Notes under the pieces: model-generated
The model's input: only the letters and a program-made list of their open reading frames with translations
Told to the model about the DNA's origin: nothing
The model's database searches: none
Part shown: piece after piece, positions 1 to 64,000 of the stretch
Numbering within the stretch: position 1 is the first letter of the stretch
How the letters are laid out: each line of letters begins with the position of its first letter
Translations under genes and position numbers: made by a program
Assembly: GCA_900088475.1 (NCBI GenBank)
Contig: FLMG01000355.1
Span: forward strand, 124,001 to 188,000
Source: Hyphochytrium catenoides
Lineage: Eukaryota > Protista > Hyphochytriomycota
Direction: 5' to 3'
Length of the DNA stretch: 64,000 nucleotides

Positions 1-41
1 TCTGCTCTCGAAAGGTGATATGATGCAAAGGCTGCCTGCAG

Positions 42-221
42 AATCAAGCAAGTAGCCGTCCGATTGAAGCCCAAACGCTTGAAGACGCTGCAAAAGAGTC
101 CCAGGTACAGATCAAAGGGTAGCCTGGTGTTCCTCCGTCACCTGGCAAGAGCGAGCTGTCCGACCTAGCGGCGATAGCTGTCAGGGTTGAAGCAAAGCAA
201 CGGAAGCAAAGAAGCAAATGA
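42..221 (+). CDS. Possible last two exons of a gene entering from the left edge (basic C-terminus ...IKQVAVRLKPKRLKTLQKSPRVEAKQRKQRSK*)
   Basis: CAG acceptor at 41, exon 42-104, GT..CAG intron 105-184, phase-consistent exon 185-221 ending TGA. No family recognised. Confidence 0.3.
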
Positions 222-1388
222 CTGGAAGTTTAAGAAATCCCGAGAGATCCGTTTCCCTCTGCCCTTTCCCGTTTCTCTTAATGCTATAACTGGCATTAGA
301 GCAAAGACAGGGCGATGCATACCAAGCTCCAGAGGCCAAGAAATGTATTGAGCTTTGACCGAGCGGCGACCGATGAGCCGATGAGTAACCTGACGATGCG
401 GAGGAGGCCGCCGCGACAGTAATACTCAGTGGGATAGAGATCAGGCAAGGAGCGGAAGGTGATGAGAGGTAAGAAAGTAAGAAAGCGTGCAACCGCCAGC
501 CACGCGGTGGGACCTGTGACCTGTGGCGTCTTGAGCCCCTAGTTATACTTCTGCAGCTACCAAGAAATCCCTTTTGTGTCCTATCCTCATTCACACGGAC
601 GCAAAGCCAAGGCGCGGTGACTGTGTAACGATTGTGCATCGGACTGGCAAGTGTTGGTCACGGAACCTTCTTGCGGCTAAGAATAGTGATGAGAAAGAAG
701 CGAGAGGATAAGGACAACTTCCTCCTTCCGTCCAGAGTCCAGATGGTGTGAGCATCAATCACCCTGTCTGTTTATTAGCGGTAGAACAACTCGTACAATA
801 ATATATACAGCTGGGCGCTCAGCACGCAGCAGGTGGATTGAGCCAGTGCAGAGGCGCGAGGCGCCCACAAATTCACGTAATTCAAAGCTCATCCTCTGTC
901 TTGGACTATCAAAAAGGCTTATGGTCGGGTCACATGACTATGATTCTGCCTTGTAAGCAAGTATCAGTGTATAGCATCCGCGGGGCCAAGATGGATGGTC
1001 CTGTGATATTCGTATATTAAGGCTTTGAGGTGGAGAAAGTGTGAACCTCTTCCCTTCCCAGCTGGCGATGGTCTAGGACGGTGTGTGAAGCTGCTGAGTA
1101 AGGCTCCTTTAGGTCGAGGCCTCCATCATCAACAGTGGCACAATGCCTACTGCTGCTTGTCCTATTTACTCTGCCGTCTGGGTCTAGGCGAGGTAGATGA
1201 TAGCTGCAGGGAAACATCAAACACTTTGGACAGATCCCCAGCTGAAGGCCCTTCCCTATTACTATCAAGAGGGCGGTGTATTGCTGTAATACCCCAGATA
1301 TTACTATGTCAGCTGTAACGCCCTGTCTTGAGTTGGAAGGATCAACAACAGCCGAAGCCGGCGAAGTGGTCACTGTTCGTCCTCCTTC

Positions 1389-1392
<4 letters not shown>

Positions 1393-1427
<35 letters not shown>

Positions 1428-1472
1428 CTCTCGCTCTCTCGCTCTCTCTCTCTCTCGCTCTCTCGCTCTCTC
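1393..1472. repeat. (CT)n/(CTCG) microsatellite upstream of AOX
   Basis: Directly visible tctctctc... run interrupted by cg. It produces the spurious SL/RE-repeat ORFs. Confidence 0.95.
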
Positions 1473-1706
1473 TTACTCCCTCTGTCTCCTCTTTCCTCCT
1501 TGCCACCCACCTAAATTCAAAGAGCAATGTGAAGCTAGGAAGATGAAGAGTGTTGGGCATGCGAGGGGCAGCATAGCACTGAGCACATCAAAGGAAAGCT
1601 CCATGTACTCTCTCACTCATTATTGGAGTTTCCACCTCTAGGATATACTGACTAAAGAACTATCGAACCCTCGACCAGAAGCCCACCGCTCTCAAGCACC
1701 TTCAAG

Positions 1707-2789
1707 ATGATGTTCCGGGTTGCACTCCGACCTGTGTCAGCCAACCTTGGCAGCTTCAAGGCAGGAGCAAGAAGCTTCGCTACCATCCATGGACGGCAGG
1801 CTTCTCTTCTAAACCATAAGGCTCCATGGATCATTCAGGGGTCGTCTGAGATGTTCCAGGCTACTCTGTTGGGAAAGAGTCCTTTGAGGAGCGCCTCTGG
1901 AACTGTTCCTTTCCGATGCATCAGCACCGGCAGCAAGAAGTCAAGCACTGTCTCTGTCTCTGCAGACGCAGCAGCGAGCCACGACCATGAGCAAGATATG
2001 ACCCAGAGAAAGTACTATTGGATCACAGCGGAAGCTGAGCAGCTCATTGCCAAGGCTTACGCACGACATCGCGCACTGGCGGACAAAGCCGAAGCCTTCC
2101 CTCCTGCCCTGAATGTTAAGGACCTTGAAAGGCTTGAAGAGCCCTTTCATTACGTGCCTAAGGACTGGGTGGACAGAGTTGTCTACAAGAGCATGCGGTT
2201 TATGAGAATTTTCACTCATTTGTTCTTCAAGGAGAAGTATGACCATCACGCTGTTGTCCTAGAGACTGTCGCAGCAGTTCCGGGTATTGTGGCTGGTGCC
2301 GCACGCCATCTTCGCTCCCTGCGTAACATGGAGAGAGACAACGGATGGATCAACCCCCTGCAGGAGGAGGCCGAGAATGAAAGGATGCACCTTCTTATCT
2401 GGATGCAGGTGACCCAACCGACAAGGCTGGAGCGAGGCCTCGTCATCCTTGCGCAAGGCGTCTACCTTCACTTCTATATTCTTTTCTACCTCCTCTCTCC
2501 TAGAGGAGCTCACCGCTTCGTGGGCTATCTTGAGGAAGAGGCCCACGCTGCGTACACGGACTATCTGAAGAGCATCGATAGCGGGAAAATCCCCAACAAG
2601 CCCGCTCCTATGATTGCCAAGAAGTATTATCGCCTCCCTGATGATGCCACCATCCGTGACGTGGTCCTACACGTCCGGGCAGATGAGTGTATGCACAGAG
2701 ACTTCAACCACATGCTGAGCGACAAGCTGGTGCGCAAGGAGGGCGGCTCTGAGCCTCACTTCATGGCAGGGAGAAATCCTTCCCTCTGA
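1707..2789 (+). CDS. AOX: Mitochondrial alternative oxidase (ubiquinol oxidase), intronless
   Basis: Di-iron motifs LETVAAVPG, EAENERMHL, HRFVGYLEEEA, RADECMHRDFNH. The N-terminus is Arg/Ser/Ala-rich, like a mitochondrial presequence. Confidence 0.97.
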   Translation: MMFRVALRPVSANLGSFKAGARSFATIHGRQASLLNHKAPWIIQGSSEMFQATLLGKSPLRSASGTVPFRCISTGSKKSSTVSVSADAAASHDHEQDMTQRKYYWITAEAEQLIAKAYARHRALADKAEAFPPALNVKDLERLEEPFHYVPKDWVDRVVYKSMRFMRIFTHLFFKEKYDHHAVVLETVAAVPGIVAGAARHLRSLRNMERDNGWINPLQEEAENERMHLLIWMQVTQPTRLERGLVILAQGVYLHFYILFYLLSPRGAHRFVGYLEEEAHAAYTDYLKSIDSGKIPNKPAPMIAKKYYRLPDDATIRDVVLHVRADECMHRDFNHMLSDKLVRKEGGSEPHFMAGRNPSL

Positions 2790-3863
2790 GCGTGAATTGA
2801 CAATAGTTATTCTACTTAGTTTCCATAGCTTCCTCTACCCCAAGGTTTCTCCCAATAGAGTGATGACTCTAATCGCTACCTTCTTCCCCATCCTTAAGTT
2901 AACTCATAAATTAATCTGCGCCTTGGTGGCGCCACCTCTTTCCCTATGATGCCGCGCTACTTCCAAATTCTTCGGCCTTTGGCACCCAGCAACAGGCTGT
3001 GCACGATACGATGTCAATATTTCAGTCACTTCGTGCCCGCTGTCTCCCTGTTGGACTAACATAAGAACACCCGAAGAGAAGGGATCCGTCGCCATTTCTT
3101 CAGAGTGTACGGCCAGGAACAAGTGGCTCAACTGTCAGACGTTGTACCCGCCGAGTAAGCGCCGTTCATTACAGCTCTCAGTCAGAGATTTGCGGATTGC
3201 CAGAGACCCCGTTGCATTTTTAGAGCTTCAGCAGACTTAAAATGAGCCTCGAATCTAAAGTGACGACCAAGATTCGAATGCATGGTGCAAGCCAATCTCT
3301 CTTCTTATGAGACGTTGATTAACAAACAACCGCCTTGAGGCCTCCTCTGCTCTCTCTGAACTTCTAAGAACCAGAGGTCTCGTGGACTTCCATTCCCTGT
3401 CCTTCTCCTTCGCACCCGACCTCTACTGAGACGCCACCATAATCTCTGATAACCCTTCTTCATTGATGTGGGACCAGAGGATGCTCTCTACAGCGCCTTT
3501 GTTGATCAAGTGGCTTTGGGCTATTGAGCGTCGTGCTGCCTTTCTGCAAGTGCGGTCTCTGTCAATCTGTATATCTCTGACTGAAAGCAGTTATTTCATA
3601 GCCTTCCAGCGAACCGACCGCAGCTGTTGGGGTGGTTTCTGTCTGATTCTAGAGCCGGTAACGCAGTCGAGAGGCTGCAACAAGATAAAAGCAATGATTG
3701 ATGAACAGGCATCCTTGTCAATACTTCTAGGTTCCAGCCCTCTAAAAGTGTGAAGACCTTGCCCCGCCCAGGGTCACTTTGTTGGGGAGCTCGATAGGGA
3801 GAAGAAAGTCTGTCTCTGCGCCGCCCATTGTTACATTGTTCGGTCGCTGGACAGAGAGAAGAA

Positions 3864-5078
3864 ATGTCTGCACAGCGATATCAGGGAAGGAATAGAAGGC
3901 GAGAAGGATACACGCCACCGGAGGAAGTTCAGCGCTATGTCCCTCCTGGAGCAAGGGCACGAACAGATAGACAGGAGAGGCATGGCCCTGAAGTACCTCT
4001 CCAGAAGAAAGAGTCAATGGCCAGAAGGGAGAAAAGGATGGACGATGATCACCGCCAGTTATACCGACGGCGGAGCCCTGAACCCAGCCGCGGAAAGCGA
4101 AGTCTGGAGACATTGCTCCGTACGCGAAGAAGAAGGAGTGACTTTAGTACGGGGGAAAACGCAAATGATGATGACCGTCTGACCTACGAACTCGCGCTTG
4201 AACTGCTGCAGCCAGAAGGTGAAGCACCGGAACGCGACAGTCGACTGCTCGCGTGGATGGAGAAGTTTCCTTCTCATGAGCTCCTATTCCTTTCCCGCTG
4301 TCCTCAACTTAGATCTTCCACTAAGGTCCGTTCAGTCCTGTACACAATAGAGCTTAGATGGAGCCATGAGGAAGATGAGGATGCGATCGAGGAGGATTGG
4401 CTGACGGAGTTAACTCTTCTTGTGATGGAATGGCTGAAAGGCTGCCCTGTACCGCAGTGGTTGCCGCAGCTTAAGTTCCCAGAGACGCTGTCAAAAGCTC
4501 AGCGACGAGCTGTCCATCAAGCAGCAGAGCGGCATCAAATACGCTCTGAAAGCTCTGGGATAGAAGGCCATCGGCGCATAGCGGTATATTTAGAGGATAG
4601 GGGTAAATCTCAGCCCCCTACTCCAGGGAGTTTGACGAGGATAGAAAAGGAAGTACAAATAATATGGGACGCTATTCAAGACGATGGTCGGGAGTGCTTA
4701 CTCGAGTTCAGTCGAGGAGGACTTAAGGAGCTGATAGAGAAGAAGCTGCCCCTCCCTCCTGAGCTGCAACGAGCCGTGGACAACTACAAAAGGAAGAAGG
4801 GCATAGATCGAACCTTCTTCCAGGCCTGTAGAAAGGGGAATCTGGATGAGGTCAGCTCACTTATTACGGCCAAGCGGGCATTGCTTTGGGCGCGAGAAGA
4901 GTCTTCAGGCGATATGGCAGTCCACCTAGCATGCAAGTTGCAGAATCCTCAGCTTCTCCAACTATTGCTTGCTGCTGGCACAGATACCAAGCTTTGTGAC
5001 CGACGGCTAAAGAAGACCCCGCATGAGATCTGTGTCTTTAAGGGATTCAAAGAAGGCTTAGATCTATTATGTGGATAG
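3864..5078 (+). CDS. R3H-domain plus ankyrin-repeat protein, intronless
   Basis: R3H motif LKFPETLSKAQRRAVHQAAERHQIRSESSGIEGHRRI. C-terminal ankyrin repeats (FFQACRKGNLDEV, GDMAVHLACK, KTPHEIC). First ATG is at 3864; the ORF track start is a TTG. Confidence 0.8.
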   Translation: MSAQRYQGRNRRREGYTPPEEVQRYVPPGARARTDRQERHGPEVPLQKKESMARREKRMDDDHRQLYRRRSPEPSRGKRSLETLLRTRRRRSDFSTGENANDDDRLTYELALELLQPEGEAPERDSRLLAWMEKFPSHELLFLSRCPQLRSSTKVRSVLYTIELRWSHEEDEDAIEEDWLTELTLLVMEWLKGCPVPQWLPQLKFPETLSKAQRRAVHQAAERHQIRSESSGIEGHRRIAVYLEDRGKSQPPTPGSLTRIEKEVQIIWDAIQDDGRECLLEFSRGGLKELIEKKLPLPPELQRAVDNYKRKKGIDRTFFQACRKGNLDEVSSLITAKRALLWAREESSGDMAVHLACKLQNPQLLQLLLAAGTDTKLCDRRLKKTPHEICVFKGFKEGLDLLCG

Positions 5079-5895
5079 TCATTGGGTTGATCTTTCATCT
5101 TTCCATCTGTGAGTTCATTGGGCTGTTATAAAGAATGAATATCTAGGCATCGGCCAGGAGCAATGCAGCAGCACAATAAGTAGTTCAGTACTCTCAAGAA
5201 GGTGATTATTTATTGTCTCGCTATGTCCATCGAGTCCCCAGATACATTCAAGCATGAGAACCCTATCAAAGTCGGTCAGCCTTCAGGAGCCTAGTACAAC
5301 CGAAAGAGCACGGTTAGATATTGATACAGCAAAGGCGATCCAAGAGATCGAGGAAATTATAGAGTCAACACCGATGTTAAAAAGGGCAAAAGGGCAAACG
5401 GGCAGGGGAGCTGTCGTCTCAGTAGGATCAATTGGAATATTAGCAAGTTGTTCATCAACGTGAATCAGAGACTTTTCTTCCTCATTGACAAAGCAAGCTC
5501 CCGCTCCACACCAAGCATAATAAGCAGAAAAGGAGGTACCTCCTTACGACAAAAGACTATTCCTCTACCTGGTATCGGATCCGCTGCTCCGTTCCCTTGA
5601 TAGAAGAAGAACCCTACCACGGTTTGAGTCACACCGAGGTAAGAAGTGGTCAGACGCAAACTGATGAAAACCAAGTGAGCGACGGTCATGTGGTGCTGCT
5701 AAGAAGCCACTTTATATTCAAGCTACTCAACAATGAGTGAGGGCCCAGCTGGCGCTGTAGAAAGCTCCGCTGGATGGTGAGCATGAGAGGCTGGCAATAC
5801 TCTTCCAAGAAGCAAAGCACTGCCACTGCTGTCGGGGCTGAAAGATCCACACTCGTCGTAGCCTCAGCCTCACCGCCGCTTCATCCTCTTCTCTT

Positions 5896-5937
5896 AGAAG
5901 GGCTGGTCTGGAAAGCAGAAGGGCTGGTCTGGAAAGG
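5896..5937. repeat. Short tandem duplication (agaagggctggtctggaaag x2)
   Basis: Two adjacent identical 20-nt copies separated by one base. Confidence 0.85.
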
Positions 5938-6734
5938 AGGAACGGGTTGATGGACAGGATGCACGGGTGGTGGACATCAAAGTACTACACTCTCAAGGAA
6001 GCACAGCAGTTAACAACAACACCGCACAATAGATAAATGCCGCTACGACCCTCTACCTCTACACAAAACAGTAGTACAGCAGTGCCGTGTACCCTCCTTC
6101 CCTTCGTTGGTAGTTCGACCAATAGTACTACTTTCTACAATGATACTGTATAAGGATGAGAGCTGCAGTCACCGGCTGTACTCTCGGAGGGCTATACCTT
6201 AGAGAAGAACTATGACGATCATGAGGGAGAGTGAGAAGGACGGACCTGCATGTGGAGGCGGTGGAGCCCAGCCGACGCTGAGGGATAGGCCAGTTCTATA
6301 GTTCTATTTACATTTTCTTGCCATGCTTGTCAGTAGGACGACTTCATGACTTCATGAAGATAACGGCCGATGAGGATGAGTGCATCATTAGCAATAGCAG
6401 GCGCTTATTAGCAGCCACGTCTTCCTCATCACATCTACCCCATTCTCATCGGCACAGTCGTCGTTGACGGGAAGAGCATAACAATGAGCGCTACTGACAA
6501 CAACTCTCAAAGGAGTTGGGACATTGGCGTCAAGATTGCGATGGAAGGAGGATCATTGTTAAAGGACAACAACGAGTAGTCTCGCTCAAACATAAAGTAA
6601 CTCTTAGACATCAACAACACAGCAGCATGATGGTAAACCCCCAAAAGATGACACGGTAAACACAGAAAGGCAGTGGCAGCTCCTTTGACGGAGAGGCTCT
6701 CGCATCATAGATAGACTCTGCCATCAAGTACTCT

Positions 6735-7931
6735 TTAGAGAGGAGGTGTAGCCCTCTCCACCAAACCCAAGAAATACTCGTGATTCCATTCTCCAGCTTC
6801 TGGTGCCGGGATGAAGCTATCGGGGGACCCACAGTGAAAGTCAAACCGGCTGGCAGTGCGATCAGAAGTGCCGTCAGACTCTCCAGGGATCTTGACCCAG
6901 ACATAAGCATCGATAAGGGGGTGAGGACTTGATGTCGGGCGTAGACCGAGTCCAGCGCCTTTGATGTTGCACCATTCCTGTAGCTTCTTGTTCTGAACAG
7001 GGAGGACGCGAGTGCGGCTCGTGTCAACAATGAACCTCATTCCGGTTAGACCGACAGCATCCATAGACTCCTTCAGCAGCTCGACATAGGCAGTTTCGTT
7101 CCACGCAGGGTTCCAATCTATTGGATAAGGAGGCTGGTCGTTGGTGAACGTAGTGACGCTGTTGTAGTTCGCAACATTAGTGGCGAACCCTCTGATGGTC
7201 TGGGTGCCGCCTGCCTTAGCAAGCAGCTCCGCGACCATCTGGGCAAAAGCAGAACGGTTCTCGGGCCATCCAAGCCATCCCTCGTGGGCGGCATCGAGGT
7301 AGAGCGTGACCTGAGGTAAGGCGGATAGCTGCTGCAGAGCGTATACAATGCCCTCTTTATAGGCAGGACTCGCCTCAGCGCACTTTGGGGTTCCCAAGTT
7401 AGTGATAAGGTTGGGCAGGGAATCGGGCTCAACTATCCCGGCAATTGAGATGTCCGGATAGTTTGAGAGCTCCTTGACAATGACGTCGATGTATTCCTTT
7501 TTGTACCTCGCTAAGCCATCCTTGCCCACTTGGAGCTCCCCGTTAGATGCTGCAGCGGCGCAATCACGGTTGGGAAGGTCGTAGACCACAAGCGTCACCA
7601 CCACTGGTTTATCGGCGGCTTCTTGTTGTCTTCGAGCTTCCTCTAAATACCCCTTAAGCCTACCAATAGCGGCAATGTTATCCAACCACACTGCCACAGG
7701 ATTGTTTTTGACCTTGTTGAGGGCTGCAGCCTGCGCTGGAGCCCTTGCAATAGAACCTTCAACGTGACTGACGAAGCGAGGGTTAATGTACTGGTTTTTG
7801 CCAGTAAAAGGGTTGACTGGCACTGTTGCTGTTGTGCGACGAAGTGTATTGTCAGCTTGTCCGGCTTCAGGGTGCAAGGCCAATCCCGCCAGAAGGACGA
7901 CGGCCGAAAGGAAGCTCGCGAGGCAGGTCAT
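6735..7931 (-). CDS. Secreted glycoside hydrolase family 6 (cellobiohydrolase II-type cellulase), catalytic domain only, intronless
   Basis: Signal peptide MTCLASFLSAVVLLAGLAL. GH6 motifs YDLPNRDCAA, EPDSL (catalytic Asp), WLGW, NVANY, VDTSR, WCN, DAYVWVKIPGESDG, APEAGEW. Confidence 0.95.
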   Translation of the reverse strand: MTCLASFLSAVVLLAGLALHPEAGQADNTLRRTTATVPVNPFTGKNQYINPRFVSHVEGSIARAPAQAAALNKVKNNPVAVWLDNIAAIGRLKGYLEEARRQQEAADKPVVVTLVVYDLPNRDCAAAASNGELQVGKDGLARYKKEYIDVIVKELSNYPDISIAGIVEPDSLPNLITNLGTPKCAEASPAYKEGIVYALQQLSALPQVTLYLDAAHEGWLGWPENRSAFAQMVAELLAKAGGTQTIRGFATNVANYNSVTTFTNDQPPYPIDWNPAWNETAYVELLKESMDAVGLTGMRFIVDTSRTRVLPVQNKKLQEWCNIKGAGLGLRPTSSPHPLIDAYVWVKIPGESDGTSDRTASRFDFHCGSPDSFIPAPEAGEWNHEYFLGLVERATPPL

Positions 7932-10900
7932 GATGTATTCTCTTGCCAGGAAGTTGGCAATTCAGTGGTGGAGCTTACACTTCAAAGATGATGCAGGGCG
8001 TCTCCAAGTAGTTATATGGACCTTGTCGGTACGCTTGTTATCCTTGAGCTGTGAGACAGCGGGAAGATTGCAAACTAATCAAGAGGAGAGTGTGGCTGTT
8101 GGACAACTAGCTTTAGAGCTCCATCCAGCTATCTCATAATAAGGACAGCACACAAGTGCTACATTCATGGTACTGACAGCTAGTAGCGAGCTAGAAGAAA
8201 CTCCTCTCTCCAGCTCTTCCTGCATGTATGACAACTCCACCTCGTTTTCTCTATGGCTCTCACCCCGTGCAGCGGGAACTGGCATAAGAGATCAGAGGAA
8301 GGAAAAAGCGTTTGGTCTCTGCTCGAAAGAGAATCGCCGTCGTAACATGATGTCGCTGGCTAGCTCCATTGCTAGCAAATCCAGTTGGGAACAGATCAAG
8401 AAAAACGCTGGCGTCACTGCCAACGATCCCTTGCACGTACTGCCATCACTAACATAACGATCCATGTCTTTCTTCTCTTGCCCTCTTAACTTATTGGTAC
8501 AATCATGTCTTAGCCTTTCATGCAGTCTTCTTGCCCGTGACACAGTCCCTTCCTGTAAGGCAATATAAAGGTGTAACTATAAATCGTTAGAAAAAGGAGC
8601 TAAAGAACCAGGCATGATCGGGGAAGTTCGATGCCGCCGCGCAGAGAGACCACCTGACATGCCGCGCCTAAGCTCTATCTTCTCGCCGTTGGGCGTCAAA
8701 TGTTACCAATGTCACTCTTAATATATTGTTATTAGGGCCTTGAGCACACAAGCGCGGTAGCGCAGCACCAAACAAAAAAGTATTAACAGTCCGGAGGAAC
8801 CGACGAGGTGTGAGAGAGAGAGTGAGAACGTAGGCCCACGTCCTCCATTGTCGCTAGCTTGATACCTGCTTTTGCATCAGTCTTCGACGTCAAGTTCAAT
8901 ATAAAAGATCCAGGAGAGGCATTCGTCGATGAGTCTCAGCGGTCAACTTATCCTCTATATCTTGCTGTGGCTGTGTAGTCTTGCTCGTTGAGCGCTTCCA
9001 CTAATCCTGCCTCTCATTCTCCGATCTAGCAAGACCACCATCTGCTAACCAGCAAGACCATCACGTCGCAGGAGGAAGAATGAGGCCAAGACTGTGGTCA
9101 TGGAGTGGTCAGTGCTGCTTGATACATTCCCCAGGCATAAGAACGCTCCTCGCCTGTCAACGGGTGGACCAAGCTGAAAAAAGTTGATAACATACCCTGG
9201 ACACATCAACATTATATCCCTATTATTGGTTGTTGATCAAGATATCGCTAGTTTAAGGGAAAGATGAATGTCAATGGATCAGGTCGGTCGATGGATGGGA
9301 AAGGTGAACTGCAAGTCATGCCAAACCTCTGCCCCAGGAACAAAAGGGCACAGACTTTCACTAAAAGGCATAAGAGAGAGAGAGCGCAAGGCGCGGATAA
9401 GGAGTCAAGGAAGAAGGAAGGAAGAGAACGAGGAGGAGGAGCGACAGTAATGAGAGGAGGAAGAGAGAGGCCTCGGGAAGACCAAGGATGATAAGAATGA
9501 ACGATAACTTGATGACAGCAGAGAACAGGACAGCAAGGAGAGAGAAGCAGGCGAGAGAGGGAGAAGAAAAGAGAGCCAGAAGAGGAGGCAGCGAGACAGC
9601 TAGCGAGACACGGACAGCTTGGTGGTAGAACTACTGCACCAAGAAGAGAAGAAAAGGAAGAAGAGAGTCGTGCTATCATAGAGCTTGCCCTCTCCACTAC
9701 GATGATGGGTCAGACAGGTCATAGGACGCTGTGCGCATGATGGCGACGGACAGTGGCAGGAGACTCTGACCGGCCAAAACTCCTTATCTTTTAACACAGA
9801 GTCTGCGTGCCAGGACCAAATCTTAGTCAGAAGGATAAAAAGATCCACCAGCCTAGACTTGGGAGTCCAACCCCTTGACACACCTCGTACGGTTGGATAG
9901 GCACATCCCATTGTAAGGATACTAATGACCCTGTGCCAATCGCCACGAGGTGTGTCACCTTCCGCCCAGTTCAACGTCCAAATGACCTCGGAAGGCTGAT
10001 GGAGGAATGGGACAGGTTCAGTCTGCAGCGACCTACACTTTTTATACTGCTAATGCTGGAAAGGGAAGGGAAGCTTGACCAGCAGCAGGAAGTAGATCGA
10101 TGATGAGGCCAGCAATGCTATATGCTTTCTATAGAAAGTGCGAGCAGGAGAGAGGAGAAGACGGCGTGCACGTTTACTGAGGGCTTAGCAAGCTTTGGTC
10201 CTTTGGCAGGTGCCCTTTCCCCTCTGGTTGCTTCCACTAACCACGAGGGTCCATCACCTTCATGTGGTTCAGACACTGCTGCTCTTCGCCTTTGTCGTCT
10301 CCCATCATCACACCATGAAAGAAGCAGAATACCTTTTGGACTCTTCTCCTCTTCACCTTGCCTTTATCCATCCTGTGGGGTGGAAAGGGAAACAATGGCA
10401 GCACCGCCACTCTCTCCGTCAGACAACGGAACATCAGCGCTACTGCCCTAGTGCCCGCAGCATATGCTGCCACCATATCTTAGAGCTAGCGACAGGAGAT
10501 CTAGTCTCACGTATTCTACCTTTGGCCTCCACCACGGCCCTAGGAATCCAATAGCGATCCAGTGAAATCCAGCGGAAAGGTGGCTGTCATTGCTCTACTT
10601 TCTCACCCCGACCAACCTCATAATTTTAGACCTCTCCAGAAGAAGGAAGTGAGTGCGGGACTCTGGAGGGCAAGGGAAGGACTAGACGACTGTCGACCAG
10701 CGATGAAGTTCAACGGAGGGCCAAAGATTCGTGAGTTGAACAGAGTCTGGGCATCTTTAGCTTCAACTTGCCCAGCTCCCGAAGCCTGCTGCTGAACTTC
10801 GCTAGGCTGGGCTTGCCACGAGGTCAGCCAAGGCCAGCAGGTGCCTCAAGGAAGACCGCTACGATTGCCAGTCGTCCCGCTCTCCTGAAAATCTTTCACA

Positions 10901-11279
10901 TTGCTCTACATTTCGGCAAATACAGCCTCGTTTTGCACCTTCAACGCCTTTGTCTGTTAAATGGGCGAAGGTAGTGGGGATAAGCAGCTCAGACGCAGCT
11001 AGAGCAAGAAAGATTCTTCCTTGAACATCACCAAATACCCTTGAGGGTCAGCTTGATGCCCCCCCCTATCTCTGGCGCCCTCTATCGCTTTCTCTCTCTT
11101 CTACTTTCGCTGTTCAGCCATATCTGTTCTCTCTTGGCCTCGTGAGTGCTGATCGTGGTCATATTTATACTTCATTCTTCAATCTTCCAGCTCAGGACCA
11201 GGGGCGGCTTATCATCGACCAGCACCTCAGAGTGGCAGCCAACCTCTCTTTAACCTCAGCATTACATCGAGCCGGCAGT

Positions 11280-13028
11280 ATGCTTCCCGTAGCGAGCGCC
11301 CTTCTTGCAGGGCTACTGTTGGGCTCTTCCATTCCTGCCAATGCCCTGCCAGAAGGTGATGTCCAACGGATCTTCTCCTGGTTAACCGCAGACATTGGTG
11401 AGAAAGGCGCCAGTGGAGTATCTTATTCGTCTCGCTCTGGGCTGCAACTTCCACTTTCCTTCTGGTCCACCCCAGAGTACTTTGGCGAGTACATTTGCAA
11501 GATGCCACAGACCAACTGCAGCGTTCTTGATGTGTACAATCCCAACACCTACGAACTCTTTCCTAGGCCCGGTCAGGGCGGAGACCTCCAGATTGAGAGA
11601 GTTATGACGGTCTCGGGAGTGAACATCTACGATGCAGCTTGCTATCAGATTGCCATGGCCCTAGGAAGTCGTGATAACCCGCAGCTAGCCTCACGCAGCA
11701 CAGCAATTGACAAGTGGCTTTCCAACGGACACTCTGCGGATGAGAGGAACCCGGCCCCCAATAGCAATCGGGCCATTACGCGCTGGGATGGACTCTTTAC
11801 CTATGGAGACACCCGAATCACTGACCCTAAGAAGGCATACGTTTTCCGTTACTGGCCACGGCAATGGCTGCAGTTTGACCCTCTTATCAATACGAAGTAC
11901 GAGTCCTATATCGAGGCCGACCTTCGAGGGGCATCGGATCCTGTGTACCAGCGTGGGAAAATTACTTGGGCAGACTACAAGCCTATCACGGGGGAGAACT
12001 CATGGGGCTTATTGCTTGGCCCAATTCAAGCGCTTTACGTCAGGGAGATCAAATACGGCCAGAAGCGCTGCGTTGACTTCCAAAATGATGCCATTCGCAA
12101 TGCTGTCGGTGTATTGGACGCCGTCCTTGCCATGCAGAGTCCCTATGGCGCAGTCTACTATGCAGTCAAGGGCTCTCTCGGGAACACTGGCGACGCTCCC
12201 GTCAACCCATATGCCGTTTCTGTCGAGAACAACGCCTCTCTTTATGCGGGTCTCGTGGCTCTGCAGAAACTATTAAAGATGCTGAAAGACAACTCCTGTC
12301 CGGCAGATGCAGGACAGCTTAACGCCGCACTAGCCAAGCTTGAGACGCTTGTCACCAACCTTCAGAAGTTCTTTGCCACTTATGCTTGGGATCAGTCTGC
12401 TAATGTTCTCATCACCGGAGGGTTTGCCAATCCGGACAAATGGGTACCCTACAGTCCCGATGACCCAACCAATCCACAAGCTGTGGATGTCGTCACCTGG
12501 GGAATCAGCGCCCTTACTCCTAAGTTCTTTGAGGAGTCCGTCGCCCGCTCTCGGGGGAGTGCCTTTAAGTCGTGGAAGAAGATCAAGGACATTGCTGGTT
12601 ACTATGATAAAGCGTCCAATGCCTTTATGGGTGTTGGATATAGCTCCAAGGATCAAAGGAGCATTCTCAGCGCCGAATGGACGTTTGGGGCCATCAACAT
12701 GCTCCGGTCAGTCGTCAAGTACTACAAGGAGATCGGTGCAAACGAGTATATCGCTGAGATACAGGCTGACATTGAGTCGATGCTTAGCGGGACCGAGGAG
12801 CTTCGTTCAGACCGCTACGGTGGGAGCCAGGCCTTTGTGGACAAGCCTCCAAAGTGGAATGAGCTCCTACCTATGCCCTCCAACCATTTAGCTTACAACT
12901 ACGCATCCAAGCGGTACTTTATCCCCTTCGGCTGGTATGCTAATCCCCTTCCAAGCACCACCTCAACTTCTTGGGCTTTAATGCTCCATTATGAGTTCAA
13001 CCCCTTCACTCTAGGAGGAGCATATTAA
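11280..13028 (+). CDS. Secreted ~580-aa protein of unknown function, tentatively like trypanosomatid Golgi/lysosome glycoprotein and bacterial hypothetical proteins
   Basis: Long intronless ORF with signal peptide MLPVASALLAGLLLGSSIPANA from the ATG at 11280. Motif-like blocks NIYDAACYQIA, KPITGENSWG, SVENNASLYAGL, SAEWTFGAIN, YASKRYFIPFGWYANPLPS. The family link is from memory and unverified. Confidence 0.75.
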   Translation: MLPVASALLAGLLLGSSIPANALPEGDVQRIFSWLTADIGEKGASGVSYSSRSGLQLPLSFWSTPEYFGEYICKMPQTNCSVLDVYNPNTYELFPRPGQGGDLQIERVMTVSGVNIYDAACYQIAMALGSRDNPQLASRSTAIDKWLSNGHSADERNPAPNSNRAITRWDGLFTYGDTRITDPKKAYVFRYWPRQWLQFDPLINTKYESYIEADLRGASDPVYQRGKITWADYKPITGENSWGLLLGPIQALYVREIKYGQKRCVDFQNDAIRNAVGVLDAVLAMQSPYGAVYYAVKGSLGNTGDAPVNPYAVSVENNASLYAGLVALQKLLKMLKDNSCPADAGQLNAALAKLETLVTNLQKFFATYAWDQSANVLITGGFANPDKWVPYSPDDPTNPQAVDVVTWGISALTPKFFEESVARSRGSAFKSWKKIKDIAGYYDKASNAFMGVGYSSKDQRSILSAEWTFGAINMLRSVVKYYKEIGANEYIAEIQADIESMLSGTEELRSDRYGGSQAFVDKPPKWNELLPMPSNHLAYNYASKRYFIPFGWYANPLPSTTSTSWALMLHYEFNPFTLGGAY

Positions 13029-14110
13029 GTAACTTCGCTGGTACAATGTAGCATACAGCATGCACTCTCGCTCTGCTTCTTAGCTCTTTCTAACCCTGAC
13101 CTAATCGATCTGTCTTTATAAGCTCAAAGAAGCTCAGGTCGTAATGAGATAACCGCTGACTAATGACAGTCATTCTTAACGTTGACCTTGACTTTAGATT
13201 TGCATAACCCTCCGGATAAATCCTCAGTAACCTCCATGCGTCCCATGGTCGCAACGGCCACCTCTGAGCCCTTGACCCTCACTGTCATTGGTCGCATGGT
13301 GAGCGGGGCAGCTGGAGACCCATTAGGCGGGCGGCACCTGTACCATGGTTCTATAACGACAGAGTACTTGGCGGGAGAGTGATTAGAAAACAGTAATGAA
13401 GGCTTAGCTATGCGAAAAGATTCCAAGAGTGTGAACAGAAGCATCGAAGAGGTATCGTTAGATCCTATCTTGGTCAAAATGGATGGGCGTGGTTGCACAA
13501 CGCTATCAAAGCTTTACGTTTTTCGCCACTGCTTCAAGTTGTTGCTACTCAGGGCCTACCGCCGTACATCTTTACAAAATAGATCTGCTAAAAGCGATCT
13601 TCATTCTCTCATCTCTCAACCTTCAGGAGCCCTCATCCCCGCTCGTCATCCGATGCTGCTGCAGACAAGAAGCCATGTAAAGGCCTTTATCAGAGAGCCT
13701 ACTACCTTTTCGTGCTCTCTTCAGAATCAGACAGACTTTTCTCAACAAATAACGAAAGGACATTGGAACCGCCTTACTCCTGGAGGTGTTGTGGGCTTGG
13801 CGTGAGAATGATGTTCACAAATCTTCTTGGTTGCACTTCAGAAGCACAGTCCATCAGCCATCATCCTGCTGCTCTGCGCTGTGCTGAGGACATGAGGTGC
13901 GCGAGAGAGAGAGAGACATCAGGTGTTGGCGCCCCACTACCACCAGCAGCAACGACAGAACTAGAGAAGTTTTATCGTGGTTGTCTCAGTAGAGAAAAGG
14001 GAGAGACATGGACATGCAATTTCTTCTTTAAAAAAGAAAGGTCATCGCTGTGAGGATTACGGTGCTTTGCCCAGCTGCACGAGGATATAACATATATAGC
14101 TGTTCGCTTC

Positions 14111-14899
14111 ATGGAGAGGAAGCTGGAGAAGATCGTCTCCAGCTATGTTGGGAAGGAGGTAGTGAGGGCCAGACTGTTGACATGGAAAGGGCGCTTGTCG
14201 GGGCTTAACGTTTCTTTGTTTTTATGTCATTGTGCTGAACGGAACTCGCCAAGTTCGTCGGCTATGTCGTCGGAATACTAGCTGATGCAATTGAAGGTGT
14301 CAGCATCAAACAGCCGGAAGACATTGTGGCGCTTCTCTTGGAATATATGCCAGAGGATGAACATCCTGAAGCCGATGACTTGGAACTTATGGCTGGAAAA
14401 GTATTTATCCAGATCGTCGCACCAACACTAGAGCCATCAGAGACTGAAGGTAGGGCGAACCGCCACTACCGCCCGGTCCAATCCAATATTGACTCTTCTT
14501 TCCCCCTGTTTTGACCCAAGAAGAAGAGGATGAAGTCCCACCTGGGTGCTGTCAACTATGTGAGCGTGGCCCAATGCCTCTGACCCGGCATCATCTCTAT
14601 CCACGCTCCACTCACAAGAGGTACAAGAAGGAGCTTGACCCGCTCTTTCTTAGCACACATGTAGCCATTATATGCCGACTCTGTCACAGGTCTGTTCACT
14701 CAATGCCCATTGTATCCTCAGCTATATCCTTCTAACTCTCCTTCCTAGTGCGGTACATCGAGCTTATGACAACGAGACGCTCGCCAGAGAGTATCATGAA
14801 GTTGAGAGCTTGTTGGAGGACGAGAAGATCCAAAAGTTCTTGAGTTGGGCAAGATCCTTCCCCATCCGCACCAAGAGGCCCCTGCGGCCTGTGAGATAG
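14111..14899 (+). CDS. YisB-like HNH/zinc-binding nuclease-fold protein (4 exons)
   Basis: Spliced model MERKLEKIVSSYVGKE|FVGYVVG...|EEEDEVPPGCCQLCERGPMPLTRHHLYP...ICRLCH|SAVHRAYDNETLAREY...KFLSWA. Introns at 14159-14253, 14450-14520 and ~14690-14748. Confidence 0.75.
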
Positions 14900-15064
14900 T
14901 GAGTCTAGAGCGCGCTGACAGTTACGCTATTGAGTATGGGCATTAAGCTGCCCGCGTACGATGGCAATGTATTAAATAGTGAAGTCAATGAGAGCGCGAG
15001 AAGAGGGACACGAGGAAGGGCTAGGACAAGAGAGAACATGAACAGAAGACCTTCCAGGATTGTA

Positions 15065-16614
15065 CTACTGCTGATCCGCAGATAGCAGGATGTACTCTCT
15101 AGTACTCTCCCCAAACCGTAACATATCTTTTTCCAAGAGCTCAATGTACCGGGAGTGCTCAATGCGCTCACCGTTCAGAAAAGTGCCATTGGTGCTCTCC
15201 AAATCCATGATGTATGGCCTATTCCGGAAAGGAAAGATACATAAGCAAGCGAACGCTGTGACATAGTAGGGAGACTCATGGACGTACCTAACCTCCCGTA
15301 TTTTCTTAATCCCATCCTCGGCAACTGTTTCCTTTAGACGGAACTGCAGTACAGCATGCTGTTTGGAGCAGGATGGATGCTCAACTAGAATGTCGGCAAT
15401 CTGTCCAGCCAGGAGAACTAGTGAGGCTTGTGCCTTTGTCCGAACCTCAAGAGCACCCGCATACCTTCTTCTCTCGTCCTACGAGATAAGCGCTTTGTCG
15501 ATGGACGTGAAGTGTGGCTAGAGCAATCGACCAAAGAGGCGGCGATCGAGGTAGTGTGAGTTTCAGCAGATGTCGTTAGCAGCTTGGGCAAGAGCTTACC
15601 TATCAGCTGTCCTGCCTTGAAGACGTAAAGTCGCCACCGTTTCGTGGGCTGGCGTGCATCAGCTGGCTCAGACCACTTTAACACAATTCCCTTATAAGTA
15701 TTGCCTAGAGCAAGAGCGTCAGTCAGCTTGGACATCTAACTCTGAGATACCGACACTACTTTCTAGACACCCTCCTTATCTATATCTGAAAATGAAAGCC
15801 GGTGAGAGAGCTAAAACGAAGGTAGCATCATCGGGCCCTCGGCGTCTAGACACCCTGCTTTACCTACTGCAAGGCTACGCTATGAACGGTACCTGTTGCA
15901 GAGTCCTTGGCTAGCGCCCCGGAGAGGCCAAAGTTTGGCTTTTCAACCTCTTTCGGTGACTCATCCTTCAATTCTTCTTCCACTTCTTCTTGCTTTCCCC
16001 ATTGTCTGCATTAGTTAAGCCCCAGCCCACAAGAGTACGAGCCGGCAAGGCGTGAGAAGCCATGACAAAGCAACCATCTAATTCATGGCTCGAAAAATGG
16101 TTTGTCCAGACTCTTACATGGGTCCTCCGTGCCCCGAACCTGACACAAGATGCGACAGATCCCTCGCCTTCTTCTGAACGGCTGGCCTGTGACAATGGTA
16201 AACGTCAGTTCCCATGGCAAGCCACTTGGGTCGTCAACATATCCTTACCTCCCTCCCTCTTTCTCGCGCAGACGCTGACCTTAGGAGGAAGAGACCAAAT
16301 GAGAATATGCTTCATCCCATGTAACGTTAGAGCGGGAGCTTACCGTCTCGGTCTCCCTGGGGTGCTGCAGGTTGTCTGGCTTTCTCTGGAGATGAAAGTC
16401 TGGGCTCATCGAACCGTCGTCTTCTCCTCCTGGGCGGACTATGTGACCGTGACCTAAAGGGAGAGGCTTACTTCTCATCGTCATCGCCTCATTAAGTGGA
16501 ATATTTCCCAACCAACCTTCTTCCTTGAGCCCTCTCAGGTGACCCTCTATTTCTATCTCGACTCCTAGATCGTCGACTCCTACTGCGGGACCTAGATCTG
16601 CTTCTTGAGCCCAT
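15065..16614 (-). CDS. SNIP1: FHA-domain splicing factor SNIP1/Pml1/DAWDLE-like (multi-exon)
   Basis: RS-rich N-terminus MGSRSRSRSRSRSRR; KPNFGLSGAL; LKWSEPADARQPTKRWRLYVFK; FHA residues HPSCSKQHAVLQFR and PYIMDLESTNGTFLNG; ends FGESTREYILLSADQQ*. Confidence 0.9.
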
Positions 16615-17346
16615 AGCTATAACGCCAAAAGGCCTTGCTCTATTAACCTTGCTCTATTAACTTAAAGTCAGGGAAGCGGCCAGAGCTCCCAGACCTCCTA
16701 TACCCTCCCTTCAGACGGATGCCGCTAATCTCTGAGCTTTCTCTTACTGAGCTCCTAACAAAGCCGCTGTGATACTCGGTGGCAGATACCGATAATACTT
16801 CTACGAGCCCTGCTCTCAGTCTCATTGACGTTGAGGAAGCTTTGAGCCTTGAGGATGACCGATCAGCGGCACCTCTCATGAGAAAAGGCGAACATCAAGG
16901 CACAGATCACAAATCCCCCAGTTGCGCACTTCGAAAGCTTGCCCACCGTTACTCCGGGAGGATTTCTGCAGTCAGACCGGGGGGATGTCTGTAAGGCCTT
17001 GGCCTCTCTTGAGAATTGAGAACATTTCTCAGTGATTGGTTTCCTGTTGCTCATTGTTCTGATCAATGTGCAGACTGTTGATGTGATGATGATGAATTGG
17101 CAGGGCACATCGAAGGAGACCGGAGATGAGAGCTGCTAGGGCACAAGGCAAGAGGCAGGACACGGTAGACAGAAAGAGGAAGACTTGAAGCGGAAGCTGA
17201 CCCAGTTGAGTGTATAAGCAGTGCAAGGCCTCACGGTTTTGCCTTTTGCTTGCTGAGAACAGAGGCAGGATTACCAGGGGTGTCGAAGGCAGGCGGTGTC
17301 AGCTCTACCAAGTTCACCAGGAACTATTGACACTATTAGAGGAGCT

Positions 17347-18750
17347 ATGGCTGCCAGTGGTAGCGGCTCTAGCAGTGAGGAGGAGCTAGAAAGCCAAAGA
17401 AGCGATCTAAAGGAGGATTGGTCAAGCTCCAGCGATTCAGAGGAAGAGCAGTTCGACAGTTCTAAAACAAAGGGCAGGGGAGATGAAAGAAGAATAGTCA
17501 AAGGATCTGGAGGCACCTCCGATGAAAGCGACTCGGATGCTGGCGTCTCAAGCTCCAACAGCAAGTAAGAGTAGAAGCTTGGCGGCTGTGTGAACTAATA
17601 TCCTAACGACGATATCCCGTTTACCAGTGAGGAAGAAGAGGATGATGACGAAGAGGACGTGAAAGACCTGACAATGGAAGAGAGAATGCAAAGGCAGAGC
17701 GCTGGACAGCAGGAAGCTGCCCTCCTGGGCACTAGGAGCCGGCTGAAGAGGAGTGAAAGGGGCTATGTTGTCGCTAAGAGGGAGAACAAGAACAGACCAA
17801 CAGAGCTCAGTAGTAAGAAGCCCGTCTCACGTCTGAGGCAAGTCGTTAGTGTACCCAAGGTGGTACGACGAGGTAATGTTAGGCGCCATAATCCTAGCCA
17901 ACTTCTTCCTATCCTCCATTCACTGTCATTTCGACCTTGCTTCTTCTCTCCTTACTTCTTCTCCCGTTCCACTCTGGTCTGTCTATGCTTTCCTTGCACG
18001 ATATTATACCGTGTAATGTTCTGCGTGATGCTTGTAGATCCACGATTTGACAGCCTTAGTGGGAAGTTCAATGAAGACCTGTTTCAGAAGGCTTACTCTT
18101 TTTTGGATGAATACAGAGTAAGAGCTGCGCCCCGTTGCTGGCTTTCAGACCATCCATAGATGTATGCTCCATTCACTACTCCATAGTATGCGCTGGCCGC
18201 CCACGCTCCGTCCTCCTTGCTCAGCTTGTCTCGACCGTATGGCAAACACTAACTGCGTGGCTTCTCAGGATAACGAAATAGAGGAGATAAAGCGAGAGCT
18301 CAAGAAACAAAAGAACTCGGAAAAAGCTAAGGAGCTTCAGGTTCATGTGCCACGAATAGCAAGTAGCAACTATTTTAGGTGCTCACATTGAGAGTTCTGT
18401 ACACAGGGGCTCCTGACCTCCCTTCAGCAAAAGAGAACGTCCGATAAGAAGAAGCGTGAGCTTAAGTCGGCGCTGCAAAAGAGAAAGCGAGAAGAAAGAG
18501 AAGCAGTCAAGGCGGGCAAGACGCCATTTTACTTAGCGGTGAGCTTCCTCCCTTCCTCTAGGCTGGTGTGACTATCTAATTGGGCTCACTTTCTTGCGGG
18601 TATTTTCAGGAAAGAGGAAGGAAGAAGCTAGAGCTAGAACAGCGGTTTAAAGAACTGGAAGGCAGCGGCCAATTGGAGAAGTACATTCAAAAGAAGCGTC
18701 GGAAGAATGCCAACAAAGACCATCGTTGGCTCCCTACAAACAGACGCTAG
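17347..18750 (+). CDS. RRP36: rRNA biogenesis protein RRP36 (multi-exon)
   Basis: Acidic N-terminus; KRENKNRPTELSSKKPVSRLR; DPRFDSLSGKFNEDLFQKAYSFLDEY; AGKTPFYL; LEKYIQKKRRKNANKD. Confidence 0.92.
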
Positions 18751-18846
18751 GCTAGGTCGGACAAGACGCGATTGTTTTCTGAGAGTTTTTCATCGCTATA
18801 TTATCTGATGGCCCGTGCTGATTGAGTATATGAAGACGCGTGAGGC

Positions 18847-20910
18847 TTATGGTTCAGACGATCTTAGCTCTGCGAAATGGCCCCCCTTGCGATAAGCATG
18901 CAGGAACTCGAATGCCTCGACCTCCATACTCGTTGGCGCGATCTGCATAAAGTGCATAGGTCAAAGGCTGATTGAGATAGCGGCGTTGCGTTACACCGTG
19001 TTGCACGTACATTGATGCTACGGAGCGTCAGGGCGTCAGGATTGGTCTGGACCTGGTCTAGAACCATCATTTTAACCTGCAAGCAAGATTTGAAGATTTT
19101 AAAGTGAGTAGTAGCCATTAAGCTCCATCTACTGCTCCTCTTTGTGAAGTAGATACTGCCTCTTCATTTGGACAATAAACCTACCATGTCATCGTAAGAA
19201 CTGGGTTGGGCAACATGTTCAATACTTTGCCAGCAGCAACACCAAGAGAGAGTGGTACATCCACAAAGTTTGGGTTCACACCAATCATTTCGCACACCAG
19301 CTCCATAACCTCTTTATAGGTGTAGGCTTCCTCGCCAAGGAACTCAAAGTCCATGCCCCGGAATCGGTCATCCTAAGACAGATGCGGCGCCATCGATCAG
19401 CTTTTTACCGCCCGACGTGGCGTAGAGTCCCAACCACCTACCGTGGCTATGTCAAAGATCCCGTCAGCCACATCCTCGCAGAAGACCGGTTGTACCATTG
19501 TCTGGCCACCTTCGAAGAGCGGAAGACGATGAAGATTCTTGGCCGCTCTAGCAATCCTACAATCAGACGAAGTACAATCAGTCCAGCGCCTGCCAGTGTG
19601 ACAGGAAGACAGGGCTAGGTCGCACAGCGTAACAGGCAGTCTTACTTGTTCAAGAAGCGATCGTTACGGCCAAAGATGGAAGCCGAGCGCACAATGTTGG
19701 CCTCCGGGAAAACTTCTTTCACTGCCCTTTCACCTTCGAACTGTTTACAATTGAGAATGTGTCCAGTCGTTTAACATTAACACCCATGTTGCCTAGTGCA
19801 ATTATCCACTTACCTTTGTACGTGCCCACTTGCACGGGGAGTTAGGGTCGGCCAGAACCGATGAAATCTGGACAAATCTCTTCACCCCCTAAAGGGCACG
19901 ATGAGGTCTTAGAAATAAAACCGCAATGGGCACATGACTTCCAGTTTGAGTGCCGCTATCGGCGGGGATAGAGCAGTGGACAACATAATGGGTAACATGC
20001 GACAGATAGGTTGTCACTGCTTTCTAAGTTATGGAGGGAAGGGTGAGGGAAGGATCCGGAATCTGGACTTTACCTCTTCCTTGCACACTCGTGCAATCTC
20101 ACGTGCCCCCTTCACATGGGCTTCCTCGAAGCTATAGTTTGTCCACCAGGGAAGAATGTGCTTGGTCTCATAGTGCTGTTGGGACTCAGCCTCAGCAACC
20201 AATAATCAAGAGGCAGAAGGTACCATAGAGTTTACCTTTCCTATCAGGTTGACAACCACATCAGATTGTCGAACGGCGGCGCGGATAGAGTTGCTATCTC
20301 TTATACTAAAGGGGATTGGAGCACTGTTGCCCACAGCAGAGGACACCTTTAGATGCCTAACCTCCATATCATCTCCCCGGTAGGGAAAGATCATGGTAGA
20401 CCCACATTCAGCTTTGTGTAGAGAGATCAAAGGAATCAAGGTTGGGAGGGTCATTCTTCGCGATTTGAGGATATTAGGGCGCACTATCCGTCTTACCGAA
20501 CTTGCTATTCACCAAGTTGCCCAGAAAGCCCGTGCATCCAAAGACGGTCACAGTTAGACCTGACAGAGATGATAAGGTACTATCTCAACAAGAGAGATCC
20601 ATGAGAAAGAATATGGCCATCACCTGATACAGACGATCTTCCCCCTGGTCCCTGGAGTGAAAGGAGTCCCTCAGGAATCCATTTGGCACCCTCGATTAGC
20701 TGTCTAGTTCGTACCATCTTGCCTTGACCGACTAGATGCTCAAAATAAATAGACAGCTAGTTACGATTGGCTTAGCCCACGACGGAGGCAAGCAAATCGT
20801 AGATCTATTAGTCAAAGGTGTACTGTCAGGTCCAAGCAAGAAGCTTGAGATCTCTAGAAACCCCTGTTACCTTCAGTCAGAGCCCCGAAAGCATAGCCCG
20901 TTGTAGATCC
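18847..20910 (-). CDS. NDUFA9: Complex I 39-kDa subunit NDUFA9 (multi-exon; 5' end not resolved)
   Basis: [52 protein letters not shown]; C-terminus [20 protein letters not shown]. Confidence 0.92.
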
Positions 20911-22067
20911 TCAATCCTCAATGTAAAGCTTGACTCTGAACTCTGTTTGCTGGCGCCGACAGAGGTTTACCGACCGAGAACCAATTCCGGAGCTGACTAT
21001 GAATAAAATAAGGATTAGCTTCTTGAGATTGTTTGATAGGCAAGAGCAGATTCTTACACTGTGAGCTCTATACCTTACTTGGACTATTAGGCGATTGAGC
21101 GCACTTTTCTCACTATCTCCGCTTATTCATCGATAATCACAGCATGGTAATCTCTCTTAGTCTACTCCATTCAGCCTCTGTTCTGTTGCAGAGAACACAG
21201 AGCTGCTCTTCAATCTTCAATCTTCATGCACTCAATCATCAGCGCTGCAGCAGAAGAGAATGATACAAGGATCATCATCATAGCAATGGGCATTGTTGAA
21301 GCTGTCTCATCAGCACCTCGTCCATCGAACAGGTAGAGGGAAGCTGGACGAAAATGTTGAGCTGCAGGTTGAGAAAGACAAGCTTTTACGGAGGATGTGA
21401 GGGCTTCACACCTACCTTTGTGGCGGTTGCCCACGACGAAGATTCATTTGCCCGCCGTCCTTTGCCCGCAAGTTCCCTCTTTGAAGAAAGAGCACTTGAA
21501 AGATCCAGCAGCATCGATGGAAGGGACTTCATGCTTATAATATGTGCCCAACAGAGAAACGGGTGCAACTCATATCTGAAGAGCTATGTAAGGCTTTCCG
21601 CTATCCCTTGTGTCATGAACAGAAGGAGCTGTTACACGGTGCTTTTGGGAATATGCAGCAGTATACCTTGGGAACTGCCCACGTAGAGTTCTGTTATTGG
21701 CGGGCATAGCTTTATTCATCGATTTGCGGTGGTAAGGAACCTAGATCCTCTCATGTTGCTAGGTTCAGATTTGTACAATATCCTGGTACTTGCAGTGGAG
21801 ATGATTCCTTCCGACACTTTGACAGTCCTTACAGATCTGCCCGGCGATGAGGAGTTAACCTGCTCTGAGTAGCTGTGGTAGCTTAGAGTGGGGTGACACA
21901 ATGGTTTAATGACTGCGGCTTTGTATCTACCCGCTTAGAGCCGTGTCTTCCTCAGACAGGTGGTCTTAGAATAAATAATAGGCACACATTGACAGCTTCA
22001 AGTCGGGCCTTCTATGGTATCTGGAAGTCAGCCATGGCAGCTTTCCTTCACAGCCTTCTACTAAGTC

Positions 22068-24953
22068 CTATGCCGCCGTGGGCCATTTCTTACAGTGACC
22101 AAGGTCACAACGCTGAAGCCTAACGACCGCCAAGATCCGCTCAGGCAGCTCGGCTTTGGCCTTTCCTTCCAGAACAAAAGCCAGATCCAGAACCAACATC
22201 GTCAAATATCCTTTGACAACCTTGAGGACCCCTTGCGCTACGCTAGAAGAGCCAACGTCGCAGTCTATTTCAAAGTAGTGCTCCCCCTTGAAGTACCTCT
22301 GCGTTAACTTGTTCCCCAGGATAGCTGGCGTACTGCCAACTGAGCTCTTGACAATCCAGTTGCCCTCAGTCACATTTGGGATGATCTTGAGGCGACTATC
22401 GCGGTAGGAGTCCGAACCATTGAGAAAATTCTGCCAAAGAGTTCCCCATGGTGTCCCTGGGTCAAAGGCATTCGATTCCTTGGCCTGAAAATAGAGGACC
22501 AAAGCCATCTGTGGCGAGCCAGGAATTTGAAACTGCATAACGAGAGTGAAAGGGCAGGGCACACCTCGACGCTTTGCCTCTTCGATCGCCAGCTGCACCC
22601 GGTTCTGCGGCTTAGAGGCAATGTGGTCTGTTTTCTCAAGTACCTCAAAGAGGTCTGTGGCTACTAGGGACAGAAGCGCAGGCTTGGAAGGAATTTTCAC
22701 CTTGTCTTCCAAGTACCCGGGACCTCTAACCTTAAACTGCGTGCCATCTCCGTTGACGGCAGAAGGAAATGAATCCTGCACACTCCGCAGGATTAACTCT
22801 TCTCTGTGTAGCTGCTCAACATCCGGCTTGACGGCGCCGCTGGCAGCGGCTACACCCTCGTGCCTTAGCAAATCCTGGCGTCGGCCTGCTGAACCAAGAG
22901 CGTCCGGCTCCGGTGGAAGAAGCTCTAATCCATCCGTTCCGAAATCTTCACCATGAAGCTGGCCAGATTCCTTTATAATTGACAAGCGCTGTGTCACGAG
23001 AGCCGCTTCTTTTTGAAGCTCTTCACTCTGCGTCGGACTGAGGTACTGGCGCAGCTTGTAATGGTCCTGAAGCCTGACAAGGTGTCCAAGAAGCTCAGAT
23101 GTATAGAGGTGAACAAAAAATAGAAAGTGTGCCAGCCAGCCGCCTGGCTCTAGTTGCATGAAGCAGGTTACAAGGCAGCTCGGCGGCAGAAGCGAGGAAT
23201 AGTGATCCCTGTTTCGTCCCTTGATGTGATAGCCCTGGACCTTCAACCGGCCCCTAATGTACCCAGATCGAGGCGGGCAGGCCTTATGGGAGCAGCTAGT
23301 CATGGAAATAACGTATGATCCATCTCCTTCCTTATTCCATCTTCGGAGGACACAGAAGTCCCTGGCAGCCACAGGAAAGAACCAAATGCTACACGGCCTG
23401 ACGGCAAAGTACACGACGTCTGTGTGCCTATCAATCCTCTCTACCACTTGGACCTCTTTGATCACTGGATTCCATTGATGGTAGCTACTAACATCTCGCA
23501 GCGTCCTGAATACCTCCTCAGTGGCGCTTTCCACTACAGCCATCGCCTTAACACAGCCCATCTCCTGCAGAAAGTGCTTACTGAACGGTGGCAGGTAGGT
23601 CCTCAGCCCATTGCGAAAGAAGAGAGGTCTCCACTCCTGCCATGGTATGAGCAGCCATCGAAGAACGTAGGATAGGGCCGAAAGCACTACTGCTATTCTA
23701 GGGTCACCGCTCCTGCCCTCTTCTCCACTAGAATTGGCCGGTGAGAGCTGGATGGATGAACTACCCGAGGCCAAGTTACGCTCGTCAGACTCATAGTAGA
23801 CGTTGGGAACTGTTCTCGACCCTCTTCGCGACCGCATGCCGTTGGACTCGGAGCCAATAGCCGATGATGGACTCCGAACAGTTGTTAGTGGACCTGCCTC
23901 TAATGCAGGAACAAGAAGCCTTGGCAAGAGACCGGGCATCAAGTCTTTCCTGGGCGCTGAGGACGCACTCTGGTAGAGTTGTCCGTCTTGAGCTCCTACC
24001 GCAGCTTTGTGAGTGTCACCATTGAAACCATCAACAAACTTCCTCGCTGGCGAGCCATTCTCTGGTGTGACAACTAGAGACGAATTTTCGCTGTGTACAG
24101 TCTCTCCGCCAACGGCTATGGACGGAGGAGATAGAAGCAGGTCATCTGGTTGCGCACCGACGTCCTTGGTGCTATCAGTACTAACGGTACCGTTATCAGA
24201 GGACCCAATGTCTAGGGACTGTGAAGTCCCGCAAACGCTATTGATGACGGAAACCCAGTGGTCTACAGAGCGGACGGACTGCGAGGCGAACAGCACACAG
24301 CCTAGCTCCCCGCTTTGCTTTAGAAATGTCCTTGCCTCTGTGTTGTCATATTCCATCGCCGTCGCCGGACTTGGAACAGAGAATCTGGACCTCTTACCTC
24401 CTGACTGCTTGCTCTTGCCTTTTTTTCCCTTACGAGTCTTTGGGGCATCCGCCGAACAAATACCTAGGGCCTTCTCCGCAGCCTCCAAGGATGTAGGACG
24501 AAACACCTTGAACGTAAAGAAGACATCCTCTGGGTCCTCTCCGGCAAGGAAATCGTCCTCGTCCACCGATATCCGGTACTTCACCGCCATCTCATGAATG
24601 TTGCCTTCTTTCTTTGCTGCCCAGTCACTACCGAGAGGTATGGCGATTAGAGGTTCCGTGTCGCCAGGATGGCGCAAACATATCAGATTAGCGTTGGAAC
24701 ATATTGCGTACACATCCCACCACTTGGATGACTCCACGCCCACCTTGATCTTCAGCCAACCCGTCATATTCGCAAAGGAAGGAGCTTCAATCTCGGCTCC
24801 TAGGGTATCATACTCCCTATCCTCCGTATCGGCAGATTCGGCTGGCATAGATGGAGCCGACATTTCATCACGGGATGGCGCTAGTTGGAGTCCAGACGGG
24901 CCCAAAGGTAGGAACGAGGCCATACCATGAGGGTCACTGGCCTTGGAGTCCAT
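22068..24953 (-). CDS. EDR2-like lipid-binding protein (PH-like + START + DUF1336/EDR2_C), intronless
   Basis: N-terminal PH-like segment (GWLKIK...WVSVINSV). START domain (VKAMAVVES...ARDFCVLRRW...SGYIRG). C-terminal FKVRGPGYLEDKVK...RLKIIPNVTEGNWIVKSSVGSTPAILG...EIDCDVGSS...ELPERIL. Confidence 0.9.
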   Translation of the reverse strand: MDSKASDPHGMASFLPLGPSGLQLAPSRDEMSAPSMPAESADTEDREYDTLGAEIEAPSFANMTGWLKIKVGVESSKWWDVYAICSNANLICLRHPGDTEPLIAIPLGSDWAAKKEGNIHEMAVKYRISVDEDDFLAGEDPEDVFFTFKVFRPTSLEAAEKALGICSADAPKTRKGKKGKSKQSGGKRSRFSVPSPATAMEYDNTEARTFLKQSGELGCVLFASQSVRSVDHWVSVINSVCGTSQSLDIGSSDNGTVSTDSTKDVGAQPDDLLLSPPSIAVGGETVHSENSSLVVTPENGSPARKFVDGFNGDTHKAAVGAQDGQLYQSASSAPRKDLMPGLLPRLLVPALEAGPLTTVRSPSSAIGSESNGMRSRRGSRTVPNVYYESDERNLASGSSSIQLSPANSSGEEGRSGDPRIAVVLSALSYVLRWLLIPWQEWRPLFFRNGLRTYLPPFSKHFLQEMGCVKAMAVVESATEEVFRTLRDVSSYHQWNPVIKEVQVVERIDRHTDVVYFAVRPCSIWFFPVAARDFCVLRRWNKEGDGSYVISMTSCSHKACPPRSGYIRGRLKVQGYHIKGRNRDHYSSLLPPSCLVTCFMQLEPGGWLAHFLFFVHLYTSELLGHLVRLQDHYKLRQYLSPTQSEELQKEAALVTQRLSIIKESGQLHGEDFGTDGLELLPPEPDALGSAGRRQDLLRHEGVAAASGAVKPDVEQLHREELILRSVQDSFPSAVNGDGTQFKVRGPGYLEDKVKIPSKPALLSLVATDLFEVLEKTDHIASKPQNRVQLAIEEAKRRGVPCPFTLVMQFQIPGSPQMALVLYFQAKESNAFDPGTPWGTLWQNFLNGSDSYRDSRLKIIPNVTEGNWIVKSSVGSTPAILGNKLTQRYFKGEHYFEIDCDVGSSSVAQGVLKVVKGYLTMLVLDLAFVLEGKAKAELPERILAVVRLQRCDLGHCKKWPTAA

Positions 24954-25879
24954 TGTTCAGTCCTGAGTCTCTTTTCATCACCAAGCAGGCAGAAACGCAA
25001 GGGGCCTGTTCTATCTCCTATAGCTCACTTGAGAATTTCTCACAGGTCAAAGCCGGGTCTAGCTAGCAGATGCGCAGAACTATCATCTTCCGTAGGTTGA
25101 CATGGCAGAGCGGCCTCGACCAGCCGCTGGACGGTGACCCTAACGAGCTAGCTACCTATAACGGACTCAGCACCGAGCCCACATCAATGGAGCTTCAGAA
25201 CTGCTGGTGAATCCCTCGGAGAGACTATGAGGCAGAAGCTCAGCATGATGCGACAACAGTCTGTTGCCGCTCAGCAGCAGCGCCAGCTCAGTGTGAGAGA
25301 GAGGCGGCGGATGTATAGGGCCGATCCGCCCTTTTCCCCTGAAGTTCAAGACCACGAGGCAGCAGCAAATAGCTTGACTTATCACCCGCCACACCACCCA
25401 CTTGCTCCTTCTTGCCCGGCGTAGGATCAGGTACATGATCCTTGAAAGATCACCTCTGTGATAACTATTGATCATCGGTCTTCTTGTGTGTCTGCAGCGC
25501 TTTTCCCGCCAAAGGTCAATCCTCTGATCAGAACGAAGCACGCATCGGATACTTCCCTGGCAATGACAGCAGCAGCCGGAGCAGCAGCAGCAGAAGAAGA
25601 GGATAACGAAGGCGTAGATAAGACTGCGCCACGGAGGGCATAGAAGCGTGAAGGCGCTCCCGAGGACTATTTCTATCTTGGTCTCAGGGCTGCTACTGAC
25701 TGCTTAATCGATTCGCATTAGAGGCAATGATAAGCTCTACATCGACCTGGAGTAGCCTCTGATATCGTAAAGAACCGTGGTTCTCTTGCATTTCGACGTT
25801 ACTCTAGGCAGCCCACTGGAAAGCAGCGTCCTGGCTCTTCCATGCTTCGACTTTGCCTATAGGGCCAGTAGCTGGAGGG

Positions 25880-27995
25880 ATGGACGTCACCTCCAGGAAC
25901 CAAATGTACGTAGAAGGACATGCCTTTCCTTGACAGAAACCTGTTGTCATCCTTTGCTATAGGGGCAGGAAAGATCTACCAGTCGCCGAGCGGGATCTGG
26001 CCACCTATGGCATAGCACCTAGTCTCCTAGGTAGGGGATACCTTTAAGATGTCACGTTGTCCTGACTCATAATAATGAAAGGAAACCAGCGGCATTGTTG
26101 CGGGCAGGCTATCGCACGGGCAAGGACGTTGCAGACACTCTTCCAAGAGAACTGGCTGCGGGTATTATCTGACATTGGCTTACCCTTAGTCTGGAAAACT
26201 AAGCTATTCCTGGGCAGAAGCAAAAATAAGTGTTGATGACGCTATCAGAGTCTTGAGTGCCGTGCGGAGTTGTGGCAACGACAGGGCCGTGGCTTCCGCC
26301 GTCGTCCCGGCCCTGCATTCACCGGGCTTGTCAGCTCTGGACCTCTTCCTCGTAGGTTATCTCAAATGTTGGAAATCCCCGATTCTGCTGGTTTTAATGT
26401 GCTCTCTGGCTACTCAAAGAAACGGAAGAAGAACAAGCCCATCATAACGTTCTGCAGTGATCTGGATATGATGCTGGGCGGTGGCCTACAGCGCGGAGAA
26501 GTCACAGAGTTCTGTGAGTCTGATCTCACTCTCTTTGCCGTTCTCACTTTAACTTTCCCTTGACGGATAGGTGGTGTGCCAGGAATTGGAAAGACTCAGC
26601 TCGGGTAGGTGATGTGTGCCACGAGACCACGCACATGCCTATATTCTCACCGTCGCACCCTCACTCATTAGTATACAGTTGGCGCTTGATGTCCAGATAC
26701 CTGAGGATTTTGGGGGCGTTGGGGGCGAGGCAGTGTATATTGGTAAGTATCTTTGTAGTTAACATAGCAGTGGATAGGACACTAACCTCGACTATTCCGT
26801 TAGATACTGAGGGAAGCTTCATGATAGAACGAGTTGCAGAGATGGCAGAGGCAGTCCAGCAGCACGTCGGAAACATTGCGGTATCAAACTTCTCCCCCAG
26901 CTCAGTACTTTTCTTGTCGTGGTGTCTCGAGCCGTCGCTCCTACGCGAGCATGTCTCGTCGATGCACATATCACGGTTACTCCTAGAACTTTATAATGTC
27001 TCCTATCCAGCCCTAGACATCTTAGCTATTTCGTGCACTAGAATCCTAAAAACATCAAGCTGACACGGGTCCCCGCAGAAGAGGAACCCACAATATGCAG
27101 CTGCAGCTGAAGACTTCACAATGGAGAAGCTTCTTCGGGGTATCCACTGCGCCAGGGTCTATGACAGCTGTGAGCAGATGGCGGCGATTAACGCTCTGCA
27201 AGACTTTCTCAGAGATCATCCGAGGGTCAGGCTGGTGGTCCTAGACAGTATTGCGTTCCACTACAGGCACGACTTTGAAGACGTTGCCCTGCGTATGCGA
27301 CAACTAAGCTCTGTAGCGCAGCTTCTGCTAGGTTTAGCCCACGACTTTGACGTTGCGGTAAGCCGCAAAAGAGAGAGAGAGAGAAGACGAGAGGTAGCCC
27401 CCACTTTAGCCTACAGAAGCATACCATCATAGAAGAGCTGCAAGTGAAAGTCAATGTCTCTCTCTTCGTTTGGCGCTAAGCATGTTCCTTGTAGGTTGTT
27501 CTAATCAATCAGGTCACGACGAAGGTCAATGTGGGCTCCACTACGAGCCCAAGCTTTTCCAAGATAATTCCAGCCTTAGGTATTTGTTATGTTTGGTCGT
27601 CCTCAAGACGTGGCTGACCTTCCCCATCCTTGTCGTTTGCTCAAACCTTCTCCCTTCCTACTGGTCTCATCACCGGTAACCCCAGGTGAGAGCTGGTCTC
27701 ACGCTCCAACCAATAGGGTGATGCTGTTCTGGCAGGTAACTACTTTGTGCTTCGGCCCTTAGTGGTCGACCTCACTGGCTTATATTTTCTCCGTCGCTTA
27801 GGATGGACAGCGCTTTGCCCACCTGATGAAGTCACCTAACCGGGAGCAACAGACGGTGCAATTTCAAGGTAACGCGATCTACTGACTATTGCTATGCTAT
27901 TCTTAGCTCAAGCGTTGCGCCTGGCAGTGAACGAAAAGGGCATCAGGGGTTTGCCCTCAAAGAAGAGACGCTTCCAGGAGAGAGCGGAGAATTAG
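25880..27995 (+). CDS. RAD51C: DNA repair protein RAD51 paralog C (multi-exon)
   Basis: IITFCSDLDMMLGGG...VTEFC|GVPGIGKTQLG (Walker A); QIPEDFGGVGGEAVYI|DTEGSF; VRLVVLDSIAFHYRHDFED (Walker B); PAL|GESWSHA. Confidence 0.93.
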
Positions 27996-28176
27996 AGCAA
28001 TTGCCAGTCCAATAAGCTGGACTGACTGTATAGCGGGATAGGACCAATGTGTCGAATGGACTGCATGTCTATGATACATTCAGTCAGCGTATCTACACGT
28101 CAATCATTCCCTCCGATTGTCCCAATGGGTAGCAACTTAGTGAGTTCCTCTCCTTCCTACTGCACCCCTTCCCCAT

Positions 28177-31100
28177 TTAGAAGAATATACCGCCCTCATC
28201 ATCCTCCTCCTGCAAAGTATGGAAATATTCGGTCAGCGTCTGCGAGGAAACAGTCCTCGGGAAAGTGTGTGCGCCTTGATGGAGGGGCAGGACGCTCATA
28301 CTTGCACTCTGGGGCAGACCGCCAGTAGGTGCATGCTGTTGATTAAGCGTTGCCGTGAAGCGGGACATGTCATTCATGGAGAAGATGCGGTTGGCTGATG
28401 TAGAAATTTTGGTGAGAGACGTAAGAAGCTCAATCACACTTTCCACATCGTTGACGTAGTATTGAGCTGCGCTGGGTTTCTTGCCCACCGTCACTGTGTA
28501 ACAGTTCTTCAGCCTACAAATATAAGGCCATGCATCAGTTGGATATGCGACTTTGAGGTTGCGGAGAGAGCAGGAGCTATCCACCCGGCAGCGTTGTGCT
28601 CAGTCAATTTCTCATGTATGCAGTTCGCTTGCCAAGAGACAGGACAAGAGAGAGAGGACACAAAGAGAGGAATCCCCCATTGAAAGACTGCTAGCGCGTA
28701 ACTCCAAAAGCCAGAAGGATGGAGGTCTTTTCAAGGCTAACTGTCTCAAAGATGCCGCCATGGGTTACCTGGTTCTCTCTTCTAGCTCTACAAACATGGG
28801 CTCGTCAGAAGCATCGTCGCCTATGCACAGCACGAAGTCCACATATTGGCTGGTCGTGCTCTCGACTGTGGAAAGAATCCGGTCTACCATCAGCCCCTTA
28901 TGCACGCCCTCAGGGCGAACTTCAAGATAGCCTTTGCCTATGAGAATCTATGGTGTGACAAAGTTAGGCAAGCAGTAAAAGTTTTTAGACAAAGAGAACC
29001 TAAAGTTTAGGGAAAGGTCAGGACTGGAACTTACGTCTACGTTGAAGTGCTCGAGGACTTGCACCAGTTGGTCCTGCAACTCCTTTGCCTGGAGCATGCC
29101 AAACTCTGGGTCGGCATCCGAATATTGCCACACCAGAGCACTTCCTTTCTTCTCGATATATGTGCCATCCGTGCGCTGCCAAAAGAAGTGGTCCACTTTC
29201 GTCAGCCCTATGAGCTTAAACCTCTGTCGTTGTCTCACTTCCTCTCTCTTCCTCTCTCTCCCTCTCTGTTTTCTATTCCTTCTCTCGCCCTTGGCAGGGT
29301 AATGTTTCTCTAATAGCTAACCGGTCCCACTTCGGCTTGACTGCTTTACAAGTTCATCGTCCACCCGGTATATCTTTTCTCCAATGAAGGTCTAACCTGA
29401 GTATAGATGTCCATTATGGAGTGCGTGATCTCCTTCCAGCTGTCATCGTTCGTTCTCTCGACCACTGTCTCCCAATAATTCGCATCCGAGTCCACAAGAT
29501 CTAGTTCTTCTGCAAAGAGGCGGACCTCAAGGTCATGCCCTCTATCCTCAGACCGCGGCCAGTGATAGAAGTACCCGTGCTCAGCGGCTAAGCCAAGACT
29601 TCGAACTTTTGTGAAAGCCTTGGTAAACCCGAGAGTGAGTATAGATTGAGCTAACGGCACCGAGTCTTTGAATGCTGACTCGACTTTGTGGGAAGGACTT
29701 GACAGCAGTAAGCAAAGCAAGGATGGTCAGTTCGTGGCTATACCTTTTTCAAGTCACTTCGTTCTTTGCCACTGAGGATAAAGACAGTGTTTCTCGGATC
29801 ATCGCACAGCTTCTGAAGTAGGTTCAGAGTACTGGGACGCAACTCCTCAACCGCCTCTTGACGCTCCTGGAGGTACTTAGTATACCTACACGCCTTATTT
29901 AGTCTACAGAGCGTTATGTGCCTTTTGTTCTCTCTCTTCTTTGCCACTTCTAGCTGTGGTTTCTATCGGTCATCTGCTTCTGTTATTTTGGTCCTTCTTT
30001 GACCATAAGCGGCACCACACTGTGAGAACTCTAGGTTGTTTTCCTAGTGAGAACTTCCCAATACTTGTGTAGCCGCCTGTAGGGGTAAAATCACTATCAG
30101 CAACCAGTCCTTACCGATTCTGTGGCTCTTCTGCCACGAGCGTCCCCCCAAAGTCCAGCAAAATGCATCTTCTGGAGCTCTTTCGGTATTGCCGCAGCAC
30201 CTTATCGACGTCTAGTGCTTGAAAGCCGTGATGCATTCCCAACATTCTGAAGCCAAAGCCAAAGCCCATGCTTAGATAGTCCACATCGTCCAGTTTTTTG
30301 TGAGAACGCTTCAAGTCCACGAGCACGCGTTCCGCCCACCGAGTGGTGGTGTTCCCTAAGATATACTGGAATGACACGAGTTAGAAAAGCAGGAACGTAG
30401 GCATGGCCACAGCGATAGAATCTGCTTCACTAAGAGAACAAGAGCAGAAACAACAGAGCCGGGAGGCAGAGAAAAGAGAGCCAGCTCAGGAACGGGGTAG
30501 GTTGATAGGAAGCGAAGTAGTTGGGATTGCATCATATGGAAGCCAATAGGGGTGAAGGTTGAAACAGTGGAGTCGCGGGACACCTGCAGAGTTCTCTGGT
30601 GTCTATCTTTTCTCAAGTCTTCAGATTGTGAGAATATCTGCTCTATGGCTTCCACCACTTCTTCCTTCCTCCATGGATTGACCGACCAGGCGCCATGTAA
30701 TACTCTGCTGCATCCCACAAACTCTGACATTATGAGCGTCCCCGGTTGCCTTTGGAGGTTCTTACTAACAAACTCTTGCGTATAGACATACTCAAAGGGG
30801 TTCAGCTGGATGCCACCGCGTACGTGCGTGAGGAGCTTTGCGGGAAAGGACAAAGGTAGGTGTTAGGGCAAACATCCACTCAAATAAGGTAGGGGAAGTA
30901 GCTCCGGCAATGGGGGATCTAATGTCCTACTAGCGGGGTGAGCAGAAGGTATCTGAGACTACATAGAAACACTTGGAGAACTTGGGATATCCTGTCAATA
31001 GCCAGCAAGGCGTGGAGCCTGATATCAACACCTCTTGAACTGGCGGGATTTTCGTCGCCTAGCACTTACAAAAGCATCTGCCATTCCCATGTATGCCATC

Positions 31101-33739
31101 CGCTCTTCAAAGGATAAGCTTGGTACTTCCTTGTAATGAATAACAGGATCATCTGGTCCGCCTCCTGTCGGAAAATCCTGGTTGATCTGATCTCTGAGTA
31201 ATCGCACCTCCAGCAGTGTTTGTTGATAGGATTTCTGGCGTGATACGTATTCCCCACTGTCTGCCACACAGACCTGTAGTGCAACACCAGGAAAAGGATA
31301 TTATAGATGTCGCGCAAGGAGTAAGTAAACCCTTCAGGGCGGTGCAAAGCCACACCCAAGAATTGACTAGAGCAAATTTCTCTGTAGAGCAAGATAGATG
31401 GCAAGGAAGAGTAGCGCAGAGGAGGTAGAAGGGGCATGAGCGAAGGCGATTTGGAAAAACGGAGTACAAGAGCGCTTTTGAAAAGAAAAGAAGTGGGCAG
31501 CAAGCATGCTAAGTACCTGGACTAATCTGAGGATACGGGCTTGCTCCGGATACTTCTTGAGGAATTCACGCAGGGCCAGAAGCTTCAGCTGAATGCCACT
31601 GAGCCTACCCAGACTGTCCAGCCCGCACAGCACTACTTTCCCTTTATATTCCTCGATGAGCTGAGTGACCTGGCGACAAGAAGATCAGTGTACTCCATAA
31701 AAGCCTCAGCTCAAAGGGTACTACAAGACAGCTATAAATTCAGGCTATAGACATAAAAAGACGCTATGAAGCAGCCAATATCGAACGACAGGCATTAGCA
31801 TTGGTAGCTTTGCAATACCCGGGTATTATAACTTTCAGTCTCCAGAATGGAGTCCAGAAGGGAGGGTTCAATGCCTGCGTGACTAATAGTGATATTCACT
31901 AGCCGTCCTCCGTAATCCACACCCAAAAACCCTCCCTGCTGTGGACCGTAAGTCAAGCCCATAATCCTGCGACAGCTGGTCAAGAAATGCCTTGCGTACT
32001 CGTAGAGGTGAAAACCTGTGACAAGAACTCATGTTAGAAGCGGTAAGCGCAGCACCATATTAGCTCTCCGAAGAGGAGGTCTCCACCGAAGACGTGATCT
32101 TGAACGAACGAACGAACGTAGAAGGACTATATACTTGGGATACCTATGTGATCTGCGCTTAGCATCCCTGAAAGTAAGGCATCCCTCACCGAGAGGGTCC
32201 TGAACAGCTCGGATGAGGGGAAAGGTGTGTGCAGAAACAGCCCTATATTCGCCCTCCTTAGACGTCGGGAGAGAAAGGAAGGAAGGATCAGGAGGTGCAG
32301 GTCATGGACCCATATCATATCTCCCTCATGATAAGCTTCGACAACCTGCAAATAAAAAATAATTCATCATTTACAGTCAAAGCCCTTAAAAATCCAAGAA
32401 GAGGCAGGTTGAGATGGAATCTACGAGGTCCGCTTCATAGTGAATAGTATAAAGATAGAGTGGAGATAGCATTCGACTTCTCTCGTACCGCGTCGCTGAA
32501 AACCTTATTGGCAGTTGCATATGTGGACCAAGCTGTGTCTTGCTCTGTAGGGTTCCACCATCTCGTAGGAAGCTCTCCATAGACGTCAATAACGTTATGG
32601 AAAATAGGCCAAAGGGTTCCTAAGCAGTACTTCTCATATCCCTTTGCTAGGTCCGGACTCAGAAAGACCGGCCAGCAGCGAAAGGGCTGAAGAGCCTCAC
32701 TCACAGCATCCTCTTCATCGGGTGTGATGACTGTGTTGCAAGGTACTGTACCCACCCATACGACACGCATACCATCGCTAGCATAGCTTTGGCCACTGTC
32801 TTGGGTTCTGTGGGTAGGGCAAAGCAGCTGATCTCGGTCCCATTGTACGTTCCAAGTCCCGTCTTCCTTCTTTGTAACAATGACAGGAAGTTTATAGCAG
32901 ACGATCAACACGGAATCGGATTTGCTTATTGTAGTTTCCTGCAGCGAATCGTCAAAGGAACGCCGGCGCTTGACTGGTCCTTGACGCGGAGGGGATCCCA
33001 TGTTCTTGATATGCGGATGAGGGATTCTGCCAGATGACTTAGTGTTCTGGTGTCGTATAACCTGTGCACTGGGCACGGCGCTCTTTGTCTCAACCTCTAG
33101 ACCCGTCGCGACGGATGGAGGTGAAGGACTGCTAGGGATAATCTGGTCTGAGACAAAAGCCTCACCAGTATGCAATCTAGGAATGAGAGGAAAGCCGTCA
33201 GGTTGAACAGTCTGGGGGACAGGCGTCCCATAGTCTTTATCCAGGGTGTCTTGGATGAGAAGCTCGTGTCCTTCTACAGAGACGGAGTGAACGGTATTGC
33301 CTTGCTCCCAGCGCTAAGAAGTAAGAGGGTGGTAAGTCGACTCAATACATGTTTTGCTTGAAATTGAAGGCGCTGGGCTCCCATCATCCTACCTTGAACT
33401 TTCCTCCTCCGAAGATGGCATACCTAAACCGCAGCTCCGTGCCTGTGTGGATCATAACAGGATGAGGGTTGAACCATAGAGGATAGAGCTCCGGTGTAGT
33501 CACGAGCTCGACGCCGTTATCGAGCGGAGATGAATGACCAGGCTCCGCAGGACGATCTGAGGCCACCACGAGGCTCTCGCCGTGCCGCAGGTTGGCCGTA
33601 AGCTCAAAGTCCACCCGTGTCTGAGGTGCAAACTAAAATAGCATATGCGTAAGGATTGGTAATAAAGGCGTGCAAGCAGAAAGACTGGACATACCTGTTG
33701 TCGGAACCTCTCAGAACTGAGAGAGCCCGAGCCCCTCAT
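28177..33739 (-). CDS. TPS: Trehalose-6-phosphate synthase/phosphatase-like fusion with N-terminal CBM20-like domain (multi-exon)
   Basis: Exon 1 MRGSGSLSSERFRQQ; CBM20-like VDFELTANLRHGESLVV...TPELYPLW...LRFRYAI. GT20 motifs LWPIFHN, IWVHDLHLLILPSFL, GLFLHTPFPSSE. TPP motifs AAEHG, YIEKKGSALVWQYSDADPEFG, LCIGDDASDE, TVGKKPSAAQYY. Confidence 0.93.
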
Positions 33740-33792
33740 CCTGCTGCTGTTCTTTGGCAATCAATTGGGGGAATTGTAGATGGTGGGTGGCT

Positions 33793-34009
33793 CTAAGATG
33801 GGCATAACCATGGACCGACCTATGACACTACAGCTCGATTCACCGCATCAATCAGGAGTGCTACCCCAAAGCGCTAGATAATAAGCAATCGCACAGTTAG
33901 CTCCACCGTGCCCTTGTAGGCTGTGTCCAGGTATACAATGGCACCTTCATCCACTTTCTTGCTTTTAGACCTTTAGACCTGAGTTGGCCGGGAAGCATAC
34001 CTTACCCAT
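33793..34009 (-). CDS. Spliced 32-aa upstream ORF of the TPS/TPP gene (MGKKVDEGAIVYLDTAYKGTVELTVGPWLCPS*)
   Basis: Exons 34009-34001, 33957-33895 and 33819-33793. Introns GTATGC..AAG (43 nt) and GTGCGA..TAG (75 nt) are both phase 0. The TAG lies 53 nt before the main ATG at 33739. Confidence 0.7.
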
Positions 34010-34207
34010 GCACCTTCCGCCTTCTCGGTACCAACAGCCGCGCCAATAGCGCTACTTCCCTCACGCTGTGCTTTGAGAAAGGGACTTTATGCTGGCGTTA
34101 CTTAGCATTGGCTCCATGCACATGCACTTTGCGACTGTCCAGTGAATCTCTGGGATACTTCCTAGTGGTCGAGGCCTTCCTACATCAGCTCCTCCGATGG
34201 ATGCAGA

Positions 34208-34263
34208 CACAGCGTTGAGCGACAAAGGTGCATGTCACAGCGTTGAGCGACAAAGGTGCATGT
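34208..34263. repeat. 28-bp perfect tandem duplication upstream of the TPS uORF
   Basis: cacagcgttgagcgacaaaggtgcatgt x2, followed by a degenerate partial copy. Confidence 0.9.
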
Positions 34264-35927
34264 CAGACACAAAGGCGGCAAGAAGCTGCAGACAGTCTCT
34301 CATTGTACAGAGCCAGGGGAGGGGCATTATTGTATGTGCAGGTGAAAGGCTTCACTACTACTGTATTCACTATGTTAGTGGATCTCGTGAGGATTCGTGA
34401 TACGCTGACGGCCTCTCCTTAATAGACGTTCAATTTGGTGTCTGTATTCATTATTCTACCCCACAAAACCCCGCTATGTACACTGTACAATGTAATAAGG
34501 CAGGTCCTAAAAAAAGTGAGAGTAGCTAACGGATAGGTTCCTTTTCTGACCGTTACTGGTAAGCATCCTTCTTGATGATCGTACACGTAGATGGAAAAAG
34601 ACGAGGGCTGCGGCGGCAGAACAGACGACTGAAGAGCATGATGATGCTAGATGAAGGCTCTTATCTTCATCCACAGCAGTCCCAGATTCTGGTGTCTCTA
34701 AATCTACTCCACAGCGGTGAGTTTTTCATCGGCGGTCTAGAGCATTGTAGTTGTAGTCTATAATAGCGGCTGTTGGTTTCCTACCTGAGAAGATGTTATT
34801 ATATTTGTACCCCATATTTTTTGCAAAAGAGAACCTTCTCATGGCTTTCATCTAGTGTCATCCTCACCATCATGAAACCTTCTCAGCATTTTCAGTGTCG
34901 CAGCCATTAGAAGCAGATTCAAGAATAGGAAAGCCCACCGACGGTAATAAGTAGGATAATAGTAGTAGGAGGGGCTTCTTTCTTTTTTTAATCATAAATA
35001 AAGGAGAGGGTTTTCGTTGTCCTCTTGTTGTTTGGGTGGTGGTGGGACAACAACAACAACAAGCGCGCCGTAAAATACCCCGCACTGCGGGGCGGATCTC
35101 TCTTCATGCAGCAGACACGTAAGTGGAACTTCATAATAGATGAGATCCCATCATCAGACTTGTACTATAATATTTATTGGATTGTTTCCAACTCGTAGTG
35201 CTAACCATTAGGGAAAAATCTGGTGGAGGCTCAGTAGCGAGCGTCATAATGAGGGTGTCACTGCTATGATAGGAGGATCATCCTCATTCTTCTTCTTCTT
35301 TGTACTTTGTATCGAGCGATCACATCCATAGAGATACACAATGTTGGTTTTACATTCCCACACCTGAAAGGAGTCGCTAACGGTCATCGGACAGACACAA
35401 CTGTGGATACAACGGACTACTTCTGGTAGCATAAATCTCCAAAACTGGGCTGTGTTTGCCCCTCCTGGCGGTTCGGGAAGAGGGACGAAGAAAAGGATCT
35501 CCATCATCATCAGATCATCATCCAGCTTAGGTACCCTGCTATATCTGAATAGGAAGCAGTTCTAGTGGTGGTTGCCGCTATTATTGGTTTCTTGGGATAA
35601 AAGCTGTTGCTGCTACAAATAGGTCCCTGCTGCTGCTGCGCCTCCTCCCCCCAGGCAAACAACAGTCAACAGATCTTCATTTTCAGCGCACCCTTTGTAC
35701 AAAGGTATCTTTTCTGACCCATCATCCAGGAGATCCTCCTGCTGCTCCAATTTTCGTGCTACTGGCGTAGCGCAGTGAGTCTAGCCACAAGTGCAATAAC
35801 TTAGTCCAGTGACTCTTTATAGTTGTCAGCGTTGGCCTTGTGTCATCAGGGGCCCTGATCTGCGCGTGCTGCTTTGCACCACGGGGGGTTTTGCCTTGAG
35901 CTTTGTCTTGAGCCATAACGACAGAAG

Positions 35928-37018
35928 ATGACATCAACAGCGAATCCCGAATCGGCCATTCTACTACCTGGTGCTCCTTTGTGTGAGAAATCCAGCGGGT
36001 CTGAATACCAAAAGCACCTAGACGAGATTAGAGCAATTGGCAAAGTTGATCTCGGACCTTTGAAGTCTGTTATCTTCCCCTTATCTGAAATTGATAAAGT
36101 CAAGGTAAGCTAGACAAAAGTTAGAGAGTAATTGAACCCGAAGCCCGCGCCAGGAAAGCTCCAACAGCCAGTCGAGGACTTCCCATGCACCACCTATACC
36201 CTCGTAGGACTGACACCTGCTATGTCCTTTGTCCTTTCTCGGGTAATTGAAGGACGAGGAGCGCCTCAAAGGCTGGAAGATGAAAATTGTACACTACGTA
36301 CGGCACGGCGAAGCAATGCACAACCTCGCTGCCGCCACCTCCAAAACTCAACCTGCCTGTGGATGTAAACTATCTCCCCCAGGGCCCTGTGTCTATAAGG
36401 ATCCTGCTCTAACGGATCCAGCGTAAGTGCATCTTTCATGTCTTTGCTTAGCACTCGTTGTTGGCTCTGTGCATTCAAGAAAGTGTGGCCATCTCTCTCT
36501 TCGTTAGGTTGACCCCATTAGGCGAAGAGCAAGCTAGAAGTCATCAAGAGCACGCAAAAAACCTACGGGTGGATCTCGTGGCGGTCTCTCCGCTCAAAAG
36601 AACCTTGCAGACAGCAGCTCTTGCTTTTGCGGAAACGTTAGGAGGTAGCCGCCCTGCATTTATAGCCGTAGAGGAGTTACGAGAGCAACAAGGAGTGCAT
36701 CTCGGAGACAAGCGCCGGCCCACTTCTGAAGCAGCGAAAGAGTTCAATTACGTCGATTTCTCCCTGTGCCCAGCGGATGACGACAAGTGGTCTGATAATG
36801 TGCGAGAACCTCGTTTGGATATTGCTAAACGAGGATATCGCTATTTGCGTTGGGTACATGACCGCGAAGAAGCTAACATTGCAGTTGTGTCACATTCCAG
36901 TTTCCTTTTGACGCTATTCAATCTTTGCCTAGAGACAGATAATACTATGCTGAAGCAGTGGTTTGCTACTGGCGAGCTACGATCAGTTGTACAGTTCAGC
37001 AAGCTAAATGATATTTAA
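35928..37018 (+). CDS. Histidine phosphatase (phosphoglycerate mutase-like) superfamily protein, spliced
   Basis: KIVHYVRHGEAMHN (RHG motif, ~36280-36325); LTPLGEEQA; VSPLKRTLQTA; EELRE; IAVVSHSSFL (second His). Confidence 0.88.
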
Positions 37019-37295
37019 GCGGTATGGACCAACGACCAGAGCACGGTTGTCCACCTTTTTAGAAGTTTCTAAGCTAATCCTATGACTACTTATCAGCCAC
37101 TCCTAACATGTCAAGTCCTAAAGCTCTTAACGGCTACAGCCTAACTACGTTTGCATTGGACCACCTACTCTATATCAGATTTGAGCCTACTTTCCTGTGG
37201 CTTCGTCTAGCTACCGACTAACTACTTTATGGATACAAAGGACGCAGATGGCTATCTACACGGAGTGACTATGTCCCCTTTTTCTCGAGCACTCT

Positions 37296-37955
37296 TTAGT
37301 GCTGAGGCTGAGTGTTCTTTGTCTTTTTTTCCTCCTTCTTAGTAACCTGGCGATCAGCTGGTACCTTGCCCATCAAGCGATTGAAGCGGCTCAGAACTGC
37401 ATCAATGACTCTGTGGGTTGGGACCAGAACATAGACGTCAACCAAGTTGTTGACCTTGCCGTAGACAGCAGTGTAGGTAGCATAGAGCTTGGAAGCATAA
37501 GGCTGTGCGCGGTTCTGGATGTCCTTTCCTCTAGCTACTACGATAGCATACGATTGGGCCGTGGTCTCCTTGCCTTTTGCCACAACCTTGTCGACACCAG
37601 CTCTGGTTCCCTGGTAGACGTTTCCTGCAGTAGACGTAGCCTTGTTGACAGTGGCCGCAGCGGTATCTCTGGCAAAATAGACCGTCTTGACAGCGGTATC
37701 CTTGCCAAAGTACACCCAGCTCAAGGCATAGTTGTAGATGGAGTTTGCCTGCGCAGAGGCCGTATCCTTGACAGTGGTGGCAGCTTGACCAGCTGGCTGC
37801 ACGACTCTTTGGTTGACTGTGTCCCTAACGTTGCTGCTGATCTCGTACGCCTTATTGAGCTGAGGCTCAACAAGCGAGTACGCAGGCTTAATAGCTTTCT
37901 CATTCACCGTGGTAACGGTGTTCGTAACAATTTGTGGTACTTTGACTTCTACCAT
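37296..37955 (-). CDS. Amphipathic-helical, Ala/Thr/Val/Lys-rich protein, perilipin/LEA-like (putative lipid-droplet protein)
   Basis: Intronless ORF with strong codon bias. Repeats of about 11 residues (VYFGKDTAVKT/VYFARDTAAAT/...GVDKVVAKGKETT). Function is inferred. Confidence 0.7.
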   Translation of the reverse strand: MVEVKVPQIVTNTVTTVNEKAIKPAYSLVEPQLNKAYEISSNVRDTVNQRVVQPAGQAATTVKDTASAQANSIYNYALSWVYFGKDTAVKTVYFARDTAAATVNKATSTAGNVYQGTRAGVDKVVAKGKETTAQSYAIVVARGKDIQNRAQPYASKLYATYTAVYGKVNNLVDVYVLVPTHRVIDAVLSRFNRLMGKVPADRQVTKKEEKKTKNTQPQH

Positions 37956-40048
37956 GATTTGTGAATGGTCCAAGCTGGGATATCCTTCTGGCTCAAAGTT
38001 GTGTCAGGCGATAACGTCGCGCAAGTGAAGAGTTAGAGGTGGCTTCAGAGTTCTGAGGGAAAAGCGATTATGAGCAAAGCTTCTTCTGTTGGTGTCTCGT
38101 ACTTCTAGGAACTTGCTTCTCTCAGACACCAATTCTTACTGTAGAATCTTAGAGCGGATGGGAACGTGTTGCGTAACCCCTGAGGAATGTATGAGCCAGG
38201 CGGGTGGGAAGGTATTCTGTCTGTCGTTTTCTCCTGTTAAAATCTATACAAAACGTCTCGTCGCCTTGTTCCCTGTTCGCCGATCACCTCCAAGCTTTTC
38301 TGCTGTGGTCCTTTCCTCTTTCTTCACCGGTAAATTCTCCTGTTGTTTTCTATGCAGAATGTCGATCTGTAAAGCAACTAGAAGGATGACGAACAGAGCG
38401 AGGTGGTTTACTACAATATCCTGTCTGTCTTGCTCTTGTTTTTTTTTTTTGCTAACTGCAGTGCCAAGGTCGAGTGATCGTTGATTGCTAGTTCTCACAG
38501 CCATTCCTTCCTGTTTCCTCTTGCAGTTTCACATGGTTTACCCATCTATTGCTGTTTGAAAGGCGACTCATTGCTGCCATTTGCTCCAAATGTAGAGATG
38601 ACGACGTGGGAAGAACGCTAGAGGGCACCGAATCTCAATAGGAAATGACCGGGAGTGGGAAGTACGAGTAGGATATTATTGGTACTTTCCAAAAGAGTGA
38701 GGGAAAGAGAGACAGGAAAGGGGAAAGATGATGTCGTACTTTGTGCTCCTCCACAAGCCCGTATTCTGTCATTTCATGCGACTTGGGTTGGGATACCTTG
38801 ACGATATTGACTAAGTTAGTGTATGTGAGCTTCAGCCTTAGCATTAGACGTAGTGTTAAAAGACAAGAGTAATAAAGATACGACCTTTATAGGAATATGA
38901 CCCAATTGCCCTCACTCCCTAAAGTACAACTACAACACCGCACATGCAGTTCTCCATAGATATATACCTAGCCCAATTGACCCTCTTATGAAACTACAAG
39001 ACTCTGGCTTGTCATAACAATGGATTCCATAGGCTAGGAAGTCATAGGAATTGAATAGAAGATGACTGCTCTATGGACTGGCTGGCCATTGGTCTAAGAA
39101 GTTCTAGAAGATCCTCCGACCAAGCGTCACACATCAACTTCGTTTGGCCTTCGCTTAGCTAACCTGGTTATTATCCGTGTTAACCTCAACTGCCACCCTT
39201 TGTGGCTGATGAGTTCCTGGTGAGTGAAGTGATAGAGTGCGAGTGAGATGCTGGTGTCTCTTGATGGAAAGCTACGACTGTACATTGAAAGATCCAGCAC
39301 GATGATCAAATTGTAGGGAATGTTGAAAAGGTGCCTTTAGTTGTAGAAGTACTCGTACCCGAAACTATGCGCGTAGTAGACGCTCTGTTACATGAGTCTC
39401 GCAGTTGAAGTCAAGAATGGAATCTCTTCTGCTGTGCAGTACACTGAGCTGCCCACGAGGTGTTGGACTGTGGATTTCGAAGTTAGTTCTACTTCTGGAT
39501 CATTTGCAATGCAGGCGTCGCTCGTTCTTTGGTCGGCAGCTCCACCTGCTGCTGCAACTATTGCAATGTGTAGATGTACGCGGAGATGACGTGCAATAAA
39601 TAATGCCGTCCTGCGAGGACAAAGGCGTACTGTTTGCACAGCCTTGATGCGGGTGTTGTAGTTCCCCCACTCGTTGATGGCAGTAGAACTGAAGATCCTC
39701 CAGAGCTAGTTCTAGGAGATACTTCCGCTCCCTACAAGTAAAGGCCTTCACTTCCTTCCTCAAAAACAGCTGGGAACTACTTTTCGACAGTGGAAACTGT
39801 TGGTAAAAGCCCTTTCGTTAGTTGCCATTGTTCAGAAGAAATGTTCCTTTGCTTCCTTGAGAGACGAGCCGAGCCGACGAGACGTCATTATCTTCTTACA
39901 ACGAACCTCCTCGAGGGCATGGGCAGTGCGTTGCAAGCTCCACGTTGTTAGTCTCAAATGTTTTGTTACGAAAGGTATGTCGGAAGGGCGATTGAAACCA
40001 AAGAATACGTGACTGTAGCTTATCTGAAGCCTTCTTATTAAAAAGGAA

Positions 40049-40143
40049 GAGTTTGTGGTGCTCCCATGGTAGTTCCTTACTTATTGTCTGAAGTCTTTTT
40101 TGGAGAAAGAGTTGTGGTGTCCCCATGATAGTTCCTTACTTAT
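40049..40143. repeat. Imperfect direct repeat (~35 bp core, ~60 bp spacing)
   Basis: gagtttgtggtgctcccatggtagttccttacttat versus gagttgtggtgtccccatgatagttccttacttat. Confidence 0.8.
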
Positions 40144-40561
40144 AGGTCACTTCAGTTGAAGCGCGTGCTGCTGCTTTCCTCCCTTCTAATTTCTTCCGTG
40201 AGAGACCAGATCAGCGTTTCCCCCTACCTTGGACCATTAACGTGAACTTCCAGAACGAAAAAGAGGCAGTTACTACGAAGAGGACGATGTTATACTTTTA
40301 TACCCGGTCGCCCTCATCCCTTAACGGGCGCTCATGGTAGCCGCTGGTTAAGTATAGGTTCGGCAGTGAGGTAACGAGAAGATGACATTAGCAGGGAGGA
40401 TTGCGAAGGTACAACAGATGCATCCATAAAGGAGATAACACAACTTGCTAACATAAGCTTTGTGAGATAGAAAAAGTAAGCTTTGTTCATGAGGGTTCCA
40501 CTGACTGCACTGCGAAATTCGCTCAGAGGCGACATAATAGTGGCCCCTGCCATTCAATTTT

Positions 40562-41311
40562 TTACTTGGTAGGGCTCAGCGAAGGCTCAGGTTGAGATCT
40601 TGCTGGTTCAGCACCACCCTCCACAGGCTTCGTTTCAGCTAGAGACTGTGCGTCCGTAACTCCTTCCACAGACTTCGTACCTGCTCCAGATGTCTCCTGT
40701 TCCTTGTCCTGTTTCGGTTTGACCATCTCTTCATCTTCTGAGCCGTCCTTCCTCTGCTGGTTACTTTGGCTTCCTCCGCCAAAGAGATTCCTGGTGCTTC
40801 CAACGACATTGTCTCTCGTCTGTAAAACGTTAGACCGCACGGCAGCCCAAGAGGATTTCTCTTTCGCCTTCCCTACCACTGACCCAACGCCACTAGAGAT
40901 GGAGGATGCGAAGGATTCAATCTTGTCTAGTAGTGCGTCAGCGTGAACGGCGTCAGCCACTGTGTCAGCAAACCTCTCCGCTTCTGTTTGAATATAGCTG
41001 AGACCCGACTTCCCTTGCTCCTCCTTCGGTCGGACAGTCCCTGAGACGATGATGGATAAAGTTAAGATATCCTCGTCCGGTTTCTTTTTCGAGTTCATAT
41101 ACCGTAGGGCCTCTGTGAGGTCATCGTCACCCTTGACGGCAATTTTATCGCCATCACCGTCCACGTAGTGCAGTTGGAAGTCAGGCGCAAGGCAAAGAGT
41201 TTGATCCACTACTTCTCGAAGCCCCTGATACGTGACTTCTGCCTTGGAAACACTGATCCGTCGCAATTCGCCATTGAATGAGAGCTTTAGAGATACATTG
41301 GATAAGTCCAT
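40562..41311 (-). CDS. PB1-domain protein with low-complexity C-terminus, intronless
   Basis: LKLSFNGELRRI (basic Lys) and FQLHYVDGDGDKIAVKGDDDLTEAL (OPCA motif). First ATG at 41311. Confidence 0.85.
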   Translation of the reverse strand: MDLSNVSLKLSFNGELRRISVSKAEVTYQGLREVVDQTLCLAPDFQLHYVDGDGDKIAVKGDDDLTEALRYMNSKKKPDEDILTLSIIVSGTVRPKEEQGKSGLSYIQTEAERFADTVADAVHADALLDKIESFASSISSGVGSVVGKAKEKSSWAAVRSNVLQTRDNVVGSTRNLFGGGSQSNQQRKDGSEDEEMVKPKQDKEQETSGAGTKSVEGVTDAQSLAETKPVEGGAEPARSQPEPSLSPTK

Positions 41312-44300
41312 GGCTAGAAATGCGTTTCGCTTGAATTTTGGTTTGGGATGTAGCACGCCAATCAATGCAAGCAGTAGCCGGCGGTGCCACACAGTTACTA
41401 GCGGTTTCTGTCCTGGCTGTCGCCCGACGGCTCGCAGCTCCACTTCCTCCAGGGCTGGTATTGAGTCTGGCTGATTTCTCTTCTGCTGAGAGACGAGTGG
41501 GAGATGAGCAACTGAGCCTGAAGGTTATGTCAAAGAACGAGCGCAAACAGGTAATGATACAGGTTTGGCGGTCTGAGATGCATGGCACTTTGGTGCCGAC
41601 CTAGATACTAGGAAGATGTCACTTCTGAAGCTTCTTCAAGATTACCGATGAAAGCTTCGTGTAGGTTTCCGGAGTCATATTTTCTGCCCTGTACTAAAGG
41701 ATTTTTATAGAGCAACCAAAGAGGCGGAAGCTTTAATGCAGCCCAAGGTTTCAGAATTAGCCAACAGCAAGAGACGCTGGGTCAAAAGAGAGGTTACTAA
41801 GTGCTGCATAACATACCGCATTATGCGCCAATTTATGAAACGGAACTGTACTGATACGTTATATCTTATTTTGCAGTAGAAATTGTACCGGCAGCTACAA
41901 GGGCACCTACAGCAAGATATCTCCTTTCTATGGCGCCTGCCGACAATCTTTGGAGCGCGATCGACTTAGCGAAGATGTAGAAATTTCTTGATGATTTTTG
42001 GATGATTGTTCTTCTATCCTTTGAGCTACAAAGCAATCATCACTGTCAACCGATGATATCATGAAAGGCTTCTTCTTGTTTGCCTATGATAATGATGTCC
42101 CTAGGATCTCTCTTGAAGTGCGGGTGGCAAAGTCCGTGTTCATCAACAGCTAGGTCATGCTCAAAGGCTGTAGCACTTCTGCTGAATCAGGTAGTAACGC
42201 AGCAGCATAATGCTATGTTCGATCGTGGTCCTGACGGCTGCTTAGATGTTACATGTATGGACTCTTTGGCAAAGCTGCTCGTGACACAAAGGGCATCAAG
42301 TCAACAGCTATGGCTTGTTTCGCGGCTGGTGGTGAGGGAGAGCGAAAAGGGAGGGATGAAGTATCGGCTTTTCATTTCCATCACATATACACATTCTTCG
42401 TTGCTCCTTGCTCCCGCGGCGGCACTGAATGAGTGATCAGGAGGATCCATCACAGATGTGTATCCTCTACTTCCTGTTCAGCTATGCCTCTGATGCAAAA
42501 AGTTCGATTTCCAACGTGCAATAACGCCATAGTGGTAAGGCCCAGAAGGTCGCCTCTCGCATCACCTCTCCTTCTTTCACAAGAAGCCTCTATTACAATG
42601 TGTTGGCTCTTCGAAGGGAAGGCTCGCTCTTGTCTAGTAGGGAAGGCTAGATCGTCAAGAGGACAAACAAAAGGTTTGGTTTAAGGTAGGGCAGCACTGA
42701 AATTCCGTCGTTCTTTGCCTAATGGCTTAAGAGTATGTGAGCCTCTTCTGTTGGGGATAATTATAGACAAAATGCAGAGAGAGTCATTGAAAAACAAAAC
42801 TTCTTATCATTCTGATCACTTGCATTATCCTGCCTCCATACTACTGGTCCTGCTATATACATGCGGTTGGGAGAAGCGTAGTCCTCATGACCCTTCTTGA
42901 CTTCTCCTGGCACAAACTGCTGATGATAATACTTAGGGGCACGACCTTTCTCCTCTTTTCATTCTCACCCGACGTTTGGGTAGACGAATGAGGGGAGCCA
43001 ACAGGAGAGGTGTAGCTTAGAGCATCTCTTTTCCCTTCTAGTCTGCCGTAGTGGACTTACTACTTCAACAATTGCTTGTGCTAAAAAAGGAAGTAAGGGA
43101 AGAAGTATTATGTTTTAGAGTATAGACTGGTTGTTTGGGGATAAGACAACCTTCTTGTAGGGTCTTTCATGCGATGCTTAGATAGTGATGCATCGGCTAC
43201 CGACCGTTCTGGAACTGTTAATAGCTTGTTAAGCGGAACAGCAATATCGGGGACTCTGAACCATAACGTGAACAAGGGACTCCGAGGAGTGTCTCGCAAA
43301 AAAAGGCACTGTTGGCCTAGTACCTGCTGGCAGTGCTGGTATATTGCCAAAAGAGATAATTAGCTTTACCTTTGATGCATAGTAGAGAGCCTTTTGACTA
43401 TATGAAGCTCTAAAAGAACACATTCTGGACTACGTCTGCAAAGCCAACAGAGAAGTAGTGGTGGTTATCGGGCTTGACAGGCCCTTTATAACTTATTACT
43501 ACGCGCCTCCCAAGTTCTTGGTGTGGCCCTTCTCGGTCTTGCCGTATTGGTTGATAGAGAACATCTTGCTTCTGCCAGCCTGCCTACAGTAACCCCATGC
43601 GCTATCAGATATCAGAGCTCTACTAGTGGTCAGTTTCGTTTGTACTTGGTACAGCCAGAGCTGGCCGAGCGGGCTCAGGAACTACAATGCAAGACCTCTC
43701 TGTCGATTCATTCTTCTGATGTGCAATCATGGAGCTGATAATAAGAAGTTCAACACAGCAATGAAGCAATGAAGCCTGGACAAGACTTATTCAGTTGGAA
43801 CAATCAGTGTCATCAAGAGCAACGACAACAAGGGCCGTTGGACAACCATCAGACCATCAGCACCAGCAGAACATGGGACAACAGGATCACAGGATAATAA
43901 CGCAACAAAAGAAGACAGCAACAGAACTCACAGGAAGATTCGGCTCAGAACCTAGGTACAGTCAAAGTAATAATAAAAATACCCTTGCGTCTAAACTAGT
44001 GGTCTCGCGTACTATTACGTTCTTGACTAGGGAAGTCCAGCCATACTAACACAGATCACTAGTCATCCCAGGTAACACATTAACTATGGCTTGAGTCAAA
44101 CTCATACATAAGCTCCAAATTTTTGTCTTGGTCCACCATCTCCCCAGCTCTGATGATGACTCGGCCTTCTTCCACTTCTCCCTTCGTTTCCTTCAGCCTT
44201 CAGTCCTCGTCACCTCTCGCCTTAGTGGCTGGATGATCCGGCTTCTCGAGTACGGTTTCAGATGCCCAAAGAGTGGCAATTGCCGAGATGAAGAGTGGCA

Positions 44301-44723
44301 TCATGGTAGTTCTATAAAGATGGCAGAAGGGAAGGGAGGCGGGTTGTGGTGGATGACGTTATAAAGGGACTGCAGAGAGCGGGAGATGATGATGCATGAT
44401 AGAGGGCCAATTCGGACCAGAAGGGCATCCTTGTTTGCTGCAAGGGCTGATGAGCTCTGTCATAAGGATGACAAAGGATGTAATCGGTCTTTATTACTGA
44501 AGAAAAAGCACCACCCACTAGTTCCTAGCTTGCGAACAACTGTTATAAATCAGTCACTATTTATCCTTCTTCCAAGCTGAGCGCCGCACCAACCTCTGCT
44601 GCGCCAGCACGTGGGCTCTGATCCCTTCGCAACTTGGAGCTCAAGCAGCCATTGAGGTTTAATCAAGTGTTTTAGTGCGCTTCAAAGCGGTAACCACCAG
44701 CTACTTGCTTTTCAACAATCACA

Positions 44724-45443
44724 ATGGTTATCCAAGTCGTGTACGATGCCAAAGACAAGATTCAGAGCAAGGTGGTGGAGAATGCCACGCTGATCGTCGA
44801 CAAGATTGAAGAGTATGCTGACTACTATATGCCTCCAGACCGAGAGACCACCAACAATAGCCGGGAGGGTGGTTCAGATAGCCTGCAAGCGAGGCTTCTG
44901 GATGTCTCATGTAGGGCAAAGGACAAGGCCTTAGGCACCATCAGAACCACGTCCGTCAAGGATGTTGTTGATTTCTCCCGAGGCCTCGCTGTTACTACAA
45001 TCACCTATGCTGCGAGCTACCTCAGCGAATCGGCAACGGCAACCACCGAGAAAGTCGGAACTTCACTTAAGGAGACGAAGGACAAGATTGTTGCAACAGA
45101 GACCTATCTCATTGAAGTTGTCAATGGACAGATTGCTCACCCTATCCGTACGGCGGCCGCCACAGTGACTGAAAGCACGCAAGGTTATTCTGAGTGGGTT
45201 GTGCGTGCTGTCAATGACTTGGTAGATCAGACGAGCAAGAAACTTGAAGTACCGAAGGAAATGATTTCCGGTATGATGAATGTCTATTTGCTGGACCCTG
45301 CCGAAGAAGTAGCAAGTTATGCCAAGTCAACTTGGCAGAGCCTGCGCGGAGCAACCAGTCAAGAGAGCCTAATGACAGCATCAGCGGCGCCGGAGGAGAC
45401 GGAGAGTTCAAACGAAGTCTCTCCCGTACAGCTCTCAGGATAG
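44724..45443 (+). CDS. Helical protein with a perilipin-like motif (putative lipid-droplet protein), intronless
   Basis: IVDKIEEYADYYMPP resembles the perilipin ...EELVDHYLP motif. Amphipathic T/A/V/K-rich helices follow. Confidence 0.6.
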   Translation: MVIQVVYDAKDKIQSKVVENATLIVDKIEEYADYYMPPDRETTNNSREGGSDSLQARLLDVSCRAKDKALGTIRTTSVKDVVDFSRGLAVTTITYAASYLSESATATTEKVGTSLKETKDKIVATETYLIEVVNGQIAHPIRTAAATVTESTQGYSEWVVRAVNDLVDQTSKKLEVPKEMISGMMNVYLLDPAEEVASYAKSTWQSLRGATSQESLMTASAAPEETESSNEVSPVQLSG

Positions 45444-45675
45444 GTTATGCTCAGAATACCCCTTATGTTACTTAGAGTGAACCGCTATGCTATCACACTG
45501 TACATATATAGACATCCTGCTAGTATGCAGCCAATGCGCGCTTTGCCTAAAGGCTTCCTTTGCCCTAAAAGCCACCCTTCGCGTCTGCTTAGCAAGCGGC
45601 AGCTTATAGTCTCTCCCTTCGCTTCATGATCCCATCGTAGTACCATAGCTCTCTATCTGTTAGGGCTCGATCGTG

Positions 45676-46159
45676 TTAATTTGCTTTAGATCTCTTAGAG
45701 GTTTTGCTCTGGGGTCGCTTTTTGGTCGGGTGCTTCCTGCCTAATGCTGTCATCTGCGACTTGAAGACATTGCTCAACAGATTATGAAATTTTGCCTGCT
45801 CCTTTGCTGTCACCTGCATGGAGGGGCGTCAGATGTTGTTGCAGCTACTCGTACCTCTGTTCATCTAAATGAGGCTTACAATGGTGCTAATCTTTCTCTT
45901 CTTGCTACCATTTCCTAGAGTAGCTCTTGCGAGAAGGTGAGTCCGTGTAATGTCAGCAGGACTCGTTGATGGAGCTTTTCGTTTCAAATATTTGGCAGGA
46001 ACTAATGGACAGGACATGAGAAGGTTGTCATACTTCCAGTGGAAGGCACTTACCACTTTTCATGGTGAAATAGACAGCCTTGCCATTCTCCTCTTCCTTT
46101 GCCTTGACGTACAGCTTTGAAAGTTCGCTCAGGAACTGGTCGTGGTTGAGCTGAACCAT
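45676..46159 (-). CDS. SRP14: Signal recognition particle 14 kDa subunit (spliced)
   Basis: MVQLNHDQFLSELSKLY...VYFTMK; LLARATLGNGSKKRKISTIV; last exon TAKEQAKFHNLLSNVFKSQMTAL plus basic tail. Confidence 0.9.
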
Positions 46160-46849
46160 GCTTCTGTCCTTACTCAGGCCTATGCAAACAAAAGTCGAAA
46201 ATGGATTGGCCTTTGTCACGCCGTCTACCTCAGCTAGAAGATCACTAACCGATGACAGTGTACCTCTTTCTGAGATACCTTATGCCTGGACTGGTCTTCT
46301 TCCTGGATCTCGTGCTCTCTTCCCGTTATGTGCTGGTCTTCCACAGTCCTATTGCGGACGAGCACATCTCTGAAGCTTGCAGGAGACACAAACAGCGCTT
46401 CTCAAATGCAGGAAGTGAAGCGTGATTATAGAGAGAGATGGAGTTCTGACAAGATCGATGTTTGTCTGTCAAACCTCAGAAGGAAATGCAAGTAATAATG
46501 AAATATTTCCACCAGGTTATAAACATAAGTCAGTTTGAGGGAAAAAAGCTTTATAACATGAAACATACAAATGTTCGCAATGGGGCGTGGAAAGAATCAG
46601 CAAAGAAGACAAGCACCAAACGGCATTATTGTCGGCTGACGGCATTGTAAGACGATGATCAAGCTTCATCATTCATCAACATCTCTCCGCCTGCAGCCGC
46701 TGCACATACAAGGTTGCTGCCGGGAAGAGAACGAGTGTTCTCTCTGAGGAGGACGAGGGGTCAAAAGGCAGGACCACCTTCCAAAGAAGACGGCTCCTCT
46801 GCTGAATATTCAAATGATATTGTCAGCGAAAGGCTGAGTAGGGCCAGAC

Positions 46850-48187
46850 ATGGCACCCACAGAACTCACGGTGCGTGGCCAACGGAGACAATAAGAGGCC
46901 ATAGACTGATCCTTTCCTACTTATGCCAGGTCGAAGACGTGGAGGCACTCGTTCGAAAGGAAGGAAAGAAAGTTGAGGAAGCCACACATCTCTCTTTTCA
47001 GAGGTACATCGGCTACTCAATTCCCTTAAAGCTTTGATTCTAAGTTCTGGCATGACAGGAAGAGCATTGTCTCCATCGCTGCTGCTCTCCAATTGCCACT
47101 GCTGGTGCATTTGGACCTATCCAGGAACCATATAGAGAGTCTGAGGAGCTTTGATAGATTTACAAGTCTTCAGACTCTCATTCTCTACTTCAACCGGATC
47201 TCTGACTTACAAGAAATATTCAGATTGGTTCCTCTTACTCAGCTGAGAGCCTTAGATCTTCGTCTCAATAACGTCACCCAGCGGGATGGGTACCGTCGGT
47301 AGCGCTATCAATCCTTATGGATGGAATACTGTCAGACAAGTGCGCTAATAGCTATCTAGTTCTGTCTTGCAGGTGCTACCTTCTTTGACATCTCTCGATG
47401 AGAGAACGGTAAGACACGGGGAGCTTCTCCATCGTGCTCAGCCGAATACGTTGTCTGAGCTTTATGAGGCAGTCCAATTAGAACCGGTGGAACTTGCTGC
47501 AAGGTACGTCTGCTCGGCGTGCTGAGACACAATCACTACTCTTACATTCCCCTGTCGTGCTTTCGTCGTTTGGACACCAGTACACCTTCAATGGACCACC
47601 TACCGCCAGGTCACGAAAGCGTGCAGAGTAGACCCCAAACTGTCTCTGTAACAAAGTCTCTGGCACAACTTCTAATCCCTCAATCGGATCCTGACGCTGG
47701 GAAAGTAGAAGCCAAACCATCGCAGTTATACCCGAGCCTCGGTATCTCAGAGGACAAACAGGATCCAGTACAAGCGTCCTTTCCTGATACTTACGAGGAG
47801 TTGGGTGCCACGTACCTTCTTCAGGATACCTCTGCAAGATCCAAAGATGAGGAGTTCATAGAAAGACCCAAACCAAACCATGAATATCTGCTTCTGCGTG
47901 ATGAGGTAGCTGTACTGCGAAAGGAGAACGCAGGTCTCCAAAAGCAGATGCAGCTGGTCTTGGACGCCTTTCGTGAGGAGCAATGCAGAGCAGATTTGTC
48001 CGCCAGGGCAACTTCCGAGGCTCTTCATATGCTGAGAGAGGCCCACGACGCGCTCCTCGCCGCCAATAGGCAGCTCGTGGCGGAACTGGAGCTCCAGAAA
48101 AAGCGTTATCGTCGAGATGCGAAACGCTGGAATGACAACTTTAATCAGCTGCGTGTTTTGGCGGAGCACAACCAAGTCAATAGATAG
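46850..48187 (+). CDS. Leucine-rich repeat + coiled-coil protein, CEP72/LRRC36-like (spliced)
   Basis: MAPTELT|VEDVEAL...; LRRs LVHLDLSRNHIESL, LQTLILYFNRISDLQEIFRL, LRALDLRLNNV...YR (LRRcap); C-terminal coiled coil. Confidence 0.75.
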
Positions 48188-48512
48188 CGAGCATTTCTAT
48201 GCATGTTCGCTTTTTTCAAGATCCAAGGTTTCTTTTCGCACCGGGGCAGCGTCGCGTTGCAGGCTCTTCTCTAACCTTTTAGAAAGGGCGTGTTGACATC
48301 GTGCTTCAGCGCTCACGGTGCAAATGCGCACACCTTACTTGACCTACAAACCGTGTACGGTGGGGCTAAGCCCTTGTGTAAGTAGACTTACATACAGCCA
48401 ATGCTCGAGATATCTAACGTTGAAGGGCGCTGAGAGGTTGGATAAGCCCAATTAGGCCATCCTATTACTTTATTTATTAGATGACTGGCTCCGTTCAACA
48501 ATGTCACAACTC

Positions 48513-51500
48513 CTATCCAAACAATGAACTCCACTCTGCCTTATCCTCACTTGTCTCAGCGGCTAAGGAAGCCCTTCGATTACTATTCTCTCTCGATATG
48601 CTCCCGCGCGAAGAAGGAGGCTTTTCAAACCGGATGACAAGTGGGCGCGGAGAAGACTTCACGAGAGAGAAAAATTGATTCATAGACCGCACCAAAGCAC
48701 CGTTGACGGACACAAGTACATCCCCCGGCTTGATTTTGCCGCTCTTCTCCGCAGCCATGGGAGAGCCGTTTGAGGTTCGGTTGAAGCTGGTAACAATTAG
48801 CTGATTGCTCTCTTCTTCCACCCTCATGCCCAAGGTAGCAGCCTCAAAAAGCACTTCATACTGCTGGCTCTGTAACGATGGTCCGATGCTATCTCCTGTG
48901 CCCCGATCGGATGTTAAGGAGCTTGATGAAGAATTGCGAGAAGAAGGGCGGAGGCTCTCCTCTCTAAGGTCATCACCAACAATCAAAACAAACTTGGACC
49001 ACCACTTCGTGGTCTCCTGCTCTACAAACGCCGCTGAGTATCCCATCTTGGAGATCACTTGCCCTTGGTCCTGTTCAACAACAGCGTTGAAGCCGTTGCA
49101 CCTGATAACCAATTTTATGTTCCCTGAAGCTATAAAGTTCAGTGGCGAAGGGATGTATCCGAAGGCAAAGAGAACCAAGGCGCGGTCAGGTCGCCATCGA
49201 GAAGAGCCGTCCGTCCCAATCCTCCGTAAAAGACTTCTCTGAGGGAGGGGATGAAGCTCCGCTCCCTCTGCTAAGGTTGGATTGACGACCTGAACAAGAA
49301 AAGAGTAATGAGAAGTATCGTCAGTGATAAATAAGGAATTTGAACCCACTTTAGGAGGTGCAGATGAGAAAAGGTAATTCTCGTCGGCGCAGGTGACCAC
49401 GGGCGAGCCGTAGAATCGGTAACAGGACAAAGGAAGCCATAGTTTACTTAGAATAACCTTTACCAGACGGCTGACAGGAATGCAACCCAATAAGGAAAAC
49501 AGAGCAGACACGCCTTACCAGATCTTGCCTGCTGTTGTTAAGTATAGCGACTGCCACACAGGCTCTCGCCCCCACACCTGTGTGGTTGCTATCCCAATCA
49601 AAGATTAGGTGTGTTAGCTGCCTGTTGAAACACTCTCTGGAGTCACATCGCTCAAATGCCTTTGAATGCTTGCTAACGATGTCTCTGTTAGAGAGAGACT
49701 CATACTTAAACCCTTCCTCAAGCCGCTGGTCCACTTTACCGATGAGAGACGAAAAGACATTCGTCACACTATCTGTAACGAGTGTCGTCACCTCTATTGA
49801 GTCCAGAAGTCCAAACACTTGACCTCGAAGCTGCTTACTATAGAAGGCCATCAGAGAATCCATAAAGGACTCTTGAGTGCCATACACTTTCTTCAGCATG
49901 AAGCGCGGTAACGTCAGGGAGGCACCATCAATGCGCAGGCGAAGATTCTGGACCAATGAGAAAGACGAAGATTCCGCCTCTTCTTCTGGCAGGCGCTCAA
50001 ATGAAACTAGTAAGTTGATGGGCTCGAAAGAGAGTGTGTCAACAAAGACTTTGTGTCCTCCAGCACCCCACCGCTTAGAAAGCACTTCCGCTCTTGCGTT
50101 ATACTCCGAGAGCAAGTCCACCGCCCTGCTCACTGAGTGAGGTTTGGCTGTGAAGTACTGCTGAATATCACTAGTCACTCGGTTTAGCGTTTGGGCGAAG
50201 GTGCTGGAGGTCTGCAGTCTGATGTCCCCGCACTGGACCAGGAAGGTGTTTACGACATATACTCCTGGGTATTCCTGAATCTGAAGGAGGACTTGGAAGA
50301 AGGACGCATCACGCTTTAGTACGGGCGTAAGCACCACCGGGTACTTCGACTGAGGACTCAAGTCTTCCAGTTGGAGTGAACCACACGTAAATTGCACATT
50401 CTGCGGGGGAGGAACGAGAGAATGAGCATGAGGATTGAAGATCTTATCAGGCGAAAAGAAAGAGAACATTTATCTGCAAAGTGGTGGATCTGCTAGCAAA
50501 GGCCTAGCAAACGAACTAACCTGCTGTCCAGACGACTGAGCCCTCAGAAGAATCCTCACTCTGGAGATCAGAAGTCGTGCGGTCCGCACGGTGTCCGTCA
50601 CAATTTGAGATGGGACGAAGGAGCTTCCCCGGCTCATTCCCAGCCTTACACTACGAGATGACTGCAGCCTGGAAGAGAGCTTGGTCTTGGTATTCCTCTG
50701 CCGTTCTTTATTGGCCCCTCCATTACGATTTCCCAGGGCTGTGGAGCTGTATAAGGTAATTATAAGGCCCGGAATCTGCCAGTCGTACACAGAATCATAG
50801 TCTACATTTGACATCTCTCGGATCATACTTCCACGGGTACCTCGACCATCCCTTTCTGTTCTCTCTCGAACGCTTTCGCCGTACACAATCTCATTTAGCT
50901 TCTTCACCACTGCGCGATCTAATCCTAAGCCCCCTTCCGTGAAGACGACCAGCATCGAGGCCTCCTCAAGGCCGCCAAATGTGACGTTCACTGCGATTGG
51001 TTGGCGCTCGCTCGATGCTCCTCTCGCGACATCTCCAGGGATCGATACCTCAAAACTTCCCGCCTTTTCTATCTTAAAGTGCTCGCTCCAGCCGTAGTAG
51101 TGCTGCCCAAGAGAAACAGAGATAGGGTTCCATCGCCCACTGGCCCAGTAGAACGGTTGCTTGACTCCGCTGGCAATAACCGTCAAGGAGCCCTCGTAGG
51201 TCCCTTCCTTTATAAGGAGATCACAAGTGCAGTTATTCACCAATAAATAACGTGGAAAGATGTTCACGATCTTTGTAAAACTGCCAAACTTTTCCGTGTC
51301 ATAGTCAGTGGAAACTCCAAACTCGTACAGGGTGCTGTTAGTTGTTGCGCAGTGTAGCACTTCATTCTGCCAGTTAAGATTGGTGGGATCTGGCTTAAAT
51401 GGCTCAGACCACTGAGACCCAGGAACACGTACTCGAAAGGAATCACTACCACCAGGTTCAGTCTGGAACATGAATAATCGAGCAGTGTCGATAAGGGTGG

Positions 51501-54500
51501 AACACGAGATGCCGTCCCAGTCCTCCACGAAATTAGAGATCACAAGAGGCAATCCAGTGCGGTTAACAATCCAGCACTGTGCATAGATGGCAAAGCGGAG
51601 GATGCCGTTCTGTGCCTCCTCGGCCTGCACGAGCAACTTCAACTTGCCGCCATCGGAGCGGCGTACAGTGCATCCTACTGTCTTCTTCTTTGACCCTCCG
51701 CCGCCTTGAAGGGAGAAAGAAAGCCATTCAGATGGAGCACAGCCGGGTAACTTGAGCTGCAAGCGTAGTGCCTGGGACGAGTGAAAGTGCATGCAATAGC
51801 CTTCTTCTCCCGACGGCAAGTTACTGGCTATAACGCCTTGGTTGGGATTGTTGCTCATCAGGTTAAGTCCCAATGGCACAGGAAGAAGGTTGAGAAGGCC
51901 TATAGGAGGATAGATAGACACTACCACTATGCCTGACTTATACTGGCTTTCTGCACAGAAGACACATTCGACACCCTGCGAGAACTGCGCCACGACTTTA
52001 GTTCTAGTGGACCTGGTACCATTTTGGATGAGGATAGGAGCAGACCAACTATAGACCTCTCCTTCATCTGTTACGGGCCGAATTCGGAGCTCGGAAGCTT
52101 CAGCAGAGGCAAGTGGAAGCGACTTAGTATCTCCAGGGAACACAGAGCCTAGAGCTTGAGGACTCTCCCACCGTGGATCGTTGGCAAGTACTTCCACCTC
52201 CAAAGGTGTGAAGTTCATCATTCTAACCTTTGAGCAAATTGTAGAAACAAACCGCCCGTCCTCTAAGCGACAGTCGATAAAGAGAGAAGAACGCTGTTTT
52301 CCGGTGGCGTCCAAAAGCGCGTAGGAGGTAACGCCGATAAGGTCCACCCCTACATTCAAGATTGGAGCATATGGCTCTCCGAAATAGAGGTTGACCACTT
52401 GCTCTTCATCCAGGGAAAGAGAGAGTTTTGCACGAAGAATACCAGTTCCAGCACCCTTGCTGTGAGAGAAAGGAATCGGGCAGGCCTGAGCTATCTCTAT
52501 CTTGTGGCGCGTCTCGACCTCATCATTCACCCAGTAATCAAAGCTCATGCCCGATTCATTCAATAATACCACCGGAGCCCTGACTCTTAGTGCCTGATCG
52601 CCTCCAAGTCTGAGGTGGTGCTTATCCATTTTTTCTGCCCTTCTCCTCCAAGTTCCAGCTGCAGAGGCTAGAGTCTCTAATAACCCGTCCGTAATGTGGA
52701 CAGACAATGGGGAGTCAGCCTCCACAATGAACTGGGTACGAGGCATAGAGGAGGACTGCATTACAAGTGCCAAACGTGCTTGCCACCCATCCATCAAAGG
52801 TCGCCACTCCAAGGAATGGGGTTCGAAGTACTTTGACGCGAAAAAGAGCTCGGCCCCTCCGCTAAGCTTTTCACTATCCCCGTTTGCAAACCAGTTTCCT
52901 TTCTCTAACCCAACCTGGAAGAGAGGAATGTCACAACCGTCGCAGTCGTTAATGAAGATAAGGGAGACTCGCCCCATTTGGCACTCTACGGATGTTAAAG
53001 TGTGAAAGGCAGGATGTAGCTGCTGCCCTATCTGGACTTCATCCTCTCCTTTCGTAGAACGCGAATCACTAAAAAGAGAGTATGAGTCTGCTGCTTCGTC
53101 TTCGCGATCCGTGTCTCGTTTTGTAGTCTGAGGGTCAGAACTATGTGAAGCGCTTGAGGTAGAGAGGAGGCTGCCGTACATTTCAGAAAGGAAGGAAAGA
53201 TCCTCAAAGGAGAGAACCATATCTATAGCTTCGGTAGAGCAGGAAATCGTCCTTCTGACGGAAGCTTCCACCTCTGTGATCTCTTCGTAAGAGACCGAGA
53301 GCTGTGTGGGTTCTATCAATTGAGCGTCCTGCTCTCCACATCCCGGACGGTGGCAATTTCGCGCCAGTACTTCATATTGCTCAAAGGAAAGCGAAGCGGT
53401 GTCATTGACGTCCGCTGATCGTGCTACGGTATGGCGGGAAAGCTTAACATCTGTTTTCATTACTAGGGTCGGCGTGGCGGCGACGGAGAGGTCCTGGATG
53501 CATGAAGATAAGAGTCAGAGTCAAATATAGTTGGAACACATGGGAGAAAGGAAAGCAGAGGAGAGATCTTAGTGAAGCTGGAGAAACAAGCATTTGAACG
53601 TAACGGTGAGACGTTGTTAGGAGCGTGTAGGTGGAAATAGAGCGTGAGGTTGTGCGACAAAGAGCGTGAATTTGCGCACCTTAGCAAAGGCGATGGAGAG
53701 TGACCGCGCATTTAAGTCAAATAAATAACGTAGAGTGCCATCTCTCTCCTGAGCTTGAGACATCAGCTTGTGGGGAGGTTGACGGTCCATTCTGGGGCTA
53801 ATGGGGCTAGTGAGACCTTGAAGGTAATCGTCGAGGGAGCCCAAGTGGCCCCTGTCCACCTCTTTCTCTCCCTCCTTTGCTACGGAAGCCTTGCCTTTGA
53901 CGTTATCTATCGCCTGGCCGGCACCGACGCCTTCTAGCTTGAAATACTCAGCTAATTTTGCATAGCTGGTAGGGACATAGACAACCTCAACCCTATCTAC
54001 CTCACAGAGAGTAGCAAAGACTGCTTCCTCGTCGCTCCAAAGGTATTTTACTCTCAAAGGGGATTTGGTAGCCGCTAGCTTTCTGTGCTGTGGGTGGAGA
54101 AGAGGGTCTGGATGTGTGGCGGTGGCTAGCATTGATCCAACCTCGACTGTAAGATAAGGGGCCGCACGGATGGGAAAGTCTACGGTTAGACTTAGCTGAT
54201 CGGTGCTGAATTTAGCAATGGTTTCCTGTGCACCCTCTCCTCCTTCAGAGAGCTGTTGCTGACCCAAGGGAGAGTTTGAGGAAGAGGAGGGTAAAGACCG
54301 GGAAGCGTCATGCATAGCATCGAAAGAGGTTGATCCAATCTGAAGAACAATTCTCATAGCTGAAGGAGGCACGCTATCATCAGCATATGCATAGTGTACT
54401 TCACGCCTCGTTTCTGGGGATTGAAGGCTTCCAAAGTCCGACTGCAGCGGACTATTTATCTGCGATGAAAGACGGCCCGAAGTGGGAAGAGAGTCGGCGC

Positions 54501-57500
54501 TGGTCGTAGAAGGCCTAACACTAGCCTTCTCCTCCTCGTTCATGACTGTGCTCGGCTCGCCAAAATTATGAGACAGAAGGCTCATAAAGATGACGTAGGA
54601 ACTCTTGGGTACTACAAATTGCACAGCAGGAATCGTCGCGGCTATCGTAAAGCGGGGTTGGAGGGGCTGGCCTCCAGACTCAGACGCTGAAAGAGGAGAG
54701 AGTGCCGGCGAAGGAGCGGGAGAAACAGGGGTGTTAGGGTCTATGTACCCATATCCTAGGTCTTTCACCTCGATCACAGCAGAGATAGGAGATCGGACAA
54801 GACATCTATGCTTGCTTGAGGTCAGAACGAGATCCGACATGGTAATCCTCTTCATATCGGCAAATAACTCTCTTCCTCCACCTCCATTTCGTCCACTAGA
54901 ACTTTTGTTGCCCAAGGCAACCCGAGGTAAGTGAGAGAGCTCTAGCTCTGATGCCTGGAGAGAGAAATAATCCTCTGAAGCGGCGCTAACGGGGATGATG
55001 ATTTCGGGCTGCTGAATTTTCACAGCAATCTTGGTGAGAAATGACGCGTCGGTCACTGCATCAGCTGCATAAGCAACGGCAGATGAGATGATTACTCCCA
55101 ATACCCCTTGCAACAAGTAGTCACTGAGTTCTAAAACCTGCTGGTGTAGGTAGACCAGCACAGTAGAACCAAGCGACAGTGAAGCAAGGGCGTCATGTCC
55201 TGGATAATCAGAAGCAGATTTGTCAAAAGTCTGAAGAGAGAACTTAAGCTGAACCTCATTTTCCTCCCCGTCAGCTGGCCTTTCAATGGCCTTTAGAAGT
55301 GGTCGTCTTGTGGAGGTGGAGAAAAAGCGTGAGTGGACGTTGCCTTTTCTGCTGTGATCCTCCCCTATCATTTGTCCCAGCTCGCCTCTCAGCTCATAGC
55401 ATCCGCCTTTCTCCCTGTAGGTGAAGACACTTCTGTGGACAGAGAATGTCGCCAAACGGCGTCCCTGGAAGTCCTTATTGAAAGTGATCGACACCTCGTT
55501 CATCATTGCCTCCACTAAAATGCGCGCCGGGAAACAGCTACCGCCGTCAGCTTGACTTGAAGCTCTTGCCTCCGAAAGCAGCCGCTGCTCTTCCTTGCTT
55601 CCTATCCTCTCTAGCCGGTACGCCTGACTCTCTTGTCCTTCTACGCCTTCTGCTGAGATTGGGGAGATCTCTGCCGCCAACCTGGAGAGCATAGCCATGG
55701 TGCTCGGATTCCAGTTGAGACGCAGTGCGTTGAAATGGCAGCGCACGACAGTCAGCGCCTCCTGAGCAATCGCATCTTGCAGATACGAGGTCACTTCTAA
55801 GACAATTAAAGATTTTTGGGGACCTGTGGGGCGGGTGTGAGAGACCTACGGTACGAAAATAGTGCGAGCATTCCTAGCTATCAAGTGAACCGTGAAGAGC
55901 ATCCAAGAAGACACACGGGACTGTGACGCAATAAGACATGATTCAATGACTAAGTACAGAGCATCTAAGGGGTGGCAGCAGTAAGTAAAGTATAAGACAT
56001 CCATAACAGAGTCGGCCAAGGACTGGTAGTATAGAGTTATAACTTTACCCTGAGAAGCCTTCTCTTCATGCCCGCTCGAGACAAGCACATGGAAAGCCGA
56101 ACTAGGTGGATAGAGTTGATCTATTATCCGAACCCCTTCTAGCCTTGCAGAGAAGCGGGTTTGATCCATGGCCAGGATGGCTGAGGTGACGGCGCCCACC
56201 ATGTGAAGCTCAATCAGCTTACTTTCTCTCTGTCTCCGCTCATCCCAGGAGGAGAGGTGGAGTTCTATTTCCTCCACTACAAAAGATGCGGAAAGCAGGG
56301 ATGGCTGAACCTGTGGACCCTTATCTTGCTTATCGTCAGGCCTTCGATCCTGTACGAAGGCCACCGAACGCCCGACACCCTCGGCGACTGGGCTACGTAA
56401 GTCTTCCGGGTCGTTATAAGGTTCTTGCCTGGACGATATTCCATCTGCTCCTGACTTACCGTGAGCTTGAATCTGCTTTGATATGGCTGTAGCTACTTTG
56501 AGTACCCGCTTCATTTCCTGATCGGAAGCTGTGACCTTCAGAAGCGGTAACTTGCCCTCAAAAGACACCTTTGACTCCTTTTCCACCATCCCTTTTGACT
56601 CAATCAAGGTAAAGACATCCAGAGAGACGGAGAAAGGGTGCACAAGAGAATAGCCCTTGCGAGTACCGCTGACTCTTAGTTGAGTAAGGATGTCTTCCCT
56701 CACACCTTGATTGATCACAGGGCCCTCGCTTACGTTGTAAGCAAGGGAAGAGTAAGACAGCACGACTATTTGCATGCGGCTCATGTCGAGCTGCCAGTGG
56801 TCGTAGTCTCCGGCCACTGCTCCGTATGAAGTCCGAGGATGATCCCCGATTTTGCTGTTAGCTGTGTCTTCCCTTGGTCCCTCTTCTATATTCTTGGTCT
56901 CGTCTCGCTTGATTGAATGCAGGTTGGAAAGCGTAAAGTGTCCCAGGTCTACTATGACAATGGCAGCATCTGATGCTGTTGTATCCTCAGGGATAACAAA
57001 TATTGGTGCATCCATATCAATCAATATGTCCCACTTCTTCCTGAAGAAGAGAGAGCTCGTGAGACATCAGAAGACTTCCCTGCTCCGCAGGTACTCAAAA
57101 TGAAGACAACGCAAAAACAGTAGATATGGTGAAATAAGCGGAGAAGTACTGTGGTGTAAGAGGATACAAAAATAAAAGGGACCAAAGCGACAGCCGACGA
57201 TTTGAAGGAATACAGGGCAGTTCGGACCTCCGCAAGAGTATCTCTGATAACTCATGTTCTCGAGATGAGAACCATTCTGAGAAGCTCTGGGAAGCGTTCG
57301 CCCATAAGACCTATGTACATAGAACCAGGTGAGCTAACCGGGGACAATCGGTAGTTCTTGAGGAAGACAGTGGTGAAGGACCGAGGTAAGGGCAAACCTA
57401 TGAAGAAGAGGTCTCTCCCTCTCCCACCTCAAATGCCACCACTGCACCGAAAAACGAGAGATGGCAAGAAGCCTCGTGAGAGGCCACGATGAGTGGAGAC

Positions 57501-60500
57501 GAGACCCACGATGAGGAATCGCTTCTAACATCTGTGACTCTACCATAGACAAATATCGTCCTAGCTCGTACCTGAGCATGGGGCTCCTCAAAGAAGGCAC
57601 TGTACGAGCTAAGCCTCTGCAAATCAACTACCACATTGAAGGAAGGCATGGTCACCCGGAAGCGGTAATCATCCGACGAGTCAAAAGGGTGGCTCCAAAA
57701 CTGGAAAGACAGCGACCCTTGCAGTTCTTGATTGTCTTGGCCCGTCCTTTGCTGACTGCGTACTTTCCCCTTTTCCTGAACAGAAGAAGCAAGAGAGAGT
57801 ATTGTAGGAAAGTTGGTCTCTTCCGGTCTAGAATGCACCATAGCCAACTTGGAGAGAGAGAAGGACATGGTCCATGACGAAGCCCAGCTTTTGGCCTGAA
57901 CTGCACCTGCAAAATCAAGACGAACGAGCTTCTTCCCTCCCTCTGCATAGAGACAGAGCGAGCCTGCTTTCAAGTCTCCTTCGAATGAGAAAAGCAATGC
58001 GTTGGAGGAGAGGATTGTTGCTTCGACCTCTTCCAAGTGCTCAATGCTGGTCTTCAAATCCTTGATACCTTCTTCGGTTGTAATGAGGGCTCCTTCCGTT
58101 TCCGAGTGGGGTATCTTCACTCCTCCTGTCTGGGTTTGAGGGGCAGCACCGGAGGAAGAAGGAGCCGGGGCACCTTTCCCAAAGAAATAACCGTACCAGG
58201 ATGATGACTGTACCGGTACTCCTGCTGGAGCAACTGCTTTACTCTGCTTCCTTATTTTCGCTGCCTCATCTTCTGCTCGGTCTCTAAGGTTAAGGACCAC
58301 CTCGTTCGCCCATTGGTCCTCAAAGGTAGAGAGGAAGGAGACGGCTGAAGGTGCGAGAGCCTCTCCTAGCTTCAATTGCATGTACAGCTAGTAGGGAAGG
58401 AGTCAAGGACCGGTCAGGTGAACGCGCCGTAGCGAAGGACCAGGAATCCCAGCTCCTTAGCGTGAAACGTGTGAAACAATAGGACCACCCTTACCTTCTT
58501 ATAATGGCTCCGTTCTTCTCCAGCTTTCTTTACGGACTGCCAGTCCATCTTTCTTAAAAGATCAGGCTTTACGCTGACTGCCATGTATCTCCACCACAGC
58601 TTAGGTGCGACTTTCGGCGGTACGGTAGGGCGATTCTGCTTTTTAAAGACTGAAACGATAGCTATTCTGTTGGCAAAGCCCTTTTGCATCAAAAGCAGGT
58701 CGACATATTGTTCTCGTCGAAGGCCGAGTGAGAGCTGAGTATATACAAGTCAGTCCTATTTCTTATCGACCTTGACGATCCTCTACTGAACTGCTGAATC
58801 GTCCACTAACTCCCAGACGATGGTTGGATACCGCGACTTTTTACCAGAACTGAGCTTTCAATCTTTTTCTTAAACCCCTTCTCGCTTTCAACAGGTTACT
58901 TTCTGTCTTTTCTGGTTTGGGCCTGTAACCCTTACTTCCACTAGGCACGAGCCCCATTGTGTCTAGTTCACTTACGTTGTCTATATTTGCCAATACGGAG
59001 TATTTCGGGAAGACTGAGAAGTCGAGCGATTCATTCTTAGTCATAAGAAAGGACACAGAGAGAGGAGAGAGAAGGAACGTTTGACCGCTTTCGTTGTCAA
59101 TGGCGAGCTGCATGACCCGCCGAAGCTCCTCTCGGCTTAAGGTCGAGAGGAGGCTGAACCTGTCGACCCGGCTTTGGTAAAGGTGGTAAAATAGAAAGTT
59201 AGAGACTACACGAGGTCCAAAGTTATGAAAACCTTGGAAGAAAGGAAAGGCACATAAACCTTGTAGATTACCGACTGAAGAGAGACCTCTCTTCAGATGG
59301 AAGTGAGAACTCGTCATAGGAAGCCCACTGGACCCAAAAGGTTGTAAAGGAAATGTGACATGCCTATCTGGCGGACATCTGAGTGCACTGAGCAAGACGA
59401 AGAGAGAAGTAGGTTTCTGATAGTGAAGTAGATAGAGCAGAAAAGACATGTATATCCCCGTAGCGAACCAAAACAGGAGATGATGCAGTAAAATAGACCC
59501 ACCTGCAATAGCAACCCAATCGTTTGACCTCTAATAGCTTGTGAACCAGGTCAGAGCTTCCATTGTGTCCCGCATCTCCGGCCCCCCTATCAACAAAGAT
59601 CTCATGGCCCTCTGCGTCCGTCGTTTTTAGGCTGAAGCTGCTTAATACCAGGCCAACCGCAAACGGCTGCTTGGCATTTGAGAGCGTGTCTTCGTAGCGG
59701 ATGTGAATGTCAGAGACAGTAAGCTTGTGAGAGACAGAAGATGGTCCCATTTTTCGACATAAGTGACAGAGGCAAGGGAGGCGAGGAACGGGGAGTTATG
59801 GAGAGAAAGTCATGCATATGAGATTGGCGAGCCGGAAAGAATCACTACTTCAAACTACACCGCCTCTCTTCCACCCATCAACCCAACCGCCGACCTTCCT
59901 CTCTAGAGCTAATTATGCCTCTATCCTATCTAGGCATCCAAATTTCAGTCTGAATAGGACTGCGTTAGGCCTCAGAAGGACTCTATGTCTCGTCAAGGGT
60001 CCCACTATGGAGTCGTCTACGATACAAGGCCTCCCCTCCGATTCACCAGCTGCGACCCGGCCTAACTGTGCAAGATTGTCTAACTGTCTTCTTCCGCCAC
60101 CCTCTCTTACCACCAGGTTGTCAACAATCTTCGTGGTCAGTCGGCTTAAGAAGCTGCTATCGTCCTTGGAAGAATGTACCAACCGCGCTTGTTGCCGGTA
60201 AACCTCCAGCCTTTCCAGCTCGGTCTTCTTTTCCTTGCGCAACTACATAAGTGAGATGCCAGACAGTAGTAAGTACCCCCAACCGATGAAAGTGGAAGAT
60301 GTATAGATAGCAACTATCACGGGAGTGCGTGGCCGATAGTGCAATGCGGTAGGAGAAGAGTATCATTGCAAGGGATGAGAAAGATTGAAGGGTAATAAGG
60401 ATCGGCGGTAGCCGAACAATGTCTAAGTCCAAGAAGAAGAGTGAGAGGAAGAATCAAACGGGTAACCTCCTCTCTCGATGGCAGCTCCGCATGCGGCACA

Positions 60501-60957
60501 GCCAAAACATAAACGCCCTCAATATGGATCTTGACGCTAGAACTGCCCAGTTGGTTCCAAGGAACAACCACGACCACCTTCCGTACCGAGCCTCCAGCGA
60601 CCTTTATAGGGAGGTTGAAGTCGTTCAAGGCCTGCGGAATGGCATTAGCCGTGATCCTCTCGTCATCCAGCCCCAAGACCTCTGCCTCGCGAGCTCGGGA
60701 GTGCCAACAATTATTGCACTTTCAGGCCTAAGGAAGACCGGCCCAGGCAAAAACTTACATCTTCCTTTAGCGCCAAGTTCTCAAGCCTCAGCTCCCCGCT
60801 CCATAGATCCACACGCAGTGCATCTCCAGACAGGCCATCAATAAACTTTCCTAAGAAAGTCTCTAATACCTTTAGGAGCAGACAGGTATAAGGACCAAGG
60901 CATTCGGCATGGCACAACGCTGGGAGGACCCACCCTAGAAATAACTTGCTTAGCCAT
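48513..60957 (-). CDS. VPS13: VPS13-family bridge-like lipid transfer protein with C-terminal PDZ domain (multi-exon)
   Basis: Chorein-N MAKQVISR|VLETFLGKFIDGL..LWSGELRLENLALK, LPIKVAGGSV..VPWNQLGS, LTTKIVDNL, IHIRYED. IDMDAPIFVIPED..IVDLGHF. VAB/SHR-BD repeats (IYAQCWIVNRTGLPL, IFPRYLLVN). C-terminal PDZ (LGMRV..AEKSGKIKPGDVLVSVNG). Confidence 0.93.
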
Positions 60958-62169
60958 CTTGCAACCTCCTCAAATGGATTATGGAGCTTTCTACTCCGCA
61001 AGGGTGGTGGGGTTAGCAGTACGTTCCAGTACAAGCGCCGCTCATCCTGGATGCTACGCGATTCGCACGACAGAACCTTCACTCACAATGCCCTATAAAC
61101 GTAGAACGCTTCCAGCATCAGCAGCAAATGAACTCCTCTTAAAGACGACTTCGCGCAGTCTGGTCTTCGTCTTACTTCGCTGATGACTTGGATATAAGTG
61201 ATGGCGAGCTAACTAACGAGAAGTCTTGTTGAGCTGGAGATGGCGAGCTTCGCAAGGGAGCTGGGGAACTGCGAACAGCATCTTCCACTCTCTGTAAAGA
61301 CAAGAAGAAGATGCCTTTGTGTACAAGCCCCGCTCTTTTTGATTACTGATTATTGATTATCCGAGTCCTGCTGTAACGACTTTCTGCGGACCTTCTTTAG
61401 GTTGGCGCTGTCCATCAGTTGGTAGGGTCCAGGCACCCAGCCGGGTGCTGATCGGACAGACGCTCGGGCATCTCAGAGATTTGTGAGCAAAGAGTTCTGA
61501 GATATTTACGGCTCTCTTGTCTCCCAGGAGCAGTCATACGACAACGGAGATCTGAGGTTGCCTATAGCTCCATAAAGGTTACCCTACTCACCGTGAAGCG
61601 AATCTTCTCAAACAGACTGCGGCTAGCCAAGTAGAAGTAGGGGCCGTGCGTGGTGACCAGGGATCTTCTTGGAGTAGTTGTGCTTTGCATTGCAAGGATT
61701 CTACTTATAAAGGCCGATTCCATTGCCCGCAGCGTCTCAGGGGCCTCTTTGGGCTGATTTACATTTCGCTCCCAACGTGCGGCTATGGAGTTCCTCGACG
61801 AACAAGCAGTAGCGTTACAAGAGTTATTAGCATTACTGCTCACAAGAGAGGGATTCTACGTAATCATCTATTTGCCTGTCATGTTGTTTTTTTCTGCGAG
61901 TGACCTTTGGCAGACCTCAGACACAGAGACAACAGGCAGCAATCCCTTGATCCATGTTTCCTAGTTCACAGACTTACTGTTGGCGGAAGAACTACGAAAG
62001 TATACATACAGCTTCTAGTCCTGAGAAACATGGAGCGAGCGTGGACACAACGTCGGGGGGTGATCCTTTGGCTCCCTGCGCATTATATGTAGATCCAGAC
62101 GAAGATGGTAGAGCGCCTTCATCTTATCATGGTGCTATACATCGCCTTCATGTCCTTGACATCACTCTA

Positions 62170-62902
62170 CTAAGAGAGTAGAGTCTTGAACTCTGGGTAC
62201 TCGATCTGGCCGGAACTGTCCGAGTCCACCTTGGCTATCAGCTCCTAAATAGAAGCCTTAGCATGAAGGTGGAAGCCCGTAGAATACTGTCACGGCCAGA
62301 GTATCCACTTTCATTAGATCTAGACTTACCTCAATATTTATGGTCAGACCAAAGTCGACCTTGATGATATTAACCAGAGTACTTCTCTTCACGTGACCGG
62401 TTTTGTCAGGATTGCCTCCGCAAGCTACAAATGCGTCAACTGACAAAAGTTATTGGTATCAATTCCTCCACAGCATCCTTGTTTGAGGACTGATCTTCTC
62501 ATTCCACGTACCCATATCAGTTTCGTCATCGTATTGGGCAGCCCTCTTCTTTTGACTCTCAATTACCTTAAGAAACTCCGTAAAATCTGTAGAGAAGATC
62601 TGTTCATGTCGTGGAACTTTGAATGCGCAAAAACTGCTCTCAGTACCTATGGACCCACTCATATTATCGTCAACCTCACTAATCATCTGGAAGAGCTCCT
62701 CCTCGGTCGGATTCTGGCCCATAGCTGCAAGAAGAGATAGTGGTTAATAGCAATAAGGGCGAGAAGGGAAAAATCTCGTACCCTCTAAGACTTCTCGCAG
62801 CTCCCAAACATCAATTGTGCCGCTGAGATCCTTGTCAAAGGCCAAGAATGCGTCCCGACACCCATCAATCTCATCCTGACTAAGGATGCCAGCCCTCTGC
62901 AT
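62170..62902 (-). CDS. Calmodulin-like EF-hand protein, outer-arm dynein light chain LC4 (18 kDa)-like
   Basis: MQRAGILSQDEIDGCRDAFLAFDKDLSGTIDVWEL..|MGQNPTEEELFQMISEVDDNMSGSI|DFTEFL..|VDAFVACGGNPDKTG..DFGLTINIE|ELIAKVDSDSSGQIEYPEFKTLLS*. The DAFVAxGGxxDKxG and F.LT.NI segments match the LC4 pattern. Confidence 0.85.
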
Positions 62903-63433
62903 AATTCAAAACTCCACCCGGTGCCAGTCTTGGCTCTGCTCACCCAGCAGCTAAGTAACCTCTCCACTGAGATGAAACGCTATCTGCGCGTTAAGCCTTT
63001 TGGGCACCCAAATTGGCGGCTTCCAGAATGCTCCAGATTGTAGAAGACGAGGTAGCTTTGTAAGCGCTCTTCCGGTCTAAGTAGAGCTCGTAATGGTTGA
63101 TGATAGATCTATATCCATACAGAGCCACCTCACCCTCGGGGCAGCGGAAGTTCAAGCGACACTTTGCGGCCTTTCCACCACTTCCGACCCTCTACTGTAC
63201 CGTTTTACTCCAGGTGCTGCTGGACAAGTAAGCTTTACCATTAAGTACAGCAGATCTAGTGGACTTATACTTACTACCGTTTGGCTAACATTTTGGGTGA
63301 AAACGCTGCCTTGCAATTACCCGCCTACTTGGGCGTGATAACCCTCCACGTACTTGTTATACTTACATAGCGCGCACTTTCTGCCCAGCTCCCAGGGACG
63401 CCATCAGCTCGGCTCTGTTGCCACAGAAGGCAA

Positions 63434-63553
63434 GGCCTGACACGGCTATACACTGATGGCCTGCCACAGCTCTACGCTGATGGCCTGACAAAGCTATACA
63501 CTGATGGCCTGACCCAGCTATACGCTAATGGCCTGACACAGCTATACACTGAT
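63434..63553 (+). repeat. 24-bp minisatellite, 5 copies, possibly coding (GLTRLYTD-type octapeptide)
   Basis: Units like ggcctgacacggctatacactgat. They read open as GLTRLYTD GLPQLYAD GLTKLYTD GLTQLYAN GLTQLYTD and are followed by GAACAG|GTTAG, a possible splice donor. Confidence 0.85.
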
Positions 63554-64000
63554 GAACAGGTTAGGAGACTTGTGGCCATGCTGTGGTTTGTACCAAAATT
63601 ACATTCAGGCTTTTTATTTATTTATAGTTTAGAGATGGACACATAGAGGCCCAGAACGAAAGTGTCTGGAGCAAGAATCCGCTCCATTGCATGAGAGATA
63701 AGCATAAGAAGTCCGGCATTGAGAAGGATCTTAGGTTCTACTGCCCACCATCTCCCGCCTCACTACTTTGGGGCGGGGTTCCTGGTTCTTGAACAGGTGT
63801 CCCTGCCATCAGCGTCTCATGTTAGGGGTTATCAAGTAGGTACCTAGTGCGATGTAAGCCTTACAGTACCTTCAGAATCCTCATTGGCCATACCGGAAGA
63901 CTGGGTCTCAGAGAGTGCGATGCTCTCTTGCGTAGTCTCACCCTGGTTATTTCCGGACTCAACCTTGGCCTGCTTCCGGACAGGTTCAAGCCTCATAGAT

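What the first reader, a model, noticed from the sequence alone, without database searches (positions are those of the whole stretch)
28177..33739. The CBM20-TPS-TPP fusion looks like a double pseudoenzyme (sensor or scaffold)
Seen in the GT20 domain: the OtsA/TPS1 motif RDGMNLV..E reads RGGIQLNPFE (~30790-30830; Asp and Asn lost). GVDRLDYIKG reads GLDSLGRLSG (~31600-31630; the UDP-glucose-binding Arg and Lys are lost). NRLP reads YKLP. Seen in the TPP domain: HAD motif I DYDGTL reads DFGGTL (~30138-30158; second Asp lost) and SGR reads SGK, while GDDxSDE is kept. Known: plant class II TPS proteins are regarded as non-catalytic regulators, and CBM20 binds glucans. Inference: a sugar-phosphate sensor tethered to a glucan, which fits tight uORF control of its abundance.
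Basis: partly seen in the sequence, partly recalled or inferred. Interest (0 to 1): 0.7.

Follow-up and report, generated by a model that had tools for sequence, protein, structure and literature searches.

The report
Catalytically dead CBM20-TPS-TPP protein gene
This intact 14-exon gene of an oomycete-like protist encodes a trehalose-synthase/phosphatase look-alike that has lost the residues both reactions need, so it probably acts as a regulator or scaffold, like known 'dead' TPS proteins of plants and yeast.

Summary
I built a 14-exon, all GT-AG, 1131-codon minus-strand model (33739-28177) with three parts: a CBM20-like N-terminus, a GT20 (TPS) domain and a HAD (TPP) domain.

It is the sister of the oomycete "CBM20 domain-containing protein / trehalose-phosphatase" orthologues (43-47% identity, collinear end to end). 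It belongs to a large stramenopile family.

**TPS domain.** The Arg-Lys-Asp triad (E. coli OtsA R262/K267/D361) reads Ser/Ser/Gly. R9 is Lys and N364 is Gln. All 38 oomycete orthologues keep K267 and D361, and only 6 of 174 relatives lack all three. This is a lineage-specific loss, and published single-alanine mutants at these positions severely impair fungal Tps1.

**TPP domain.** The Asp+2-to-Gly change in HAD motif I is not private decay. Nearly all 145 relatives share it, while the nucleophile Asp and motifs II-IV stay conserved.

**Verdict.** A non-catalytic TPS domain is well supported and a crippled phosphatase is likely. The "glucan-tethered sugar-phosphate sensor" idea remains inference. 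No RNA data were available. This is a new variant of a known kind (plant class II TPS, yeast Tps3/Tsl1) and of moderate interest. The scan's only other note on this stretch is this same finding.

The parts
28177..33739 (-). Whole gene: 14 exons, 13 GT-AG introns of 74-255 nt, 1131 codons plus stop. Exons: 33739-33695, 33620-33393, 33313-32489, 32345-32144, 32015-31819, 31669-31517, 31273-31070, 30835-30584, 30365-30115, 29903-29744, 29618-29397, 29175-29035, 28947-28769, 28513-28177.
   Evidence: Model built from open frames, splice consensus and collinear tblastn of relatives. The start codon, the first acceptor (33632 or 33620) and the junction 30115->29903 are the least certain.
33293..33620 (-). 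CBM20-like N-terminal domain (about residues 16-115), split by the 79-nt intron 33392-33314.
   Evidence: Residues 1-125 match orthologue N-termini. Those N-termini hit Pfam CBM_20 (P0158 E=1.2e-9) and weakly match the glucoamylase starch-binding domain 1AC0. The window's own exon piece gives no Pfam hit.
30312..32911 (-). GT20 (TPS-like) domain, about residues 226-720, spread over exons 3-9.
   Evidence: Pfam PF00982 on six exon pieces covering profile positions 3-459 of 473; alignment to OtsA.
32885..32896 (-). YKLP. Corresponds to OtsA N-R9-I-A; the Arg that binds the glucose-6-phosphate phosphate is Lys here.
   Evidence: Arg in 37/38 oomycete orthologues. Coordinates.
31595..31624 (-). 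GLDSLGRLSG. The UDP-phosphate Arg-Lys pair (OtsA R262, K267) is Ser, Ser here.
   Evidence: K267 is Lys in 38/38 oomycete orthologues.
30791..30820 (-). RGGIQLNPFE. The donor-glucose Asp (OtsA D361) is Gly and N364 is Gln; the ribose-binding Glu (E369) is kept.
   Evidence: D361 is Asp in 38/38 oomycete orthologues.
32208..32234 (-). LHTPFPSSE. The His154 motif is kept and is near-invariant in the family.
28801..30155 (-). HAD / trehalose-phosphatase-like domain (about residues 770-1050), exons 9-14. Motif I DFGGTL 30155-30138, motif II SGK 29773-29765, motif III Lys within EVRPEGVHKG 28923-28894, motif IV GDDASDE 28821-28801.
   Evidence: Pfam PF02358 on exon pieces; alignment to OtsB and 145 relatives.
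28180..28308 (-). Conserved C-terminal tail: a Ser-rich SASMSVLPL segment (28308-28282) and the terminal TEYFHTLQEEDDEGGIFF (28233-28180).
   Evidence: Oomycete, brown-algal, eustigmatophyte and diatom relatives end in an acidic run followed by GGIFF or a near variant (47 of 219 long relatives).

Best explanation
This is an intact, selectively maintained nuclear gene of an oomycete-related stramenopile. It encodes the lineage's copy of a conserved stramenopile protein with three parts: a CBM20-like domain, a GT20 (TPS-like) domain and a HAD (TPP-like) domain.

In this lineage the GT20 domain has lost the Arg-Lys-Asp triad that holds the UDP phosphates and the donor glucose. It has also lost two or three further ligand contacts. 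It almost certainly cannot make trehalose-6-phosphate or any other glycoside.

The HAD domain keeps the nucleophile Asp, the Mg/phosphate ligands (motifs II-IV) and the positions I recall as sugar contacts. Like nearly the whole family, it has Gly in place of the Asp+2 general acid/base. At best it is a very slow phosphatase. More probably it is a phospho-sugar binding site, or one that forms a long-lived phospho-aspartate.

The protein therefore most likely works non-catalytically. It would be a ligand-binding regulatory or scaffold subunit, positioned by its CBM20-like head and by a conserved acidic GGIFF-ended C-terminal tail. This parallels plant class II TPS proteins and yeast Tps3/Tsl1.

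What is shown: gene integrity, orthology, residue states and their distribution among relatives. What is inferred: loss of activity (from published mutagenesis of homologous residues), ligand binding, glucan tethering and partners.
For: **Gene and orthology**
- Gene model with an open 1131-codon frame and 13 GT-AG introns.
- Pfam GT20 and Trehalose_PPase on exon pieces.
- Collinear 43-47% identity to 38 oomycete orthologues from residue 16 to the C-terminus.
- Sister position in the tree, SH-aLRT 93. The end branch is 1.1 against about 0.93 for the sister path, so evolution is not strongly accelerated.
- 174 of 248 oomycete-invariant GT20 columns are kept.

**GT20 residue states**
- R262S, K267S, D361G, R9K and N364Q.
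- K267 and D361 are invariant in 38/38 oomycete orthologues.
- Only 6/174 relatives lack all three triad residues.
- In Cryptococcus Tps1, K420A, D514A, E522A and R453A each cause severe loss of activity. These residues are the equivalents of K267, D361, E369 and R300 (PMC11317593).

**HAD residue states**
- Motif I is D-x-G in 36/36 oomycete orthologues. Only 2 of 109 other relatives have the canonical DYDGT. Motifs II-IV are conserved.
- Brugia T6PP D215A (the Asp+2 position) drops kcat from 24 to about 0.0004 per second (PMC4081830).
- Positions matching OtsB E123, K125 and E167 and the AEHG His are kept.

**Other support**
- Conserved C-terminal motif.
- Precedents: non-functional Tps1-like domains in fungal Tps2 (PMC11997177); class II TPS proteins proposed as T6P sensors for SnRK1 (bioRxiv 10.1101/2025.08.17.670254).
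- Another TPS/TPP gene is noted elsewhere in this genome (finding s1-343169). It matches the tail-anchored oomycete paralogues, which keep K267, R300 and D361.
Against: - No expression or splicing data: no RNA run was listed.
- No activity or binding was measured.
- The non-conservative changes are not statistically concentrated at ligand sites (2 of 7 against a background rate of 0.17, P=0.33). The 'dead' call therefore rests on biochemistry, not on an enrichment test.
- 102 of 174 relatives keep the triad. The TPS domain of a red-algal CBM20-type member (PhTPS4) shows weak UDP-Gal + glycerol-3-P activity despite lacking R262 and R300 (PMC6642608). Members of this family can be enzymes.
- Strict conservation of every HAD catalytic residue except Asp+2 could equally mean that chemistry persists by another route.
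- The CBM20 lacks the equivalents of glucoamylase W543 and Y527 (hand mapping). Stramenopiles are not known to store starch (my own knowledge), so the glucan tether is doubtful.
Confidence: 0.6

Rival explanations
1. The TPS half is dead, but the HAD half is still a working enzyme. It could be a phosphatase or phosphotransferase that does without the Asp+2 general acid. For example, it might act on a substrate with a good leaving group, or use another residue or water network.
For: All other HAD catalytic residues are conserved across about 145 relatives: the nucleophile Asp, the motif II Ser, the motif III Lys and the motif IV DD. This pattern is typical of a site still under functional constraint. 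Some HAD enzymes naturally lack Asp at +2; P-type ATPases have Thr there (my own knowledge).
Against: In a bona fide T6P phosphatase the Asp+2-to-Ala change lowers kcat about 60,000-fold. The window's protein additionally has Ser for the Arg of the cap 'H-Y-R' motif. That Arg is present in 36/36 oomycete orthologues.
Confidence: 0.2
2. The GT20 domain is a divergent but active glycosyltransferase with other substrates, as reported for red-algal CBM20-type (iso)floridoside-phosphate synthases.
For: PhTPS4 and Galdieria Gasu_10960 have the same three-domain architecture, and their TPS domains gave isofloridoside in vitro (PMC6642608). H154, E369, D130, W85 and Y76 are kept here.
Against: The active red-algal protein keeps D361, N364 and E369 and lacks only G22, R262 and M363 among nine donor sites. 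Here K267, D361 and N364 are also gone. Single mutants at the K267 and D361 equivalents severely impair Tps1. The reported red-algal activities are very low (0.2-0.6 umol per h per mg).
Confidence: 0.08
3. The locus is a decaying or unexpressed gene copy, and the motif losses are simple erosion.
For: No RNA evidence could be obtained. The losses are lineage-specific and not enriched at ligand sites.
Against: A 3.4-kb frame stays open across 14 exons with consensus splice sites. 70% of oomycete-invariant GT20 columns are retained. The family's C-terminal GGIFF motif and all other HAD motifs are intact. Branch length is similar to that of the orthologues.
Confidence: 0.05
4. The gene model is wrong, and the real mRNA uses other exons that carry canonical motifs.
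For: The model is computational. Exon 1, the first acceptor and junction 30115->29903 are uncertain.
Against: Each aberrant motif lies inside an open frame that aligns to homologues through the motif. A six-frame scan of the whole window finds no canonical RD[GAS][MLIV]N motif on the gene's strand, no Arg-Lys motif and no D-x-D-G-T motif.
Confidence: 0.03

Closest known systems
Oomycete 'CBM20 domain-containing protein / trehalose-phosphatase' orthologues (e.g. Pythium oligandrum Poli38472_004533, Lagenidium giganteum N0F65_000165, Albugo candida, Saprolegnia parasitica SPRG_02494)
   Same: Same three-domain order and full-length collinearity at 43-47% identity. Same D-x-G HAD motif I and SGK motif II. 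R300 and G22 are likewise not conserved. Same acidic GGIFF C-terminus.
   Different: The oomycete proteins keep R9, K267, D361 and mostly R262 and N364, but have Gly at D130. The window's protein keeps D130 and has lost the others. It also lacks the long insertion in the oomycete CBM20. None of these proteins has been characterised, as far as my searches show.
Plant class II TPS proteins (AtTPS5-11), non-catalytic regulators and proposed T6P sensors acting on SnRK1
   Same: TPS-TPP fusion proteins regarded as catalytically inactive and regulatory.
   Different: Plant class II proteins have no CBM20. They keep K267, R300, D361, N364 and a canonical DYDGT/SGR phosphatase site; only R262 is changed, to Asp. 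The window's protein is far more degenerate in the TPS site and lacks Asp+2. It is only about 33% identical to that clade's level of relatives and is not a member of it.
Toxoplasma gondii TGME49_297720 (CBM20-TPS-TPP)
   Same: Same domain architecture. Phosphosite mutants change amylopectin accumulation. Enzyme activity is unproven, and trehalose has not been detected in the parasite (PMC11414933).
   Different: The authors assume a bifunctional enzyme. I could not obtain its sequence, so its residue states were not compared. An alveolate relative with CBM20 (Perkinsus, P0315) has K267S, D361S and motif I DNEGEL.
Red-algal CBM20-type (iso)floridoside-phosphate synthases (Pyropia PhTPS4, Galdieria Gasu_10960)
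   Same: CBM20 + TPS + TPP architecture. R262 and R300 are not conserved.
   Different: Their TPS domains are reported as weakly active and keep D361, N364 and E369. Their TPP domains were never assayed, because alkaline phosphatase was added to the reactions.
Yeast Tps3/Tsl1 and the N-terminal Tps1-like domain of fungal Tps2
   Same: GT20 domains kept as non-functional modules thought to mediate complex formation (PMC11997177; the Tps2 N-terminal domain 5dxf is the best PDB match of exon 6).
   Different: Different lineage, no CBM20, and Tps2 has a fully active HAD domain.

Membership tests
Active GT20 trehalose-6-phosphate synthase (OtsA/Tps1) | GT20 fold / Pfam PF00982 match | tested here: met
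   Six exon pieces cover profile positions 3-459 of 473; best E=2.5e-27.
Active GT20 trehalose-6-phosphate synthase (OtsA/Tps1) | Arg-Lys pair binding the UDP phosphates (OtsA R262, K267) | tested here: not met
   Ser and Ser.
Active GT20 trehalose-6-phosphate synthase (OtsA/Tps1) | Donor-glucose Asp and Asn of the R-D-G-M-N-L motif (D361, N364) | tested here: not met
   Gly and Gln.
Active GT20 trehalose-6-phosphate synthase (OtsA/Tps1) | His154 and ribose-binding Glu369 | tested here: met
   Both kept.
Active GT20 trehalose-6-phosphate synthase (OtsA/Tps1) | Glucose-6-phosphate contacts R9, Y76, R300 | tested here: not met
   R9 is Lys, Y76 is kept, R300 aligns to Ser in a gapped loop, so that one residue is uncertain.
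Active GT20 trehalose-6-phosphate synthase (OtsA/Tps1) | T6P synthase activity | not testable with these tools
   Needs an enzyme assay or yeast tps1 complementation.
HAD-type trehalose-6-phosphate phosphatase (OtsB/Tps2) | Pfam PF02358 match | tested here: met
   Exon pieces: E=3.3e-10, 2.6e-8, 1.5e-6 and 6.7e-6 (the last at 25.8 bits is below the 27-bit cut-off).
HAD-type trehalose-6-phosphate phosphatase (OtsB/Tps2) | Motif I nucleophile Asp | tested here: met
   First Asp of DFGGTL.
HAD-type trehalose-6-phosphate phosphatase (OtsB/Tps2) | Motif I Asp+2 general acid/base | tested here: not met
   Gly here, as in nearly all 145 relatives.
HAD-type trehalose-6-phosphate phosphatase (OtsB/Tps2) | Motif II Ser/Thr, motif III Lys, motif IV Asp-Asp | tested here: met
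   SGK, RPEGVHKG and GDDASDE.
CBM20 starch-binding module | Pfam PF00686 match of the window's own sequence | tested here: inconclusive
   The exon-2 piece gives no hit. The joined domain was not handed to Pfam. Homology to orthologue N-termini that do hit PF00686 is clear.
CBM20 starch-binding module | Glucan-contacting aromatic residues of binding sites 1 and 2 | tested here: inconclusive
   Hand mapping through. Equivalents of W563, W590 and N595 are present, K578 is Arg, and W543 and Y527 are not conserved. Residue numbers come from my own knowledge of A. niger glucoamylase.
Stramenopile CBM20-TPS-TPP orthologue group | Full-length collinear similarity and tree position | tested here: met
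Stramenopile CBM20-TPS-TPP orthologue group | D-x-G motif I and acidic GGIFF C-terminus | tested here: met
Plant class II TPS | Canonical TPP motifs (DYDGT, SGR) with a TPS site altered mainly at R262 | tested here: not met
   the plant proteins keep K267, R300, D361 and DYDGT; the window's protein does not.
Plant class II TPS | T6P-dependent binding to SnRK1 | not testable with these tools
   Needs a protein interaction assay.

The most novel reading that the evidence does not exclude
The CBM20-TPS-TPP proteins of stramenopiles (and perhaps alveolates) could be an ancient family of sugar-phosphate receptors. In this reading, their HAD domain was converted long ago into a binding site or slow phospho-switch by replacing the general acid/base Asp with Gly. 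The window's protein has also lost the glycosyltransferase triad. It would then be a natural separation-of-function form, showing that the family's core role is non-catalytic signalling. That role would be comparable to the T6P sensing proposed for plant class II TPS proteins, but would have arisen outside plants.
Probability: 0.25. Interest if true: 0.65.

Novelty: new variant of a known kind. Interest (0 to 1): 0.42.

Why it matters
Dead TPS-like proteins are now seen as sugar-signal sensors in plants and as complex subunits in yeast. Outside those groups, such proteins are annotated and discussed as bifunctional enzymes. One example is the Toxoplasma CBM20-TPS-TPP protein that influences amylopectin levels.

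This analysis shows two things. A whole stramenopile family shares a HAD site without its general acid/base, and one lineage has also lost the transferase triad while keeping the gene intact. That cautions against inferring trehalose synthesis from these annotations. It also offers a clean protein for testing non-catalytic, ligand-binding roles.

The practical consequence is modest. It guides annotation and suggests binding and assay experiments, but it does not reveal a new kind of system.

Tried and rejected
- **RNA evidence.** The look-up of sequencing runs listed no run, so read laying could not be used and the splice model is unverified.
- **Pfam on the CBM20 exon piece.** No hit. PDB search with that exon gave only a chance match.
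- **First splice scorer.** Scoring by consensus alone ranked wrong junctions. I replaced it with homologue-guided scoring and direct reading.
- **First full-length MAFFT.** It misaligned the OtsA N-terminus onto the CBM20 region, so R9 and G22 were re-read from domain-restricted alignments.
- **Enrichment test.** The test for changes concentrated at ligand sites was not significant (P=0.33).
- **Toxoplasma TGME49_297720.** A second word search seeded with P0022 did not return it, so its residues were not compared.
- **Literature gaps.** The PNAS 2016 Tps2 structure paper is not held. A text search for DYGGT-type motifs found nothing relevant. Searches on oomycete TPS biology found nothing useful.
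- **Synteny.** The pyruvate kinase fused to this protein in some oomycete annotations has no counterpart in the window.
- **Rejected as evidence.** SGK for SGR is not a sign of loss, because it is the family norm. The plus-strand RDGVN match at 33278-33292 is antisense chance.
- **Left out under the operators' rule.** The joined spliced protein was built and aligned only inside scripts. It was never handed to Pfam, PDB, protein-search or folding tools, so no structure was predicted.

Full report
**Gene model.** The interval 28177-33739 holds a multi-exon gene on the minus strand. Open frames there carry GT20 and trehalose-phosphatase similarity. I derived a 14-exon model from splice consensus, collinear tblastn of relatives and direct reading of the junctions. 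It has 1131 codons, 13 GT-AG introns of 74-255 nt and no frame break. The least certain points are the start codon (33739), the first acceptor (33632 or 33620) and the junction 30115->29903. I chose that junction because the closest full-length relative has an insert of similar length there. No RNA run could be listed, so the model is computational. All database and family searches used exon pieces by reference.

The quoted motifs lie at these places:
- YKLP: 32896-32885.
- GLDSLGRLSG: 31624-31595.
- RGGIQLNPFE: 30820-30791.
- DFGGTL: 30155-30138.
- SGK: 29773-29765.
- GDDASDE: 28821-28801.

Alignments to solved active enzymes place them opposite RDGMNL, GVDRLDYIKG and DYDGTL. Against E. coli OtsA (L001) the states are R9K, R262S, K267S, D361G, M363I and N364Q, with R300S probable. 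Y76, W85, D130, H154 and E369 are kept. A six-frame scan of the window finds no alternative exon with the canonical motifs.

**Organism and family.** An exhaustive profile-free search with the largest exon found nothing above about 47% identity. The top named hit was from Pythium insidiosum. A word search seeded with the best full-length hit (P0002) returned a tight set of oomycete orthologues annotated 'CBM20 domain-containing protein' or 'trehalose-phosphatase'. They come from Pythium, Phytophthora, Albugo, Saprolegnia, Aphanomyces and others. It also returned many ochrophyte relatives from diatoms, brown algae, Nannochloropsis, Vaucheria and Triparma.

The model is 43-47% identical to the oomycete set from residue 16 to the last residue. 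In a maximum-likelihood tree it is sister to that set (SH-aLRT 93). Its end branch (1.1) is similar to the sister path (about 0.93). Earlier notes of this scan also call the genome oomycete-like or stramenopile.

**CBM20.** The assignment is indirect. Orthologue N-termini hit PF00686, and the model's N-terminus is clearly homologous to them. Its own exon piece does not reach Pfam. By hand mapping through, the equivalents of two classical binding aromatics are not conserved.

**TPS domain.** Among 38 oomycete orthologues:
- K267, D361, H154, W85 and E369 are invariant.
- R9 is Arg in 37.
- R262 is Arg in 27.
- D130 is Gly in 35.
- R300 is never Arg.

The family is thus already atypical, but it keeps the Arg-Lys-Asp triad: 102 of 174 relatives have all three, and only 6 have none. 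The window's protein has none, so the loss is specific to its lineage.

The literature describes the Arg-Lys pair as the UDP-phosphate ligands and the Asp as the counterpart of the Glu in the Arg-Lys-Glu triad of retaining GT-B enzymes. Single alanine mutants of the K267, D361, E369 and R300 equivalents severely impair Cryptococcus Tps1 (PMC11317593).

For comparison, plant class II TPS proteins are regarded as inactive, yet they differ from OtsA only at R262 among these sites. The weakly active TPS domain of the red-algal CBM20-type PhTPS4 keeps D361, N364 and E369 (PMC6642608). I therefore rate a non-catalytic GT20 domain at about 0.85.

One caveat applies. The model retains 174 of 248 oomycete-invariant columns, and non-conservative changes are not significantly enriched at ligand sites (P=0.33). 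The argument is biochemical, not statistical.

**TPP domain.** The Asp+2-to-Gly change is not private to this gene. Motif I reads DYG[NSGD]TL in all 36 oomycete orthologues and D-[YWF]-G-G-T in most of 109 other relatives. Only two of those have DYDGTL. Meanwhile the nucleophile Asp, the motif II Ser, the motif III Lys and the motif IV GDDxxDE are conserved. SGK is the family norm.

In Brugia T6PP the Asp+2-to-Ala mutant falls from kcat 24 to about 0.0004 per second (PMC4081830). The red-algal assays say nothing about this domain, because only TPS domains were expressed and alkaline phosphatase was added.

Positions equivalent to OtsB E123, K125 and E167 are kept here. I recall these as T6P sugar contacts but could not verify that from a held paper. 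The Arg of the cap H-Y-R motif is Arg in 36/36 oomycete orthologues and Ser here.

An ancient, fixed D-x-G site with an otherwise intact phosphate pocket fits a binding site or a very slow phospho-switch better than decay. It does not exclude residual or different chemistry; I give that rival 0.2.

**Other features.** The protein ends in an acidic run followed by GGIFF, preceded by a Ser-rich S-M-S segment. Both are shared with oomycete, brown-algal, eustigmatophyte and diatom relatives. This argues for a conserved docking or regulated tail and against a decaying gene.

Oomycetes have further TPS-TPP paralogues without CBM20. These keep R9, K267, R300 and D361 (with R262 as Thr), have motif I DYYRTL, and end in a hydrophobic segment followed by basic residues. 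That matches an earlier first-reader note of a tail-anchored TPS/TPP gene elsewhere in this genome (s1-343169), which I could not inspect. A separate, less degenerate TPS-like gene therefore probably exists. Whether it is active is unknown.

**Interpretation.**
- Shown: an intact orthologue of a conserved stramenopile CBM20-GT20-HAD protein, with lineage-specific loss of the transferase triad and the family-wide loss of the HAD general acid/base.
- Inferred: no TPS activity, little or no TPP activity, and a non-catalytic regulatory or scaffold role.

Analogues are plant class II TPS proteins (proposed T6P sensors for SnRK1), yeast Tps3/Tsl1 and the dead Tps1-like domain of fungal Tps2. The Toxoplasma protein with the same architecture affects amylopectin levels through phosphosites, has no proven activity, and trehalose has not been detected in that parasite (PMC11414933).

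The uORF link cannot be assessed. Upstream ATGs exist, for example a 16-codon frame at 33811-33761, but the transcript start is unknown.

**Novelty and score.** TPS-like pseudoenzymes and the CBM20-TPS-TPP architecture are both known, and the orthologues are already in public databases. What I did not find described is twofold (limited to the held library):
- the family-wide D-x-G HAD site together with the conserved GGIFF tail;
- a member that has also lost the transferase triad.

I class it as a new variant of a known kind, with interest 0.42.

Noticed in passing
window 28180-28308 (-): The protein ends in a Ser-rich S-M-S segment and an acidic run followed by GGIFF. 47 of 219 long relatives (oomycetes, brown algae, Nannochloropsis, diatoms) end in G-[IVL]-F-[FIL]. 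I found no description of this motif.
   Followed up: partly
relatives P0270-P0279, P0301, P0304 (oomycete paralogues without CBM20): A second oomycete TPS-TPP paralogue group keeps K267, R300 and D361. It has HAD motif I DYYRTL and SGC, and ends in a tail-anchor-like hydrophobic segment plus basic residues. It probably corresponds to the tail-anchored TPS/TPP noted elsewhere in this genome.
   Followed up: partly
window 29100-29110 (-), about residue 935 of the model (the 'QYS' in VWQYSDAD): The Arg of the HAD cap 'H-Y-R' motif is Arg in 36/36 oomycete orthologues and 75/109 other relatives, but Ser in this protein. This is a further lineage-specific loss in the phosphatase-like domain.
   Followed up: partly
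window 33761-33811 (-): A 16-codon upstream ATG frame ends 22 nt before the proposed start codon, and more ATGs lie further upstream. The transcript start is unknown, so uORF status is open.
   Followed up: no
window 22068-24953 (-): A single 961-codon open frame with START and EDR2_C domains (E=1.1e-66), i.e. an ENHANCED DISEASE RESISTANCE 2-like lipid-binding protein.
   Followed up: no
window 26560-27760 (+): Multi-exon gene with Rad51-family similarity (piece 27121-27432, E=5.5e-7), convergent with the 3' end of the TPS-like gene.
   Followed up: no
window 36458-37018 (+) and 40562-41443 (-): A histidine-phosphatase (His_Phos_1) frame and a PB1-domain frame upstream of the gene.
   Followed up: no
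relatives P0179, P0180, P0184: In Plasmopara halstedii and Phytophthora kernoviae the orthologue is annotated as a 'pyruvate kinase' fusion (PF00224 + GT20 + TPP, 1589-1778 aa). This is probably a merged gene model. No pyruvate-kinase similarity is present in this window.
   Followed up: partly
relative P0315 (Perkinsus marinus): An alveolate CBM20-TPS-TPP protein also has K267S, D361S and a degenerate motif I (DNEGEL). This suggests repeated loss of catalytic residues in this architecture.
   Followed up: no
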